NCBI RefSeq assembly: GCF_036321535.1 | Contig: NC_087436.1 | Span: forward strand, 24,368,001-24,432,000 | Reading direction: 5' to 3' | DNA: 64,000 nucleotides | Origin: Camelus dromedarius | Lineage: Eukaryota | In this document: piece by piece, positions 1 to 64,000 of the stretch | How positions within the stretch are numbered: position 1 is the first letter of the stretch | Layout: every line of letters starts with the position of its first letter | Translations under genes and position numbers: made by a program | Notes under the pieces: generated by a model | Seen by the model: only the letters and a program-made list of their open reading frames with translations | What the model was told of the DNA's origin: nothing | Database searches by the model: none

Positions 1-468
1 TTTTTTTCCCCAAGGTATTCCATAGTATTTAGGTAGGGAGAAATTCCTGCCTCAACTCATACTGTGCCCCAAGTCAACATTTACTTCCAGTGATTCAGGT
101 GCTACGGAAAGGTCTGGGTCATCAGCTAGATTGTCCCTTCTCTATGGTAAATTTCTTCTCAACAATTTTGCTCTCCCACTGTCATTTTAATATCTGATTC
201 CTACCAAGCTCCCCACAGCCATCTTTGCCATCAGACATGTGCTAACAAATGTGAAACGTAAAAGGAAAGATCTACATCCCAACCTCTAATCTCACAAAGG
301 TTTCCCCCCACCAATCCTATATAAATTTGTAAATGCAGATAAAAATGACAATAGAATACCTTCCAGCTTCACTAGACAGAATTTAGCTCAAATGCCAGTG
401 GGTATTACCTCTCTTTATCTAAGTGTCTAAGGCCCAGTCTTTGTTGAGCTAAAAAGTCTCCTGTTATA

Positions 469-1037
469 GATGACTGGATAAAGAAGTTGTGCGTGTATAT
501 ATATATACACACACACACATATACACACACACACAATGGAATACTACTCAGTCAAAAAAAATAAAGTAATGCCATTTTCAGCAACATGGATGGACCTGGA
601 GATCATCATTCTAAATGAAGTTACCCAGAAAGAGAAAAAAATACCATATGCTATCACTCATATGTGGAATCTAAAAAAAAAGGACACAAATGAACTTATT
701 TACAAAACAGAGACAGACTCACAGATATAGAAAACAAACTTATGGTTACCAGGGGGAAGAGGGATAAACTGGGGAGTTTGGGAATTGTACATACAAACTA
801 CTGTATATAAAAGAGATAAACAACAAGGTCATACTGCATAACACACGGAACTATATTCAATATCTTGTTTATGGTCTATAATAAAAAAGAATAGAAAAAA
901 ATGTATATATATGTATATGTGTGTGTATATATATAAACTTAATCACTATGCTGCACACCAGAAATTAACAGAACATTGTAAATTGACTATACTTCAATTT
1001 TTAAAAATTAATTAGAAAAATAAAACAGTTAAAAAAA
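469..1037 (+). mobile_element. 5'-truncated LINE-1 3' end with internal (TA)n(CA)n
   Basis: ORF 536-730 resembles the L1 ORF2 C-terminus (MEYYS...FSATWMDLEIIIL.EV); A-rich tail; TSD CTCCTGTTATA at 458-468 and 1038-1048. Confidence 0.9.
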
Positions 1038-1522
1038 CTCCTGTTATATATGAAATACCATAAACATTTTACTAAAGGTGATTTTTAAAAAGTAATTTGA
1101 ATATTTCCTGGTTTTTATTTTAAATTAAGCTTCTTCCAGTTTTTATTATGGAAGTAATATATAATAATTTATAATTAGAAATTAAACATAGAAAGACAAG
1201 AATATAAGCCATGTTCCACTATCCAAAGGAAATGAAACTTATAATTCCATTGCATTTTATGCATTTTGACTTCCTATCTCTCAAAAATGTTTTAAATTAA
1301 TTTTAATCAATTATTGCCCCCCAAAATACAGAAAGACATAGAGTATCAAAAACTTCCCAGTTTTCCCCCACAATAGCATTTCCTAGAGTTAATCACTAAA
1401 TAGTGGCTATCCTCCTAGACATTTCTATGCTTACATAAACTTATGTTTTCAATCTTTTTGAATGCATAGGTTTTTTGGGGGGTTGTTTTATAAAATGTTA
1501 CATTTCTTTTTTTCCCCAACAT

Positions 1523-1826
1523 GTCTTTGTTGAGGTCTGTTTTATAAATCACATAATCCACTAATTTCAAGTGTACAATTCAATTATTTTTAATAGTTAT
1601 TTTACTATTTTATATGTGCAATTGTCACCATATATGCGTTGTAGAACAGCCTCATCACTCAGTAAGATCCCTCACACACATTTACTGTCAATCCCTTTTC
1701 CCCTGAGCCCCTACCCCGGGCAAATACTAATTTACTTTCTGTTTAGAGCTTTGCCTTTTCTGGATATTTCATATAAATGGAATCAGACAACATGTGGTCT
1801 CTTGTGTCTACTTTATTTCACTTAGC
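1523..1826 (-). mobile_element. Old L1 (L1MB-like) 3'UTR fragment
   Basis: Typical antisense L1M motifs (TTGCCTTTTCTGGATATTTCATATAAATGGAATC, TTTCACTTAGCA). Confidence 0.75.
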
Positions 1827-2239
1827 AGAATATGTTTCTTTTCAGAGAGTGAAGAAAAATGTTTATGGATGCTGATGAGTTTTATTTGAAGATGATCTCT
1901 CACAAGCGAAAAATACAAAGAAGTTTCATGTACTGACAATGTTAGGGCAAGGACTAACAGCAATTCTTAGCCATTGGATAGCTAAGTTTTTTGACACTCC
2001 ACTCTTCCCTCTAGTGGCCGGGATGAAAAAAGGATATTGTGTTTGTCGCTTGTTGGAACACATCCCAGATTCTTCAAAAGCTCCCAAATGAGGGGCATGA
2101 CATTTGGGGATTTCAGGTGAGCCATATTTCCTTCTGGTTTATTAAAGGGCTTTTATAAAGAACATTTCCTGGGAGGCATAATTTATCATTTCTTGCAGTT
2201 TTCCCACCATCAGATCTACCAGCCTCCCCATGTGGAGGG

Positions 2240-2480
2240 ACTTAGTATGGTATTAAGAGCTCAAAGTGTGGTTTCCAATTGCTCAAGTTCAAATCTCAGC
2301 CCTGCTGCTTCCTACTTACAGGGCCTGCGGGAAGCCACCCACTCAGTGGCCGAGTTTCTTTCTCTTCTGTACGATGAAGATGATAATAATACCTGCTTCA
2401 TGGGGCTGTTGTGAGGACTGAATGAATTAAGATGCATGGAACGCCTTAGAACAGTCCTGACATAGTAGGAGTTGAATAAA
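2240..2480 (+). mobile_element. MIR SINE
   Basis: MIR core (GTTCAAATCTCAGC...GATAATAATACCTGCTTCATGGGGCTGTTGTGAGGA). Confidence 0.75.
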
Positions 2481-5055
2481 TCTTACATAGCCTCAGTTCC
2501 ACTTTTTCTGCCTTCATTCCTGCTACAATAAATGCCCAAGCTAGCTTTCCCTGGGCTCTGCTGTTATCCCCACCCTTCTTCCCAATGATTTTGCTGTGTT
2601 AATTTTCTCATCTTTCTCCTTTTGTGATTTCCTCCTCTTTACCAGATTATCCCACTTCTTTCTGCCCCCATTACCACCTCTCCAGTTCATGACAAACACC
2701 ATTGCTGCAGTCTTCTGATCAGTCACCTTACTCTACCCCTAGAGTGTGCTGTCACTCAGCAACCCAAGTATCTAAAAAATATTCACCAGAATTTCTTTCT
2801 TTCTGCTCAAAACTAATGTTTAATGGGAATGAGTAATTTGCATGTTGTATCTGATGGATACTGAAAGACCTTCTAGTTACAATTAGCTCCCTTATAGCCA
2901 ACTACTGATGCTTGACTTCCCTGCTTTTCCAGGTCCAGCACCATAACCATGGACTTCTCCGTTTTGAAGACAGTCCTGACCAAGGCAGGCAATATAACTA
3001 GAGCTCATTTTCACTCACAGATGGTGTCTGGGATTAATTCTACTGTTATTAGCCCTACATGTCTGCCAATTCCACACTTCCTGGGTGAGCTCTGGGCCCC
3101 TAATACTACCCTCTAAGCTGTACCCTTCCCAATAACCTGCTATGTTGGCTTAGGGTGTGTGTATCTAAAATTTGCTGCAGTGTCGGCTTTAGACACCAGG
3201 ATACTCTGCTAGAAGTAGAATCTTCCCTGGCTACCAACAATGGATTCGGGTACTTGTAAGATGCCTAGGTTTTGTCATTTTTCTTTCCTAGGGATAAGAC
3301 TGGGCTTTCACCTCCCTGCCCCCACAGCTTATCTGAGGTCCTGCTGGAAGCTAATGGACCACCCAACACTGCCCTTCAGCTCACGCTGCATCACATCTCC
3401 CCACTAGGAGACTCCCGCTGGCACACCCTGCCTGCTAGACTAGAACTCCTTGGATATTGGGGGGGGGGCTTGGGGATGCTTATGCCCCTTCAGTTCTGAC
3501 ATATGCAACTGACCAAGTTCCCTGTAGCACGTTTTGTTTATTTTGCCCAAAAGCAGGGAATAAGTCCACCCCTCTCTTAGCCCTGTCAGTCCCAAAGCAC
3601 TCCCACATGAGAAACTGACCAGGACGGGCCCCATCCCTCCAGTTCTTGCCACAGTGGGGCTGCAAGTTACTCAGGCTAAATCAGGAAAGTAGTACAAGAA
3701 TTCAACCGGCAGCCCACACACCAAATGTCTACATATGTAGAGATGATCAATCACGTAGACAAACTGTGTAGTAAAATCTGTTCCATCCTCCAACCTTGAG
3801 AAATATACCTTCAGAGTAATAAAACTGAAATATATGTAAAGCTATGTTTCTTAATATGACTAAAAATTGGCAAAATAGTGAAGATGAATGATTTTAATTA
3901 TTATTGCACATCTGGGTGTTCTATATGATGAGTGTAAAATAAAAGTGATCATAACTAATAAATTTTTATGTTTATTTCTCTGGTCTTCATTTCAGCAAAT
4001 TTCTAATTGTAATGTTATAATCCAGACATTTACAATGATGGGCCTTGACACTCACTGCTTCAAACTATTCCGGGGAATGGGATATCTCCTTTGCTCTGGC
4101 TTCATGTCTAACACCCCTGGCCTTTCTCTGCCCTGTTCATGGTCTGGTCCCTAGGGGAGGAGTGAGGTATTTCAATGGAGATTTTGGGAGAATAAGCTGA
4201 ACATCTTCAAGTTCTTCCTCCTTCTTTTGTCTTGAGTTTTGCCTGATCTCTGGGTGCACAGTCACCTCTACTTTTTCACGTGGTTGTCCAGCACCATCTA
4301 CGAGGAGGCAGGTAAGTTTAATTTAGGGGTGAAATATTAAGTAATCCCCTTGGCTAACATACCTAATCTACATCCTTCAACTGCCTTTAATGGCAATAAA
4401 GGTGACATTTTTCTCTCTTGCTGCTTACCTCTTTCATTTTTTCCTCAATAGGTTCCACTTGTGGGCAGGAAATAGGGATATCATTCATTGGGCCCTATAA
4501 ATTCTGACATGTGTGGTGGATGAGGTTCACATGGGCATACGGCCTGGGCAGTATGCTTCTTTCATAGATTTGCCCAAATGTGGGCATAACTTTTAACTAA
4601 TTCCTCACAGCACAGATTAAGCCATAGTTTTACTGGAAGCTCAGGGAAGGAGTACAACACAAAAAATACTTTACAACTACAGCTCAATCCCAGATCCGCC
4701 CTGGGCTCTCCAGCCGAGTTAGCTCCCAGCCTGGCTCCTGCACCGGATCTCCAACAGCTTACCCTGTCACCCAAAGACGTGCTTGACCACTCTAACCTCT
4801 CACTTTGGCCTCAAAATACAGACACAACACCTTCCCAGCCCCTGCTGAGTCCCAGAGGGGAGAGGAAGACTTTCTCTCCTCTAAAAGACACAGGCCACCT
4901 CTCAAGTCCTCAGCTTCTTTCTGTGTCTGAACCAACTTTTCCCCAAGTTGAGTGATAGTGGGAACATGGTTTGTCGGAGAAAAATTCATCCCCATATATA
5001 AGTGTGAAATCTGTCCCTATGGTTCTTACAGTACAGTTCAAAAGTGCATTTTCCA

Positions 5056-5373
5056 GACACAAATGTATTTACTTACAGAATAGAACAGACTCACAGACAC
5101 AGGAAACAAATTAATAGTTACCAAAGGGGAAAGAGGGAAGGATAAATTAGGAGTTTGGGATTAGCAGATACATACTACTATACACAAAATAGATAAATAA
5201 CAAGGACCTACTGTATAGCACAGGGAACTATATTCAATATCTTATAATAACCTATAATGGAAAAGAATCTGAAAAAGAGTGTATAACTGAATCACTTTGC
5301 TGTACACATGAAACTTACACAATATTATAGATCAACTATATTTGAAGTTTAAAATAAGAAAAAAAGTTTAAAA
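5056..5373 (+). mobile_element. L1 3'UTR fragment, same family type as 469-1037
   Basis: Directly similar to 690-1000; flanked by TSD AAAAGTGCATTTTCCA / AAAAGTACATTTTCCA. Confidence 0.88.
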
Positions 5374-5744
5374 AAAAGTACATTTTCCAAAGTTTGGGTT
5401 CCACAGTGTTAAATAATATCATGAGTGGTAAACCAGTTGATTATACAATTCACAGTGAACTGGATCCGGCCTAGGCTAGTTCTTTTCATAGCCTTTCCTT
5501 CGGCCTGAAGAGATTAGGCCTGTAAAATCTCTTCTGCTCTCTTTTCTCTCTTAATTCTCCATCTCCAAAGAGCTACTCCAAAATAATGCAGGATTCCTTG
5601 GAAGTATGGGAGAGTCTGGTTGCCTAACATTCTGAGAAACTTCAGCAGACAATTAGTGAATCATGGCCTAGCAATTACGGCCTTTGTGGAGATACCGAAA
5701 TAGCTGATCAGATATCCTTCACCAGATATCCCTAACCCCATTAT

Positions 5745-6170
5745 TTGTCAGGTGTGTTGGTAGGTCCTAAGAAAGGCAGATAATGAGACTGAGTTTATTT
5801 AAATAGGAGATTTATTGGGGAATGAAGCCTATGAAAGAAAAAGGGAAAGGATACAGGATTGAGCAGAGACAGCCTTCAGGCCAGGATGCAGCTCTGACAC
5901 TTGGAAAAGGAAACAGAAGAGGAAGCAGGAGAGAGAGCCTCAGGCCAACACAAATTTGATAAAGTCTCAGTCAACCTGTCTAGAGCAGACTGCCTGTTAG
6001 AGGAGTCCAGCCTTGGGCAGAAATGATCAGAGCTGGCAGCCCTGCCGGGATCAGTAGTTGGCTGGGCTGTCCAGAAGGAGCGTGGCCTAAGCCTGAAAGC
6101 CAAGGTGGACAGTTCCTTGTAGCTGAACAGCATGCTCCTCCTTGCAAAGAGATCCAAATGTGGAACCTCC
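5745..6170 (-). mobile_element. ERVL LTR relic (LTR16-like)
   Basis: Recalled LTR16-type motifs (GGAGATTTATTGGGG, internally repeated GAGAGCCTCAGGC, AGAGGAGTCC..CCTTGGGCAGAAATG). Confidence 0.55.
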
Positions 6171-7435
6171 TTGGCTTCCACAGTAGGGAACTTTCTATTT
6201 GTCAGCTGACTCTCCATAAGTTAGAGGACCAAGTGAACCCTCAAAAATGGTTTGCTCATCACTTTAGCAAGATGCATTTCCTAACTATTCCCTTTCTCTT
6301 TTACTTCTTTCCATCACTAAAGCCAGAACTCCATTCCACGGCAATATTTCTTGCTAGGACTATTACAGTAATCGCCCCTGGTCTTCCCATAACCCACTCT
6401 TGTGCCTTCCAGACTGTTCTTTCCACCACAGTCAGAATCCTCTTTTCAAATACAATTCTAATTAAAAAACCTGAGCAGCTTAGCCTTACTCTTAAAAGAC
6501 ACAGTTAAATTCTTAACACCACTTTCAAGGTCCTGAGGGCCACTCCCAACTACATCTTCAGCCTAGTCTCACATTCTTCATTTGCTCTGCTCTAGTACAG
6601 TGGCCTTCTTTCTATTCCTAGAAAATGTGCCTTGCTTCTTTCTTTCCCAGGGCTTTGCATAGGCAAATTCCTCTGCCTGGGATGCTTCTCACATTCTTTC
6701 CATCTCTGAGAAATACAGCATGATGCAGTTGGTGTTTGTTTATTTTTAACCTATTCAACATACTCTAAATTTCTTTTTAAAATTAAGCAAAATGTAGGTC
6801 AGAGGGGAGGATGTTTATAAAAATAAAATTAAACATCCAGGGAGAGTATAAATAGACACATAAAATATTGAAGGACAATATTACCACACAGGTCACACGT
6901 AGAAAAAGTTGAATATGATGATTGTTTTTAAAGAAATAATTTACTAATTTTTTAAAATTATTTTTCAGATTATTATAAAGGATAAATTTGCAGCCAGTTA
7001 TTTCTGTGGAACCATGAAAAATTTACGTACTGCTCTGTGAAAAAAGCAAAATACAAGTTGATAAATATAGGACTTCCATTTCTAGCAGTACAGACAGCTG
7101 GATAACTGGAAAACCTTCTTGCTATATAATATCTACAAATTTTGGATAAAATATAATAAATGTTCCTTTCAATACATAGTGGAGAAATATCTCTAAGGGA
7201 AAGAGAGAGAGAGAAAGACAGAAGATAGGGAGAGAACATACTAATAATTGATAAAATTAGGTGAGGTATATACATGTGTTCCTTGAACTATTTTTTAACT
7301 TTTCTATGTGCTTGAAATTTTCAAATTAAAGTAAAACAATAACAAAAAATAACAAGATAGAACCAAAATTCTGAACACAGTATCAGGTGAGACAAGGAAG
7401 AGGATGAGAGATGAGATCAAAATTATAGCATTTCA

Positions 7436-7571
7436 GGGGAGGGTATAGCTCAAGTGGTAAAGCACATGCTTAGCATACATGATGTCCTGGGTTCAATCCC
7501 TAGTATCTCCTCTAAAAAATAGATAAATAAATAAACCTAGTTCCCTCCCCTCCACCAAAAAAAAAAAAAAA
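7436..7571 (+). mobile_element. tRNA-derived SINE (camelid Vic-1-like)
   Basis: GGGGAGGGTATAGCTCAAGTGG (A box), GGTTCAATCCC (B box), poly-A tail, 17-bp TSD AAAATTAYAGCATTTCA. Confidence 0.9.
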
Positions 7572-9594
7572 AAAATTACAGCATTTCAAGGTTGTTGTAT
7601 TCTATAGGAGGAAAGAGACAACTGCTTTCTATAGATGTAAATAGAGAATAAAGAAGCTGCACATATTTTTAATTTCTTTTAAGTATGACTTTGGGATTTT
7701 TACTGTGTTGTTAATCCCAAAGACATTAGACAGTTTCATTTAAATATTTGTAAAAGTAGTGAAAGATATGCACAAGGTATCTCAGCATTGCTTTTAGTAG
7801 CTTCACAAATCGGTGAAACAACCCAGTTTAGAACTGGTATGTGAATTATGATAGATATACTCAGGGTAATGCTATGCCTCCATGTTTATTGACTTAAAAA
7901 GATTTCATGCTTACAACTGAGCAACATAGGTCACAGAATACATGAATAAGCTCTTTTACATAAAACTGTTTTTATAGATCTATGAGTATGAAATTGGTTG
8001 TCTCAGTAGTAAGTATCTGGATGACTTCACTTTGTGCTTTACAATTTTCTGTATTTGAATTTGTTAAAATGGGCATTAAAAAATAAAAACAGTAAAGCTG
8101 TTCTTAAAGGTAAGTGATAAAATAAATTCCAAGTACTTTCTGCTCTTCCATTTCCACCTGGGGGCTCTCCCATTTCCACCTGGGCACTCTCCCTCAGCAA
8201 AGATGTTTGAAATCATTGTACCTAGAGATGAAGAGAAAGCCAGCAGAGACTAGAGTACAGCTACACTTTCTCTCTTGCAGGCGGCTGAGTCTGCAGTCTG
8301 TGATAGGACTCCAGTACGCACAAAAAGTGTACTGTCTGTGCCAAGCACAGGGGCTCCTAGTCTGGCTAGTGCCAAGAGGTGACCAGAACAAGGAACAGGT
8401 GGATGGTGTCAGTGTCCCACCTAAGCACGACCTGCTGTGGTTCCCAGAGCATGCTGAGCTGAGGCACCGGGTGGCAGCACTCATCCCTTACTGCGGTGCA
8501 GACCCAGCCCAGGCCAAAGTCAAGTTACTTAACAGCACTGGGATATAGCCACTGTGATGGTGCTGTTAACAGTTGACACCATTGTATTTTTAACTATGTG
8601 TCCTATATCTCCTCATCCACTTACTTATCTTAACATCATATGTGTCATCGTATCTCTCCGGCGGGGGCAGGCTTTGCAGTTACAGTGCAGCACTTGCACC
8701 TTACTCTCCCCCAAATATCTACAATGAGAGCAAACACACTGGGAATACAGATGCTTTTGCTCTGAGCTACAATCACGGCTTTTCGGATATTACTTACCAA
8801 GCAGTGTTTCTGGTTAGGAATCACAGCTGGAAAACTGATTTCAGTTCATTACACTTCATTCTGTTGCCCCTAAATTTTGCACACTATATTCTTGTATATT
8901 ATTTCAAATAAAATGAGAAAAATTATTTTTAAAAAAGTGTATTGCATTCTTCTTGTCTGAAAGTTAGGAATATATGGCCTATTCCTGTCTGGCTATGAGA
9001 TCCACACAGAGAAAGGGGTCATTATTTCCCTGGTCAAGTAAAAAAAGGGTCCCTTAAAGGCCCAGCTGCCACTAGGGATTAGAAAAGCAGCTGTGATCAA
9101 ACAAGTACCCGAAGGCTATGGAACTCAGTATCAAGGAATTCTTCTCAATTCCAGGATTCAAGATGACCCCTCCCTTCACATTCTTTCAATATTCCACCTA
9201 ATTCATCCACCAGAATACTTTTTAGATCCTTCTCAGCAATTCATTCCCATCTTTTCTAAATCTTGCACTAAGGCACTGCTTCCATCAGGGATTTAACAAA
9301 GTATGTAGGTGCACATACTAATTGTGAGGTGTGGGTGCCTCCTGGGCCCAAGGATGACTAAGGTTTGTAGGTGGTGTGGAACTCACAGGCAAGGAAATGC
9401 ACCTGAGAGTCCAAGAAGCACTTAATATTGAAATGTGTATCCTGACCTAAGCCCCTTAGTTGAGCCTCCTGCTGTATAGCTATGAACACTTGTCCAACTC
9501 TGAAGGTCTGCAAAATCTATTTTCAAAGTAATCTAGATTTGTAAATGTTAAACTCCTGGTGGGAGTGCAGGGTAGGCACTCTCAAGCACAGCGA

Positions 9595-9975
9595 GTGGGA
9601 GTATTTTTTGTGCCCCCCCCTCCAAATGCATATGTTGAAGCCCTAATCCTCCAGTGTGATTGTATTTGGGGATAGGCCCTTTAGGGTGATAAGTAAGGTT
9701 AGATGAGGTCATAAGGGTGGGGCCCTAATCCGATAAGGCTGTTGTCCTTACAAGAAGAGGAAGAGACACCAAAACTCCCTCTCTCCACATGTGCACAAAG
9801 GAAAGGCCACGTTAAGACACAGGGAGCAGGCAGTTCTCTATGAGCCAGGAAGAGCTCACATCAGAAGACAAATTTGCTGGCACCCTGATTGTGGACCTCG
9901 AACCTCCAGAATGGTCTACTGCTTAAGCCAGCCAGTCTGTGGTGTTTTATTATGGTACCCTGAGCAGACTAATAC
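9595..9975 (+). mobile_element. MaLR solo LTR (MLT1A-like)
   Basis: CATATGTTGAAGCCCTAATC...GATGAGGTCATAAGGGTGGGGCCCTAATC...GCAGACTAATACA end. Confidence 0.85.
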
Positions 9976-11771
9976 AGGTACCAAAACTTTAAAAAATCCT
10001 ACCCTTTTATGCAATTATACTTTTAGGAATAATCTCCAATGAAATCATCATGAATATACATAAAAATGTAAGTTCAAGGATAGTCTTTGAAGTTCTATTT
10101 ATAATGTGAAAAAAACAGAAACAAATATCCAGGACCATGTGACTGAATAAATAAGTAAATGGTGAAACTCGTTCTTTTAATATGCTATGAGAGGATATTT
10201 AACATGGAAAAAGAGTCACAAACATACTATTTGGTGAAAAAACAAAGTTATACAATAGTGTATATAATATAAGCCAATTACTAGGTAAAATATTGTTATG
10301 CATAGAAAGAAGTGGAGATGGATTTACTTATACATATATTTATTTTTATACCAAAATATTAAGAGTAATAAGGTCAGGATGATGGATTGATCAGCAATTT
10401 TTAGTTTCTCCTTTTTGTCTATATATATATATGGGTTTTCAAAAACATCACAGTGAATAGGTATTAATAATTTTTGGAATAAGAAAGAAGCCTACAAAGC
10501 TTGTTGCATTCTTACAAATCTGAGCTTGATAGACTGAAACATTAAGTTGAAAAAATAGGCTTACATTTAGATTCAAAAACCATAATTTTTCAGAAGGGAA
10601 ACAAACTGCTTGGATTGCAATCCTTGAGTTTCAGGTGACGATAAACTCACCTAGAGCCAACAACACAATATGGCTGCTAAAAATACTAATATAATCTTAG
10701 GTTGCACAACAGAAGTACAGTTTACCATACTTTGTTACTCTCAAGAGTGCCACATTTAGAGAGCGGGAAATGGTGTCCATAGGGAAACAACTGAAACGGT
10801 GTAGGAGCACATGGAGATTCACTGAGGATGCTTACTGGGCTCAAAAAAGAGAAGAGGAAGGATAGACAGACTTGGCAACTGGGAAATAGAGGGCTGGCAT
10901 ATAGAAGATGGAATCTTTTTTTTTTTTTTTTCTGTTATGCCCTTAAAAGAAGAGCTAGAGTGAGTAATTATTGGTTATAGGGAGGCAGCTTTCATATTAA
11001 ATACAAGAAAGAAGTTTCCAACAATCATTAGTCTATAGCAACAGGATGGGTGGGAAGCGGTTGAGTAAGGGTTGAGATAAAGGAGATTTAGAAAGTTGTA
11101 TATCCAGGTGGGAAATCAGACCAGGTAACCCGTAAGGCATCTTCTACATCTAGGAGTCCAGGTTATTTTTGGAGCGTGCCTCTGAACCTGCGGGACCAGT
11201 CTGCTCACAATGATGAAACCCATCTCAGAGAGTTCAGCAGTGGCCAGCCAGGCAGCCCAAGACCTGCAGCTTCAGGCTCTCGCCCACTCCTGACTGTCAG
11301 GCCTGTTTCTGACATATTGGTTTCTTCTTTTTTCCTCTCCCAATAGAAATACCTTTACAAAAAAGATTTTTAAAGCAATATATATGCTCACTGTAAACAA
11401 TTTAAATTCTGCAGAAGTGTGTGACTACAAAAACCTTGCAGGTTCCCTTCTATGCTTCATTTCCGAATTCTTATATGTAAATGATACATTCTATCCATAG
11501 TGTAGAATAATATAATCCTTCACTCAATAATTATATTGGGGGTCTTTCAATGTCAGTACACATACTGGGTGTCCAAAAAGTTGGGATATCTAGGATAAAT
11601 TTATTTATTTTTTATTGTGCTAAAATATACATAACAAAATTTACTATTTTAACTACTTTTAGGGGTACAAGTCACCAGCATTAAATACATTCACAATGTT
11701 GTACAACCCTGTCCATAAAGGTAAATTTATTTTAAAACAGTATGTTAGTTACAATTTCAAAAAATATGCTT

Positions 11772-11903
11772 GGGGGAGGGTATAGCTCAGTGGTAGAGCA
11801 CATGCTTAGCATGAATGAGGTCCTGGGTTCAATTCCCAGCACCTCCATTTAAAAAATAAATAAATAAAATAAATAAATAAACCTAATTACGCACCCCCTC
11901 CCC
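11772..11903 (+). mobile_element. tRNA-derived SINE (Vic-1-like)
   Basis: Same consensus as 7436; TSD AATATGCT. Confidence 0.9.
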
Positions 11904-12367
11904 AATATGCTCAATGCATTGCTTTCAACCTTTAGACACATTTTCAGGGACATTTAAAGCAATGGGACCTATGTCAGTCTGAACAAACTAAAATAAATAT
12001 GCTATTTTCCCTGTGATCTCAAGCCTTGTCTACACTGTAGTGATAGAGGCAGGCAGAAGGTAGAAAGGAGTGAACAAGGGTTCTGTAGTCTTGGCTCAAA
12101 CACTACTGAATATGTGGCCTTGGGCACATTATTTAACCTCTCTGTTATTCTATCATTGTTTGACTCTTCTTTCTTCGTACAACCCAGTGACCTCCAGAGA
12201 GCTGTACTCTTTTCTCCACTCCAGGAAATATAGTTTTACAAGTCATTTCAACAGAGACTGGCCTATGTGGTATGGTTTGAAAAATAACAGGAGAACCACC
12301 CACTCAAACCATCTTCTCTAACGGCCTGCCACGTTCTTCAAATTCCAACCTGACATTACTGCTTTGC

Positions 12368-12543
12368 AGAGCTGGCCTCATGGGTGTACGAGCTGTGCAG
12401 CTGCAGGGTCCTCACACTTAGAAGGGCCCTGTGCTTCGTTTGATGTTCTGCTCTTGCTGTCTTGAAACTCTTAATTATTTTTGAGCAAGAGGCTCTGCAT
12501 TCTCATTTTGCACTGAATCCCACAAATTATGGAATAAGTCCTG
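12368..12543 (+). mobile_element. hAT-Tip100 MITE (MER91A-like)
   Basis: Recalled consensus motifs (CTTAGAAGGGCCC...GTCTTGAAA.TCTTAAT...TCATTTTGCACTG..CCCACAAATTATG). Confidence 0.65.
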
Positions 12544-12977
12544 CTCCTTTGGATGAAAGCATTAAACTCAGAAGGGCCTTATTTTAAGAGCAAATAATTT
12601 TCCTGAAATGCATACCATATTAACACCAGTTAACACTCATTCTGTCATATTAATTAATGTGTTGACTAATTAATTAAGATAGCAGAAATATGAAGGAAAA
12701 AAAAAGATAGCAGAGATCTGAAGGATTGAAGCATTGAACCTCCAACTTTTAATGTGGAGAAGAAGCCTGAATAGGTCCAGAGCATGAATATTGCCTGCAC
12801 AGGGTATCCTCAGGGCATCTGAAAGGGTGGGTGGGAGGGGCAAACGAAGACACCAGACACCAGAAGACTTGATGTATTTTTGTTGAATGACAGTACAAAT
12901 AAGTGAGTGAGTGAATGAACGAATGAATGAGAGGTGCTAAGGGGAAGAATGGAAGAGACGTGTAATTCAAGTTTGGC

Positions 12978-12986
12978 TATATATAT

Positions 12987-13029
<43 letters not shown>

Positions 13030-13038
13030 TGTGTGTGT
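12978..13038. repeat. Compound microsatellite (TA)n...(AC)18(GT)6
   Basis: Read directly. Confidence 0.95.
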
Positions 13039-13635
13039 TCTATAAGGCACAGACTTACACATTTGGAGCACCATCCTAAAGGAAGAGACTAAATGACTGC
13101 TTCCTATCTGAGCTATTCTGCCTACTGCACGCACTTCAGATGAAACTCAGCCTGCTCTTCTGGTCATAGCAGACTCCATCCAGGACTGGAGCACAGGTTA
13201 AAGGCAGCGACATAAGGCATGAGGTGGGCCAGCTGCCACTGAGGAGGTCTGGGTAGCATTCTGTCCCAGGATACTATGCCACAATAAATGGTTACAAACT
13301 GACTCAAATAAAATATCTCTTTTGGGAATTATACAGGAAGATGAGTCGTTTTATACCAAAAAGGAGGTGAATCATTCTAGTTAAGATTACTGCTGTGAAT
13401 AAAAGTCCTGGTTCCTGTAGCTCCTGTTACTCAGTCTCCGAAAGTAGGAGCAGCTGGATGAGGAAATTTCCAGAGCTACTTTCCTTTCTTGTCACTCCAA
13501 GTCCCCACATATCCCTGCAACACATTCTCTCATCGGAGGTGATGTATGCCTGTGTATTCCTTTGATCTTAGACAAGCTAACTAATTTGGAGCACACTATT
13601 ATTAAAACAAGAACCTTCTGTAGACCATGTGGGAG

Positions 13636-14070
13636 CAATCCAAATGTTCATCAGCTGGTGAAAGGATAGACTAAATGTTGTATATATGTAGAGCAGAATA
13701 TTATTCAGCTTTAAAAAGGAAAGAAACTTTGTCATATGCTATAACATGGATGAACCACAAGGACATTACGCCAAGTGAGGTGAGCCAGTCACAAAAAGGC
13801 AAATGCTGCATGATTCCACTTATATGAGATATTTAAAGTAGTCAAATTCACTGAAACAGAAAGTAGAATGGCAGCTGTGAGGGGCTGGGGGGAAAGGGAA
13901 AATAGGAATGGATATAGTGGTTCAGTTTTGCAAGTTGAAAAAGTTCTAGAGGTCTGTGTACAACAATGTGAATATACTTAACACTGCTGAACTGTGCACT
14001 TAAAATAGTTAAGATGATAAATTTTATATTAGGTGCTTACTACCACAATTTAAAAAATTAAGTATTACTA
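13636..14070 (+). mobile_element. L1M 3' end
   Basis: CAATCCAAATGTTCATCAG...ACATGGATGAACC...GATTCCACTTATATGAG...TACCACAATTTAAAAAA. Confidence 0.85.
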
Positions 14071-15750
14071 AAAAAAAATCTTAGACCATTCAGATCTGGG
14101 GACCATTTGATTTCACTACAGCCAAAACTTTTCTCCTTATATGTCTTGATCATGATGGTTTATAAGGTGTCTCTAAGGCCTTGGGGACAGTTGTATCAGG
14201 GTTACATTGCTGCTAAACTTTTATAACAAACAGAACTTTTTTACTATGCAAAACATCAAAGTGGGTTCCCAAATGTTTTCATCTTCAAATCCAAAAGAGA
14301 TCGTTTAATTTTATATTTGGCTAGTAACACCTTTGGCTTTATAGTGTGAAGCCATTTTTACATGTTATCTCATTTGATCCTTATAACAACAAACCCACCA
14401 AGTTATAATCTGATTAGACTGGAGAACATTATCCTCTGACCCCCTCTGTCCCTTCAGCAGGTAAAGAAGGCAGTAATGGGGCTGTCATCAAAAACATGGT
14501 ACAAATTTAAACAAACATCCCTTTTTGTCAAAACAACTTAAAAAAAAAGTCAACATTAGTGTAGCAAGATACACCCTGTCTAATAAGAAAGCAGCCAAAC
14601 TTGGTTTAGTTGACTTTTAAAAGAATGTTGACGTTGTCTAAATCAGAAATATTGGAAATTTAAAAGTACTATGCATAGTTCTGGAAAAAGAAAGAGACAA
14701 ATCTAATTTTCAGACACTATTGTCGAGTTAATGAAAACCGGTCCTTTTGAATTTGTTTGTTGACCCCACATTTCTCAGAAGCTTCCATTTATACAACTTT
14801 CGACTTGCACACAAACCTGATAGATTTGCTTCCAATAATTTCAAGCTCTTTCAGAGCTCATTTTCTTTGAGAAAATGGTCAGTTGTCTGGATGTGCACTG
14901 AAAGCTTTAAACAGAAGAGGGCACTAAGTCAGACAGCTTCCAACACCAGGCTCACCAGAAATGTGAGAGGAAGAGAGTGTGAGGGGGAGGGGAGGAGGGG
15001 GGTGCACACGTGGAGGAAGCAGAAGGATGAAGGGGCAATTGATTGATGGGAATTCATAATTAAACCCAATTGCAACTGCAATTCAGGAAGGAAGTGAATA
15101 TTCATGTGATTTCTCTTTCATGCTAGAAAGCAATCGGGATTTGGTGCAAGGCACAGGGTTTGAGATTTTGCATGTGGTGCTCTGAAGAAAAGAGGGTGAC
15201 TAGAGAGGACGGAAAGAGGTAGATAGCACACTGAATCTAAATGCTGCCTGTAAACAAAGGAAACAAGTAATTAAAGAGATCCTGTGTGTGTATTCATTTT
15301 CTAAGTACATGGACAAAGGCCAGAAGGCAATGAAACAAATAGTGTTGGTCTTACTACCACTCAGCTTTATTTTTAAAAAATTTTAAACATGGAAGTATTT
15401 CCAGAAATTTTATAAAGTTAAAGTTAAAATTCCATTCTAGAAGGAAAAATATTATACTGTTCTATTTCAAATATTTTGGGTAAATTATCTGGAGAAGTGT
15501 CAGAGGATTTAGCTTTTCTGGTTAAACCTAAAAAATAAAACATCATAAGATGATGGCTTTGGAATAGATTTTGAAGTCATACAGTTCAAGACAAATATTT
15601 CAGTATCCTATTATAAGAATAATTTCTTGATTTTCAGGTTTTAGGTTTTCCTTTTCTGGGAGAACTGCCCACATTGTCCCCCACCTCCCTCTCCCCAGAT
15701 GAGACAAGAGTTAACTAAGCCCTTCTTGCTGTAAGAAAGTCTGTCCAGAG

Positions 15751-16068
15751 CAGCACTGTTCATCAAAAATACAGTGCCAGTGATGACTATAATTTTCAAT
15801 GTTTTAGTAGCCACATTAAAAAAAAGTTAAAAAAAATGAAATTGATTTTTAAAAATTATTTGATTTAACTCAATATATCCAAAATATTATCAAGTCAACA
15901 TGTCATTAATAAAAAAAAAACTACTACTAAGTTACTTTACTTTTTTTTTTTTGCACTCTTTGAAATCTGGAGTATTTTACATTTACAGCACATGTCAATT
16001 TGGACAAGCCACAATGAAAATGCTCAAAAGCCACATGTGGCTAGTGGTGACAGTGCTGAATAGTGCAG
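15751..16068 (+). mobile_element. hAT-Charlie MITE (MER33-like)
   Basis: TTTTAGTAGCCACATTAAAAAA and AGCCACATGTGGCTAGTGG motifs; ~320 bp. Confidence 0.75.
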
Positions 16069-16246
16069 ATCTGGAACATAATATTTTTCTCATGAAAAAA
16101 TAAGCAACCAATCAGTGAAGCGGCAAACTTAATCATGTATCTAAAAGATGCACTTCCATCTATAAGTCTAATTCTACTTTACCCCTTTTTCAACTGTTTT
16201 TACTGTGGTAAAATACACATAATGTAAAATTCAACTTTTAAAAAAA

Positions 16247-16371
16247 TTTTTTTTTTAAATTGGGGGGTGGTTAGGTTTTATTTATTTATTTAGATTGAGG
16301 TACTGAGGATGGAACCCAGGACCTCCTGCATGCAAAGCATGCACTCTACCACTGAGCTATACCCTCCCCCC
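16247..16371 (-). mobile_element. tRNA-derived SINE (Vic-1-like)
   Basis: Reverse complement of the consensus (..CTCTACCACTGAGCTATACCCTCCCC). Confidence 0.9.
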
Positions 16372-17178
16372 AAACATTTTTAAATGTACAGTCTAACCTA
16401 ACTTTTAAAACGATTTGTTTAACAGTATCATTTTCACTCAGAATGTTTACATAAGTTTCCCCCTCCTATGGATATAAAAATAAAAAAGGAAAGTTTCAAT
16501 GTGAAAATACTCTTGTTTTCATTGTCAACAGAATTATTAAACTACTTTGAAATACCTATTTGAGGGGTCATTTCCCCATCACCTAACAATCTCAGACACA
16601 AAACTCAAAAACTCAAAGGGAAAAGTCTGAGACGCTGGCATCTGAGAACAGTAGCTCCTTTACAGCCTAAACATAAAAATTAAGGAAAAAATTTAGAAGC
16701 AACTTATATTAATTTTCTAAATATTGAAATGTTTTAGTTATATTGATGATGCTATTACAACTCTTACATTTCTCCATAAAGAGCAACATAATGCAGCAAA
16801 TTTTCTTTCATTGACATGGTTTTCTCTACCCTTCTTAAGTAAATAAATACAAATGGAACTAGAATATTCAAAATAAAACAACTCAAATAATCCATTAAAC
16901 TTTTTTTTGTGTAAATCCCCTATTTTTCATTTCATATACAATTTTACGTTCAGAATTGAGTGACTTGTATATGAATAATATGGTATTAACCCTTATTGGA
17001 AAAACTCAACTTTTAAAACTTCTGAATTGTGTAAACTTAACTTCCTAAAACTTTTATATTCTTTAACTATATTCCAAAGTATAGTATTTTTGAGTTTTGC
17101 TACTCGTTGCTCTATGCATATAACTGTTTTCATGAATCCACTAAACTTAGAATGGTGAAGTAAAATAAGAAATTATCT

Positions 17179-17304
17179 GGGGGAAGGGTATAGCTCAGTG
17201 GCAGAGTACAAGCCTAGCAGGTATGAGGTCCTGGGTTCAATCCTCAGTACCTCCATTAAGAAAAATAAATAGATAAGCCTAATTACCTCCCTTCGCCCAC
17301 CAAA
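17179..17304 (+). mobile_element. tRNA-derived SINE (Vic-1-like)
   Basis: Consensus match; TSD AGAAATTAT. Confidence 0.9.
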
Positions 17305-20300
17305 AGAAATTATTTAACATGCTTGTTTACTGAGGAAGCATTGGTAGTTGCCTCTCCCACCCCCACCCCAGTCCTTTAGTTTGGTCACACCCAAAAGTCA
17401 ATGCAGCATAGTTACATCACAGCGGGGATAGCTGGCTTACATATGGTCTCCCGCTACTTCAGCTTGCTTGAGGGATCCATCGGACTTAAATCTGAATACC
17501 AGAAAGGTCAGGCTGGAACCTAATTAATCTACTGTACTGTTCATCTTCTTGTTCTTGCTGCCACGTTAACATGCCTCCTTTTTTTCTAAGATGTTCTTTA
17601 GATACTGGCCCTTTCATGGATTTGCTTTCTTTGTCAGACATATTCATACTTATCAATGCGTTTTTTTATATTTGTTACTTCATAAAAGTAAAGGTTTTTA
17701 AATTTTGGCTAAAGATTCTCCTTAATAAAGAGAAGGATGCCCTACTCCTCCTTTAGGAGCTTTTTTTACCCTCAGATCTGCCTAAAATCCCTCATTCAGT
17801 ATAACAATAAGGTGTAAATGCCTACTGTAAAAGACAGCAAGAGCTTCTCTCCTTTGCAGGTCTTTCCTTCCTTCTTTTCCTTCTTTCTTTCTTTTCTTCT
17901 TTTAATTTATTTTTGGTTCCATTTTTCCAGTTTTATTGTAATATAATTGACATACAACATTGCACAATTTTAAGGTGTACAATATAATGATTTGATATAC
18001 GTATATATTTCATCTTTCTTTCTTTTTCTAGTTGCCATTCAATTTAAAAGCCACTGGGTTCAATAATGTCCAAGCAACACTGGCAAAATTTTAGGCTCAC
18101 AAAGCTACTGCATGGAAACTGCACCAGTTGTACCTTAGCTATAAATGTATAATTCTGCCCATTCAACTAGGATATTTGTAGACAGAGCCTTAGTAGTACC
18201 TTCTGCAAAGCTCCCTCCAAGATTCAATGCTCTGAGTCCACAAAGACTTGCTACCCCTTTCCAGGAAGAAGTGGTCTGTGCTCTGAGTGTTGCTTTCTCC
18301 GTTTTCCCTCATTTGAACATTCCTTTTGAAGGAATGTTTGTCTTATTTTTTTCTCCATCATTGTACACTTAGGTGCATTAGGGATATTTATATTTATTAT
18401 TTATTTGTAAGCTGTAAGGAAATGAGGCCCCCATCCATCTTGATCATGAACTGAAATGACACAGTGAACTTGGAGCTGGGACAAGGATACGAGCGGCTGC
18501 AGAGTGCTGAGGCAAGGATTCTTTTGGAATCGCATGTATGGGAAGAAGAGTATGCATATGAGTGTATGTGGCAGGGGAGGTTGCAGCCAAAAAAAGAATA
18601 AACTATACTGAATTTTTTTTCTTCCGACATTTTTCTATTCTTCTAGAAATAACACTCCTGATATTTGTAAGAATTGCTCCACTCTCACTCTATCTATGAG
18701 GCCCATGGGCATGGTGAGGATGTGAGCCTGAAGGCCACAGTATCTTTCATGTAGCAGCTGGCTTGAGAGAATAAACCCAAACTAGTAAGAGAAGCAGAGA
18801 AGATAGAGAAGAAGCATCCTGAAAGTGAGAGGTCTTGTTACAATTGTCCTTGCCTTTCCTATGATTTGAATACATGAACCAATAAATTTATTGCCATATT
18901 TGGCTAAGCTGACTCAAGTCAGTTTCTGTCATGTGCCATCAAGAGTCCAGATAATTCAATGGGTAAACGGCAAAGTTCTTTCTTCTTTTATCTTTTTTCC
19001 CAAAGCAACAATGACACTTCCGTAACCTTCACCTCTAATTCACTCTCAGCATATGCGATCCATACCATACTGAGAATGAGCTTTACATTTAACAGAGGCT
19101 TGCGATTAATTTATTTTATAATTTTAAGAGACGTGGCTTTATTTTCTTGTGCTTTAAAACTTTAAAAAAAATGGTCATGTGTTATTTTTGTAATAAGAAA
19201 AAAGCCAAGTTTATTCTAAAAAATTAAACCTTCAGATAAGAAAGGATAAAATTTGTATTTCTGTTTTGATGACCCCTAATTTCTAGATAGGATACAAGTG
19301 GGTGTTACAAGAAAGTAAAGCAACCTCCATTTTTAAGTAGTTTTGCTCAAAATAGCAAGAAAGTATTCCAGCTCTAATGGTGAAAGTGGTCTGCCTATAG
19401 GCAAAAGGCTCTACAGTTTCACTTAAAAGTACTTAAAAAAATGTTTATTTCTTATTTTCCCTCCAATTTGTTTAAAGAGTCTTAATACTACTACCAATGT
19501 AAACTAGATGGGACTGGAGCCTTCCCACCCTTCAGAGATTTAGGAAAACTTGATGCCAGCACCCATGTACTTTATGGACTGTGAGAGTCCAGATCCTGCT
19601 GTGAGATTTCTGTGAATCCTTCGAAGCTGTGGCCCTGCCTTAGGCAAAGATGGAACTTAGGATCACTCTCCTCACTGTTTTCACTGGATTCCATATCTGC
19701 CAAGCTCTCTGTGAGGTTAATAACCTTGCCAAGAATTTGTGGGGCTGCTGGATGGATGCATCTCACAGGGCACAGCTAATGTTCTACCATCTCAAAAGCT
19801 CCACCTCCACCCCCTGCCTCTCCAGCGCAGCCGACAAATCCCTCTCCTTGTTCAAGGCTGGACAGTTCTTCTTCACACTTAGGTCTCAGCTTCTAAGCAG
19901 GCTAACCGTGGAATTTTCCCAAGAGAAGTGGGTCTTATTCCTAAGAGAAAAGATCACACCCGTTGTTAGGAGGATAACAATTCTCCATTTCTTAAAGTAA
20001 GAAAGAGGAGTATTTGACACCTATCTGGGTAACAGAGCTCCGTCTGGCTGACACCACTGTCATCTCATTGATTGGAAAGGTTGTTTCAATATGATGCTGT
20101 CTGAAAGTCTCCCTTTCCCTCTCTTCTGTGTGGTCCCTTTGAAAGATGTGAGCTGTAGAAAGGGAAAAACCTTCCTAAATAAGCACTTGTATGAAAAAAA
20201 TCATCTCTGACAATGGCATCTTTTAACTAATAGACTCCAGTCATACTAACTTCCTAAGCATTGTATTTATTATTATTGTTTGTTACCAAGTTTTTGAGGT

Positions 20301-20877
20301 CACTAGGTATTATTGTCTTTATTTAGAAAACAGGAGACCAAACATACAAAAAAATTTGTAATCAGGTACAAATGTAGAATTATATATTTCTTGGTGTCCT
20401 GGCATCATTTCCAAGGTAGTTTCAAGCCACAGACCATGAATTACTAGCTTTAAAGATCAGTTTTTATATACAAATGTCCTTAGTAAAACTCAGAGAAGCC
20501 AAAGTCAACATTTACCACCAAGCAATTCACAGTCCAACTCTGGTACTTGAATAACTCCTATTCAGGAAGTTATTCAGTGCCATCTGGGGGAGTTCTTGCA
20601 AAGAAGAATTTTGCAGAAGATGGTAAAGACAATTTAAGAGGGGAGGAAAGTTATTCAGGTATTCGTGAATATACATTTCTTTTATTTCTTTATGAACTTG
20701 CAAAAATTAAAATCAATGTAACAATGTTTTGGAGGGGGAAAACATTACTTGATTTTTGATTATTTTTTGAGTGACTCATATGTTCCAAGCACTATCTGAG
20801 TCACTGCAAGCACACAAAGTTGTGTAAGATAATGTCCCTGCCCCCAAAAAACGTGCAATAGGGAGGACACACTAGTG

Positions 20878-20878
<1 letters not shown>

Positions 20879-20917
<39 letters not shown>
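20879..20917. repeat. (GAT)13 microsatellite
   Basis: Read directly. Confidence 0.95.
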
Positions 20918-22070
20918 AATAATAGCCAATCCTTATGGAGTACTTACTCTGTGATAGGCACTAAGTGTGTCTTAGTTAATCCTTTACAAGCAGATGAGAA
21001 AAGACAGAGAAGAAATAATAATAGGTAATATTTATTGAGCACTAATACGTGCCAAGACACTTTTCTATGTGCTTTCTATACATAGGCTCATTAACTTTTA
21101 TTAAAAAACTAGAAAGTACACAGTATTATTTTACAGGCTAATTTCAGCCCTTACAACAAGCTTGTTAATTAGGCCTTACTACTGTTCCTTTTTGCAGATG
21201 TAAACTGAGGTGTAGAGAAAATAAGTGATTAAATAACTTGGGCATGGTTACCTATCTAGTAAGTGGTGGGGTCAGAAATCAAAATCCTATCATCTGTGCA
21301 TTTAATTTATATGAAGTCAACCATATGCACTGAGACCAAGAGAAGAATTTAAATGGAGAGGGAGGTTCCTCTTCTCATTCTACTCAGTTGTCACATGCTT
21401 TGGAGGGAGTGGAATGAAGAACTATCTTGCTCAGTTCCTGCAACTCTCATATTTGGCCAAGCTGAGGGTGATTTTAGCTTTGTAGTTGCCTATGGGGTCC
21501 CTCCCTGCAGGTCAATTCATTTCATCTTGTGGGCAACAGTGATGTCTTCTGATGCTGAAGGACAATGCCGTAGACCTAGGGAGAGCAATTGTTCTCTGAA
21601 TTGGCAACTTCTTAAGAAATTTCTGGGGAGTTTTTAGACAATAACTTTTCTCCCCCTTGCTCACTGAATTTGGAGCCTAACCTTTGTGAAACATGTAAGG
21701 CTACTGTATACAATGATATAAACTGAGGCCAAATATAGCATCATTGATAAAGTAAGAATCAAAAGCTATGGTGAGTCAAAGTGGGGCAAAAATTATACTT
21801 AGTTTGGGGGATGGAGGTTTGTTGGGAACTCAGGAAAAACTTCAGGGAAGAGAGGACATTTGAGGCCGATCCTGAAAGATCGGTAGCTCTAACAGCCAGA
21901 GCAAGAGAAGGAGTTCATATAGGAGGAGAGTCCAGGGCGAAGGCAGAGGGGTGGGACAGTTCAGGGCAGGATCCTGAGCAGCCCGTTGTGGCTGGTGCCA
22001 GGACTCCATCAAGGAAGGTGGTGGGAACTAAGCCTGAAGAGATGGCAGTGGGTCATTGCACAGAGGCCTT

Positions 22071-22608
22071 TGTAGGGGAGGGAAAAGTTTTCCTCTGCCC
22101 TCTAAGGGTCCCTGGCTTGGTCTGAGAAGTAAACTGACAAAGACAGATTAAGAGAGGGAAAGTATACATATTTGTTTAATATAAGTTTTATAGGACATGG
22201 GAGCTTTCATACAGAAATGAAGACCCAAAGAAAGTCAGATCTGTATGCTTTTACTTTAGGTTGGGTGGAGAGTGGACAGTTGTGGAGGAGTGTGATAGAT
22301 TAAGGAATGGGAGGTAATTGTTGTAAACTGGGGGAAACCTAGCAAGGCCTCTTGGTGTCTTGGTACTTCTCTTGGTGTCTTGGTACTTCTCTTGGTGTCC
22401 CTTTGTGTTTGGAGATAAGGATGCTCATTTTCTAGAGGTACAGAGAAGGCACCTCTCACAGGAGGGTTTTATGGAAGGAAAGAAGGGGTAGGTGAGAGGG
22501 AGTCAGAGTGACATTCTTGCTTCTGCTATTTAATCAAACTCCTTCAACTTAAAACACTCAATATGCCAAGGTAACACATTCCGCGGCAGTGTGTCCTGAA
22601 CCCCATCA
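22071..22608 (-). mobile_element. ERV1 solo LTR (MER34/MER39-like)
   Basis: TG...CA termini; 4-bp TSD CCTT/CATT; minus strand begins TGATGGGGTTCAGGACAC...CTTGGCATATTGAGTGTTTTAAGTTGAAGG. Interrupts an L2-like segment. Confidence 0.75.
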
Positions 22609-23369
22609 CATTCAATGCTAAGTTGAGGACTTTGTACTCAGAGGTTCTGAGTAATGACATCATCGAAACTATGCCATAGGGAGCTTCATCTGGCAGGGGT
22701 GTGAAAAACCAAGTGGAATAGGGAACAGTACTAGGCATACCAGTTGCAGATCTAATGTAGTAATCTGGGAAAAATAAGAGTCTTGTACGAGATACTTGGC
22801 TTGCAAAAGATAGGAACCAACTTGATGTAGCCTAAGCTGAAAAAAAGTATTTTACAACTGAACAGAAGTGATTCAGAGAAACTTGAAGCAAGTGGACAGC
22901 TGAGTTTCATGTTAATAAACCAAGTTCAGGGACTCTTATTTAAACTGACTGCTATAGAGAACCCGGAACAGGCCCCAGCAATATACTTTGCATGGTCAAG
23001 TGTTTTTGTAAAATTTGTTAAAGTAAGACATTGTAACCACAGTTGGTTAAGATCACTGTCTTTTCTACTCACTCATTCCTGGAGTCTGCACCAGCCATTA
23101 CTGGCTATTTTTTCTCTAGGGAGAGACTTGGAATTGGGGAAAGTTGCCTCTGGCAAGCTTAAAGTTGTGGACTGCTTCAGTATTTTGCAACAGTTACATG
23201 TTTTATTTTCAGGTTCATATGTCAGATGAACCATCTCTAATCCTTAGATGGAGCATTTAAACACTGATGCCACCTTGGACTTCCCTTCAGGATCTCCATA
23301 TAACAAGATAGCCTGTCCATTGTAAAACTATTCAAGCTTTGCAGCATGGGCATAATGACAAATTGAGGA

Positions 23370-24580
23370 TTCTAAAACACATTTTTTGAAAATTCAGAAG
23401 AGAAACTCATATACAAACAAGATGTAAAATATTTATTCAAAAGGTTGATAAAGCTTGAATGTGCATTTTGGCTGTAATTTGAAAAAATATTTTGGAACAT
23501 TCAAGGAAACAAATAACTAGATTCCTGATTTGAATAGATATGAAGGGTACCTTCTTATCAATTAAAATTTTATTTATTTGTTTATTTGTTTTTGAATACA
23601 TGTTTTTTATTTAGATAAAAATTAAAGGACTATGAAATAAAAGTGATAAAGGTGATGGTCACATCAAAAATAGAAATTCAAGATCATAATTTCAGATCGT
23701 ACCAAAGCAAACATTGAAAGGAAAAGATAAATTTGAAAATAAATGAGGAATCTCTGGATTATTTCATACCCAACTGATAAAGAGGAATGAATTAGAGGAA
23801 CACACTGGCAAAAGATGTAAATATCTGGCTGATTTGGCATCAGTGACATCCAGAGATAACATAAGACTCATCATCATTACTCACTGAACATCAAATAGTA
23901 ACTAATTAATGAGAGTTTTCTTTAAAAAATTATTTTTTTTTAAATGAAGGTACTGAGAATTGACCAAGGACCTCGTGCATGCTAAGCATGCACTCTACCA
24001 CTGGGCTACACCCACTCCCCTAACGAGTGTCTTCAAGTCAAATATCTAAGATTAGTCACTGTATAAGAAAACTGCAATGAGCTGAAATCTTATATCTATG
24101 TGAAAGAAATGTGATAGAAGTTCCTGCAAATTGATAATTATCCTAAAACTTATAAGACATTATTGATAACAAGATAGGAGGCTGATAGAAACTTTACTAA
24201 GTTATCAGGAATAAAAACCAAATTTTAATATTCTAAGGGAGGAAAAAATTATCTTTCTATTCTTTCCATAGAAAATAATATTGCAAAATCATCACATGAA
24301 GAAATGAGAGAGTATATAGCCAATGAATGTAGGAAAATTACTTTAGAGGCAAGTCAGGTAGTTGATTAATTAAAAATAGTATAGTATACTTTATTTGGGA
24401 TTTTGTAATATTTGAGGTATTGATCAGTTTTTTAAAATCTGTCATTTTTTTGTGATTTATTTCCCATTTAAATAAGTATTTATATTCATACCTAATTTTG
24501 TATTCATAATTTTCTATTTTACAGAGGGTCCCCCAAATTATATAAGCATCAGGCCCTACAAAAGTTGGATTCACCGCCAG
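23370..24580 (+). mobile_element. Degenerate hAT-Tip100 transposon 3' part (Zaphod-like)
   Basis: Remnant hAT dimerisation-domain peptides EADRNFTKLSGIKTKF (from 24178) and NYLSILSIENNIAKS (from 24247); many stops and frameshifts; 5' limit approximate. Confidence 0.7.
23930..24020 (-). mobile_element. tRNA-derived SINE (short form) nested in the hAT relic
   Basis: Reverse-complement consensus match. Confidence 0.85.
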
Positions 24581-26060
24581 CCACTGGAATGGTGTGGATC
24601 CAGATGGCTACCAGGAACCCACACATTTCCTGCCTGCTGTTTGCTTCTCCTGGTGGCTGAGCCATAGCTGAAGGGCTTTTCTGGCTCTCAGTTTCTATAT
24701 AGCTCTCTCACAGCTACCAGCATATACATACAAGGATGCACACAGAGTAAGAGACCGTAGGTGGCCTGTTGGTCCCAATTCCAAATTCCTGAAAGAACAT
24801 ATATGATAGGTCCAATTTAGGTGGGGTGTACCTTGCTGATAAATCAGTCAATGAGAGCCAATGAGAGCCAAAGAGAGCAAAGTCACATGGTACAAGCACG
24901 GCTACTGGGGGCAGGACCAGGGCCTGGTTGTCAAGAGAATGAGTCGGTTCACCAAGCTGCTCAAACCCCAAAGACCTCCCCTCGAGGTTGAACAATAAGG
25001 GTTCTGAACAGGAATGAAAGTTGATGAGAACAGAAGGAAAAGCTAGAGAGCCTCACAAGTGACAAGATTGGAATGGGGAGTAAAAGAAGAGTCTTAAGTG
25101 GGGGTGCACCCTTTATGGCCCAGTGAGCTGGCGGGAGTGATACTCAAGGTGAGGTCACAGGGAAGACTACCTTCTCCGAGTAGTGGCAGGTAAATCAGAA
25201 GCCCTTCCCAATCTGGAAGTTTGCTTTCTTGGGCTAATCTTTGGAGGCTTTGAGTTATATTTGGCTAAGTGAGGCCATATTCCTTTCAAAGCTCATTTGT
25301 TATCTGTGGGGACATTTTTAAAGGAACATTTTATCTCTTTGTAACACTTCAAGGTTTTTTCATATGCTACCTTCATAATACTATCATTTCTGATGGATGT
25401 CAACTTTATAAGTTCTAAAATTAAAAAAAAAAAAACCAGTGTTTGTTACCTAGCATATGGCCTAAGGCTCTGACAAATATATTTATATTTCTTTTAATTT
25501 TTATTCTCTCTTATTCTCAAATCAGATCTTTTGAAATGTTTTTCCTGGAAGAATTAGAAACAACTAATATACCTACATAGAAAAAGACTCCTGCTTTCTT
25601 ATCCCATTTTTTTTTTTTCATCCCTTATACCATTTATTTACCTTATCCACAAAACTTACTTCTGGAAAACAGGATCCTGGCTAAGATGTTTTTGTGGGGA
25701 GAGGGTTCCACAAAGTCAACTGCATATATACCACACTCCTGTGAACTATTCATTAATCTCCTTTCAAGATATCCAGACCACCTAGAGAAAAACTACTGTT
25801 GCCATTTGAAAATTTTACCCTCAAAAAACTCTGCACTATCCATTTGGTCTGATAACCAGATGTACATCTTACTTCAATACAGATCTGTCCCTTGTTCTTC
25901 TCAGCATGCTGTCATTTGAAAATTCAGTACTTCAAGGCCTGAGAAGCAGTGTTTACTGCCTTTGCCCTAGTATCTAAATCCTTTCTACTTCAAAAGTATT
26001 ACATTAATGGTTGAAGGGCTCTTTGGGCTAATGGCAAATTAAAAATATTAAAGACAGGGA

Positions 26061-26204
26061 GGGGGGAGGGTACAGCTCAGTGGTAGAGTGCATGCTTAGC
26101 ACGAACGAAGTCCTGAGTTCAATCCCCAGTGCCTTCATTAATAAATAAATAAATAAATCTAATTACTCCTCTCTCAAATAAAATAGTAAAAAAAAAAAAA
26201 AAAA
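26061..26204 (+). mobile_element. tRNA-derived SINE (Vic-1-like)
   Basis: Consensus match with (AATA)n and poly-A. Confidence 0.9.
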
Positions 26205-27113
26205 TTAAAGGCTGAAAATTTCAATAGAACAATATAAAAATAATTACATTTTCCATCATAAAAGTGCTGCAAAAATACCAAAATTGGCTTACAATAAATG
26301 TAAACCATCTTATAAAAATATGCAGGACATCAAGAGAGAAAAACTGAAAAGCAAAATAATTAGAAGATATAGATATAGCTAGCTATAGATAAAATTATAA
26401 AGTAGGTAGTTGTCTACTTTGAGTCCAGAGTTTGCCTAACCAATTTTAGCTCTTTCCTGAGATTTGCCTTAGCTCCCTAATTTCCCTGCTCTCTCCCTGC
26501 CTCACTAGATTCCAGCCTGTCTCTGCCATTCTGTATCTGGCTTCCTGGCTCCAACCATCTCACTCCGGTCCCGCCCTCTCCTGCCCGGCCCTACCGAATC
26601 AATTAAAGGGATCCTGTTGTTGCTAAACTCCCTCCACTAGGCTAAATGGCATCAACACTTCCAAAGACTTTCCTCTTCTCCAGCTGCCACTTCAATGACC
26701 TCAAAAAGGAAGCTTATAAAAATAAGAAAACCTGGATTCCAATTCCAACTCTGCTAAGCTGCATTAACAAAAGTAAGTCACTTAATTTTTTAGGCCTCCA
26801 TGTCCTCAATTGTAGGACAATTGGGTTAGAGTAAATATATATTATTTCTGGCAGATTGAAGAGACTAAAAGCTGGAGGTTGGGGACTCCAACCTCGACTC
26901 TTCTATCTGTTGAAGCTTACTTCTCTAGTTTGTACTGATCACAAAGGGACCTACTTTCTTCTCGGTCATCCTGGGTAATAATAGAATTAATCCTTGTTAA
27001 CCTATTAAAATTTTCTTTCTCCGCTCAGGTAACCAAATAAGAATGCAGACTTTGTAAGTGGGCTGTAGAATTCTCTAGTAGAATATAAGCCACTTTTAGG
27101 CTTGTTGAATTGC

Positions 27114-27255
27114 TTTTTTTTTAATTTCGGGGGGTTGGGGAAGTAATTAGGTTTATTTATTTATTCATTTTTTTTTTAAATGAAGGTACTTGGGATTGAA
27201 CCCAGGGCCTCATTGTGCATGCTAAGCACTCTACCATTGAGCTCTACCCCTCGCC
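27114..27255 (-). mobile_element. tRNA-derived SINE (Vic-1-like)
   Basis: Reverse-complement consensus match. Confidence 0.88.
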
Positions 27256-29738
27256 TAAGCTTGCTGATTTGAGAACTGGGCTCCTTCATCTACCTCAAAT
27301 CACAGGAGAGCACAAGACAGGGAGAAGCTGGCCTGACCACGCCTTCAGCCTTGGAGCCGACAATGAGGAGGAGCAGGAGGAAGCTGGGCGGAGTGCTGAG
27401 AGCATGGAGTCTGGAACCAGTCGGCTTGGTTTTCCTGCCTAGCTCCACTACTCACTTGCTGGTGGTCTTGGAAAAGTTGTTCTACCCCTTCAGTTGCCTC
27501 AGTTTCATACTCTGCAAAATGATAACAATACCTTCCTGACTGGGTTGGTATGAGGATGAAAAGGAAAGATTAAAAGAAAATACACATTCGATCAGCACTA
27601 TTAAGATGATGCTAAAGTTCAAAAGCATTTTCTCGGTATGTAGGACTCTGACGACATATAAGTACAGATACTATCAATTACTATACCTATTCCTGGATTC
27701 TTGAATATTAATTTGAACCAAAGAACTATTTTTATTTCCCTCTCCCCTTAAAATTATGGGAGTTTCCAGCCTTTTATATTGATTTACAGTATTTTAACAA
27801 TCTCAGCACTTTTCATTTATTCCATTTTTTTCTGTCTGGTATTCACATTTTAATTATGGTTCTGTGAACTTCTGTCCTCCATATTGATTGGCTTCTTATC
27901 CTGGCCTGAAATCTCTCTTTTTGCATAGCAGTCAGTGTCATCAGCAGATACGGAAAGTCTACTCAGACACAATGAGGCAGACAGGAAGAATAGCCACAGG
28001 CTGGAGTAGAGGGAATATGTTGGCAACCGGTGGAAAAGGGAGTGTCTGGAGAGACAGAGATAGGGAACGTGGCCAGAAATATTCAACCATCTGCAGCAGT
28101 GCCTGCTATGTTAGGCAGAACAGGGATACCAAACAAACAAGAGATGAGTAGGGCTGCAAGGTGGCAGCAGTGCCCTATGAAATTTGGGGAAAAGACAAGA
28201 GGCTGGTATCAAGGCTAAAACAGAAGGCAATAGTTTTCATCCTTGATGTTTGGACATGAACAGTTGAAACAAGGCTGCATTTTAGATGTACTAGTGGTCA
28301 AGAGCACATGCTCTGGAGAAGGATTCAATCCCCAACTCCACTGTCTACTGTGTAACTTTGAACAAGTGGCTTAACCTTTCATACCTTCAATATGAATTGT
28401 AGGATAGGATAATTATACAGACTCATAAGATTAATGAACACAAGTATCCAGCTGTATATCAATAGGGACAAATATCGTCATTACTACTGTTACTATTTAC
28501 TATTACTAAAATACTGCCACCTACTCTGATTAGCTGCCCAGTAGAAAAAAATCCCAGAGAAGAAAACAAATAAATAATTAGAAAATCAAAGCCTTTGGTT
28601 TGCTTTTCTATTTAGGGTGATCCAGGAAATGAATGGAAAGAAAAATTTTTCTAATAACTCATTTTAACTTAGTATCATGGAAGAAATAGCTTAATGTCCT
28701 TGAAAACTAGCCAGCCCACAGATGTGGAAATTTATTTCAGATCTTTCTCCATGAAAGATATTTATCTTTGCATTTTAATTAACTACTATAGCATTTATCC
28801 TGAATTTTATTAAGAAACCAATTTCAGAAACTGTAAAGATTAATCTTAAATCACTAATAAAATGTCTTCATGTACATTTCATTTGGACTCTTAATTTTAC
28901 AATAAGGATAAGGAGGCAAAATCTGCTTACAAAAATTAGTTTTAACATTGAAAATATTAGAAATTCTAACTAGAATAAAGTGTAATCCATCTTCAACACT
29001 TCAAATATTTTCAAAAAGCAATAAAATGCTCTTTAAAAGTAATTCATTTATGGATGTTATTAATAAAACGCTTCCAACTAAAGCACTATTTTAAAGAGAA
29101 GGCTGATTTTTAAATATACCAAGAACTCAAGTTAGGAAATGACTTTAAGTATTTGTTTTCCTAGAAAATATTACATGGTAAAATTACACATGCAATTCAT
29201 GAGGATTTGACTTCCCATCTTTATTAAAAACTTTATATGTTCTGCTTGTTTTACCTGACTGCATTTGATGGTACAAATTTCATTCTCAAAAATCATTTCA
29301 TTGGATTCTGGACACTTAACATGTTCCTCCAAAATTATTTTGGTTTTCATCATTCTCTCAGGCAGGCCTCTTATAACTTGTTTAATATATAAGGTTTAAG
29401 AGTCTGATTCATAAAAGGCAAGATGGTACCTAAACAAAACTTGAGTTTGGGGACTGGGTTCCTTTGCAGACCCAGAGTATGGGAGAATGATAATTATCTT
29501 TGGAGAAGCCCAGAAAGGGGCCATGGTGGGGATGGATACAGCAGTTCACAAGTAAGGTAGGTTAATACCAACATATAACTGAACAATTGCCCAGAACCAC
29601 TTATTCTTTAAAGAGAGGCAAAAAAGAGTGATTTTTCTGGCTGTTGTTACATAGTTGTTGGTAACCTGGGGTTTGCCCATCTGCAATGAGGGAATCCAAC
29701 AAGTTTAAAGACTATGTTAGTCACTCAAAATTCACTGC

Positions 29739-29950
29739 TGTGGAAGGCCCTTGTGGTACCCAGCTTCCAGCATGGCCCCAGTGATCCTCATCAAGGTGAT
29801 CACGTCCCTGTGTAGTGCCCTCCCACACTGAGTTAGTAGTGCCTTGTGTAACCAGTAGAATAGGGCCTAAGTGATGGTGTATGACTCCAGAGGCTGGTCA
29901 CAAAAGGCAGCATGGCATTCCCTTTTTCTTACTAGGATTACTCACTTTGA
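29739..29950 (+). mobile_element. MaLR LTR 5' fragment (MLT1F-like)
   Basis: ATGGCCCCAGTGATCC...CCCTCCCACACTGA...TTGTGTAACCAGTAGAAT...AAGTGATGGTGTATGACT. Confidence 0.6.
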
Positions 29951-32549
29951 AATGTTATAAGCTTTATTTAATCAACGGTAACTTAAAGTGTCCAAAGATT
30001 CACCCAAGAATGAGAATTTCCAGTTTGGGAGGGGAAAATGATTTACTGGCTACCACTCAGAGAATTTAGTCTTCTCTTGTGTTCCTCATGTTGACTGTCA
30101 CTCCCACCCTTAAAGTGGGTCCAAAAGGGTCTTTCCCTTGCTTAACATTCTGGTATAAAAGTGGGGACAACCTCTTCCCTTGGTTAGCTTATCACAGTGA
30201 AGACAGGCTGACATTTAAAGAGAGACTTTCTTAGATAATTAGAGAAAACAAAGGGAAAATAAACAGAGAAAAGAAGTACAGAAAAGCATTCTACCTAGTC
30301 CACATATTATCTAATCTTTATATCTATTTACATGCATGTATATGTACATAAATGCACAGAAAAAGTCTTAAGTTTAATGCTAAACTATCATTTATCGTTA
30401 TTTGTGTAACAGTGGAGGTATGGGATGGCTGGGTATTTGTGGAGTATGAGGGGTGGAAAGAAAAGTCGAGAAGGAAAGGAGACTTGGCTGTTTAAAAAGT
30501 ATTTTGTATTATTTGAAAATTGATGAGAATATATTAATGAATCACTTGTGTAATTAAAAAATTAACTGTGTAATATGAAAAAACAGGAGCAAAAGCAATC
30601 TAGTTACTACATAAAGATCTCCTATTCTGTGATCATTATAGGACTACTGGCCACATCAGCCCTTTCCTACTGAAGCTGAGGTCTTTAGAATGCTTTGCTA
30701 CAAACTTTTTGAGTTTCTTACTTTATCAGCTTCCATAAGGGATGTCTTTCCAAGACCACTACCAAAGAGTTGCCTGAGAGACATGCTTGGCACCTTCAAG
30801 GCCAAAACACAGTGCTTAAAACAATTCTTTTTTTTCTTTGCAGATCACTGGCTTCAAGCTGCTAGAGATGCTTCAGACCCACTCCATGTCTCTCATTCTG
30901 CCAGCAGACTACCCAGGCGCGTTCTTCACATTGTGAAAGTGTGAGAGAGGCAAGCAGCAACATGTGATAGCTCCTAAGGTCAGGCTCAGAACTGTCACAC
31001 TGTTACCCATACTCCTTTGGCCAAAAGCAAGTGGAATGATCTAAGTCCAACATCAGTGGAATGGAGAAACATTGTCTCTAATGAGAAGAACTACAAGGCC
31101 ACATTTCAAAGGGCCTCCACAGAGCAGTGAAAAATTGGGAACACTAATGTTATTTACCACTGGGACTTTCTACCTGGGATTTTCCAGCTTACTTTCAACT
31201 GACAGTAGCGGAGGTGTATTTCCTCTCGTGGTAGCTGAACAGGAATGATTTGACCCAGCAGATGAGATCTGTTCCTAACAATACAAATCAAATGTTGTTG
31301 TATGCTCCTTAATATGCCATGTTATTGTCACCGAGATGCAGCCGTACTGATTAATTCATTACAAATATCAAAGTGGGTAATGGTTCCCTTAAGTGATAGG
31401 TTATTTTACAGGAAATAGGGGATTAGAAATACTGCTCCAGAAAGGATGCTGTTTGCAGTGTCCTGTTTAATGTGTAATGTTTGAATATTACATAAATTCT
31501 TTATCCAAAAGAATGCCAAGAACCGCCATGTTTTAGATCTCGGGAATCCATGAAACTTGGGAAGAGTTCAGAGGATCTTAGACTAACCCTATTTACTATC
31601 CAGATTTCCCCTATGTTTAAAAGTAAAAAATCTCTTAAGAAGTCCCCAGAAGAGAGGAAAGAATCCTTCCCCTCCCCTCCTCTCCTTCCTACCCCTGTAA
31701 ATAAACAGGCATTAATAGCTTAAACAAAAAGAATGAAAAGATTTAAGTTCTTCGGTTCTTCAGAGTAGGGCCTCCCCCTGGTTCTATGACATTTGAGCCC
31801 TACTCTAGGGTTATTTCCATGGTTTCCACGTTACTTTCAAGAACAGCCACCACTTGTATTCCTCAGGGTTTCTTCTTCGCTCAGGACTGGTTGTGGAGCC
31901 GCAAAAAGAGTAGTCTGGAGCCCGGAAACCAACCTGGGGAATACTGCACCAGGTCCACCGGAGTGAGGCTGCAGAAGCCCGAGAGGGGAGCAGAATCGGC
32001 CCCCACGCACACTGGGACAGTCACTGCTCTTTGTTAAACAAATACAAGAATATGCGGCGGCGGCGGCGAAGGGTGGTAGTGGGGGAATAGATGGAGGCGT
32101 TTGTATTCATAAATGCGTAAGAAAGATCATTAACAAGGCGCTCCAAACGCAGGACAACCCAGGACACCGTGTCATCGGCTTTTGTGCACTTGAAGGCGGC
32201 TAAGTGCCCTGCTCAGAGGTTCCCCTTTGTGTGAAAGTAGGGAAACCAGAAGCGTGCAGCTACTGCTGCGTTTTCATTTTCGAATTCGCAGGCACTTGGA
32301 CTAAAATACTCCCGCACCAACACACTCCCGCATTCTCACATCGACATTCCTCGGACTTCAGTTACTTCTTCGTCCGTCGACGACCGAGCGAGGGGTGACA
32401 ATGGCTCAATGCGGGGGCCCGCAGCTCTGGGGGCAGCGCCAAGGGGCCGCCCGCCGCGCTCCGCAGCTGCGCGCTGAGCCCCACCGTCGGCCCGTCAGCA
32501 AACGCGGGCACCAACCGCCGCGCAGCCCGGCCGTTGGGCGGGTGGTAAT

Positions 32550-32569
32550 TTCTGGGAATGGGGCGGGGC
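32550..32569 (+). promoter_or_regulatory. STAT/GAS-type site TTCTGGGAA next to Sp/KLF GC box GGGGCGGGGC
   Basis: Exact matches to TTCN3GAA (32550-32558) and the GC box (32560-32569); binding not shown. Confidence 0.45.
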
Positions 32570-33199
32570 CCGCTGGGTACAAGGCCCAGGGTTTGCAAGC
32601 GGGGAGGAGGAGGAAGAGAAGGAGGAGGAGGAGCGGGCGGCGCCGAGGGGCGCGTGGAGGGCCGGGTTGGGCGCCACGAGCGTCACGGGCCGGGGGCGGG
32701 GCCGGCGGCTCGCTTCTGCGGGCCCGCGCCCCCACCTTCCATTTAGCCTAGGCTGAAGAGTGGAGACCGGAGGGGTCCGGGCTAGGAGTTTCAACAACCT
32801 CCGACCCCCAGTAACTGTCAGGCTGCCCGAGTGCGGAGCCGTCTCTTGAGGAGAAAGGGGGGGAGTCTAGAGCTGGGGATGGGGTGACAGCTGGGGCCCG
32901 CGGGGGGGCCTCAGAGGGTGTGTGCGTGCGGTCCGGGCAGGCGGGCGGGCGCTGCAGGTGCACGGGCTGCCCCGCCGCCCCCACCCGCCTGCCTGCACTT
33001 GGGAACCCCCGCTCCAGTCCCGGAGTCGGGAGCGGGATGGGGGAGCCCCGAGCAGGGAGCGGGACAAGTGGGGAGAGACTTTACCTGAGAAGGCGGGTTT
33101 CAGAGAAGTTGAGGGCTACCGGCCGGGCGAGATTCGGGAGAGCCACCGAGGCATGTTGGGCGGGCTGGTGGGGGCCGAAGGCGGCAGAACCCCGCGAGG

Positions 33200-33207
33200 T
33201 ATAAATA
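33200..33207 (+). promoter_or_regulatory. TATA-box-like element TATAAATA in CpG island
   Basis: Isolated AT octamer matching TATAWAW in GC-rich context, ~460 bp upstream of the exon 1 donor. Confidence 0.45.
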
Positions 33208-33534
33208 GCCGGCCAGGGTTTGACAGGCGTGGCGGTGACTGGCGGTGCCGCCCCCCCCTCGCCGCGTGGGGAGGGGAGGAGCGCTCGGAGCGGGCGGGGT
33301 GGGGGAGGCGGACTCGAGTGTCCTGGTGGCGGCGGCAGGAGGCCGAGGGGGAGGAGCCGAGGCGGGGGGTGAGGGAGGGGGCCGGGAGCGGGACGAGGGC
33401 GGGGGCCACCATTGCTCCCCGCGCCTGGCTCACTGTCGCCGCCGTCGCCGCGGCGGTTGGGGGTCGGTGGGGCGGCGCAGGCGGGGGTCTCTGCGCGGGG
33501 CGGCGCGCCGCTGTTTTGTCTCCTCCTCTCCCAG

Positions 33535-33662
33535 TGGAGCGGCTCGGGCTGCTGGGGAGGCCCCGGCTCCCTCCGGACGGCCGGCCAACGGCGGCGGCTA
33601 GTCCGCGGCCCTGCCGGGAGGGAAAGCGACGCCGCGGTCTTCCCGGGCGACGCGGAGAGCAG
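33535..33662 (+). other. ELF2: ELF2 exon 1 (5'UTR, GC-rich); 3' end firm, 5' end uncertain
   Basis: Consensus donor CAG|GTAAGA at 33662/33663 inside the CpG island. Start set at an acceptor-like site; true TSS(s) may be further upstream. Confidence 0.7.
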
Positions 33663-35459
33663 GTAAGAGCGCGGGCCGCTGAGGCTGGTGGGAGGGAGCT
33701 CGGAGGGTGCGGCGAGAAAGCCTCGCTGTCCCGAGTGCCGCCACCTCCCTCCGCGTCCCCGCCCCGCGCCTGTGTTGTTTGCGGAGGGTTTTCCGGAGGC
33801 TGTGGCGGTGACACCGACTGGGAGCTGGGGAAGGGGGCTGAGTGCCCCCGGGCAACGGTCGGGGAGCAGGACTTGGAGAAAGGGGAAGGCGCGCGGCGCG
33901 TCCGCCCGCGGGGCGCGCGGTGCGCGGGGCAGGGCTGAGGGAAGAGGTTACGGACCCCGGCGGTGGGGGGGATGGGCCGAGCGCAGCTGGTCTCGCTGTG
34001 TTTACATCGCCGCGCGAGTCACCTCTGCCGAGAAGCGGACTGAACTGACCTGCCTTGTCCCGCGGGGAGGCCAGGGCGGGGGTCCGGCTCCGGAGGAAGC
34101 GCGTCCTGGGAGGGTCGGGTAGGGCGGGAGGCTGCGGCCGGCGCCGGGGCGGGACCTGGGAGGCTCTGGCCGCGTGGGGTGGCGTGGAGGGCTGGAGACC
34201 AGTTTCCTTCCCTGTCGGGCCTCGCCGCCCCCTCTTACCTTTCCTGCCCTCCGCGGCTAGCTGGCACGGCAGGTTGTAGTCGGTCATTCTTTTATTCTCC
34301 CTCTCCACGCCGGCCCCCTGCTGCCACTTCCCCCTATTCCCCGGGGGTGGGGAGGCTGGGCTCTGATAGGAATCTGTTTTTTAAACAAAACAAAAACGGG
34401 CTCTGTAACACGCGCGTCCAGTGACCGCCTTCTGGATCCTCTCCTCTCGAAGCTGGTTCTCGGGGACGGTGCTCCTGGGTGTTTCGGGGGCGCGGTAGGA
34501 GGACGGTGAGGGCTTTGCTAGGGTTGATACTGACTGCCCAGGCAGCTTTGCGAGCAGGGTAGCTGGAGTCCCCTCTCTTGCTCCATTTGGGCATTTTTAT
34601 TCCATGTCAATAAAGGACAGAGAAAATATTCCATTACCCTAAGAGTAATCCAGATTGCACAGTTTCCAGTGTTTCTTATGTGCCAGCATCCTGGGCTCTT
34701 GTTTTCTAGGATCTAGCTACGCTGCAGAATAGCCTTTCTTTAAGTTCTTGGTACTTGATTAAATGAGTAAGAGGGGGGCACTTTATTGTAAAAGTGAATT
34801 TCACCCCCTTTCTTGTGCTCATGAACATTTATTTCAGCTGTGTGGTTTAAATTTTAATCCAGTGATGATAGGATAGTAATCTGGTGTTTGGTAATCAGAT
34901 TTGCTTTTCTTTTTATTTGTGAGTCTCTGTCGAGAGTAAATAATGCACTTTGTCTAGTGCCGTAATCACAGAATAGTGGCAGAATCACAGAAAAATATAC
35001 ATTTTACCAAGATAGGACTGAATATTTGAGTTTCAGAGTTTATTCCTTTCTTCAAAAGGTAGAATGACATTGTGTAAGACTAGAAACTATTGAATTACTT
35101 TTAAAGGGTTTTAGGAATAAAGTTTATATGTAGTGTAATATAGTTTACACATTGAGTTCATATGAATATTGTTGAAATATCTCCTAGTAAACACGTAAAG
35201 TAGAAAATTGAAATACTTTAGGCATTTGGAATTTGAAAATTTAACGTCAACCTATTGTTTAATCTTAGTGCTGGAACTAATTACTTTGATTAATCATTGC
35301 TTTTCATTTCAGATATATGTATACTAATTTACAAAATAATCACAGTAGGTTGTAAAGAATTTATTTTTCTATCCTAAGTAGATAGTAACTGTGGCTGTGG
35401 TAGGGCCTATCAGTGTTGATGGCTTTACCTGCTAACAGATTGTACACTAAGGTTTGTTG

Positions 35460-38400
35460 TTTTTTTAGCTAACAGCTTTATTGATATATAATTCACCCAC
35501 CATTCAGTTCACAATTTAAAATATACAGTTAAGTGGTTTTTTAATACATTCACTAAGGAACTATCACTATAATCAGTTTTAAAACATTTTCATCACCCCC
35601 AAAAAGGAACCTCACACCCATTAGGTGTCACTCTCCACTTTCCCTCCAAACCCCTAGTCCTAGGCAACCACTAATCTACTCTCTGTTTCTATAGATTTGC
35701 CCATTCTGGGCATTTTATATAAATGGAATCGTACAGTGTGTGACCTTTCATGATTGCTTTCTTTGACTTAGCATAATGTTTTTGGAGTTCATCCATGTTG
35801 TAGCATGTGTCATTGTTTTATTTCTTTTTGTTGAAGAGAAATACTCCATTGTATTGATATACCACATTATTTATCCACTAATTAGTTGGTAGACATTTGA
35901 GTTTCCACTTTTTAGCTATTACAAATAATGCTGCTCAGCACATTTGTGTACAAGTTTTTGTGTGGACATGTTTTCATTTCTCTTGGGTATTTACACTTTT
36001 TTAAAAAAAATTAGCCTTTTGAGTTACCATTTAATATCAGAAATTCATTTTGAGTGCAAAATTTAATAATTTTTTAGTAAATATATTGATTTGTTAAACT
36101 ATCACCACAAACCAGTTTTAGAACATTTCTATCACTTCTAAAAATTCCCTCTGGCCTCTGCAGTTAGCACTTAAACTCACTTCTGGCCTAGGCAGCCACT
36201 GATTTCTTTTTTGTCTCTATGTATTTGCCTTTTCTGGATATTTGGTATAAGTGGAAACATACAATATATAGTCACAAACATAATATGCAGTGCTTTCACT
36301 TAGCATAATGTTTTTTGGGCTTCATCCATATTGTAGCATGTGTCAGTATTTTGTTCCTTTTTATTGCTAAATAGTATTTTATTATATGGATATGCCACAT
36401 TTTGTTTATCTTTTTATCACTTAATGGGTGTTTGGATTATTTCCACCTTTTTGACTGTTGCAGATAATGTAGCTTGAAAGTTTGAGTACAAGTCTATGAT
36501 GATGTACGGTTTCATTCTCTTGGGTAGATGCTAGGAATAGATTTGCTGGGTCATCTGTTTAACTTTTTAAGAAACTGCCAAACTGAATTCTAAAGTGACC
36601 TTACATTTTACCTTCCTAACAGCAATGTATGAATGAGAGTTACAGTTTTTTTCACATCTTTGCCAACACTTGTTATTATCTGTCTATTGTAATGTAGCCA
36701 TTTTGCTGGGTGTGAAGCATTTAACTAATTGTAGTTTTAATTTGAATTGTTCCTAAAGATGCAAGCTGTTGAGTATTTTTTCATATGATTACTCATGCCT
36801 ATATCCTTTCGAGTGAAATTCAAGTCTTTTGCCTGTTTTTTATTTGTCTTATTATTATTGAGTTTAAAGAGTTTTTTATACATTCTGGATGCAAGCCCTT
36901 TATTAGATGCATGATTTAAAATATTTTCTCCCAGTCCATGTCTTTTTTCACTTTTTTATTGGAGTCTTTTAAAGCACAGAAGTTTTGATTTTGATGAAGC
37001 TTAAGTTTCCCAATTTTTCTTTTATAGATCATGCTTTTGTTGTTTTGAGAACTCTGCCTAATCCAAGGTCTTGAGGATTTTCTCCTTTGTTTTCTTCTAG
37101 ATGTTTTATAGTTTTTGCTCTTATATTTAGATTTATGATCTGTTTTGAGTTGATTTTTATGTATGGTGTGAAATAAGGGTCTAAAGTCATCTGTTTTATA
37201 TGGATTGTCTTAGCACCATTTGTCAAAAAGACTATCATTTCTCCATTGATTGTAAATGTAAAGATTTAATTCTGGACTCTCAATTCTGTTTCATTATCTA
37301 TATGTCTATCCTTATGCTAGTACCACTCTGTCTTGATTACTGTGCCTTATGGTAATTTATGAAACCAGGTACTGTAAGCCCTTCAATTTTGTCCTTGTTT
37401 TTAAAAATTGTGGCTATTCTGGGTCCTATATAAAATTTTTAGGATCAACTTGTCAGTGTCTGCAAAAATGTCTTGAAATTTTGATGAGGAATACATTGAA
37501 TCTATAGATCAGTTTGAGATGAATTACCATCTTACATTATTGGCTTTTCTAATCCATGAACATGAAAATTTCTTTTCACATACAAATCTTTTACTTTAAA
37601 AAAAAATTTACTGTGGTGAGAACACTTAACAGGAGATCATCTACGCTAGCTTTTTAAGAATATGATATGGTGCTCTTAACTATAGGTACAATATCGTATA
37701 GCAGATTTCTGTATTTGGTAGAGAGTTCCTTTTTAATACTATTTTGTTCAGAGTTTTTATCATAAATAGGTATTGGATTTTATCAAATGCTTTTTCTGCA
37801 TCTCTTAGCATGACCCACTGTCACAGTTTGGTCATAACCCTCCTGGTTTTAGTACTGAAAGTCCTGCATCTTTGGGAACACTTCAGTCCCAGGCAGACCA
37901 GTATGGTTTGGTCACCTTAATGTCTGAGATGAATATGTGATTTCTTTCCCTTACTGCATTAATTTGGTGTATTACATTAATTGATTTTTAGCAGTTAAAC
38001 CAGTCTTACATTCCTAAGACAAATCTCACTTGGTCATGGTACATAATTCTTATTATATGTTGCTGGATTAAGTTTGCTAATGTTTAGTTGAACATTTTTG
38101 TGTCTATATTTATGAGAAATACTGTTCTGTAGTTTTCTTTTCTTGTGTTGTCTTTGAATTTTGTAACACAGTAATATGTAGTAACCTCATAGAATAAAGA
38201 GATGTTACCTCTTCAATTTTCTGTAAGAGTTTGTGAGGAATTGGTATTATTACCTTCTTGAATATATTTAATTGAATCCACCAGTGAAAGAAAGCATCTG
38301 GGCCTAGATTTTTCTCTTTGGGAAATTTTTAAACTATTAATTCAGATTTTACTGCTAAGTTTTGAGTTACTTTCAGTAATTGTGTTTTTTTAGGTATTTG

Positions 38401-40790
38401 TCCATTTCACCTAAGCTAATATTTTTAGCATATGTTTTGTAATATTCCTGTATATGCTTTTAATTTTGCTAGCGTAGGTAGTGATGCTGCTCTTTCCTAA
38501 TTTTGGTAGCCCGTGTCTTCTCTCTTTTTCAGTTGGTCATTTTAGCTAAAGGTTTGTCAATTTTGTTGCTCTTTTCAAAGAAACAAGTTTTGGTTCAACT
38601 GATTTTTTTTTCCAATACTGTTTTCTATTTCACTGATTTCCTTTTTAATCTTCATAATTTCCTTCCTTTGCTTGCTTTAGGTTTAGTTCACTTTCGTTTT
38701 TCTAGTGTCTTAAGGTAGAAGCCTAGGTTACTGGTTTGAGATCTTTCTTCTTTTCTGATGTATGCATGTGGAACTATACATTTCCTTCCAAACACTGTTA
38801 GCTGCCATACGTTTTTATATGCCTGCTTTTAAAATTTTGCATTTATTTTTCCTAATTTCATTTGTGATTTCTTCTTTGACGCATGGGCTATTTAGAAATG
38901 TACTGTTTAATTTCCAATTATTTGAGGATTCCCTAAATTTCATTGTTGTTGATTTCTAATTTAATTCCCCTGTAGTGAGAGAACATACTTTTTACATGAT
39001 TTTTCTCATTTTAAATTTATTGAGACATTCTTGTGGCCTAGCATGTAATCTATTCTGAAGAATATCCTATGTGCTCATAGAGATATTCTGTTGTTGGGTA
39101 GAATATTTTGTAGGTGTCAGGTCAAATTGGTTCTTTGTGCTGATTTTCTGTCTAGCCATTCTGTCAGTTATTGTGGTTGAGATATGAAAATTTCTATTGA
39201 AGTGTCTAATTTTCTTTTCAGTACTGTCAATTTTGCTTCGTATTTTTGGGGCACTGGAGTTAGGTATGATATACATATACAATAATACATATACAAACAT
39301 CTTACTGACAAATTGACTTTTTTTGCATCATTATGAAAGATCCCTCTTTGTCTCTAGTAGTGTTTTGTCTGGTGTTAGTATAGCTCTCTTAAGCATTGCA
39401 TATCTTTTGCCATCCTTTTACCTTCATCCTATTTGTTTTTGAATCTAAAGTGTGTCATACAGACAACATGTAGTTAAATTGCTTAAAAAAAATAGTCTGA
39501 CCATTTCTGCCTTTTGTTTGGAGAGTATAATCTGTTCTCATTTAATGTAATCATTGATTGTCAGATTTATGCAACTTTGCTAGTTATTTTCTATATGTTT
39601 CATTTCTTTTTTATATCTTTGTCCTTACTGCCTCTTCTGAAGGTAACAGATATTTTCTAGGGTATCATTTTAATTCCTTTGTTAGCTTCTTAACTGGATT
39701 TTTAAAGTTATTTTTTTAGGTTGCTCTAGGGTTTATAATATATGTCTTAATTTATCACAGTTGACTAATTTAGTTATAGTAAAATAAAGAAATTTTGCTT
39801 CATTTTCTCCCTCCTCCTGTCTTAGTATTGCCATGCATATTAAATTTTTATGTATTAGATGCTCAACAGTACAGTTTTATATTTTTATTGCAATTGTATG
39901 TCTTTTAAAATAGTTAAGAGAAGAAAAAAAAATTTAAAGTGTTTTATATTTACACATGTATTTATTTTTTATGTATTTTTTATTTCTTGTTACGTATTTG
40001 CATTATGGGTTAGTTATTTCCTTCCAGTCTGGTGGGCTTCCTTTTGGATATCTTGTAAGGAATTTCTGTTATTAATGAATTATCTCAGCCTTTGTTTCTT
40101 TGAATTGTTTTTATTTTGTCTTTATTTTTGAAGAATAGTTTTGCTGGATATAGAATTCTTTGTTACAAATTTCTTTCTCTCTAGGCATTTTCAATATGTC
40201 ATCTCCTGCTTTCTGGCCTCCATTATTTCTGATGAGTTGTTTTTCTCTTCATGCTTTAAAGATTTTCTATCTGTAGTCAACAGTTTTACTGTGATGTATG
40301 TAGGTATGGATCTCTTTGTCCTACTTTATCCTACTTTCGATTCATGAAACTTAAATGTATTAGATTAACATTTTTGACAATTTGATAAATTTTGACAGTA
40401 ATTTCCTTAGATATTTTTTCTGTCCTTTTCTCCCTCTCCCTTTCTTCTGGAACTCTCATTAATGTATGTTGGTCTGCTTGATGGTATTCCTAAGTCTCTG
40501 AGGCTCTGTTCATTTAAAACATTTTTTTATTTTTCTTTTCTGTACTTCAGAATTGGTAATTTCCATTGATATATTTTAAAGTGCATTGGCTCTTTCTTCT
40601 GTCGTCTCCAAAATGCTTTTGAGCTCAGCTAGTGAATTTAAAATTTGTGTTCTTCTACTTTTCAACTATGGAATTGTTATACTTTTCAACTCCAGGATTC
40701 CCATTTTATTCTTTTTTTAAAAATAGTATCTGTATCTTTACAGGATACATCTGTATCCTATTCTATGAGTTATAGGTCTCACACTCCTTT
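35460..40790 (-). mobile_element. Cluster of old antisense L1 fragments in ELF2 intron 1
   Basis: Repeated antisense L1 3'UTR motifs; minus ORF 37029-37238 (LDPYFTPYIKINSK.I.NLNIR..TIK.LEENKGE) is an L1 ORF2 remnant. Confidence 0.85.
37806..37919 (-). mobile_element. hAT-Blackjack MITE (MER81-like) nested in L1
   Basis: Minus strand reads AAGGTGACCAAACC...GCCTGGGACTGA...GGACTTTCAGTACTAAAACC; ~115 bp. Confidence 0.7.
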
Positions 40791-41103
40791 AATTCTTTAA
40801 ACATGATTTCTTCATTTGGAGATAAAATTAAATTTTAGTTGGAGATAATATCTTAACTATGTGTTAAATTCTAAAATGGAGTTTGTTTTATTTTTAAATT
40901 ATATTCACTATTTTTATCTATTTCATGACACATGTGAAAGTACATTACTCATAAATGCTAAATTGCGTGTATAGTTTATATTTGAACATAATAATTTACT
41001 ATAACTTTATTGGTAAGTAGGATCAGTGTATAACTTGAAAGACATGCCATTATTAAACCTTAGTTCAGTCTCTGAACTGATTATACAGTATAACGTCTAC
41101 TTG

Positions 41104-41237
41104 TTTTTTTTTTTTTTTTTGAGGGGGGAGGTAATTAGGTTTGTTTGTTTATTTATTTAATGGCAGTACTGGGGATTGAAACCATGACCTAGTGCATATT
41201 AGGCATACACTCTACCACTGAGCCGTACCCTCCCCCC
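41104..41237 (-). mobile_element. tRNA-derived SINE (Vic-1-like)
   Basis: Consensus match; TSD TAACGTCTACT at 41091 and 41239. Confidence 0.9.
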
Positions 41238-42769
41238 TTAACGTCTACTCGTTTGTATTTCTTGCTGCTTAATTCTCTCACAGTAGGTGCTAATAGGTAG
41301 ACAAAAGTGGAAGAAGCCTAAGAGAGCAATATAATGTTTATAATGATTACAGAATATCAAAATCTTCATATGAGCCTGCACATTTATTAGTATAGTATTC
41401 ATTCATTTTAGGCCCTTGAGAGATTGCAGTAAATAAGATAAATGCAGTACCTGTTCTTATGGAACCTTACATTCTGTTAGAGGAGGCATACGTTAAACAT
41501 ATAAACAAATAAGATAACTTTAGAGAATGATAAATATAATGAAGAAATAAACTAGAGTAATGTTATTGCAGTTAGAGAATGTTGGGGAGCTATCCAGGAA
41601 TGTAAAATAATCTGGGGGAAGGGAGCCAAAAAGGAGATGTCTCTCTGAAAGGATGGTAGTTGAAGTGAGACCTGTATGATAGGTGAGGATCTGTCAATGA
41701 TCTGAAAGGGCCATGTATCCTAGAGAACAGGAGGTGCAGAATAAGCTTGGTGTGTTGTAGGAATACGGCTAGTGTGACTGGAGCTCAGCAAGCCAGTGAA
41801 GGAGAAACAAGGGATGAGAGAGATCAGAGAGGTGGGGTGGGCTAGCCCTGGGTTGAACTTTATAAAGTCTATGTTAAAAAGTTTAGATTTTTTTTCTAAG
41901 TGTGGTGGGGAAACACTGAAAAAATACTGCAGTGACCTTTATTCTTGACTAAAGAGTTAATTTACAGCTCAGTATATAATTTTATTCTTTAATAATTTCT
42001 GAGTGTGAGTAAATACCTGTAGGATTTTCTAAAAATGTTTTTAGCTTTATAAAGAATAGAATAGAATAAGATGATTTTAGTCCTTCAAATAAAAATAGGC
42101 TTGCATTTATTCGTTCATCCATTCGTTGTACATTCTATAGGCCTGTAAGCATCCATCTTCCAAGACCTATGGAACAAGCTGTAAACCTTGGCTTAGTTAG
42201 GTAAAGGGAGATAATCTTGTAAATAGTTTAGGTCTCAAAGTGAGGGACTGGGTGCACTTTTTCTTAGTTGCTTCTGCACGGGCCTTTTTATTTAGCACTA
42301 TAAAAACGTTTATATTTTGGTGCCAGGTAGTTCTTTTACTTAAAATATAGGTAAATTTTAATTAGGATATAAAGCTTATATCTGAGAATCTCTGTTTCTT
42401 GCTAATACAAAAGTGCAGGCCAACATTTCTAAAAAACAAACAAGCTCAACCCTAAAGAGAGCACAGGAAAAAGAATTTCTGATACTGTCCCTTTCTCTGT
42501 AAGGCCTACAGAAATTATGTGAGAGAATTTGTGAGTTAAAAAATTCATTCCTTCCTCTTGCCACCCTCTTTTTCTTTGGGAAAGGGAAAAGATATGTATA
42601 CTTATGTAGATAAGGTATGTGTAATTCCCATTTAGTATATTTTAAGCCTACATATCAGCCATGTGATGAGCCAATAAGGAAATAGGTAGAAAAATCTCCC
42701 AGGGTGGAGTGGGAGAGGTTCTATATGATTCTTTCAGTTTTAATTTTGAAAACACTTGTATGATCATGA

Positions 42770-43020
42770 GGCAGAAAAAACTTTAAGAGCGTAGGCTCTG
42801 GAGTCAGACTGCTTAGGTTCAAATTCTGATTCTATCATTTGCCTGTTGTTTGACCTTGGGCAAGTTACTTAAATTTCTCTGTGCCTCAGTTTCCCCAGAT
42901 GTAAGATGGGGATAATACCTGTTTTGTAGGACTGTGAACATTAAATAGATTAATACATATAGTGAGTTTAGAATGATGCCTGGCACAGAATAAGTACTCT
43001 ATAAATAATAGCTACTGTTA
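42770..43020 (+). mobile_element. MIR SINE
   Basis: GGCTCTGGAGTCAGACTGC...TGACCTTGGGCAAGTTACTTAA...CTCTGTGCCTCAGTTTCC. Confidence 0.9.
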
Positions 43021-43574
43021 CCCTTCATTGTTTGAAAGAAGAAGGAAAAATAAACTAAGCTAGTTATTGACTTTCTTCTGGGATAAATTCACTTTAACGG
43101 ATTCATATTCCTGTCAAACCAGAATATTAAGAAGATTCTTGTGAAAGGCAGTTCTTTGCTTGTTTTTAAGTTACAAAAGTGAAGAAGTTGATGAAGGTTT
43201 TAGAACTTTCTGTACTAGGGTCTTTAGGATGGCAGTTGCTGGGCTGGTAATTTTTATCTCCAGGAAGAAAAGTTCTTCCAGTTTGCTTTGTTAAATAAAA
43301 CTTAAATAGATTTTAGTTTTTCTTTTTTTGATGACTGGGTATCTACCATATATCCTGATCACCTCTAGCTTCAGCCTCCTATAAAGGAGTTGCTTGACTA
43401 CCTTAAGCTGGTTGAAACAAGTCTTTTATGTATCTCTTTCTAGATGTACAGGAAGCTATTGTGACCAGAGTTGAGACTTTTCAAACATTTTAGCAATGAT
43501 CAGAGCATAAGCCTTGATTTTGAGTGTCACTTTTTCCTTAACCAAACCTTATAGTACACATACATATATATATA

Positions 43575-43856
43575 TTTTTTTGAAGTATAGTCAATTTCCA
43601 ATGTGTCAAATTCTGGTGTACAGCATAATGTTTCTGTCATATATATACATACATATATTCCTTTTCATATTTTTCCTTATAGGCTACTATAAGATACTGA
43701 ATACAGTTCCCTGTGCTATTCAGTATAAACTTGTTGTTTATCAATTTTATATACAGTAGTTAGTATCTGCAAATCCCAGACTCCCAATTTATCCTTTCCC
43801 GTCCTTTTTCCTCTCTGGTAACCGTAAGTTTGTTTTCTGTGTGAGTCTGTTTCTGT
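43575..43856 (-). mobile_element. L1 3'UTR fragment
   Basis: Reverse complement of the family seen at 700-1000 and 5056-5373. Confidence 0.85.
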
Positions 43857-46800
43857 TTACTAGTACGTATTGTTTTGTCCTGTTCTTAATTGATTTGGAA
43901 ATTTGCTTATTCACAGAATATACATGGCTAAATAATTATTTCCACCATTTAATATTTCTTACTAATAGTTCATGGAGTAAGTCTAGAAATGGATATTCAT
44001 ATAAGTTTAGGATTATTAATTAATAATCAGACCTTTGTTGCTTATCTTCATCCTCAAGATAGGTTGGATTCTAAGATATGCTAAATGTGATCTCTCTTCC
44101 CCCATGTTCTTATTCTGACCCTTTTTATTACTGCCCTAGAATTTGAGCATATGTGAAATGGCAACAGAAAGTAGGCAGATAAAAATATTAAAGGAGTGTA
44201 GCTAGGCAGCAATATCATTTTTAGCTCCAGTGATAACTGTGGGCAGCCAAGTCAGGTTGATTTTGTCTTGGTCTCTCTTTGCTCATCAATTCTTTAACTA
44301 ACTGTAACGTTTGATAATTCAGAGTATTTTTAGATGATACTAACCTCATATATTTTCACCATAGTAAAATAAATTGAACAAATCAACATTTGTTAGGTTA
44401 GGCCTCAAATGGGAACCTGGCCATTTGTAGTTCTTTGGTTGATGAAGAAACCCACCAAAACATGCCTAGCAAGGAAAGCATCAAAATAGCTTAAACATAA
44501 CTTAGATGAAGTCACAAATTATCTAAGTTGACTTCTTATCTATATGTCATTCTGTGTCTTTGTCTGTGTGTTCTAACCCAGGGCCATGAGTAAATGAGCA
44601 TTTTAAGAAAGATATTATTATCCAAGGTGAGGGACCTTTGAAATGCAAAATTGTTTTTATGGTTGGCAAATCATTTTACTGACTTTCCTATTAGCCTCCT
44701 CAACCTATTTCTTTTTCTATAAAAGGAGCTCTAAAAAAAAAAAACCAGGAGCTCTAAATCTCTTCCAGATTAAAAGAGTTTTCATATAATGTCTATTAGC
44801 CAGTAAATTTGTTGCATCCAATTTTAAATATCTGCGTCAATCACCTTGCCCTAAAGTAAGTCCTATGACATGATTTCTTGCTGCTCAGTTATTTCCAGCC
44901 CAGACTTTCGGGCCCAAATATTTCTAAAGTATACACTCCTTACACTTAGTTCCATTTTCACAAGGGAATTCTTCTTTCTTTAAAAAATTCATTAGTTTAC
45001 TTTTTATCCCTTTAGAATGTACTGATTTTTCGTTTAATAGATTATAAGAATAAACATCTCAGTTTTGTATGAGGAGCAGTTAGGTTTTAGGTATTATCAT
45101 CTGTTCTGTTACTGCTTTATTATATAAAGCTTTGGCAATATGATGCAGCACTGATTGATGTTATCAAAGAGATAATAACAAATAACATTCATTCAATACT
45201 CACAGTGTGCCAGGCACTTTATATAAAGAATTAAAAGAACTAAACACACCTACTTCCCAGAGTTGTTTTACTATCTTATTATGGATGAGGATATTAACTT
45301 TTAATGAGATAAGTTAGTGTCCAAGATTACATAGTCAGAGGTAAAGCCACCATTCAACAAATATTTATTGAGCACCTGCTGTATTCTCGGGATACAATGG
45401 CCACCAGCTCTTAACTATTAGTCACACTAGCTATAAAGCATACTGTTAAAATAGTCCTCATGTAATAGGGGATAATTATACCTATTTCACAGGGTTATTG
45501 TAAGGATGAAGGGACAGGCATAAAAATGGTTCAATAACTAGAAAATACATGGTTGAGACTATTGAGACTGTTACTATATTAGCATTATAAAATGACATAT
45601 ATAATTCTTGTCAAAGTTGGTTGATAATTTCAATAGGACAGTGAAATATAAATTAGAAATACTTCTGGAATTGAATTCCACATTGAAAAGGTTTACTTTT
45701 ATCAGTGAAATGGCTAAGAATAGTAAGGTTTTTTAGGGGGAGAATTTTTCTGATATCACAGGCAGGAACCAGTTGTGAATTGAACTATATATAGGTTTAG
45801 ATTACAAGCTACAGTTCTTAGTATGATGATAATGCTGTTAATACTGAATAAGAATATCTCTTTAATAGATTACATTCTCATTTGCAGTATTGTCTTCCCC
45901 TTCTTTTGAAGTCAAGTTTAATGAAGTTTAATTTACATATAGTGAAATTCATCCTTAAATTTCCATGTTAGACAAATTGGTATCATTATGCAATGACCAT
46001 CACAATCAAGATGTAGACTATTGCTATCACTCCAAGAAGTTCCTTGTGCCCTTTGAGGTCATCTGCTTCCCATTGATCTGTTTTCTGTCCCTGTAGTTTT
46101 ACCTTTTCTTGAATGTCATATAAGTAGAATCATCCTTCCTCTTTCTGATCTGTTAGGTTGTTTAGATATAGTTGCTGCAGTAGCAAATAAGATAACTGTG
46201 ACCCCAGTTTTCTTACAAATTAGTAGGTATATTAAGAAGCAGTTAAATCAGAGAAAATTAACAGAACCTGCTGGAAAATTGTAAAAAAAAAAAAAAAAAA
46301 AAGAGAGTTTGTCAGAGGATTAGTAAATATTACTCAATTTATATGACATTTAAAAAGAACGAGTTCAGGTGAATGAATTTCATACTTTAGATGGGAAGCT
46401 AATAAAATCAGTTTTAAACCTCTTTCTTTGGACCCCAGTTGTACAAAATTAGATGAATTACAGTCCTTGATTCATGATACACTTAAATAATTATTCCAAG
46501 CATGGCTGTTGTTTATTTTTAATAATATGATAAATACACACAAGTCCATCATTCAACATGAGAACTAAAACATGAGAACTAGAATTCACGTCACATTTAC
46601 CCATGTGTGCCTTAATATAATTTATTTTAAGATCTTTATGAGAATTTTGGTTATATATATTTCTTACTAATTAGTAGGAATTCCTTTTTTCTTTGGAGGG
46701 AGGGGAATTACTTTTCCCAGACTTTTATTTTTCAGTTTTGTTTTTGGTTTCTATTGTTAAGAATTTTAAACCAAAAAATTGGTGTAGTCAAGTTTAGTAA

Positions 46801-46989
46801 ATCCTTGGTTTTTTGCTCTCCATGTCTTATTTAGTAATTTTTCCTTAACTGTGATTTCATGAAGATAAAAAGTTATATATTTAGGTCTTTAGTACACCTG
46901 TAATTCATTTTGTGAATGGTGAGAGGTAGTGATTTAATTCTTTGTCTTTTGTCAATAATCACTTGTCCCAGCATCATATATTAATAGTC

Positions 46990-47026
46990 TTTTTTTTTTT
47001 TTTTGCAGGGTGGTGGGGAGGTAATT

Positions 47027-47104
<78 letters not shown>

Positions 47105-47184
47105 TGTATATGGAAATACTGGGGATTGAACTCAGAACCTCATGCTTGCTAGGCATGCGCTTTAACACTGAACTATGCCCTCCC
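46990..47184 (-). mobile_element. tRNA-derived SINE with internal (TA)n(TATG)n expansion
   Basis: Consensus match; the usual (TTTA)n linker is replaced by ~80 bp of microsatellite (47030-47111). Confidence 0.88.
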
Positions 47185-48069
47185 TGCCTTCATTGATTTT
47201 AGCACTTCCTCTTCCTACATTAAGTTTCCAGTATGCATGGGTCTTTTTGATATACTGGGTTATATCTACACTGTTAATTATTGTCTAATTACCATAGACT
47301 AGGTAGGACAGTTCTTCTCAGGAGGGTTTTGGCTAACTTCTGCCCTTTGTTCTTTTACATACTTTTTTTTCCCCCTTAACTACCTTTGTCAAGTTTTTTG
47401 TAAAACCCTTTTGGGATTTTTGACTGGAAATATATTGAATTTGTTAGATGAATTTGGTGGAAATTGACATCTTTAAGATATTGAGCTTTCCTATCCAAGA
47501 ACATGGTATCTCTTCATATATATAAGACTTCTTTAATTTCTTTCAATAGATTTATTCATTTTCTTCACAAAGGTCTTTGTACATCTTTTGTTAGATTAAG
47601 TCTTAGGTATCTTATAGTTTTGGTGGTTACTGTAAATGATATAGTTTTTTAAAAATTACATTTTCTGTTTGTTGTTGGTATATAGAAAAACAGTTGATTT
47701 TTATATATTGACCTACATCCACACATCTCACAAACACTCTTCTAATATCTGAAGATTCTTTTGGATTTTCTGTGTAGAGAGTCTTGTCATCTACAAACAA
47801 TGATTCATTTCGTCCTTTCCATTTCTTCTGCCTTTTAATTTTTCTTCATCAAACTCTACTGGTCAGGATTGCCAGTGTGGTTTTGAATTGAAGTGGTAAT
47901 TGTAGATGTATATGTTCTTTTCCCAGCATCAAGGAGAAAGTTCTAAATATTTTGCCACTGCTTGTCTTGGCTGCTTTTTTATTTTAATTATTAAATTTAC
48001 CAAGTGATTTTTATTGCATCTACCAAGATGATGTATTAATTATCTATTGCTGCATAACAGATTACCTAC

Positions 48070-48750
48070 AACATGTGTTGATGAGGATGTGGAGAAATTA
48101 GAACCTCTGTACACTGCTGATGAGAATGTAAGATGATGTAGTTTGGCATTTTCTTAAAATCTTAAGCCTAGAATTACTATATGTTCCAGGAATTCCACTC
48201 CTAGGTATATACCTAAGAGAAAAAGAAAACATATGTCCACACAAAAACTTTTACATGAATTTTTATACCAAAATTATTTATAATAGTGAAAAAGGGGAAA
48301 CAACTCAAATTTGCATCAGCTGATGAACAGATAAGTAAAATGTGGTATATCTATGCAATGGAATATTATTCAACATTAAAAAGAATTGAAATACTAATAC
48401 ATGTTACGCATAGATCAATATTGAAAACGTACTAAGTGAAAGAAGCCAGTCACAAAAGACTATATGTTATAAAATTCTCTTTATATGAAATGGCCAGAAC
48501 AAGCAAATCTCTAGAGATAGAAAGTAGATGAGTGGTTGCCAAGGACTAAGGGTTGGGGAAGGATGGGGAGTGATTGCTAATGGCCATGAGTTTTTTTGAG
48601 GGGGAGAGGGTGCTAAAAATGTTCTAAAATTAGATTGTGATGATGTTTGCCCGACTTCATTAATATACTAAAAACCATTGAATTATATGCTTTAAGTTGG
48701 TGAACTGTATTATATGTGAGTTATATCTCAGTAAAGCTGTTTTTAAAAAG
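48070..48750 (+). mobile_element. L1MB-like 3' end
   Basis: GAGGATGTGGAGAAATTAGAACC...AATTCCACTCCTAGGTATATACC...TATATCTCAGTAAAGCTGTT. Confidence 0.85.
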
Positions 48751-50992
48751 GTAGCTACAGATGTAGTTTTGTTAGATACTGCCAAGTTCCCCTCTCAAAG
48801 TGTTGTATCAGTTTGCATTCCCACCAGCAATGTATAGATGTTTTACCAACAGAATATAATGTTGTGTATTTTAATTTTCACCAATCTGAGGAAAGGAATC
48901 TGTTTTTTAATATTTGCATTTTTCTGTGAGTAAATTTGAACATCTTTTCATATGTTTAAGGGCTATTTTTATATCTGTTCTTGTGAATTGTGTGTTTGTG
49001 TATTTTTCATATTTTTCTCTTGGATTTGTTCTCTATTTTAAGCATCGCTTATATGTTAGTGATAAGTAGCCTTTTGTGATATAGTATCTTATTTCTAATA
49101 TCATAGATGGAGTTTTCCTTGTTTTTGTACTTTGTACAAATAAAATCATGCACATAAACTTTTTTAATGACAGTATGATCTGTATTCTGGGCAACTAAAT
49201 TATAATCTGAGCTGAATTTACTTCTGAGTGATACTTAGGTTTGCTATCATTTCTCAGAGGTTTTTTTTTTCAGTCCTCTTATTTTAGTTGCTTCTCTTAT
49301 TGTTATACCAATTTTTACCCCTTATTCTAGTCTTAGACCAAATGGTGTTTCCTTTCTGAAGTCTTTCTAGAACATACCCACTCCCCAGGGCTGACTTAGG
49401 TGTTCCTTTTTAAAATATTTCCACTGTACTCTGTAGTTTCCTTTATAGCATTTATATTATTGTAATTGTTTCTATGTGTTTCTCCTTACTAGACTCTAAG
49501 CTGTTTGAAGGCTGAGTCTTCACTTCATTTTTGTGTTCCTGGCATAGTGCTGTATTTGGTATGTAGTAAGTGCTAAATAAATCTTATTGAAAGACCTGGT
49601 ATAGTAAGAAAGAGGAAAGAGGTGATGTTATTATAGGGAAAAAGTTGTCCATGAGGGACAAGTGGAATTTGAAAACCAAGAAAGAGGGCATTCCTAGTGA
49701 GAGAAGGGAACCAGCAAAGAATAGGCATGGAAATGAGCATGGTCTTTGTAGTGAACAGTGATAATATTTGTCTGATTGGAACATGTTTGTTTATTCTTGT
49801 ATTCATCACATCGTTACTGTGTATCCTGTATGAAGGGCACTGTTTTCAGTGGTATAAACCACGGATTTTTAGAAACTGGACACACAGATATTTATAATTT
49901 GGTGCATTGGGAAAGCAGTAGGAATTAAGATTAAGATGGTAAGGAGAAGCAATAGTTTAGAGAGCACTGAAAGAAAGGCATAGATATTGGCCATGATATG
50001 GTTGATAGGAGGTGGCAAGTGAATGATTTGCTGGAAACAAAGGAGGTGTATAGTGTGGATTAGGGGAAGAGAATTATAGAAAATGACATTGAGCCCTTTG
50101 GAGATGAGGTTGCTTTAGAGTTGAGACCTGTAAAACAGCTAGGGATTGGCCAAATGGGCAAACAGGGTAAGGAAATCAAGAAAAGAGAGAGAAAAATTTA
50201 GACAATTGTAAACAACTGTGGTATAAACTTAGATGGAGGGAATAAGGGAAAATGGGCCAGACAAGTGAGTGTGGATTAGATTTGTGACTTCCATACCTGA
50301 GCATATCAGAACGAACATTTTATAACTTCTGAAAAATAGACCTAGACCCCTTGCTTGTTCCTCCTAAAATCAGTGTGCTTGCAAAGAGGTTGAGATTTCA
50401 TCTTGCAGTTGATGATGAACTACTGAAGAATTTTGAGAGGGGCCTGACATTATTCTATCTGGGATCACTCTGATAATGCAGCTGTAGATGGAATGGAAGG
50501 GAGGGAGGATTAGAGATAAATAGGCAAATTCTGAGGCTCTTAACAATAATACAGAGAAATGGTAATAACGACCTCAAGCAAGGCAGAGGATATGAGATTA
50601 TAGAGAAAGGGTCAAGAGAGAAGAGTATGATGGTGTTGATGGAGGAAGGAGTTGCAGATGACTTTAGCGTCTGTTTTAGGCAACTTGTGTGGGTGATAGG
50701 GTAGTTTACTGAGCTAAACATAATAGAAGCATACTTTGGGGGAGATAGCAGAGAAAAAGTTTAGTTTGGGACATACTGGACTTTCTCTCACACTTTTATT
50801 GATCCCATTTAATGACTAGTCCGGATACTCTGACTGATTTCTCTGGATTCATTCTTGACTCTTTCATTCACACCCCACATCCAGTTTGCTATCAAATTTT
50901 GCCCATTTTACCTGAAAAAAATTTTCCCCGAAAGTTGACCACTATTCACTCTCTGCAGAACCTACCACTCAGTACTAGCCACTATCACTTAA

Positions 50993-51107
50993 TTTTTTGG
51001 GGGGTGGGTTGGGAGGTTTACTTATTTTTGGAGAAGGTACTGAGGATTGAACCCAGGACCTCATGCATGCCAAGCATGCGCTCTACCACTTGAATGATAC
51101 CCTCCCC
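50993..51107 (-). mobile_element. tRNA-derived SINE nested in an L2-like relic
   Basis: Reverse-complement consensus match. Confidence 0.87.
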
Positions 51108-52019
51108 ACTCACCTAATCTTTATAGTAGCTTCCAAACTGATCTCTCTGCTTCTGTGCTTGTCCCCTTGTGTATTCTCAATCCAACATCTGAATGATCCT
51201 TATAATGAAGAGGTCATCTCTCTGCATAAACCTCTCCTTTTCCCTGGGGTAAAAGTCCTCACAGAGGGCCTACATGATCCCCTCCTCTTACCTCTCTGTC
51301 ATCATCTTCTTTCTTCTTCTTGCTCACTTCACTCCAGCCATATTGGCCTCCTTGCTGATCCTTGAACTAGTCAGGAGTATTCCCTCTTACGATCTTGAAT
51401 TTTCTCTTTCCTTTGGCTGGAGGTCTCTTTCCCTAGTCATTGGCACAACTCATTCTTTTTTTTCATTTCTCACTCATGTCACTTTTTCAGTGAATTCTTC
51501 TCTTACTACTCAGTTTGAAATTGAAACCCTCTTCCTTGCTGAATATTCTCTCCTTTTGGTTCACTCTCCTTAGCCTTCATCACCATCTATATGTGTGCTA
51601 TACATATTTTGCTTATTTTCATCTCACCCTAGTGGAATATAAGATCCACAAGAACAAAGACTTTTGCTTTATTCACCACTGTATCTCTAGCAACTGAAAA
51701 CTAGTATGTAAAAGGTGCTCAGTTAATATTTGTGAAGTGACTGATTTAATTAATGGAGTCCTTGGGATATCCTGGAATAGATGCTTACTACTTATTTATA
51801 CTCTATATAGTTTCACAAGGAAGTAGAGGCAAGAAAGTGTCTAGTAGACAAACTGGAGCCCATAAATTAGACTGAAAGAGAGATTTGAGGGAAGCCATGG
51901 CAGTACATGAGAAAGCTTAGAAGAGTGTAAAGAGTCAGAAGAGGACTAGGGATGGGATCCTGGAAACACCCACATGGGTAAGAGTTGACCAGAGAGTAAC
52001 ACTGTCCTTAGACTTACCC

Positions 52020-52632
52020 AAGCGAGAACCTTTCTCTGGGCCTTGTGCTTTATAGGTCCTCGTTTAGCCTTCCTCTAACCATAGCCCTCCTGATAGGATA
52101 AGGATTTTGAGGGGCTAAGGGAACTAGTCCATCTGGTACCCATTTCTAGATTGAGCTATGAGTGTTTGAATCCCAGAATTCCTGTCCACGTGGCTTTTCA
52201 CAGGTCTACTCTTTGATTCTCTCCTCTCTTGACTGTAGCATGTGTATGGGCTTTCATAGGCCTAGAGGATAGCCAAGTGGCAGCTGTTTGCGGTCCTATG
52301 GCCAGAGCTTGGACATGTTGTCTGGGATGTCCACATGCATGTATATGAGGTTCCTTGTAGCATGGAATGGAGCTAAAGGTGGGACAAGAAAAAGGGGCAG
52401 GGTGGGGTGGTGGTATGGTCCGCCCATGTGCCCCTGTAGAGCTTGAGTCTTAGAATTCCAAATCAGAACTTTGCCTTTTAGGTTGTTATAAAACTGTGTA
52501 TGTCAAGATAGGAGGATAGAATAATAATTTACTGCTTTGTTAGGTTGGTTTATAATTTTAAACTATTTAGACATACAGTATATGGGCTTACATTTGTACT
52601 CTTCAAGTTCCTTGAAAATTAGGAGTGGGCCT
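52020..52632 (+). mobile_element. hAT-Tip100 element (MER45-family-like)
   Basis: Recalled terminal motif AACTATTTAGACATA...ATGGGCTTACATTTGTACTCTT; 5' limit approximate. Confidence 0.6.
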
Positions 52633-53614
52633 CCAAGAGGGAATTGAAAAGGAGTAGCTAGCGAGGGAGAAGATAAATTTGAAGATAGAGTTTCAAGGAG
52701 GGAGTGATCAGCGCTGTCAAATGCTTCAGAGATGTTAAGTCCTATGAAGACAGAAATGTATCCATTGGATTTGATAAGAAGAATTTAGTAAAAATTTCAG
52801 TTGGTGGTGATGGATGCCTAACTTCCATAGAAGGAGTACCTGAGAAATTAGGAAGTGGAGACAGCATATGAAAGATTTTTTTTGTAGAGTCTTACCCAAT
52901 AAAGGAAGGAACTAGAGCAGTAAGCTGAAGGGGTATGTATGCAGGATCATGGAGGAGTCATGTTTAAGATGAGAGAATCTGTAAATGTTTAGATGTTGAG
53001 GGAAAAGACTCAATGTTAAGTAAGAGAATTAAGGGAAAAGAGGGAATAATTGATGGAACAAGACCTTAGATTCAGTGCATAGGTCAACAGATTAGCTTTA
53101 GAAAGGTGGAGGGCTATTTGAAGAGGCTTAGGAGGTCTGGATGTATATGGATGCCAAGTTTGGAGGGTGAGAGGGCAGAAAGTTGAGTAGCAGGAGAGTT
53201 AACAGGCAATAATATATCATTAATATTGTTTTATAATAGTTGTTTGGGTTAGTCTTTTTAAACTTGATTTTATACTCCTGGGGTTCTGGGGTTATGCCTG
53301 CAGCCACTTGTTAAAATCCTGTTGGTTGATTGAAATATAACCCATAATATGGGGCATGGGCTATATGTCTTGGGCTCTGTCCTTACTCAGTAATTGTTAT
53401 TTAGTAGTGACTTAAAATTTCAAGTTTGAAAAAAGCTGCTGATTCCTCAATAGCCTAGGAATAATTTCTTTATATGTTCATTACATAATGTGTGCCATCA
53501 AGCTTTGGAGATGGTTTGTTGTAATAAGTGTATACTGTCTGAATCACACCTACTTTGGGCAAAATATTTTTTAATAGAATTATATTAATACTATCTTTTT
53601 CCCCCCACTAGTAG

Positions 53615-53699
53615 TTCCAGAGAACTGCTGGTCTATATTTTAGCTCTTGCCAAGTTGTGAAAATAGTGAAAGATGCTTAGACTACTTAACATTCAAACT
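53615..53699 (+). other. ELF2: ELF2 exon 2 (5'UTR); start 53612 or 53615 because of tandem TAGTAG acceptor
   Basis: Polypyrimidine tract CTTTTTCCCCCCAC followed by TAGTAG, donor ACT|GTAAGT at 53699/53700, in non-repeat sequence 1.3 kb before exon 3. Confidence 0.75.
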
Positions 53700-54980
53700 G
53701 TAAGTAAAATTTATTTCTGCTATTATTATCTATATGATTAGAAATCAGAAATTGAAAATAGTTGTTTCCTAATATGATAATAGTGAGCTTTAGTGTGATG
53801 GGATTGTGGATTTTTCTTAATTTTCATTCTTAAGATCCAAATACATCTTATCCCATTTTCTGTTGATAAGATCAAAAAGAGACTAGTAGTACTGATGTGT
53901 CTTAGATAGTGAGGTGAAATTTCTGCTCTTTTCCCCAGGTATTTCTTTTTATTATAGCAGTTTATGAAAATTCTGTATTATTTTATTTCTATATCTGTAT
54001 GGTACCAGTGTTCAAACTTAATATAAGACACAGTATTAATGGAATGATTAATTAGAAATGTATATTCTTTTCTCTTTAAATATACTTACATCTTCTACAT
54101 TCTTTAATTTTTATATTAAAAAATACTATTAGAAATAAATCTCTAATTTCTCTATGAAATATTTAACATACACAAAATAAAATAAAGTGTAACTTTCTAG
54201 AAATAATCTAATGTATAAATCTAGATGATGTACATAATGACACTCATCTCTACTGGGGGAAAAGCTTGAATTACGTTTACTGAATTCACTTGCTACATTG
54301 CATTTTGAACCAATGGCAAAAAAATTGAGGAAAGAGTGATAAAGTAATATGAAAGGCATTCTAAGTCATTTTACTACCTTATTTTCAAACTACTGTTTTT
54401 GAAAGTATAACTCAAATTAATCTGTTTTACAGACCTTATAGAATATTCAAAATGTGAACACAAAATGATTGCTACCATAACCAAAAGAGAATTCTAATTA
54501 ATTATTCAAATAAACAAACCAAATGAGCCAAAGAAGAATGAAATATTTACAAACCAATAAATCTTCTAATTTGTTAGAGACGAATGATTTTAGAAGTTGT
54601 CACTGTCCAGCACATTTAATGTTTTCAGTGCATAAAAAATTGTTTAAATGTCAGGAATTTTTACCAAAATATTTCAGGAATAACAGTATATCTTCATCAA
54701 GAGAGAAGGTTACAACATTTTATGTCTTAGAATATAAATATAATAAGGTCATTCATGTGCAACAGAACATTATTTCAGATTGTAATCTTATTTCAAATTG
54801 TTCAAGAACTTGACAGTTCTAAGCAGAATGCTCATTAGTGCCCTCTTTTGACGCAGGGCTGTATAGGCCTATCTTCTTTTTCTTAGTTTACAAAAATGTT
54901 AAAAATTAGATTGCAAAATATGTTGTTTTATATCCTCCTTGTGTAGTTTTAATAACTTTTCAAATTCTTCCCTTTTTTAG

Positions 54981-55219
54981 GCTTTCTGGTTAATCATCTT
55001 TAGAAGACTGGATTTCTGGATATCTACTCTACTCCACTTCTGTTGACTTTTAAAACATGATAATGCAAACCTGTAATACTGGCAATCATCCATGAACCTT
55101 TAATTACATTGATTAATAGCGTTTGAAGCTTCCTCAGGGAATAAACAATGACATCAGCAGTGGTTCACAGTGGAGGTTCTATTTTGGAGCTTTCCAGCAA
55201 TGGAGTAGAAAATCAAGAG
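54981..55219 (+). other. ELF2: ELF2 exon 3 (167 nt 5'UTR + 72 nt CDS)
   Basis: Acceptor TTCTTCCCTTTTTTAG|GCT at 54980/54981 and donor GAG|GTTAGG; contains the start codon. Confidence 0.85.
55148..55219 (+). CDS. ELF2: First coding segment (24 codons) of E74-like ETS transcription factor 2 (NERF), long isoform
   Basis: Translates MTSAVVHSGGSILELSSNGVENQE, matching the recalled human ELF2 N-terminus MTSAVVDSGGTILELSSNGVENQE at 22/24. In-frame TAA two codons upstream (TAA ACA ATG). Phase-0 donor GAG|GTTAGG at 55219/55220. Too short for the ORF track. Confidence 0.93.
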
Positions 55220-55600
55220 GTTAGGCATCTAATATATTTCATTTCTGTTTTATTCATAGAAGTCAATGCATGAAGTAATTTTGAATTTAATGGGAAACAG
55301 GTATTTGAGAGTAGAAATGTACAGTGCATGAAACTGTACATGTATGTCATGTGTCCATGAGGTTTATTACTATACATAGGTAATAGAAGGTTGAGGGAAG
55401 GTATTGCTGGGTCTGAGTTGCTTGAGTTGTTGGAACATGCATATATTGATTGGATTGAACCAGGAGGAAAATATTGAAAGAAAGAGCGTGGTAGTATTAG
55501 TTGAGAGAGAGATTGAAAATCTTGATAAAATCTGTTGTTTGGGATTTTAGAGTGCATAGTTATATGCTGTACCTAAATAACTAAATAAGATTCATTTTAA

Positions 55601-55704
55601 TTTATGTTTTATTTATTTACTTATTTTTAATGGTGGTACTGGGGATTGAACCCAGAAACTTGTCGTGCTGAGCATGCACTCTACTACTGAGCTATACCCG
55701 CCCC
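55601..55704 (-). mobile_element. tRNA-derived SINE (Vic-1-like)
   Basis: Consensus match; TSD ATTCATTTT. Confidence 0.88.
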
Positions 55705-58700
55705 TCATTCATTTTCATTTAGAATTTTGTATCTCCTTTAATTGTTATCTTTGTTTTTACATCTAATTCAGCCTGGAAATTCATCATATTTTAATCATAT
55801 ATTATATACTTAAGAATTTAGGTAATTTATAAATCAGAAAAGAAATTCAGTTTTTGAAATTTTTTACTTGAAGAATTTTACATCATTAGCATATTTGGTT
55901 ATTTTCTTGTTATTGAGAACAGTAAAGAATAAGAGATGGGAGTAGAAAAATAACAGTACCAGAAATATATGGACTTCCACAGGGCCTGGCTTCTGTTCCC
56001 ACCATTCAGTGAAGACTGAATATTGGGAAGAATCTAAATTAAAATATAATAATGCTGCACAATAATGGACAAATATTTGGTCAGAGATAAGATGGGAAGA
56101 TGGAGAGTTTGTTGTACTTAAAAAACCTATTTTTTCTGTATTCTTTGAAAGACACTGCTGTTACTGGTACTTAGTACCAACACAGTGGTATAGTGACACG
56201 GCTGAGAAATGAGTTAGGACGTCAGGTTTTGTGTTCTGGAGTTTGGATTCTTTTTCTTGCTTGCTTGGTGTCTGTTCAGTCTTCAAAGATGGCTATGGTA
56301 AATTCAGTGGGAAGGGGATAAAGTGAAGGTACTTTTCCTTTGTTTTCAATAGGCTTGATAACTTAAATGTTCCTGTTGTATTTGAATCTAAAACTGGTTC
56401 AAAGTCCATTAAGAGAAGCCCACAGCTAAAGGACATGCTTTATTCTCAATCGATTTCTACTTTTTCCTTAAAGATTCACTTTCTGCATGATCACTTCCAG
56501 GTATGATTCACCAAAGAAATGAGGGACTTTAGGGGACTTCCATTGCCTCCTACATCACCCAGACCAATGATTGCTTCTTCAAGTGCTTTCTCTTTTGTCC
56601 CATGGTTTTACTCTTTCGGTTTTTAATTCTGTAGAGGGAGCTGCTACGAACAGTAGGCAGAGTATATTTACCTTGTGCTGATTGGATACTGCTATTATGG
56701 GAAAAAAGAGTGTAACAGTTTGTTTCTGGAAGATTCTATATTTTCCTTCATTTGTATGCAACCCTAAGAGTTCATGGCTTGAAAAACTGATTATTTTGGA
56801 AGAAAGAATCTGATAAGTGAAATAATTTTACTAAAGCATTATTGACTAATGATTTATTTGGTAGCCTTATAAGGTGGTCACAGGAATTTTAGGTAGTGTG
56901 GCACCAGAAAGGAGGAAACTATTCTTGAGGACTTTTTCTTCAAATTATACCATGTGGTTACCCTCTTTCATTTCTTCCTGCAACAAATATTAATTGACCG
57001 TTTACTGTGTGTCAGATATTTCTCTAGACACTGGGGATAAAGTATTTCAGAATGGCTATGAAGAATAAATCAGGGCTGGAGATGAGTGGAGAGATAGTAG
57101 GGATATTTTAATTAGGGTGGACAGAGAAGGCTTCTCTGAAGAGGTGGCATTTTAGTTTAGATCTAAATAAAGTAAGGGGTTGGGCTATAGAAACATTTGG
57201 GGAAGAGAATTCCTAGAAGGAAGAAAACCACTAGTATCTGAAATACCTTCTAATTTTCAAAGGGAGTTTTGGGGATAGTGGTATTTGAAAGAGAATTTTG
57301 TCTAAAAGTAACTATTTAGGAATAAATTTATAATACATACCTATAATACCTATACTATAAAATGTAGGGTGGGGTGGAAAAAAGTGACCTGTCAGGAGTT
57401 TATTACCATAGCTCCAGAATCTGAAGGAAAAAATAAATATTTAAAAAGTGGTGGGCATTTGGAGAGTCCATTAGTGATTTTTAGGCTTTATTTTTTATAA
57501 TTTTATTCCTTATTATAAAAGTAATGCATTTTATAAAATTAGAAAAATTGTATTTCTGACAAAGATACCTAAAAGAGTAAACTACAATCTTACTAAGGAT
57601 TGTAAATACAAAAATCATAAAATAGTAATAAATTTATAAAATGTTGTCATATATTAAAAAATCCATTTACCAAATAGGATTTAGATACACAAAGATAATT
57701 CAATATTAAGAAAACCATTAATGTAATACATGTTCCTACTAATATGACATATGATATGTTAGTAGGGATAAAATACTTAATGAAATAGGATTTTATGAAA
57801 TTCAGTGTCTGTCCTGATAAAAACTTAAGTAATATAAATTTGGATGTATATTTCCTTAACATTATTTAAAAAAAAAACTGTTACAAATCAAGCCAGAACC
57901 CTGTTTACTGGTGAATGACTGGAGAATTTCCTTTAAAATTGAAAAGAAGGTCAGATTGGGCACTGCCATTACTATTATTTAATATTTTTCTGTAATCATG
58001 CAAGATAAAATATGTAAATATTATGAAGAAGACCAAATTATTGTTTGCAGATAATATGATTCTCTACCTGGGAAAACCAAAAGGAATCCATGAAAAGCCA
58101 TTAGAATTAATAAGAGTTTGAGTACAAAATTAACATTTAAAATATTTAACTTTCTTTCGTAAGAAAACTGGTTAGAAGAGATCATGGAAAATAGGATCTC
58201 TTTCAGAAAATTAACAAAAAATATAAGGTAGTGAGGAATACATGTAAAAAATATGTAGGACTTGTTTGAAGAAAATTAATGATACTGAAGTAGACTTTAA
58301 TAAACAAAGATAAACTTTGTACTTGAATAAGAGAAATGGGGAGGGTCAATATTGTGGAAGATGTCAATTTCCTCCAATTAATCCATATATTTAATTCTAT
58401 CTCTATCAAATATTAGGGCAAGTTTGGGGCAAACTGATTATATTGGCCTAAAGATTGTATGGAAGAGTAAACATGTAGGAATAGCCAGAGCAGCTTTTGA
58501 ATAGGAAATGTAAGTAGGTCTCATAGAAATGGGGAATTAATGCAGAAAAAAATGAAAAAGGATTTAAGTATTATTTTCAAAAACAAAATGAATGGAAGTT
58601 TTAGAGGGCATCTTCTTCCAGACAAATAAGATTGGGAATTCTTTCACTTTCGATTGTGATGGAGTAACTGAGACCAGATTTATACTCCCACTGTAAATAA

Positions 58701-58747
58701 CTAGGAAAACGAACAAAACATATGAAACCATAGTTTGGAAACATTGG

Positions 58748-59010
58748 TGCTATGGTCTGAAGGTTTGTGACCCTTCAAAATTCATATGTTGAATCCTAAT
58801 CTCCAAAGATGATGGTGTCAAGTAATAGGGCCTTTGGGAGGAATTAGGTCATGAGGGAGGAACCCTTATGAATGGGATTAGTGCTTTTATAAAAGGCTTC
58901 AGAGAGATCCCTTGCCCCTTCTACCATGTGAGGATTCAACAAGAAATCTGACCTGGAAGAGGGCCTTGTAGTCTGGTATTTTGTTACAGCAGCACGAATG
59001 GACCAAGACA
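58748..59010 (+). mobile_element. MaLR solo LTR (MLT1A/MST-like), internally deleted
   Basis: TGCTATGGTCTGAA...CAAGACA termini; 5-bp TSD ATTGG/GTTGG. Confidence 0.85.
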
Positions 59011-59846
59011 GTTGGACAATGGGCAGCACAAGACTGTGCTTCCTGAGGAAAGAGAAGTGACTGTACTGACTTATTTCTTGGAGCCCTTTCTGAACCACAG
59101 TGAGAGAAGGAGGAATCCAAGCAGAGTGTCATGGTCTCACTGAATTGAGGAAACAGACTTTGGAATTGGAGAGGCTAATGGAACCACTTTGAGGACTCAA
59201 GAGTATTTGAGAGGAAGAAGCTGGTCAGAGAAAGAATATAAAAAACTCAGCCTTGGAGTCCCATAGTCTTTAGTTAAAAGAGCTGCCCAAGTGTAGTGTG
59301 AAATTCTAAGAAGCCAGGCAAAGAATGACCAGAAAGGTATAAACTCAATAATTTACAGAAAATAATCTACAGAGTTCACCCAGGGCTGGGACGTATTAGA
59401 GTTCCAGCCAGTTAGAGAGTCCTTGTTAAGTGTCCAGGGCATTCAGTAGAGACTCCAGAGGGGACTTGTCTTACAGTAGAGCTAAACTAGCCCTAGAATA
59501 AAGGGTAGTCCAAACTTGCTCTAGAAAGTTTTGAAAATAGACTTTGAAAGCTGATCCATAATATAACTGTCATAATAAACATTATTAAAATAAGACAACA
59601 ATGTGTAAATTGTACCCAACAATGTAAAATTTACGTATGTAATACCCATTCATGTTAAATGCAAGGAAGCAGGAATAATACAATCATTATGTAACTTGGA
59701 GAAAAAAATTGTCAGTGAAAATAGAAATACAAATAATATGATGAAATTAGATTTCAAGAGAGCTGTTATAAATATGCTCAAGAACTTAAAAGAAAGCATG
59801 AACCTGAGAGTAGAGGCATAAAAGATACAAAAGAACAAAATGAAAC

Positions 59847-59976
59847 TTTTTTTCAGAGGGGAGGATTTAATTAGATTTACTTATTTATTTATTCTTAGAG
59901 GAAATAATGAGATTGAACTCAGGACCTCATGCATGCTAAGCATGCACTCTACCATTTGAGCTATAACCTCCCCCCC
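59847..59976 (-). mobile_element. tRNA-derived SINE (Vic-1-like)
   Basis: Reverse-complement consensus match. Confidence 0.88.
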
Positions 59977-62900
59977 AATAAAACTTTTAGACATGAAATA
60001 TATACGATCTGAAAAGAAAAATTCACTGCATAGGATTAAAAATAGGTATTGCAGAAGAAAAGACAAGTGAATTTGAAGTGGGTAATAAAAACTACATTAT
60101 GAAGCACACAGAAAAACTGGGGGAAAAAAAAAGAATAGAGACTTGGTTTCCTGTGGCACAATATCAAGTTGTCTGACATAATGTAATTGGAGTCTCAGAA
60201 TGAGAGGAGAGAACAGAAAAAAACATGTGAAAAAATAAGGAAAAGAAAACTACAAACCAATATTCATGAACATAGAAAAGAAACATTCTTGATAAGATAC
60301 TAGCAGTCAAATCCAGCAGCATATAAAAGGGATCATATGTCTCAACTGGGGTTTATTTATCCCAAGAAGGTAGGTTAAATCAATCATTGTAATTCACCAT
60401 ATTAACAAAGGAAAAAGCAAAAATCATGTGATCCTTTCAGTAGCCATAGAAAGCACATTTGCCAAACTTCAAAACCTATTATACAGATTCCCTAAACTAG
60501 TAATAAAGGGCAACTTCCTCAACTTGGTAAGTGCGTCATTTGAAAAACCCACGTCAGCATCACACTTACTGGTGAAAGGCTAAATGTTTTCCCTTTAAGG
60601 TTGATAGCAAAGCAAGGATGTCTGCTGTAACCACTTCTATTCAACATCACACTGGCAGCGTTGCTACAGGGCAAGAGAAATAAAAGACTTACAGATTGGA
60701 AAATAAGAAATAAAACTGTCTTTATTTCTAAATGATATAATTGTGTGCATAGAAATTACTAAGACATCTACACAACTGTTAGAACTAAAAAATAAATGTA
60801 GGATAGGGGAATATGTAAAAATCATTGTATTTACATATTCTAGGAAAATGCAATTGAAAATGAAATTTAAAAAGCAAGACTATTTAATAGCAGCAAAATA
60901 CCAAAAGGTTAAGTTTAATGAAATAAGCAATCTGTACATGGAAAACTACAAAGCACTGAATAAATCAGCAATGAATTAAAGCAATGAATTAAAGACCTGA
61001 ATAAATGAAGAGATATACCACGTGTATGGATTGGAAGACTTATGGTGCTAAGAGCAAAGTTGGAGGGCTCACCTGTTTTAAAGACTTACTATAAAGATCC
61101 AGTAATTGAGACAGTGTGGTGTTAGTATACTGACAGACTTGTAGTTTAGTGGAAATCACAGACCCACATAAATCTGATTGATTTTCGATAACGGTGTGAA
61201 TGTAATTCAGTGGAGAAAGGATAGAGTTTTTAATAGATGACGGTGGAACAAGTGGATATTCATAAGCAAATAAATGAACTGTGATCCTTTCTCACATTGT
61301 ACACAATGACTAACTCAAAATTGATTATAGAATTAAATGTTCAAACGAAATTTTTGGAAAAAAACAGTATTTTCTCAACCTTAAAATAGGTAATTGAACA
61401 CAAAAAACATGAGCTTTAAAAGAAAAAATGAATTGAACTTCATTTAAATTAAAAGCTTCTACTCTTTAAAAAACAACCCATTAAGAAAATGGAAAGGCAA
61501 ACCAAAGATTGGAAAAAAAAATTTATAATACATATACCTATATTCAGAATATATAAAAGGACTTATATTTGGATTATATATAATAATAAGTTAGAGATAA
61601 TCCATTAAAATGGGAAAGAAATTTGAACAGATAAATATGTGAATGGCTGATGAACACACTTAAAAATGCCCATTATTAGCCATCAGGGAAATGCAAAGTC
61701 AAAACTCAAGGAGATACTTGTATGCTTACACAGAATGGCAAAAATTGCAGAGTGATAGCATGTTTGGGGAGGATGTAGAACAACTGGAACTCTCATACAT
61801 TGCTAGTGGGAATGTAACCACTTTGGAAAATAATTTGACATTTCTTTTAAAATTAAATGTACAATTACCATATGATCTGGTAATCTGATTTGTAGGTAAA
61901 TATGGAGTGGAAAGGAAGGGAGGAGGATAGCAGGACGTTAATAGGAGCATTTACAGCCATATAAAGACAAGTCTATCCATATAGTGGAATTCTCAGCAAT
62001 ACAAAGAAATGAACTACAGATGCATGCAACGGCTTGTATAAATCTTAGGATTTTGCTACTTTAAAGAACTCAGATACGAAAGAGCACAACCTGCTGAATT
62101 CATATATATGAAATTTTAGAAAAGGTATACTTATAGGAATAAAGAGATTGGTGGTTGCTCATGTAGGTGGATGGTGGGGGAGTAGGTAGTGATATGATGG
62201 TGGCTGTGAGAATTTGACTGGTTTAGGGGGTACAAGGGAGCATCCTGGGGTGATAGGAGTATTCTGTTTCTTGATTGTGGTGCTAGTTACAAGGATGTCT
62301 ACATTTGTGGAAATCCATAGAACTGTATACTTAAAATGGATACATTTCATTTATATAAATATACCTAGGTAAAGTTGATTAAAAATAAGTAAGATTTATC
62401 TGTTGAGATAGATTATCCAACAAGTTTTCTATTATGCAAATGGTATTTCTTTTTAAATTACTCCTATATACTTTAAGGGTTTGTTTGGGTGTTTTTGTTT
62501 TTTTTTTGTCATTGTTCATTTGTTATTTTAAAATGAAAAAAATGCATAAATATTCAGTCCATTTCTGATGAATATATTTTCCTTCTTTTCATTATGAACA
62601 TCTTGGTTAGGGAACTTGTCTTAAAACTGTGCTTAGCAAGCACACTGTTTTTATTTTAGTGACATATTTATTTGAAACAGCTTCTGGGGGTAAACAGTTG
62701 GGGGGCGATTAGTCCTCCAGTGCCTACCACACTCTGTTTCATTTTTGGTAAGGCTTTGAAGGTGACCTTACTCTATCACAAAAGAAAAAATGAGAAACAA
62801 AAGTCTATATTTTTAATGTATTCCTGAATTTCATGTCTTTCAGTGTATTTCTAACATAGAGTGATAAAAGGATTACAGTATCACTGCCTTCAGCCATTTT

Positions 62901-63060
62901 ATGGTATATTTGTCTTTGGAAACTTGGTATCTGGAGAGCAGTGACTTGAGTGCATTATAAAAGTATTTCATAGGTGAACACTGCCGTATTGCGTTTGTCT
63001 TGCCTCTTTAAGCATTGCTCTCCTTGAAAGGAAGTTTCTGAGTACTACAAGTGCTTATGG

Positions 63061-63243
63061 TAGGATTGCCAGATAAAATATAGGCTGTCCAGTTAAATTT
63101 GAATTTCAGATAAACAACAAATAACTTTCTAAGTATGTCCCAAATATTGCATGGGCATTCTTATACTTATTATTTATTATTTATCTGAAATTTAAATTTA
63201 ACTGGGTATCTTGTGTTTTTATTTGCTAAGTGTGACAACCTTC
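63061..63243. mobile_element. Palindromic hAT MITE MER53
   Basis: TIRs TAGGATTGCCA / TGACAACCTTC, 8-bp TSD GCTTATGG/TCTTATGG, long internal inverted repeat, 183 bp. Confidence 0.85.
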
Positions 63244-64000
63244 TCTTATGGAGAACTAGGTAGGTTGTACCAAGACCTGCTGAATCTAGATTTCATGCAT
63301 TTTAATTATTGCATATTTTGAAGACTTGAGCAAGAGTATGGTGATCCTGAATAAAATGACCTAGAAGTTGTGTAAGTTTTTACTATATTATTATAAAACA
63401 AAGACTCCTAATTCTTTTATTTTCCACCCTTTCTCCAGTGAAAATAGCTAACTCCTCTGTACAGCACAAAGCAGTAATTATCTGCCTATCTGTATGCAGT
63501 AGCCTCTGGTCCCTATCATTTGACAGGAAAAAAACTCATGAAGTTACTTGCCATCATAGATTAGCAAATGTTGAATTTATGAATATATGTTAATATTAAA
63601 ATTCATTAAGCTTTATCATTCTTTGAACCAAGCTACAAATACTTAAATGCCAATTCAGTTTATATGAAGTGCATGTTGTTGAGGAGGATATAAAAATTGA
63701 CTAAGATGTGGACTCTTGCTCCCAATCATCTTACTGTCTTGTCAAGGAGTTGGCTATGTAAACAGGTAATTATAATACAGGATAATGCACAGTGGTAATT
63801 ATAGTCAAACAACTTGTTCTAGAAGTACTTGGGATGGGAAAATTGACTCAGATTGGGGGATTATAGAAGACTCCTGGAACTTGGCCCTTAGTGAGTGAAA
63901 AAGATTTGTACAAGCAATGGAAGGTAATTTCAGGCTACAAAATGAACACAAGCAAAAGTCAGGGAAGCTTTTACTTTTGAGAAATAGGAGCAAAGCAAAT

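Follow-up and report, generated by a model that had tools for sequence, protein, structure and literature searches.

An intron-split upstream ORF in the ELF2 leader of Camelus dromedarius and its putative role as a brake on ELF2A

Does the leader of ELF2 in Camelus dromedarius encode a small protein of its own, or does a short frame that is put together by splicing serve to restrain translation of the gene? The question was raised by a sequence-only reading of the window (the whole stretch of DNA analysed here, 64,000 nt in length), in which a hydrophobic upstream ORF of 30 codons (uORF1) was noticed, starting in exon 2 and ending in exon 3. It was suggested to be either a translational brake on the long ELF2 isoform or a membrane- or mitochondria-associated micropeptide, with skipping of exon 2 acting as a switch, and it was left unsure whether the ORF had already been catalogued. 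As described below, uORF1 is already known in human and hence is no new ORF; it is probably an ordinary conserved regulatory uORF.

Structure of the leader and its human counterpart

The gene can be recognised from exon 4, which lies outside the window (C1:24436639) and is matched by the Pfam family Elf-1_N, with paralogs on C13 and C37. Among the 120 of 465 protein matches listed for exon 4, the best named ones are ELF2, and the joined translation of exons 3 and 4 is an exact prefix of the Camelus ELF2 records P0202, P0009 and P0017. All leader features are on the forward strand. The 3' part of exon 1, a CpG-island first exon (G+C of 0.70 in nt 32001–34000), spans nt 33573–33662 and is followed by a donor GT at nt 33663 that agrees with the consensus at 8 of 9 positions; ELF2 models of bat (P0008) and pig (P0021) match its frame and end at this donor. 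Exon 2 (nt 53615–53699) carries the start of uORF1. Its 5' end is at nt 53612 or 53615 (a tandem AG), the acceptor candidates having 16–17 pyrimidines out of 20.

The ATG of uORF1 is at nt 53673, with A at -3 and C at +4. Its first nine codons (27 nt; nt 53673–53699) run in phase 0 up to a GTAAGT donor at nt 53700, and a GT-AG intron of 1281 nt (nt 53700–54980; 1545 nt in human by the coordinates of the catalogue table described below) ends with a pyrimidine tract and an AG at nt 54979–54980. The remaining 66 nt in exon 3 (nt 54981–55046), which correspond to a human piece of the same length, hold codons 10–30 and the stop codon TGA (nt 55044–55046), giving 93 nt and 30 codons in all. Coordinates, phase and peptide thus agree throughout with those of the sequence-only reading, the exon 2–3 junction being predicted from the GT-AG signals and the human exon split. 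The further statement that uORF1 exists only after splicing holds for the 30-residue form but not for the ATG at nt 53673 itself, which in unspliced RNA opens a frame of 22 codons running into the intron.

No ATG is found in the exon 1 region upstream (nt 33201–33662), and in the exon 1-2-3 leader no AUG precedes that of uORF1. When exon 2 is included, the frame is open for just 31 codons ahead of its stop, so that uORF1 cannot extend further upstream. The stop lies 101 nt upstream of the main ELF2A ATG (nt 55148), whose first 24 codons (nt 55148–55219) reach the 3' end of exon 3 (nt 54981–55219; 239 nt, ending in phase 0). Between uORF1 and the main start, two more uORFs are predicted: uORF2 (nt 55057–55095), of 12 codons with in-frame ATGs at nt 55057 and 55063, both with A at -3, and uORF3 (nt 55092–55103), of three codons in weak context, which ends 44 nt ahead of the main ATG. 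In structure, uORF1 belongs with the translated uORFs of the GENCODE Ribo-seq class, as its start and stop are both upstream of the main ORF and it has at least 16 codons. Exons 2 and 3 each match the genome once, with no second copy or processed pseudogene, and an Rfam scan gave no family at uORF1.

A human ELF2 uORF with two exons of 27 and 66 nt and a product of 30 residues, c4riboseqorf97, is listed in supplementary file 2 of Sandmann 2023 (PMC10032668). When the human and camelid peptides were compared by eye, 27 of 30 residues were identical, the differences being at positions 26, 29 and 30; the gene, the two exons and the length are the same. Judged by its sequence, uORF1 is the camelid ortholog of GENCODE Ribo-seq ORF c4riboseqorf97, and the ORF had therefore been catalogued before it was noticed here. 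The 'riboseqorf' of its name presumably marks the replicated set of the catalogue. Two ORF sets make up that catalogue (10.1101/2021.06.10.447896). The row for c4riboseqorf97 gives 'primatomorpha - young', an unknown mode, one MS study, and PhyloCSF scores of -70 in primates and -603 in mammals, where 'young' denotes a median BLASTp score below the cut-off across non-primate mammals (PMC10032668). Among titles and listings, no paper on an ELF2 uORF was found; literature matches to 'elf2' look from their titles like misprints of eIF2. The main texts of PMC13275300, 10.1101/2025.07.07.663426 and PMC7530721 make no mention of ELF2; uORF1 may be listed in their supplements.

Conservation and age of the frame

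The human ORF is filed as primate-young, whereas an intact copy is present in a camelid, with 90% identity, and the locus is to this extent a counter-example to the catalogue label. No difference between human and camelid occurs in residues 1–25; all three are confined to the final five positions (a probability of about 0.003 under a uniform spread, calculated post hoc). The overall identity (27/30) is on a par with that seen over the ELF2 codons of exon 3 (22/24). The neutral distance between human and camelids is about 0.3 substitutions per site. In a neutral simulation with substitutions only and no indels (20000 runs per distance), an intact frame with at least 27 identities was obtained 24, 5, 1, 0 and 0 times at 0.20, 0.25, 0.30, 0.35 and 0.40 substitutions per site, respectively. 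Since neutral drift hardly ever reaches this state, the DNA of uORF1 is constrained.

While the full-length comparison covers human and camelid, ELF2 models of rabbit and chinchilla extend it for codons 1–9: both keep the AUG, the nine codons and the phase, with seven of nine residues identical in each. The AUG, the length to the donor and the phase are thus common to primates, Glires and a camelid, and the intact camelid copy, together with what rabbit and chinchilla retain, argues that the start of uORF1 is older than the primates. The 'young' label may reflect a greater divergence in other mammals, or a problem in aligning a peptide encoded across two exons. Short length as its sole cause found no support, as an exact match of 25 residues would pass the cut-off (E of 5e-13 in a mock database with a newer BLAST).

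What seems to be constrained is the DNA and the frame rather than the amino acids. The six known substitutions are all one-base changes, and four of the six have negative BLOSUM62 scores (mean -1.0), compared to a mean of -0.59 and 52% negative for random one-base changes; they look random, in a test that rests on six changes only. Non-conservative changes include L4Q in rabbit, and T9I in both rabbit and chinchilla. A model of unconstrained codons evolving at about 0.04–0.05 substitutions per site fits the data, which amounts to a uniform slowing at the level of bases. Constraint on a frame without an amino-acid signal is the common case for catalogued uORFs, 45.8% of which have an ORBLq above 0.9 while 2.5% have a PhyloCSF above 10 (PMC13275300). 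uORF1 resembles this class of frame-conserved regulatory uORFs (high ORBLq, low PhyloCSF) in that start, stop and frame are kept across placental orders and PhyloCSF is negative. As a putative member of the class, it differs in its unusually high amino-acid identity in the single full comparison.

A 21-base pattern of exon 3 gave no matches in metagenome contigs, and none of 599 candidate metagenomic stretches was confirmed for the exon 4 protein. One of 600 candidates from prokaryote genomes, a 41% match in a Planctomycetota MAG, was taken as a chance similarity.

A putative brake on ELF2A, weighed against other readings

The explanation that we regard as reasonably likely is that uORF1 is a conserved and translated regulatory uORF, acting independently of its peptide sequence as a putative brake on ELF2A, the long, activating isoform. 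Several features make a brake plausible: the AUG of uORF1 comes first in the leader, position -3 is A, human Ribo-seq shows translation of the counterpart, and the frame is conserved. The GENCODE Ribo-seq entry c4riboseqorf97 shares the exon split and has the high identity described above. Owing to the A at -3, scanning ribosomes would often start at the uORF1 AUG, and ELF2A would then be made only by leaky scanning past it or by reinitiation, for which the spacer to the main ATG would hold two more uORFs. ELF2A and ELF2B arise from different promoters (PMC5371273). Less ELF2A would thereby be made relative to ELF2B, which has a promoter of its own (P3) and would escape the leader. It would be the act of translation that matters rather than the peptide, which would be a short-lived by-product, hydrophobic and non-canonical and for that reason probably soon degraded. 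A CRISPR screen described in a preprint likewise indicates that most uORFs act through translation (10.1101/2025.07.07.663426). The balance between ELF2A and ELF2B has been linked to cell survival and to the development of lymphocytes (PMC5371273), and a brake on the ELF2A leader alone would add a further control on it. The identity of residues 1–25 weighs against this explanation, as constraint on the peptide would lead to it as well.

A function of the peptide as such is rather unlikely, whether it were to act as a nascent chain by which the ribosome is slowed or stalled (as in a conserved-peptide uORF) or as a small protein associated with membranes. Besides the identity of its first 25 residues, and an overall identity like that of coding sequence, it has in its favour the one MS study in the catalogue table (PMC10032668) and a Trp/Phe/Arg-rich middle in which the best helical moment is found (residues 16–26), although 25 of 155 intronic ORFs reach the same moment. 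The strongly negative PhyloCSF of the human ORF in that table and the changes L4Q and T9I speak against it. So does the composition of the chain. The charged residues are R3, R17, R18 and D20, with H28 in addition. A mitochondria-targeted microprotein would have a positively charged amphipathic helix at its N-terminus; three Arg and no acidic residue before position 20 might suit one, but the best moment lies further along the chain and is shared by the intronic ORFs counted above. A single-pass membrane segment of about 19 uncharged hydrophobic residues is lacking, as R17, R18 and D20 split the chain and the longest uncharged run is 13 residues. The usual Kyte-Doolittle cut-off for a transmembrane segment is 1.6 over 19 residues; the best such value in uORF1 is 1.18, which 38 of 155 intronic ORFs reach. 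Over the whole peptide, 18 of 155 intronic ORFs and 817 of 5000 shuffles have a hydropathy at least as high. The fraction of L, I, F, W, V and M is above background (reached by 7/155 intronic ORFs and 100/5000 base shuffles), but hydrophobicity as a whole is close to the chance expectation of U-rich DNA. Hydrophobic peptides from U-rich non-coding DNA, examined as C-terminal tails on reporters, are sent by BAG6 to the proteasome (10.1101/2022.07.20.500724). The idea of a membrane or mitochondrial micropeptide is accordingly not borne out, given the absence of a transmembrane-length stretch, the near-chance hydrophobicity and the negative PhyloCSF. The microproteins ASDURF, MIEF1-MP and that of the SLC35A4 uORF are likewise products of the 5' leaders of protein-coding mRNAs, but they are longer and have coding-type conservation, whereas uORF1 has a negative PhyloCSF and no segment of transmembrane length. 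As a new microprotein, uORF1 is a weak finding.

Very unlikely, in our view, is a frame that is merely carried along, in exons conserved at the base level for splicing signals, RNA-binding sites or the promoter P2, with the ORF translated to little effect on ELF2. The negative PhyloCSF and the 'young' label (PMC10032668) fit such a passenger, as does the agreement of the data with unconstrained codons. The ELF2A promoter P2 also arises at 'exon II' (PMC5371273), which we infer from the exon numbering in PMC9691287 to be the exon of uORF1. Yet in rabbit and chinchilla the AUG and the phase persist though neighbouring codons have changed, and stable RNA structure does not explain the conservation of exon 3, in which none was detected (z of 0.33, with 123 of 200 shuffles folding equally well). 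Moreover, upstream AUGs in good context usually lower the output of the main ORF.

Exon skipping and neighbouring features

Skipping of exon 2, proposed as the switch, finds no support among protein models, some of which join exon 2 to exon 4 or exon 1 to exon 4; a form joining exon 1 to exon 3 would be invisible in protein records. Bat and pig models (P0008, P0021, P0142) join exon 1 (nt 33573–33662) to exon 4 in frame, without exons 2 and 3. If exon 1 (nt 33201–33662) is joined instead to nt 54981, the uORF1 frame is open for 175 codons and contains several CTG, GTG and ACG codons. Loss of exon 2 would remove the AUG, yet with a frame this long it might not silence translation of the frame.

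A candidate switch is rather the skipping of exon 3. Since the 3' ends of exons 2 and 3 are both in phase 0, such skipping puts the uORF1 AUG in frame with exon 4, and in camel the join of exon 2 to exon 4 is open. The nine codons of uORF1 in exon 2 would then also be the first nine of an ELF2 isoform. A start of this kind was found in 4 of 267 fetched ELF2 records, from baboon and mangabey (both UniRef), rabbit (XP_069903656.1) and chinchilla (XP_013370735-8), numbered P0010, P0033, P0060 and P0122; 198 have the canonical start, three join exon 1 to exon 4, 29 are other or partial, and 33 are without the exon 4 motif. The rabbit and chinchilla forms are exactly the canonical protein with 24 residues replaced by 9. 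These four records ranked highest when proteins were ordered by their match to the junction, and no further starts of this type were seen among the matches listed (the best 120 of 354, and all 58 in a second junction search), the cluster members of which were inspected in part.

The AUG might on this basis be used in two ways, opening the brake when exon 3 is included and acting as the main start of an ELF2A variant when it is skipped. Skipping would remove all three uORFs, replace 24 N-terminal residues by 9 and probably allow more efficient synthesis, while selection would retain both the AUG and its phase. We consider such a splicing switch unlikely, although it is compatible with the brake and draws on the shared phase, the open join and the records from four species. 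Those records are annotation models, not proteomics, none of them is human or camelid, and four stand against 198 canonical starts. The agreement in phase has a one in three chance, and the three records that join exon 1 to exon 4 suggest that splicing in this region is loose. Nor is it mentioned in what PMC5371273, PMC9691287, PMC4307332 and PMC10325915 describe of ELF2 isoforms and splicing, namely the promoters P1, P2 and P3, the acceptor of exon 7, and additional exons farther downstream. Similarly doubtful is the wider claim that one AUG has served since the ancestor of primates, rodents and camelids as a brake with exon 3 and as the main start without it, the 'primate-young' label being wrong. 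If correct, regulated skipping of exon 3 would alter how much of an activating ETS factor is made and which N-terminus it carries, and would be a compact case of splicing converting a repressive uORF start into a main start. Under the preferred reading of uORF1 as a brake, an ELF2 variant can still begin at this AUG in transcripts lacking exon 3, but it would be a minor form.

Transcripts that fuse a uORF to the main ORF (mORF) are a known concept and are screened out in ESUCA, where a uORF-mORF fusion ratio under 0.3 is required of CPuORFs (PMC7530721). With four fused and 198 canonical starts, uORF1 falls under this ratio, protein records serving here as a proxy for RefSeq RNAs. As in the ESUCA fusions, there is a splice variant of ELF2 in which the uORF start is in frame with the main ORF; in contrast to them, this variant has just the first nine codons in common with the uORF and is minor among protein records. 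ESUCA also asks for a peptide kept in two or more additional orders, on which uORF1 offers human against camelid at full length and codons 1–9 in rabbit and chinchilla, and for a low Ka/Ks, against which the negative PhyloCSF and the random-looking substitutions point.

In the leader of the ELF1-like paralog on C13, one frame resembles the exon 3 part of uORF1 (score of 33, reached by 3 of 661 intronic windows and 55 of 2000 shuffles), while the similarity of the DNA is ordinary (389/661). A shared origin was rejected and the likeness is probably due to chance, since an in-frame stop precedes the C13 frame, neither paralog locus has a counterpart of exon 2 (best score of 8 versus 42 for the control), and the human table of PMC10032668 has no ELF1 or ELF4 ORFs. 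A frame in the leader part of the first coding exon of this ELF1-like gene (C13:49834787-49834558, minus strand, locus L010) is open for 76 codons and runs into the coding region, for which base composition gives a probability of about 0.016 in any of three frames; an overlapping uORF with its start in an upstream exon could end in this way.

Intron 3 of ELF2 holds an alternative first coding exon of 20 codons (nt 63706–63765, forward strand; donor at nt 63766), identical to the N-terminus of an alpaca ELF2 model (P0211, XP_072793486.1) and to no other N-terminus inspected. Chinchilla and shorebird models (P0147, P0170) share a similar alternative N-terminus of 5–6 residues, but neither the window nor locus L027 yielded a start that matches it. 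The Rfam scan of the window gave no SRP-like matches and nine tRNA-like ones (nt 7439–7511, 11776–11847, 16296–16366, 17184–17255, 26066–26137, 47111–47182, 51032–51104, 55631–55701 and 59900–59970), which are most likely copies of a tRNA-derived SINE and not tRNA genes.
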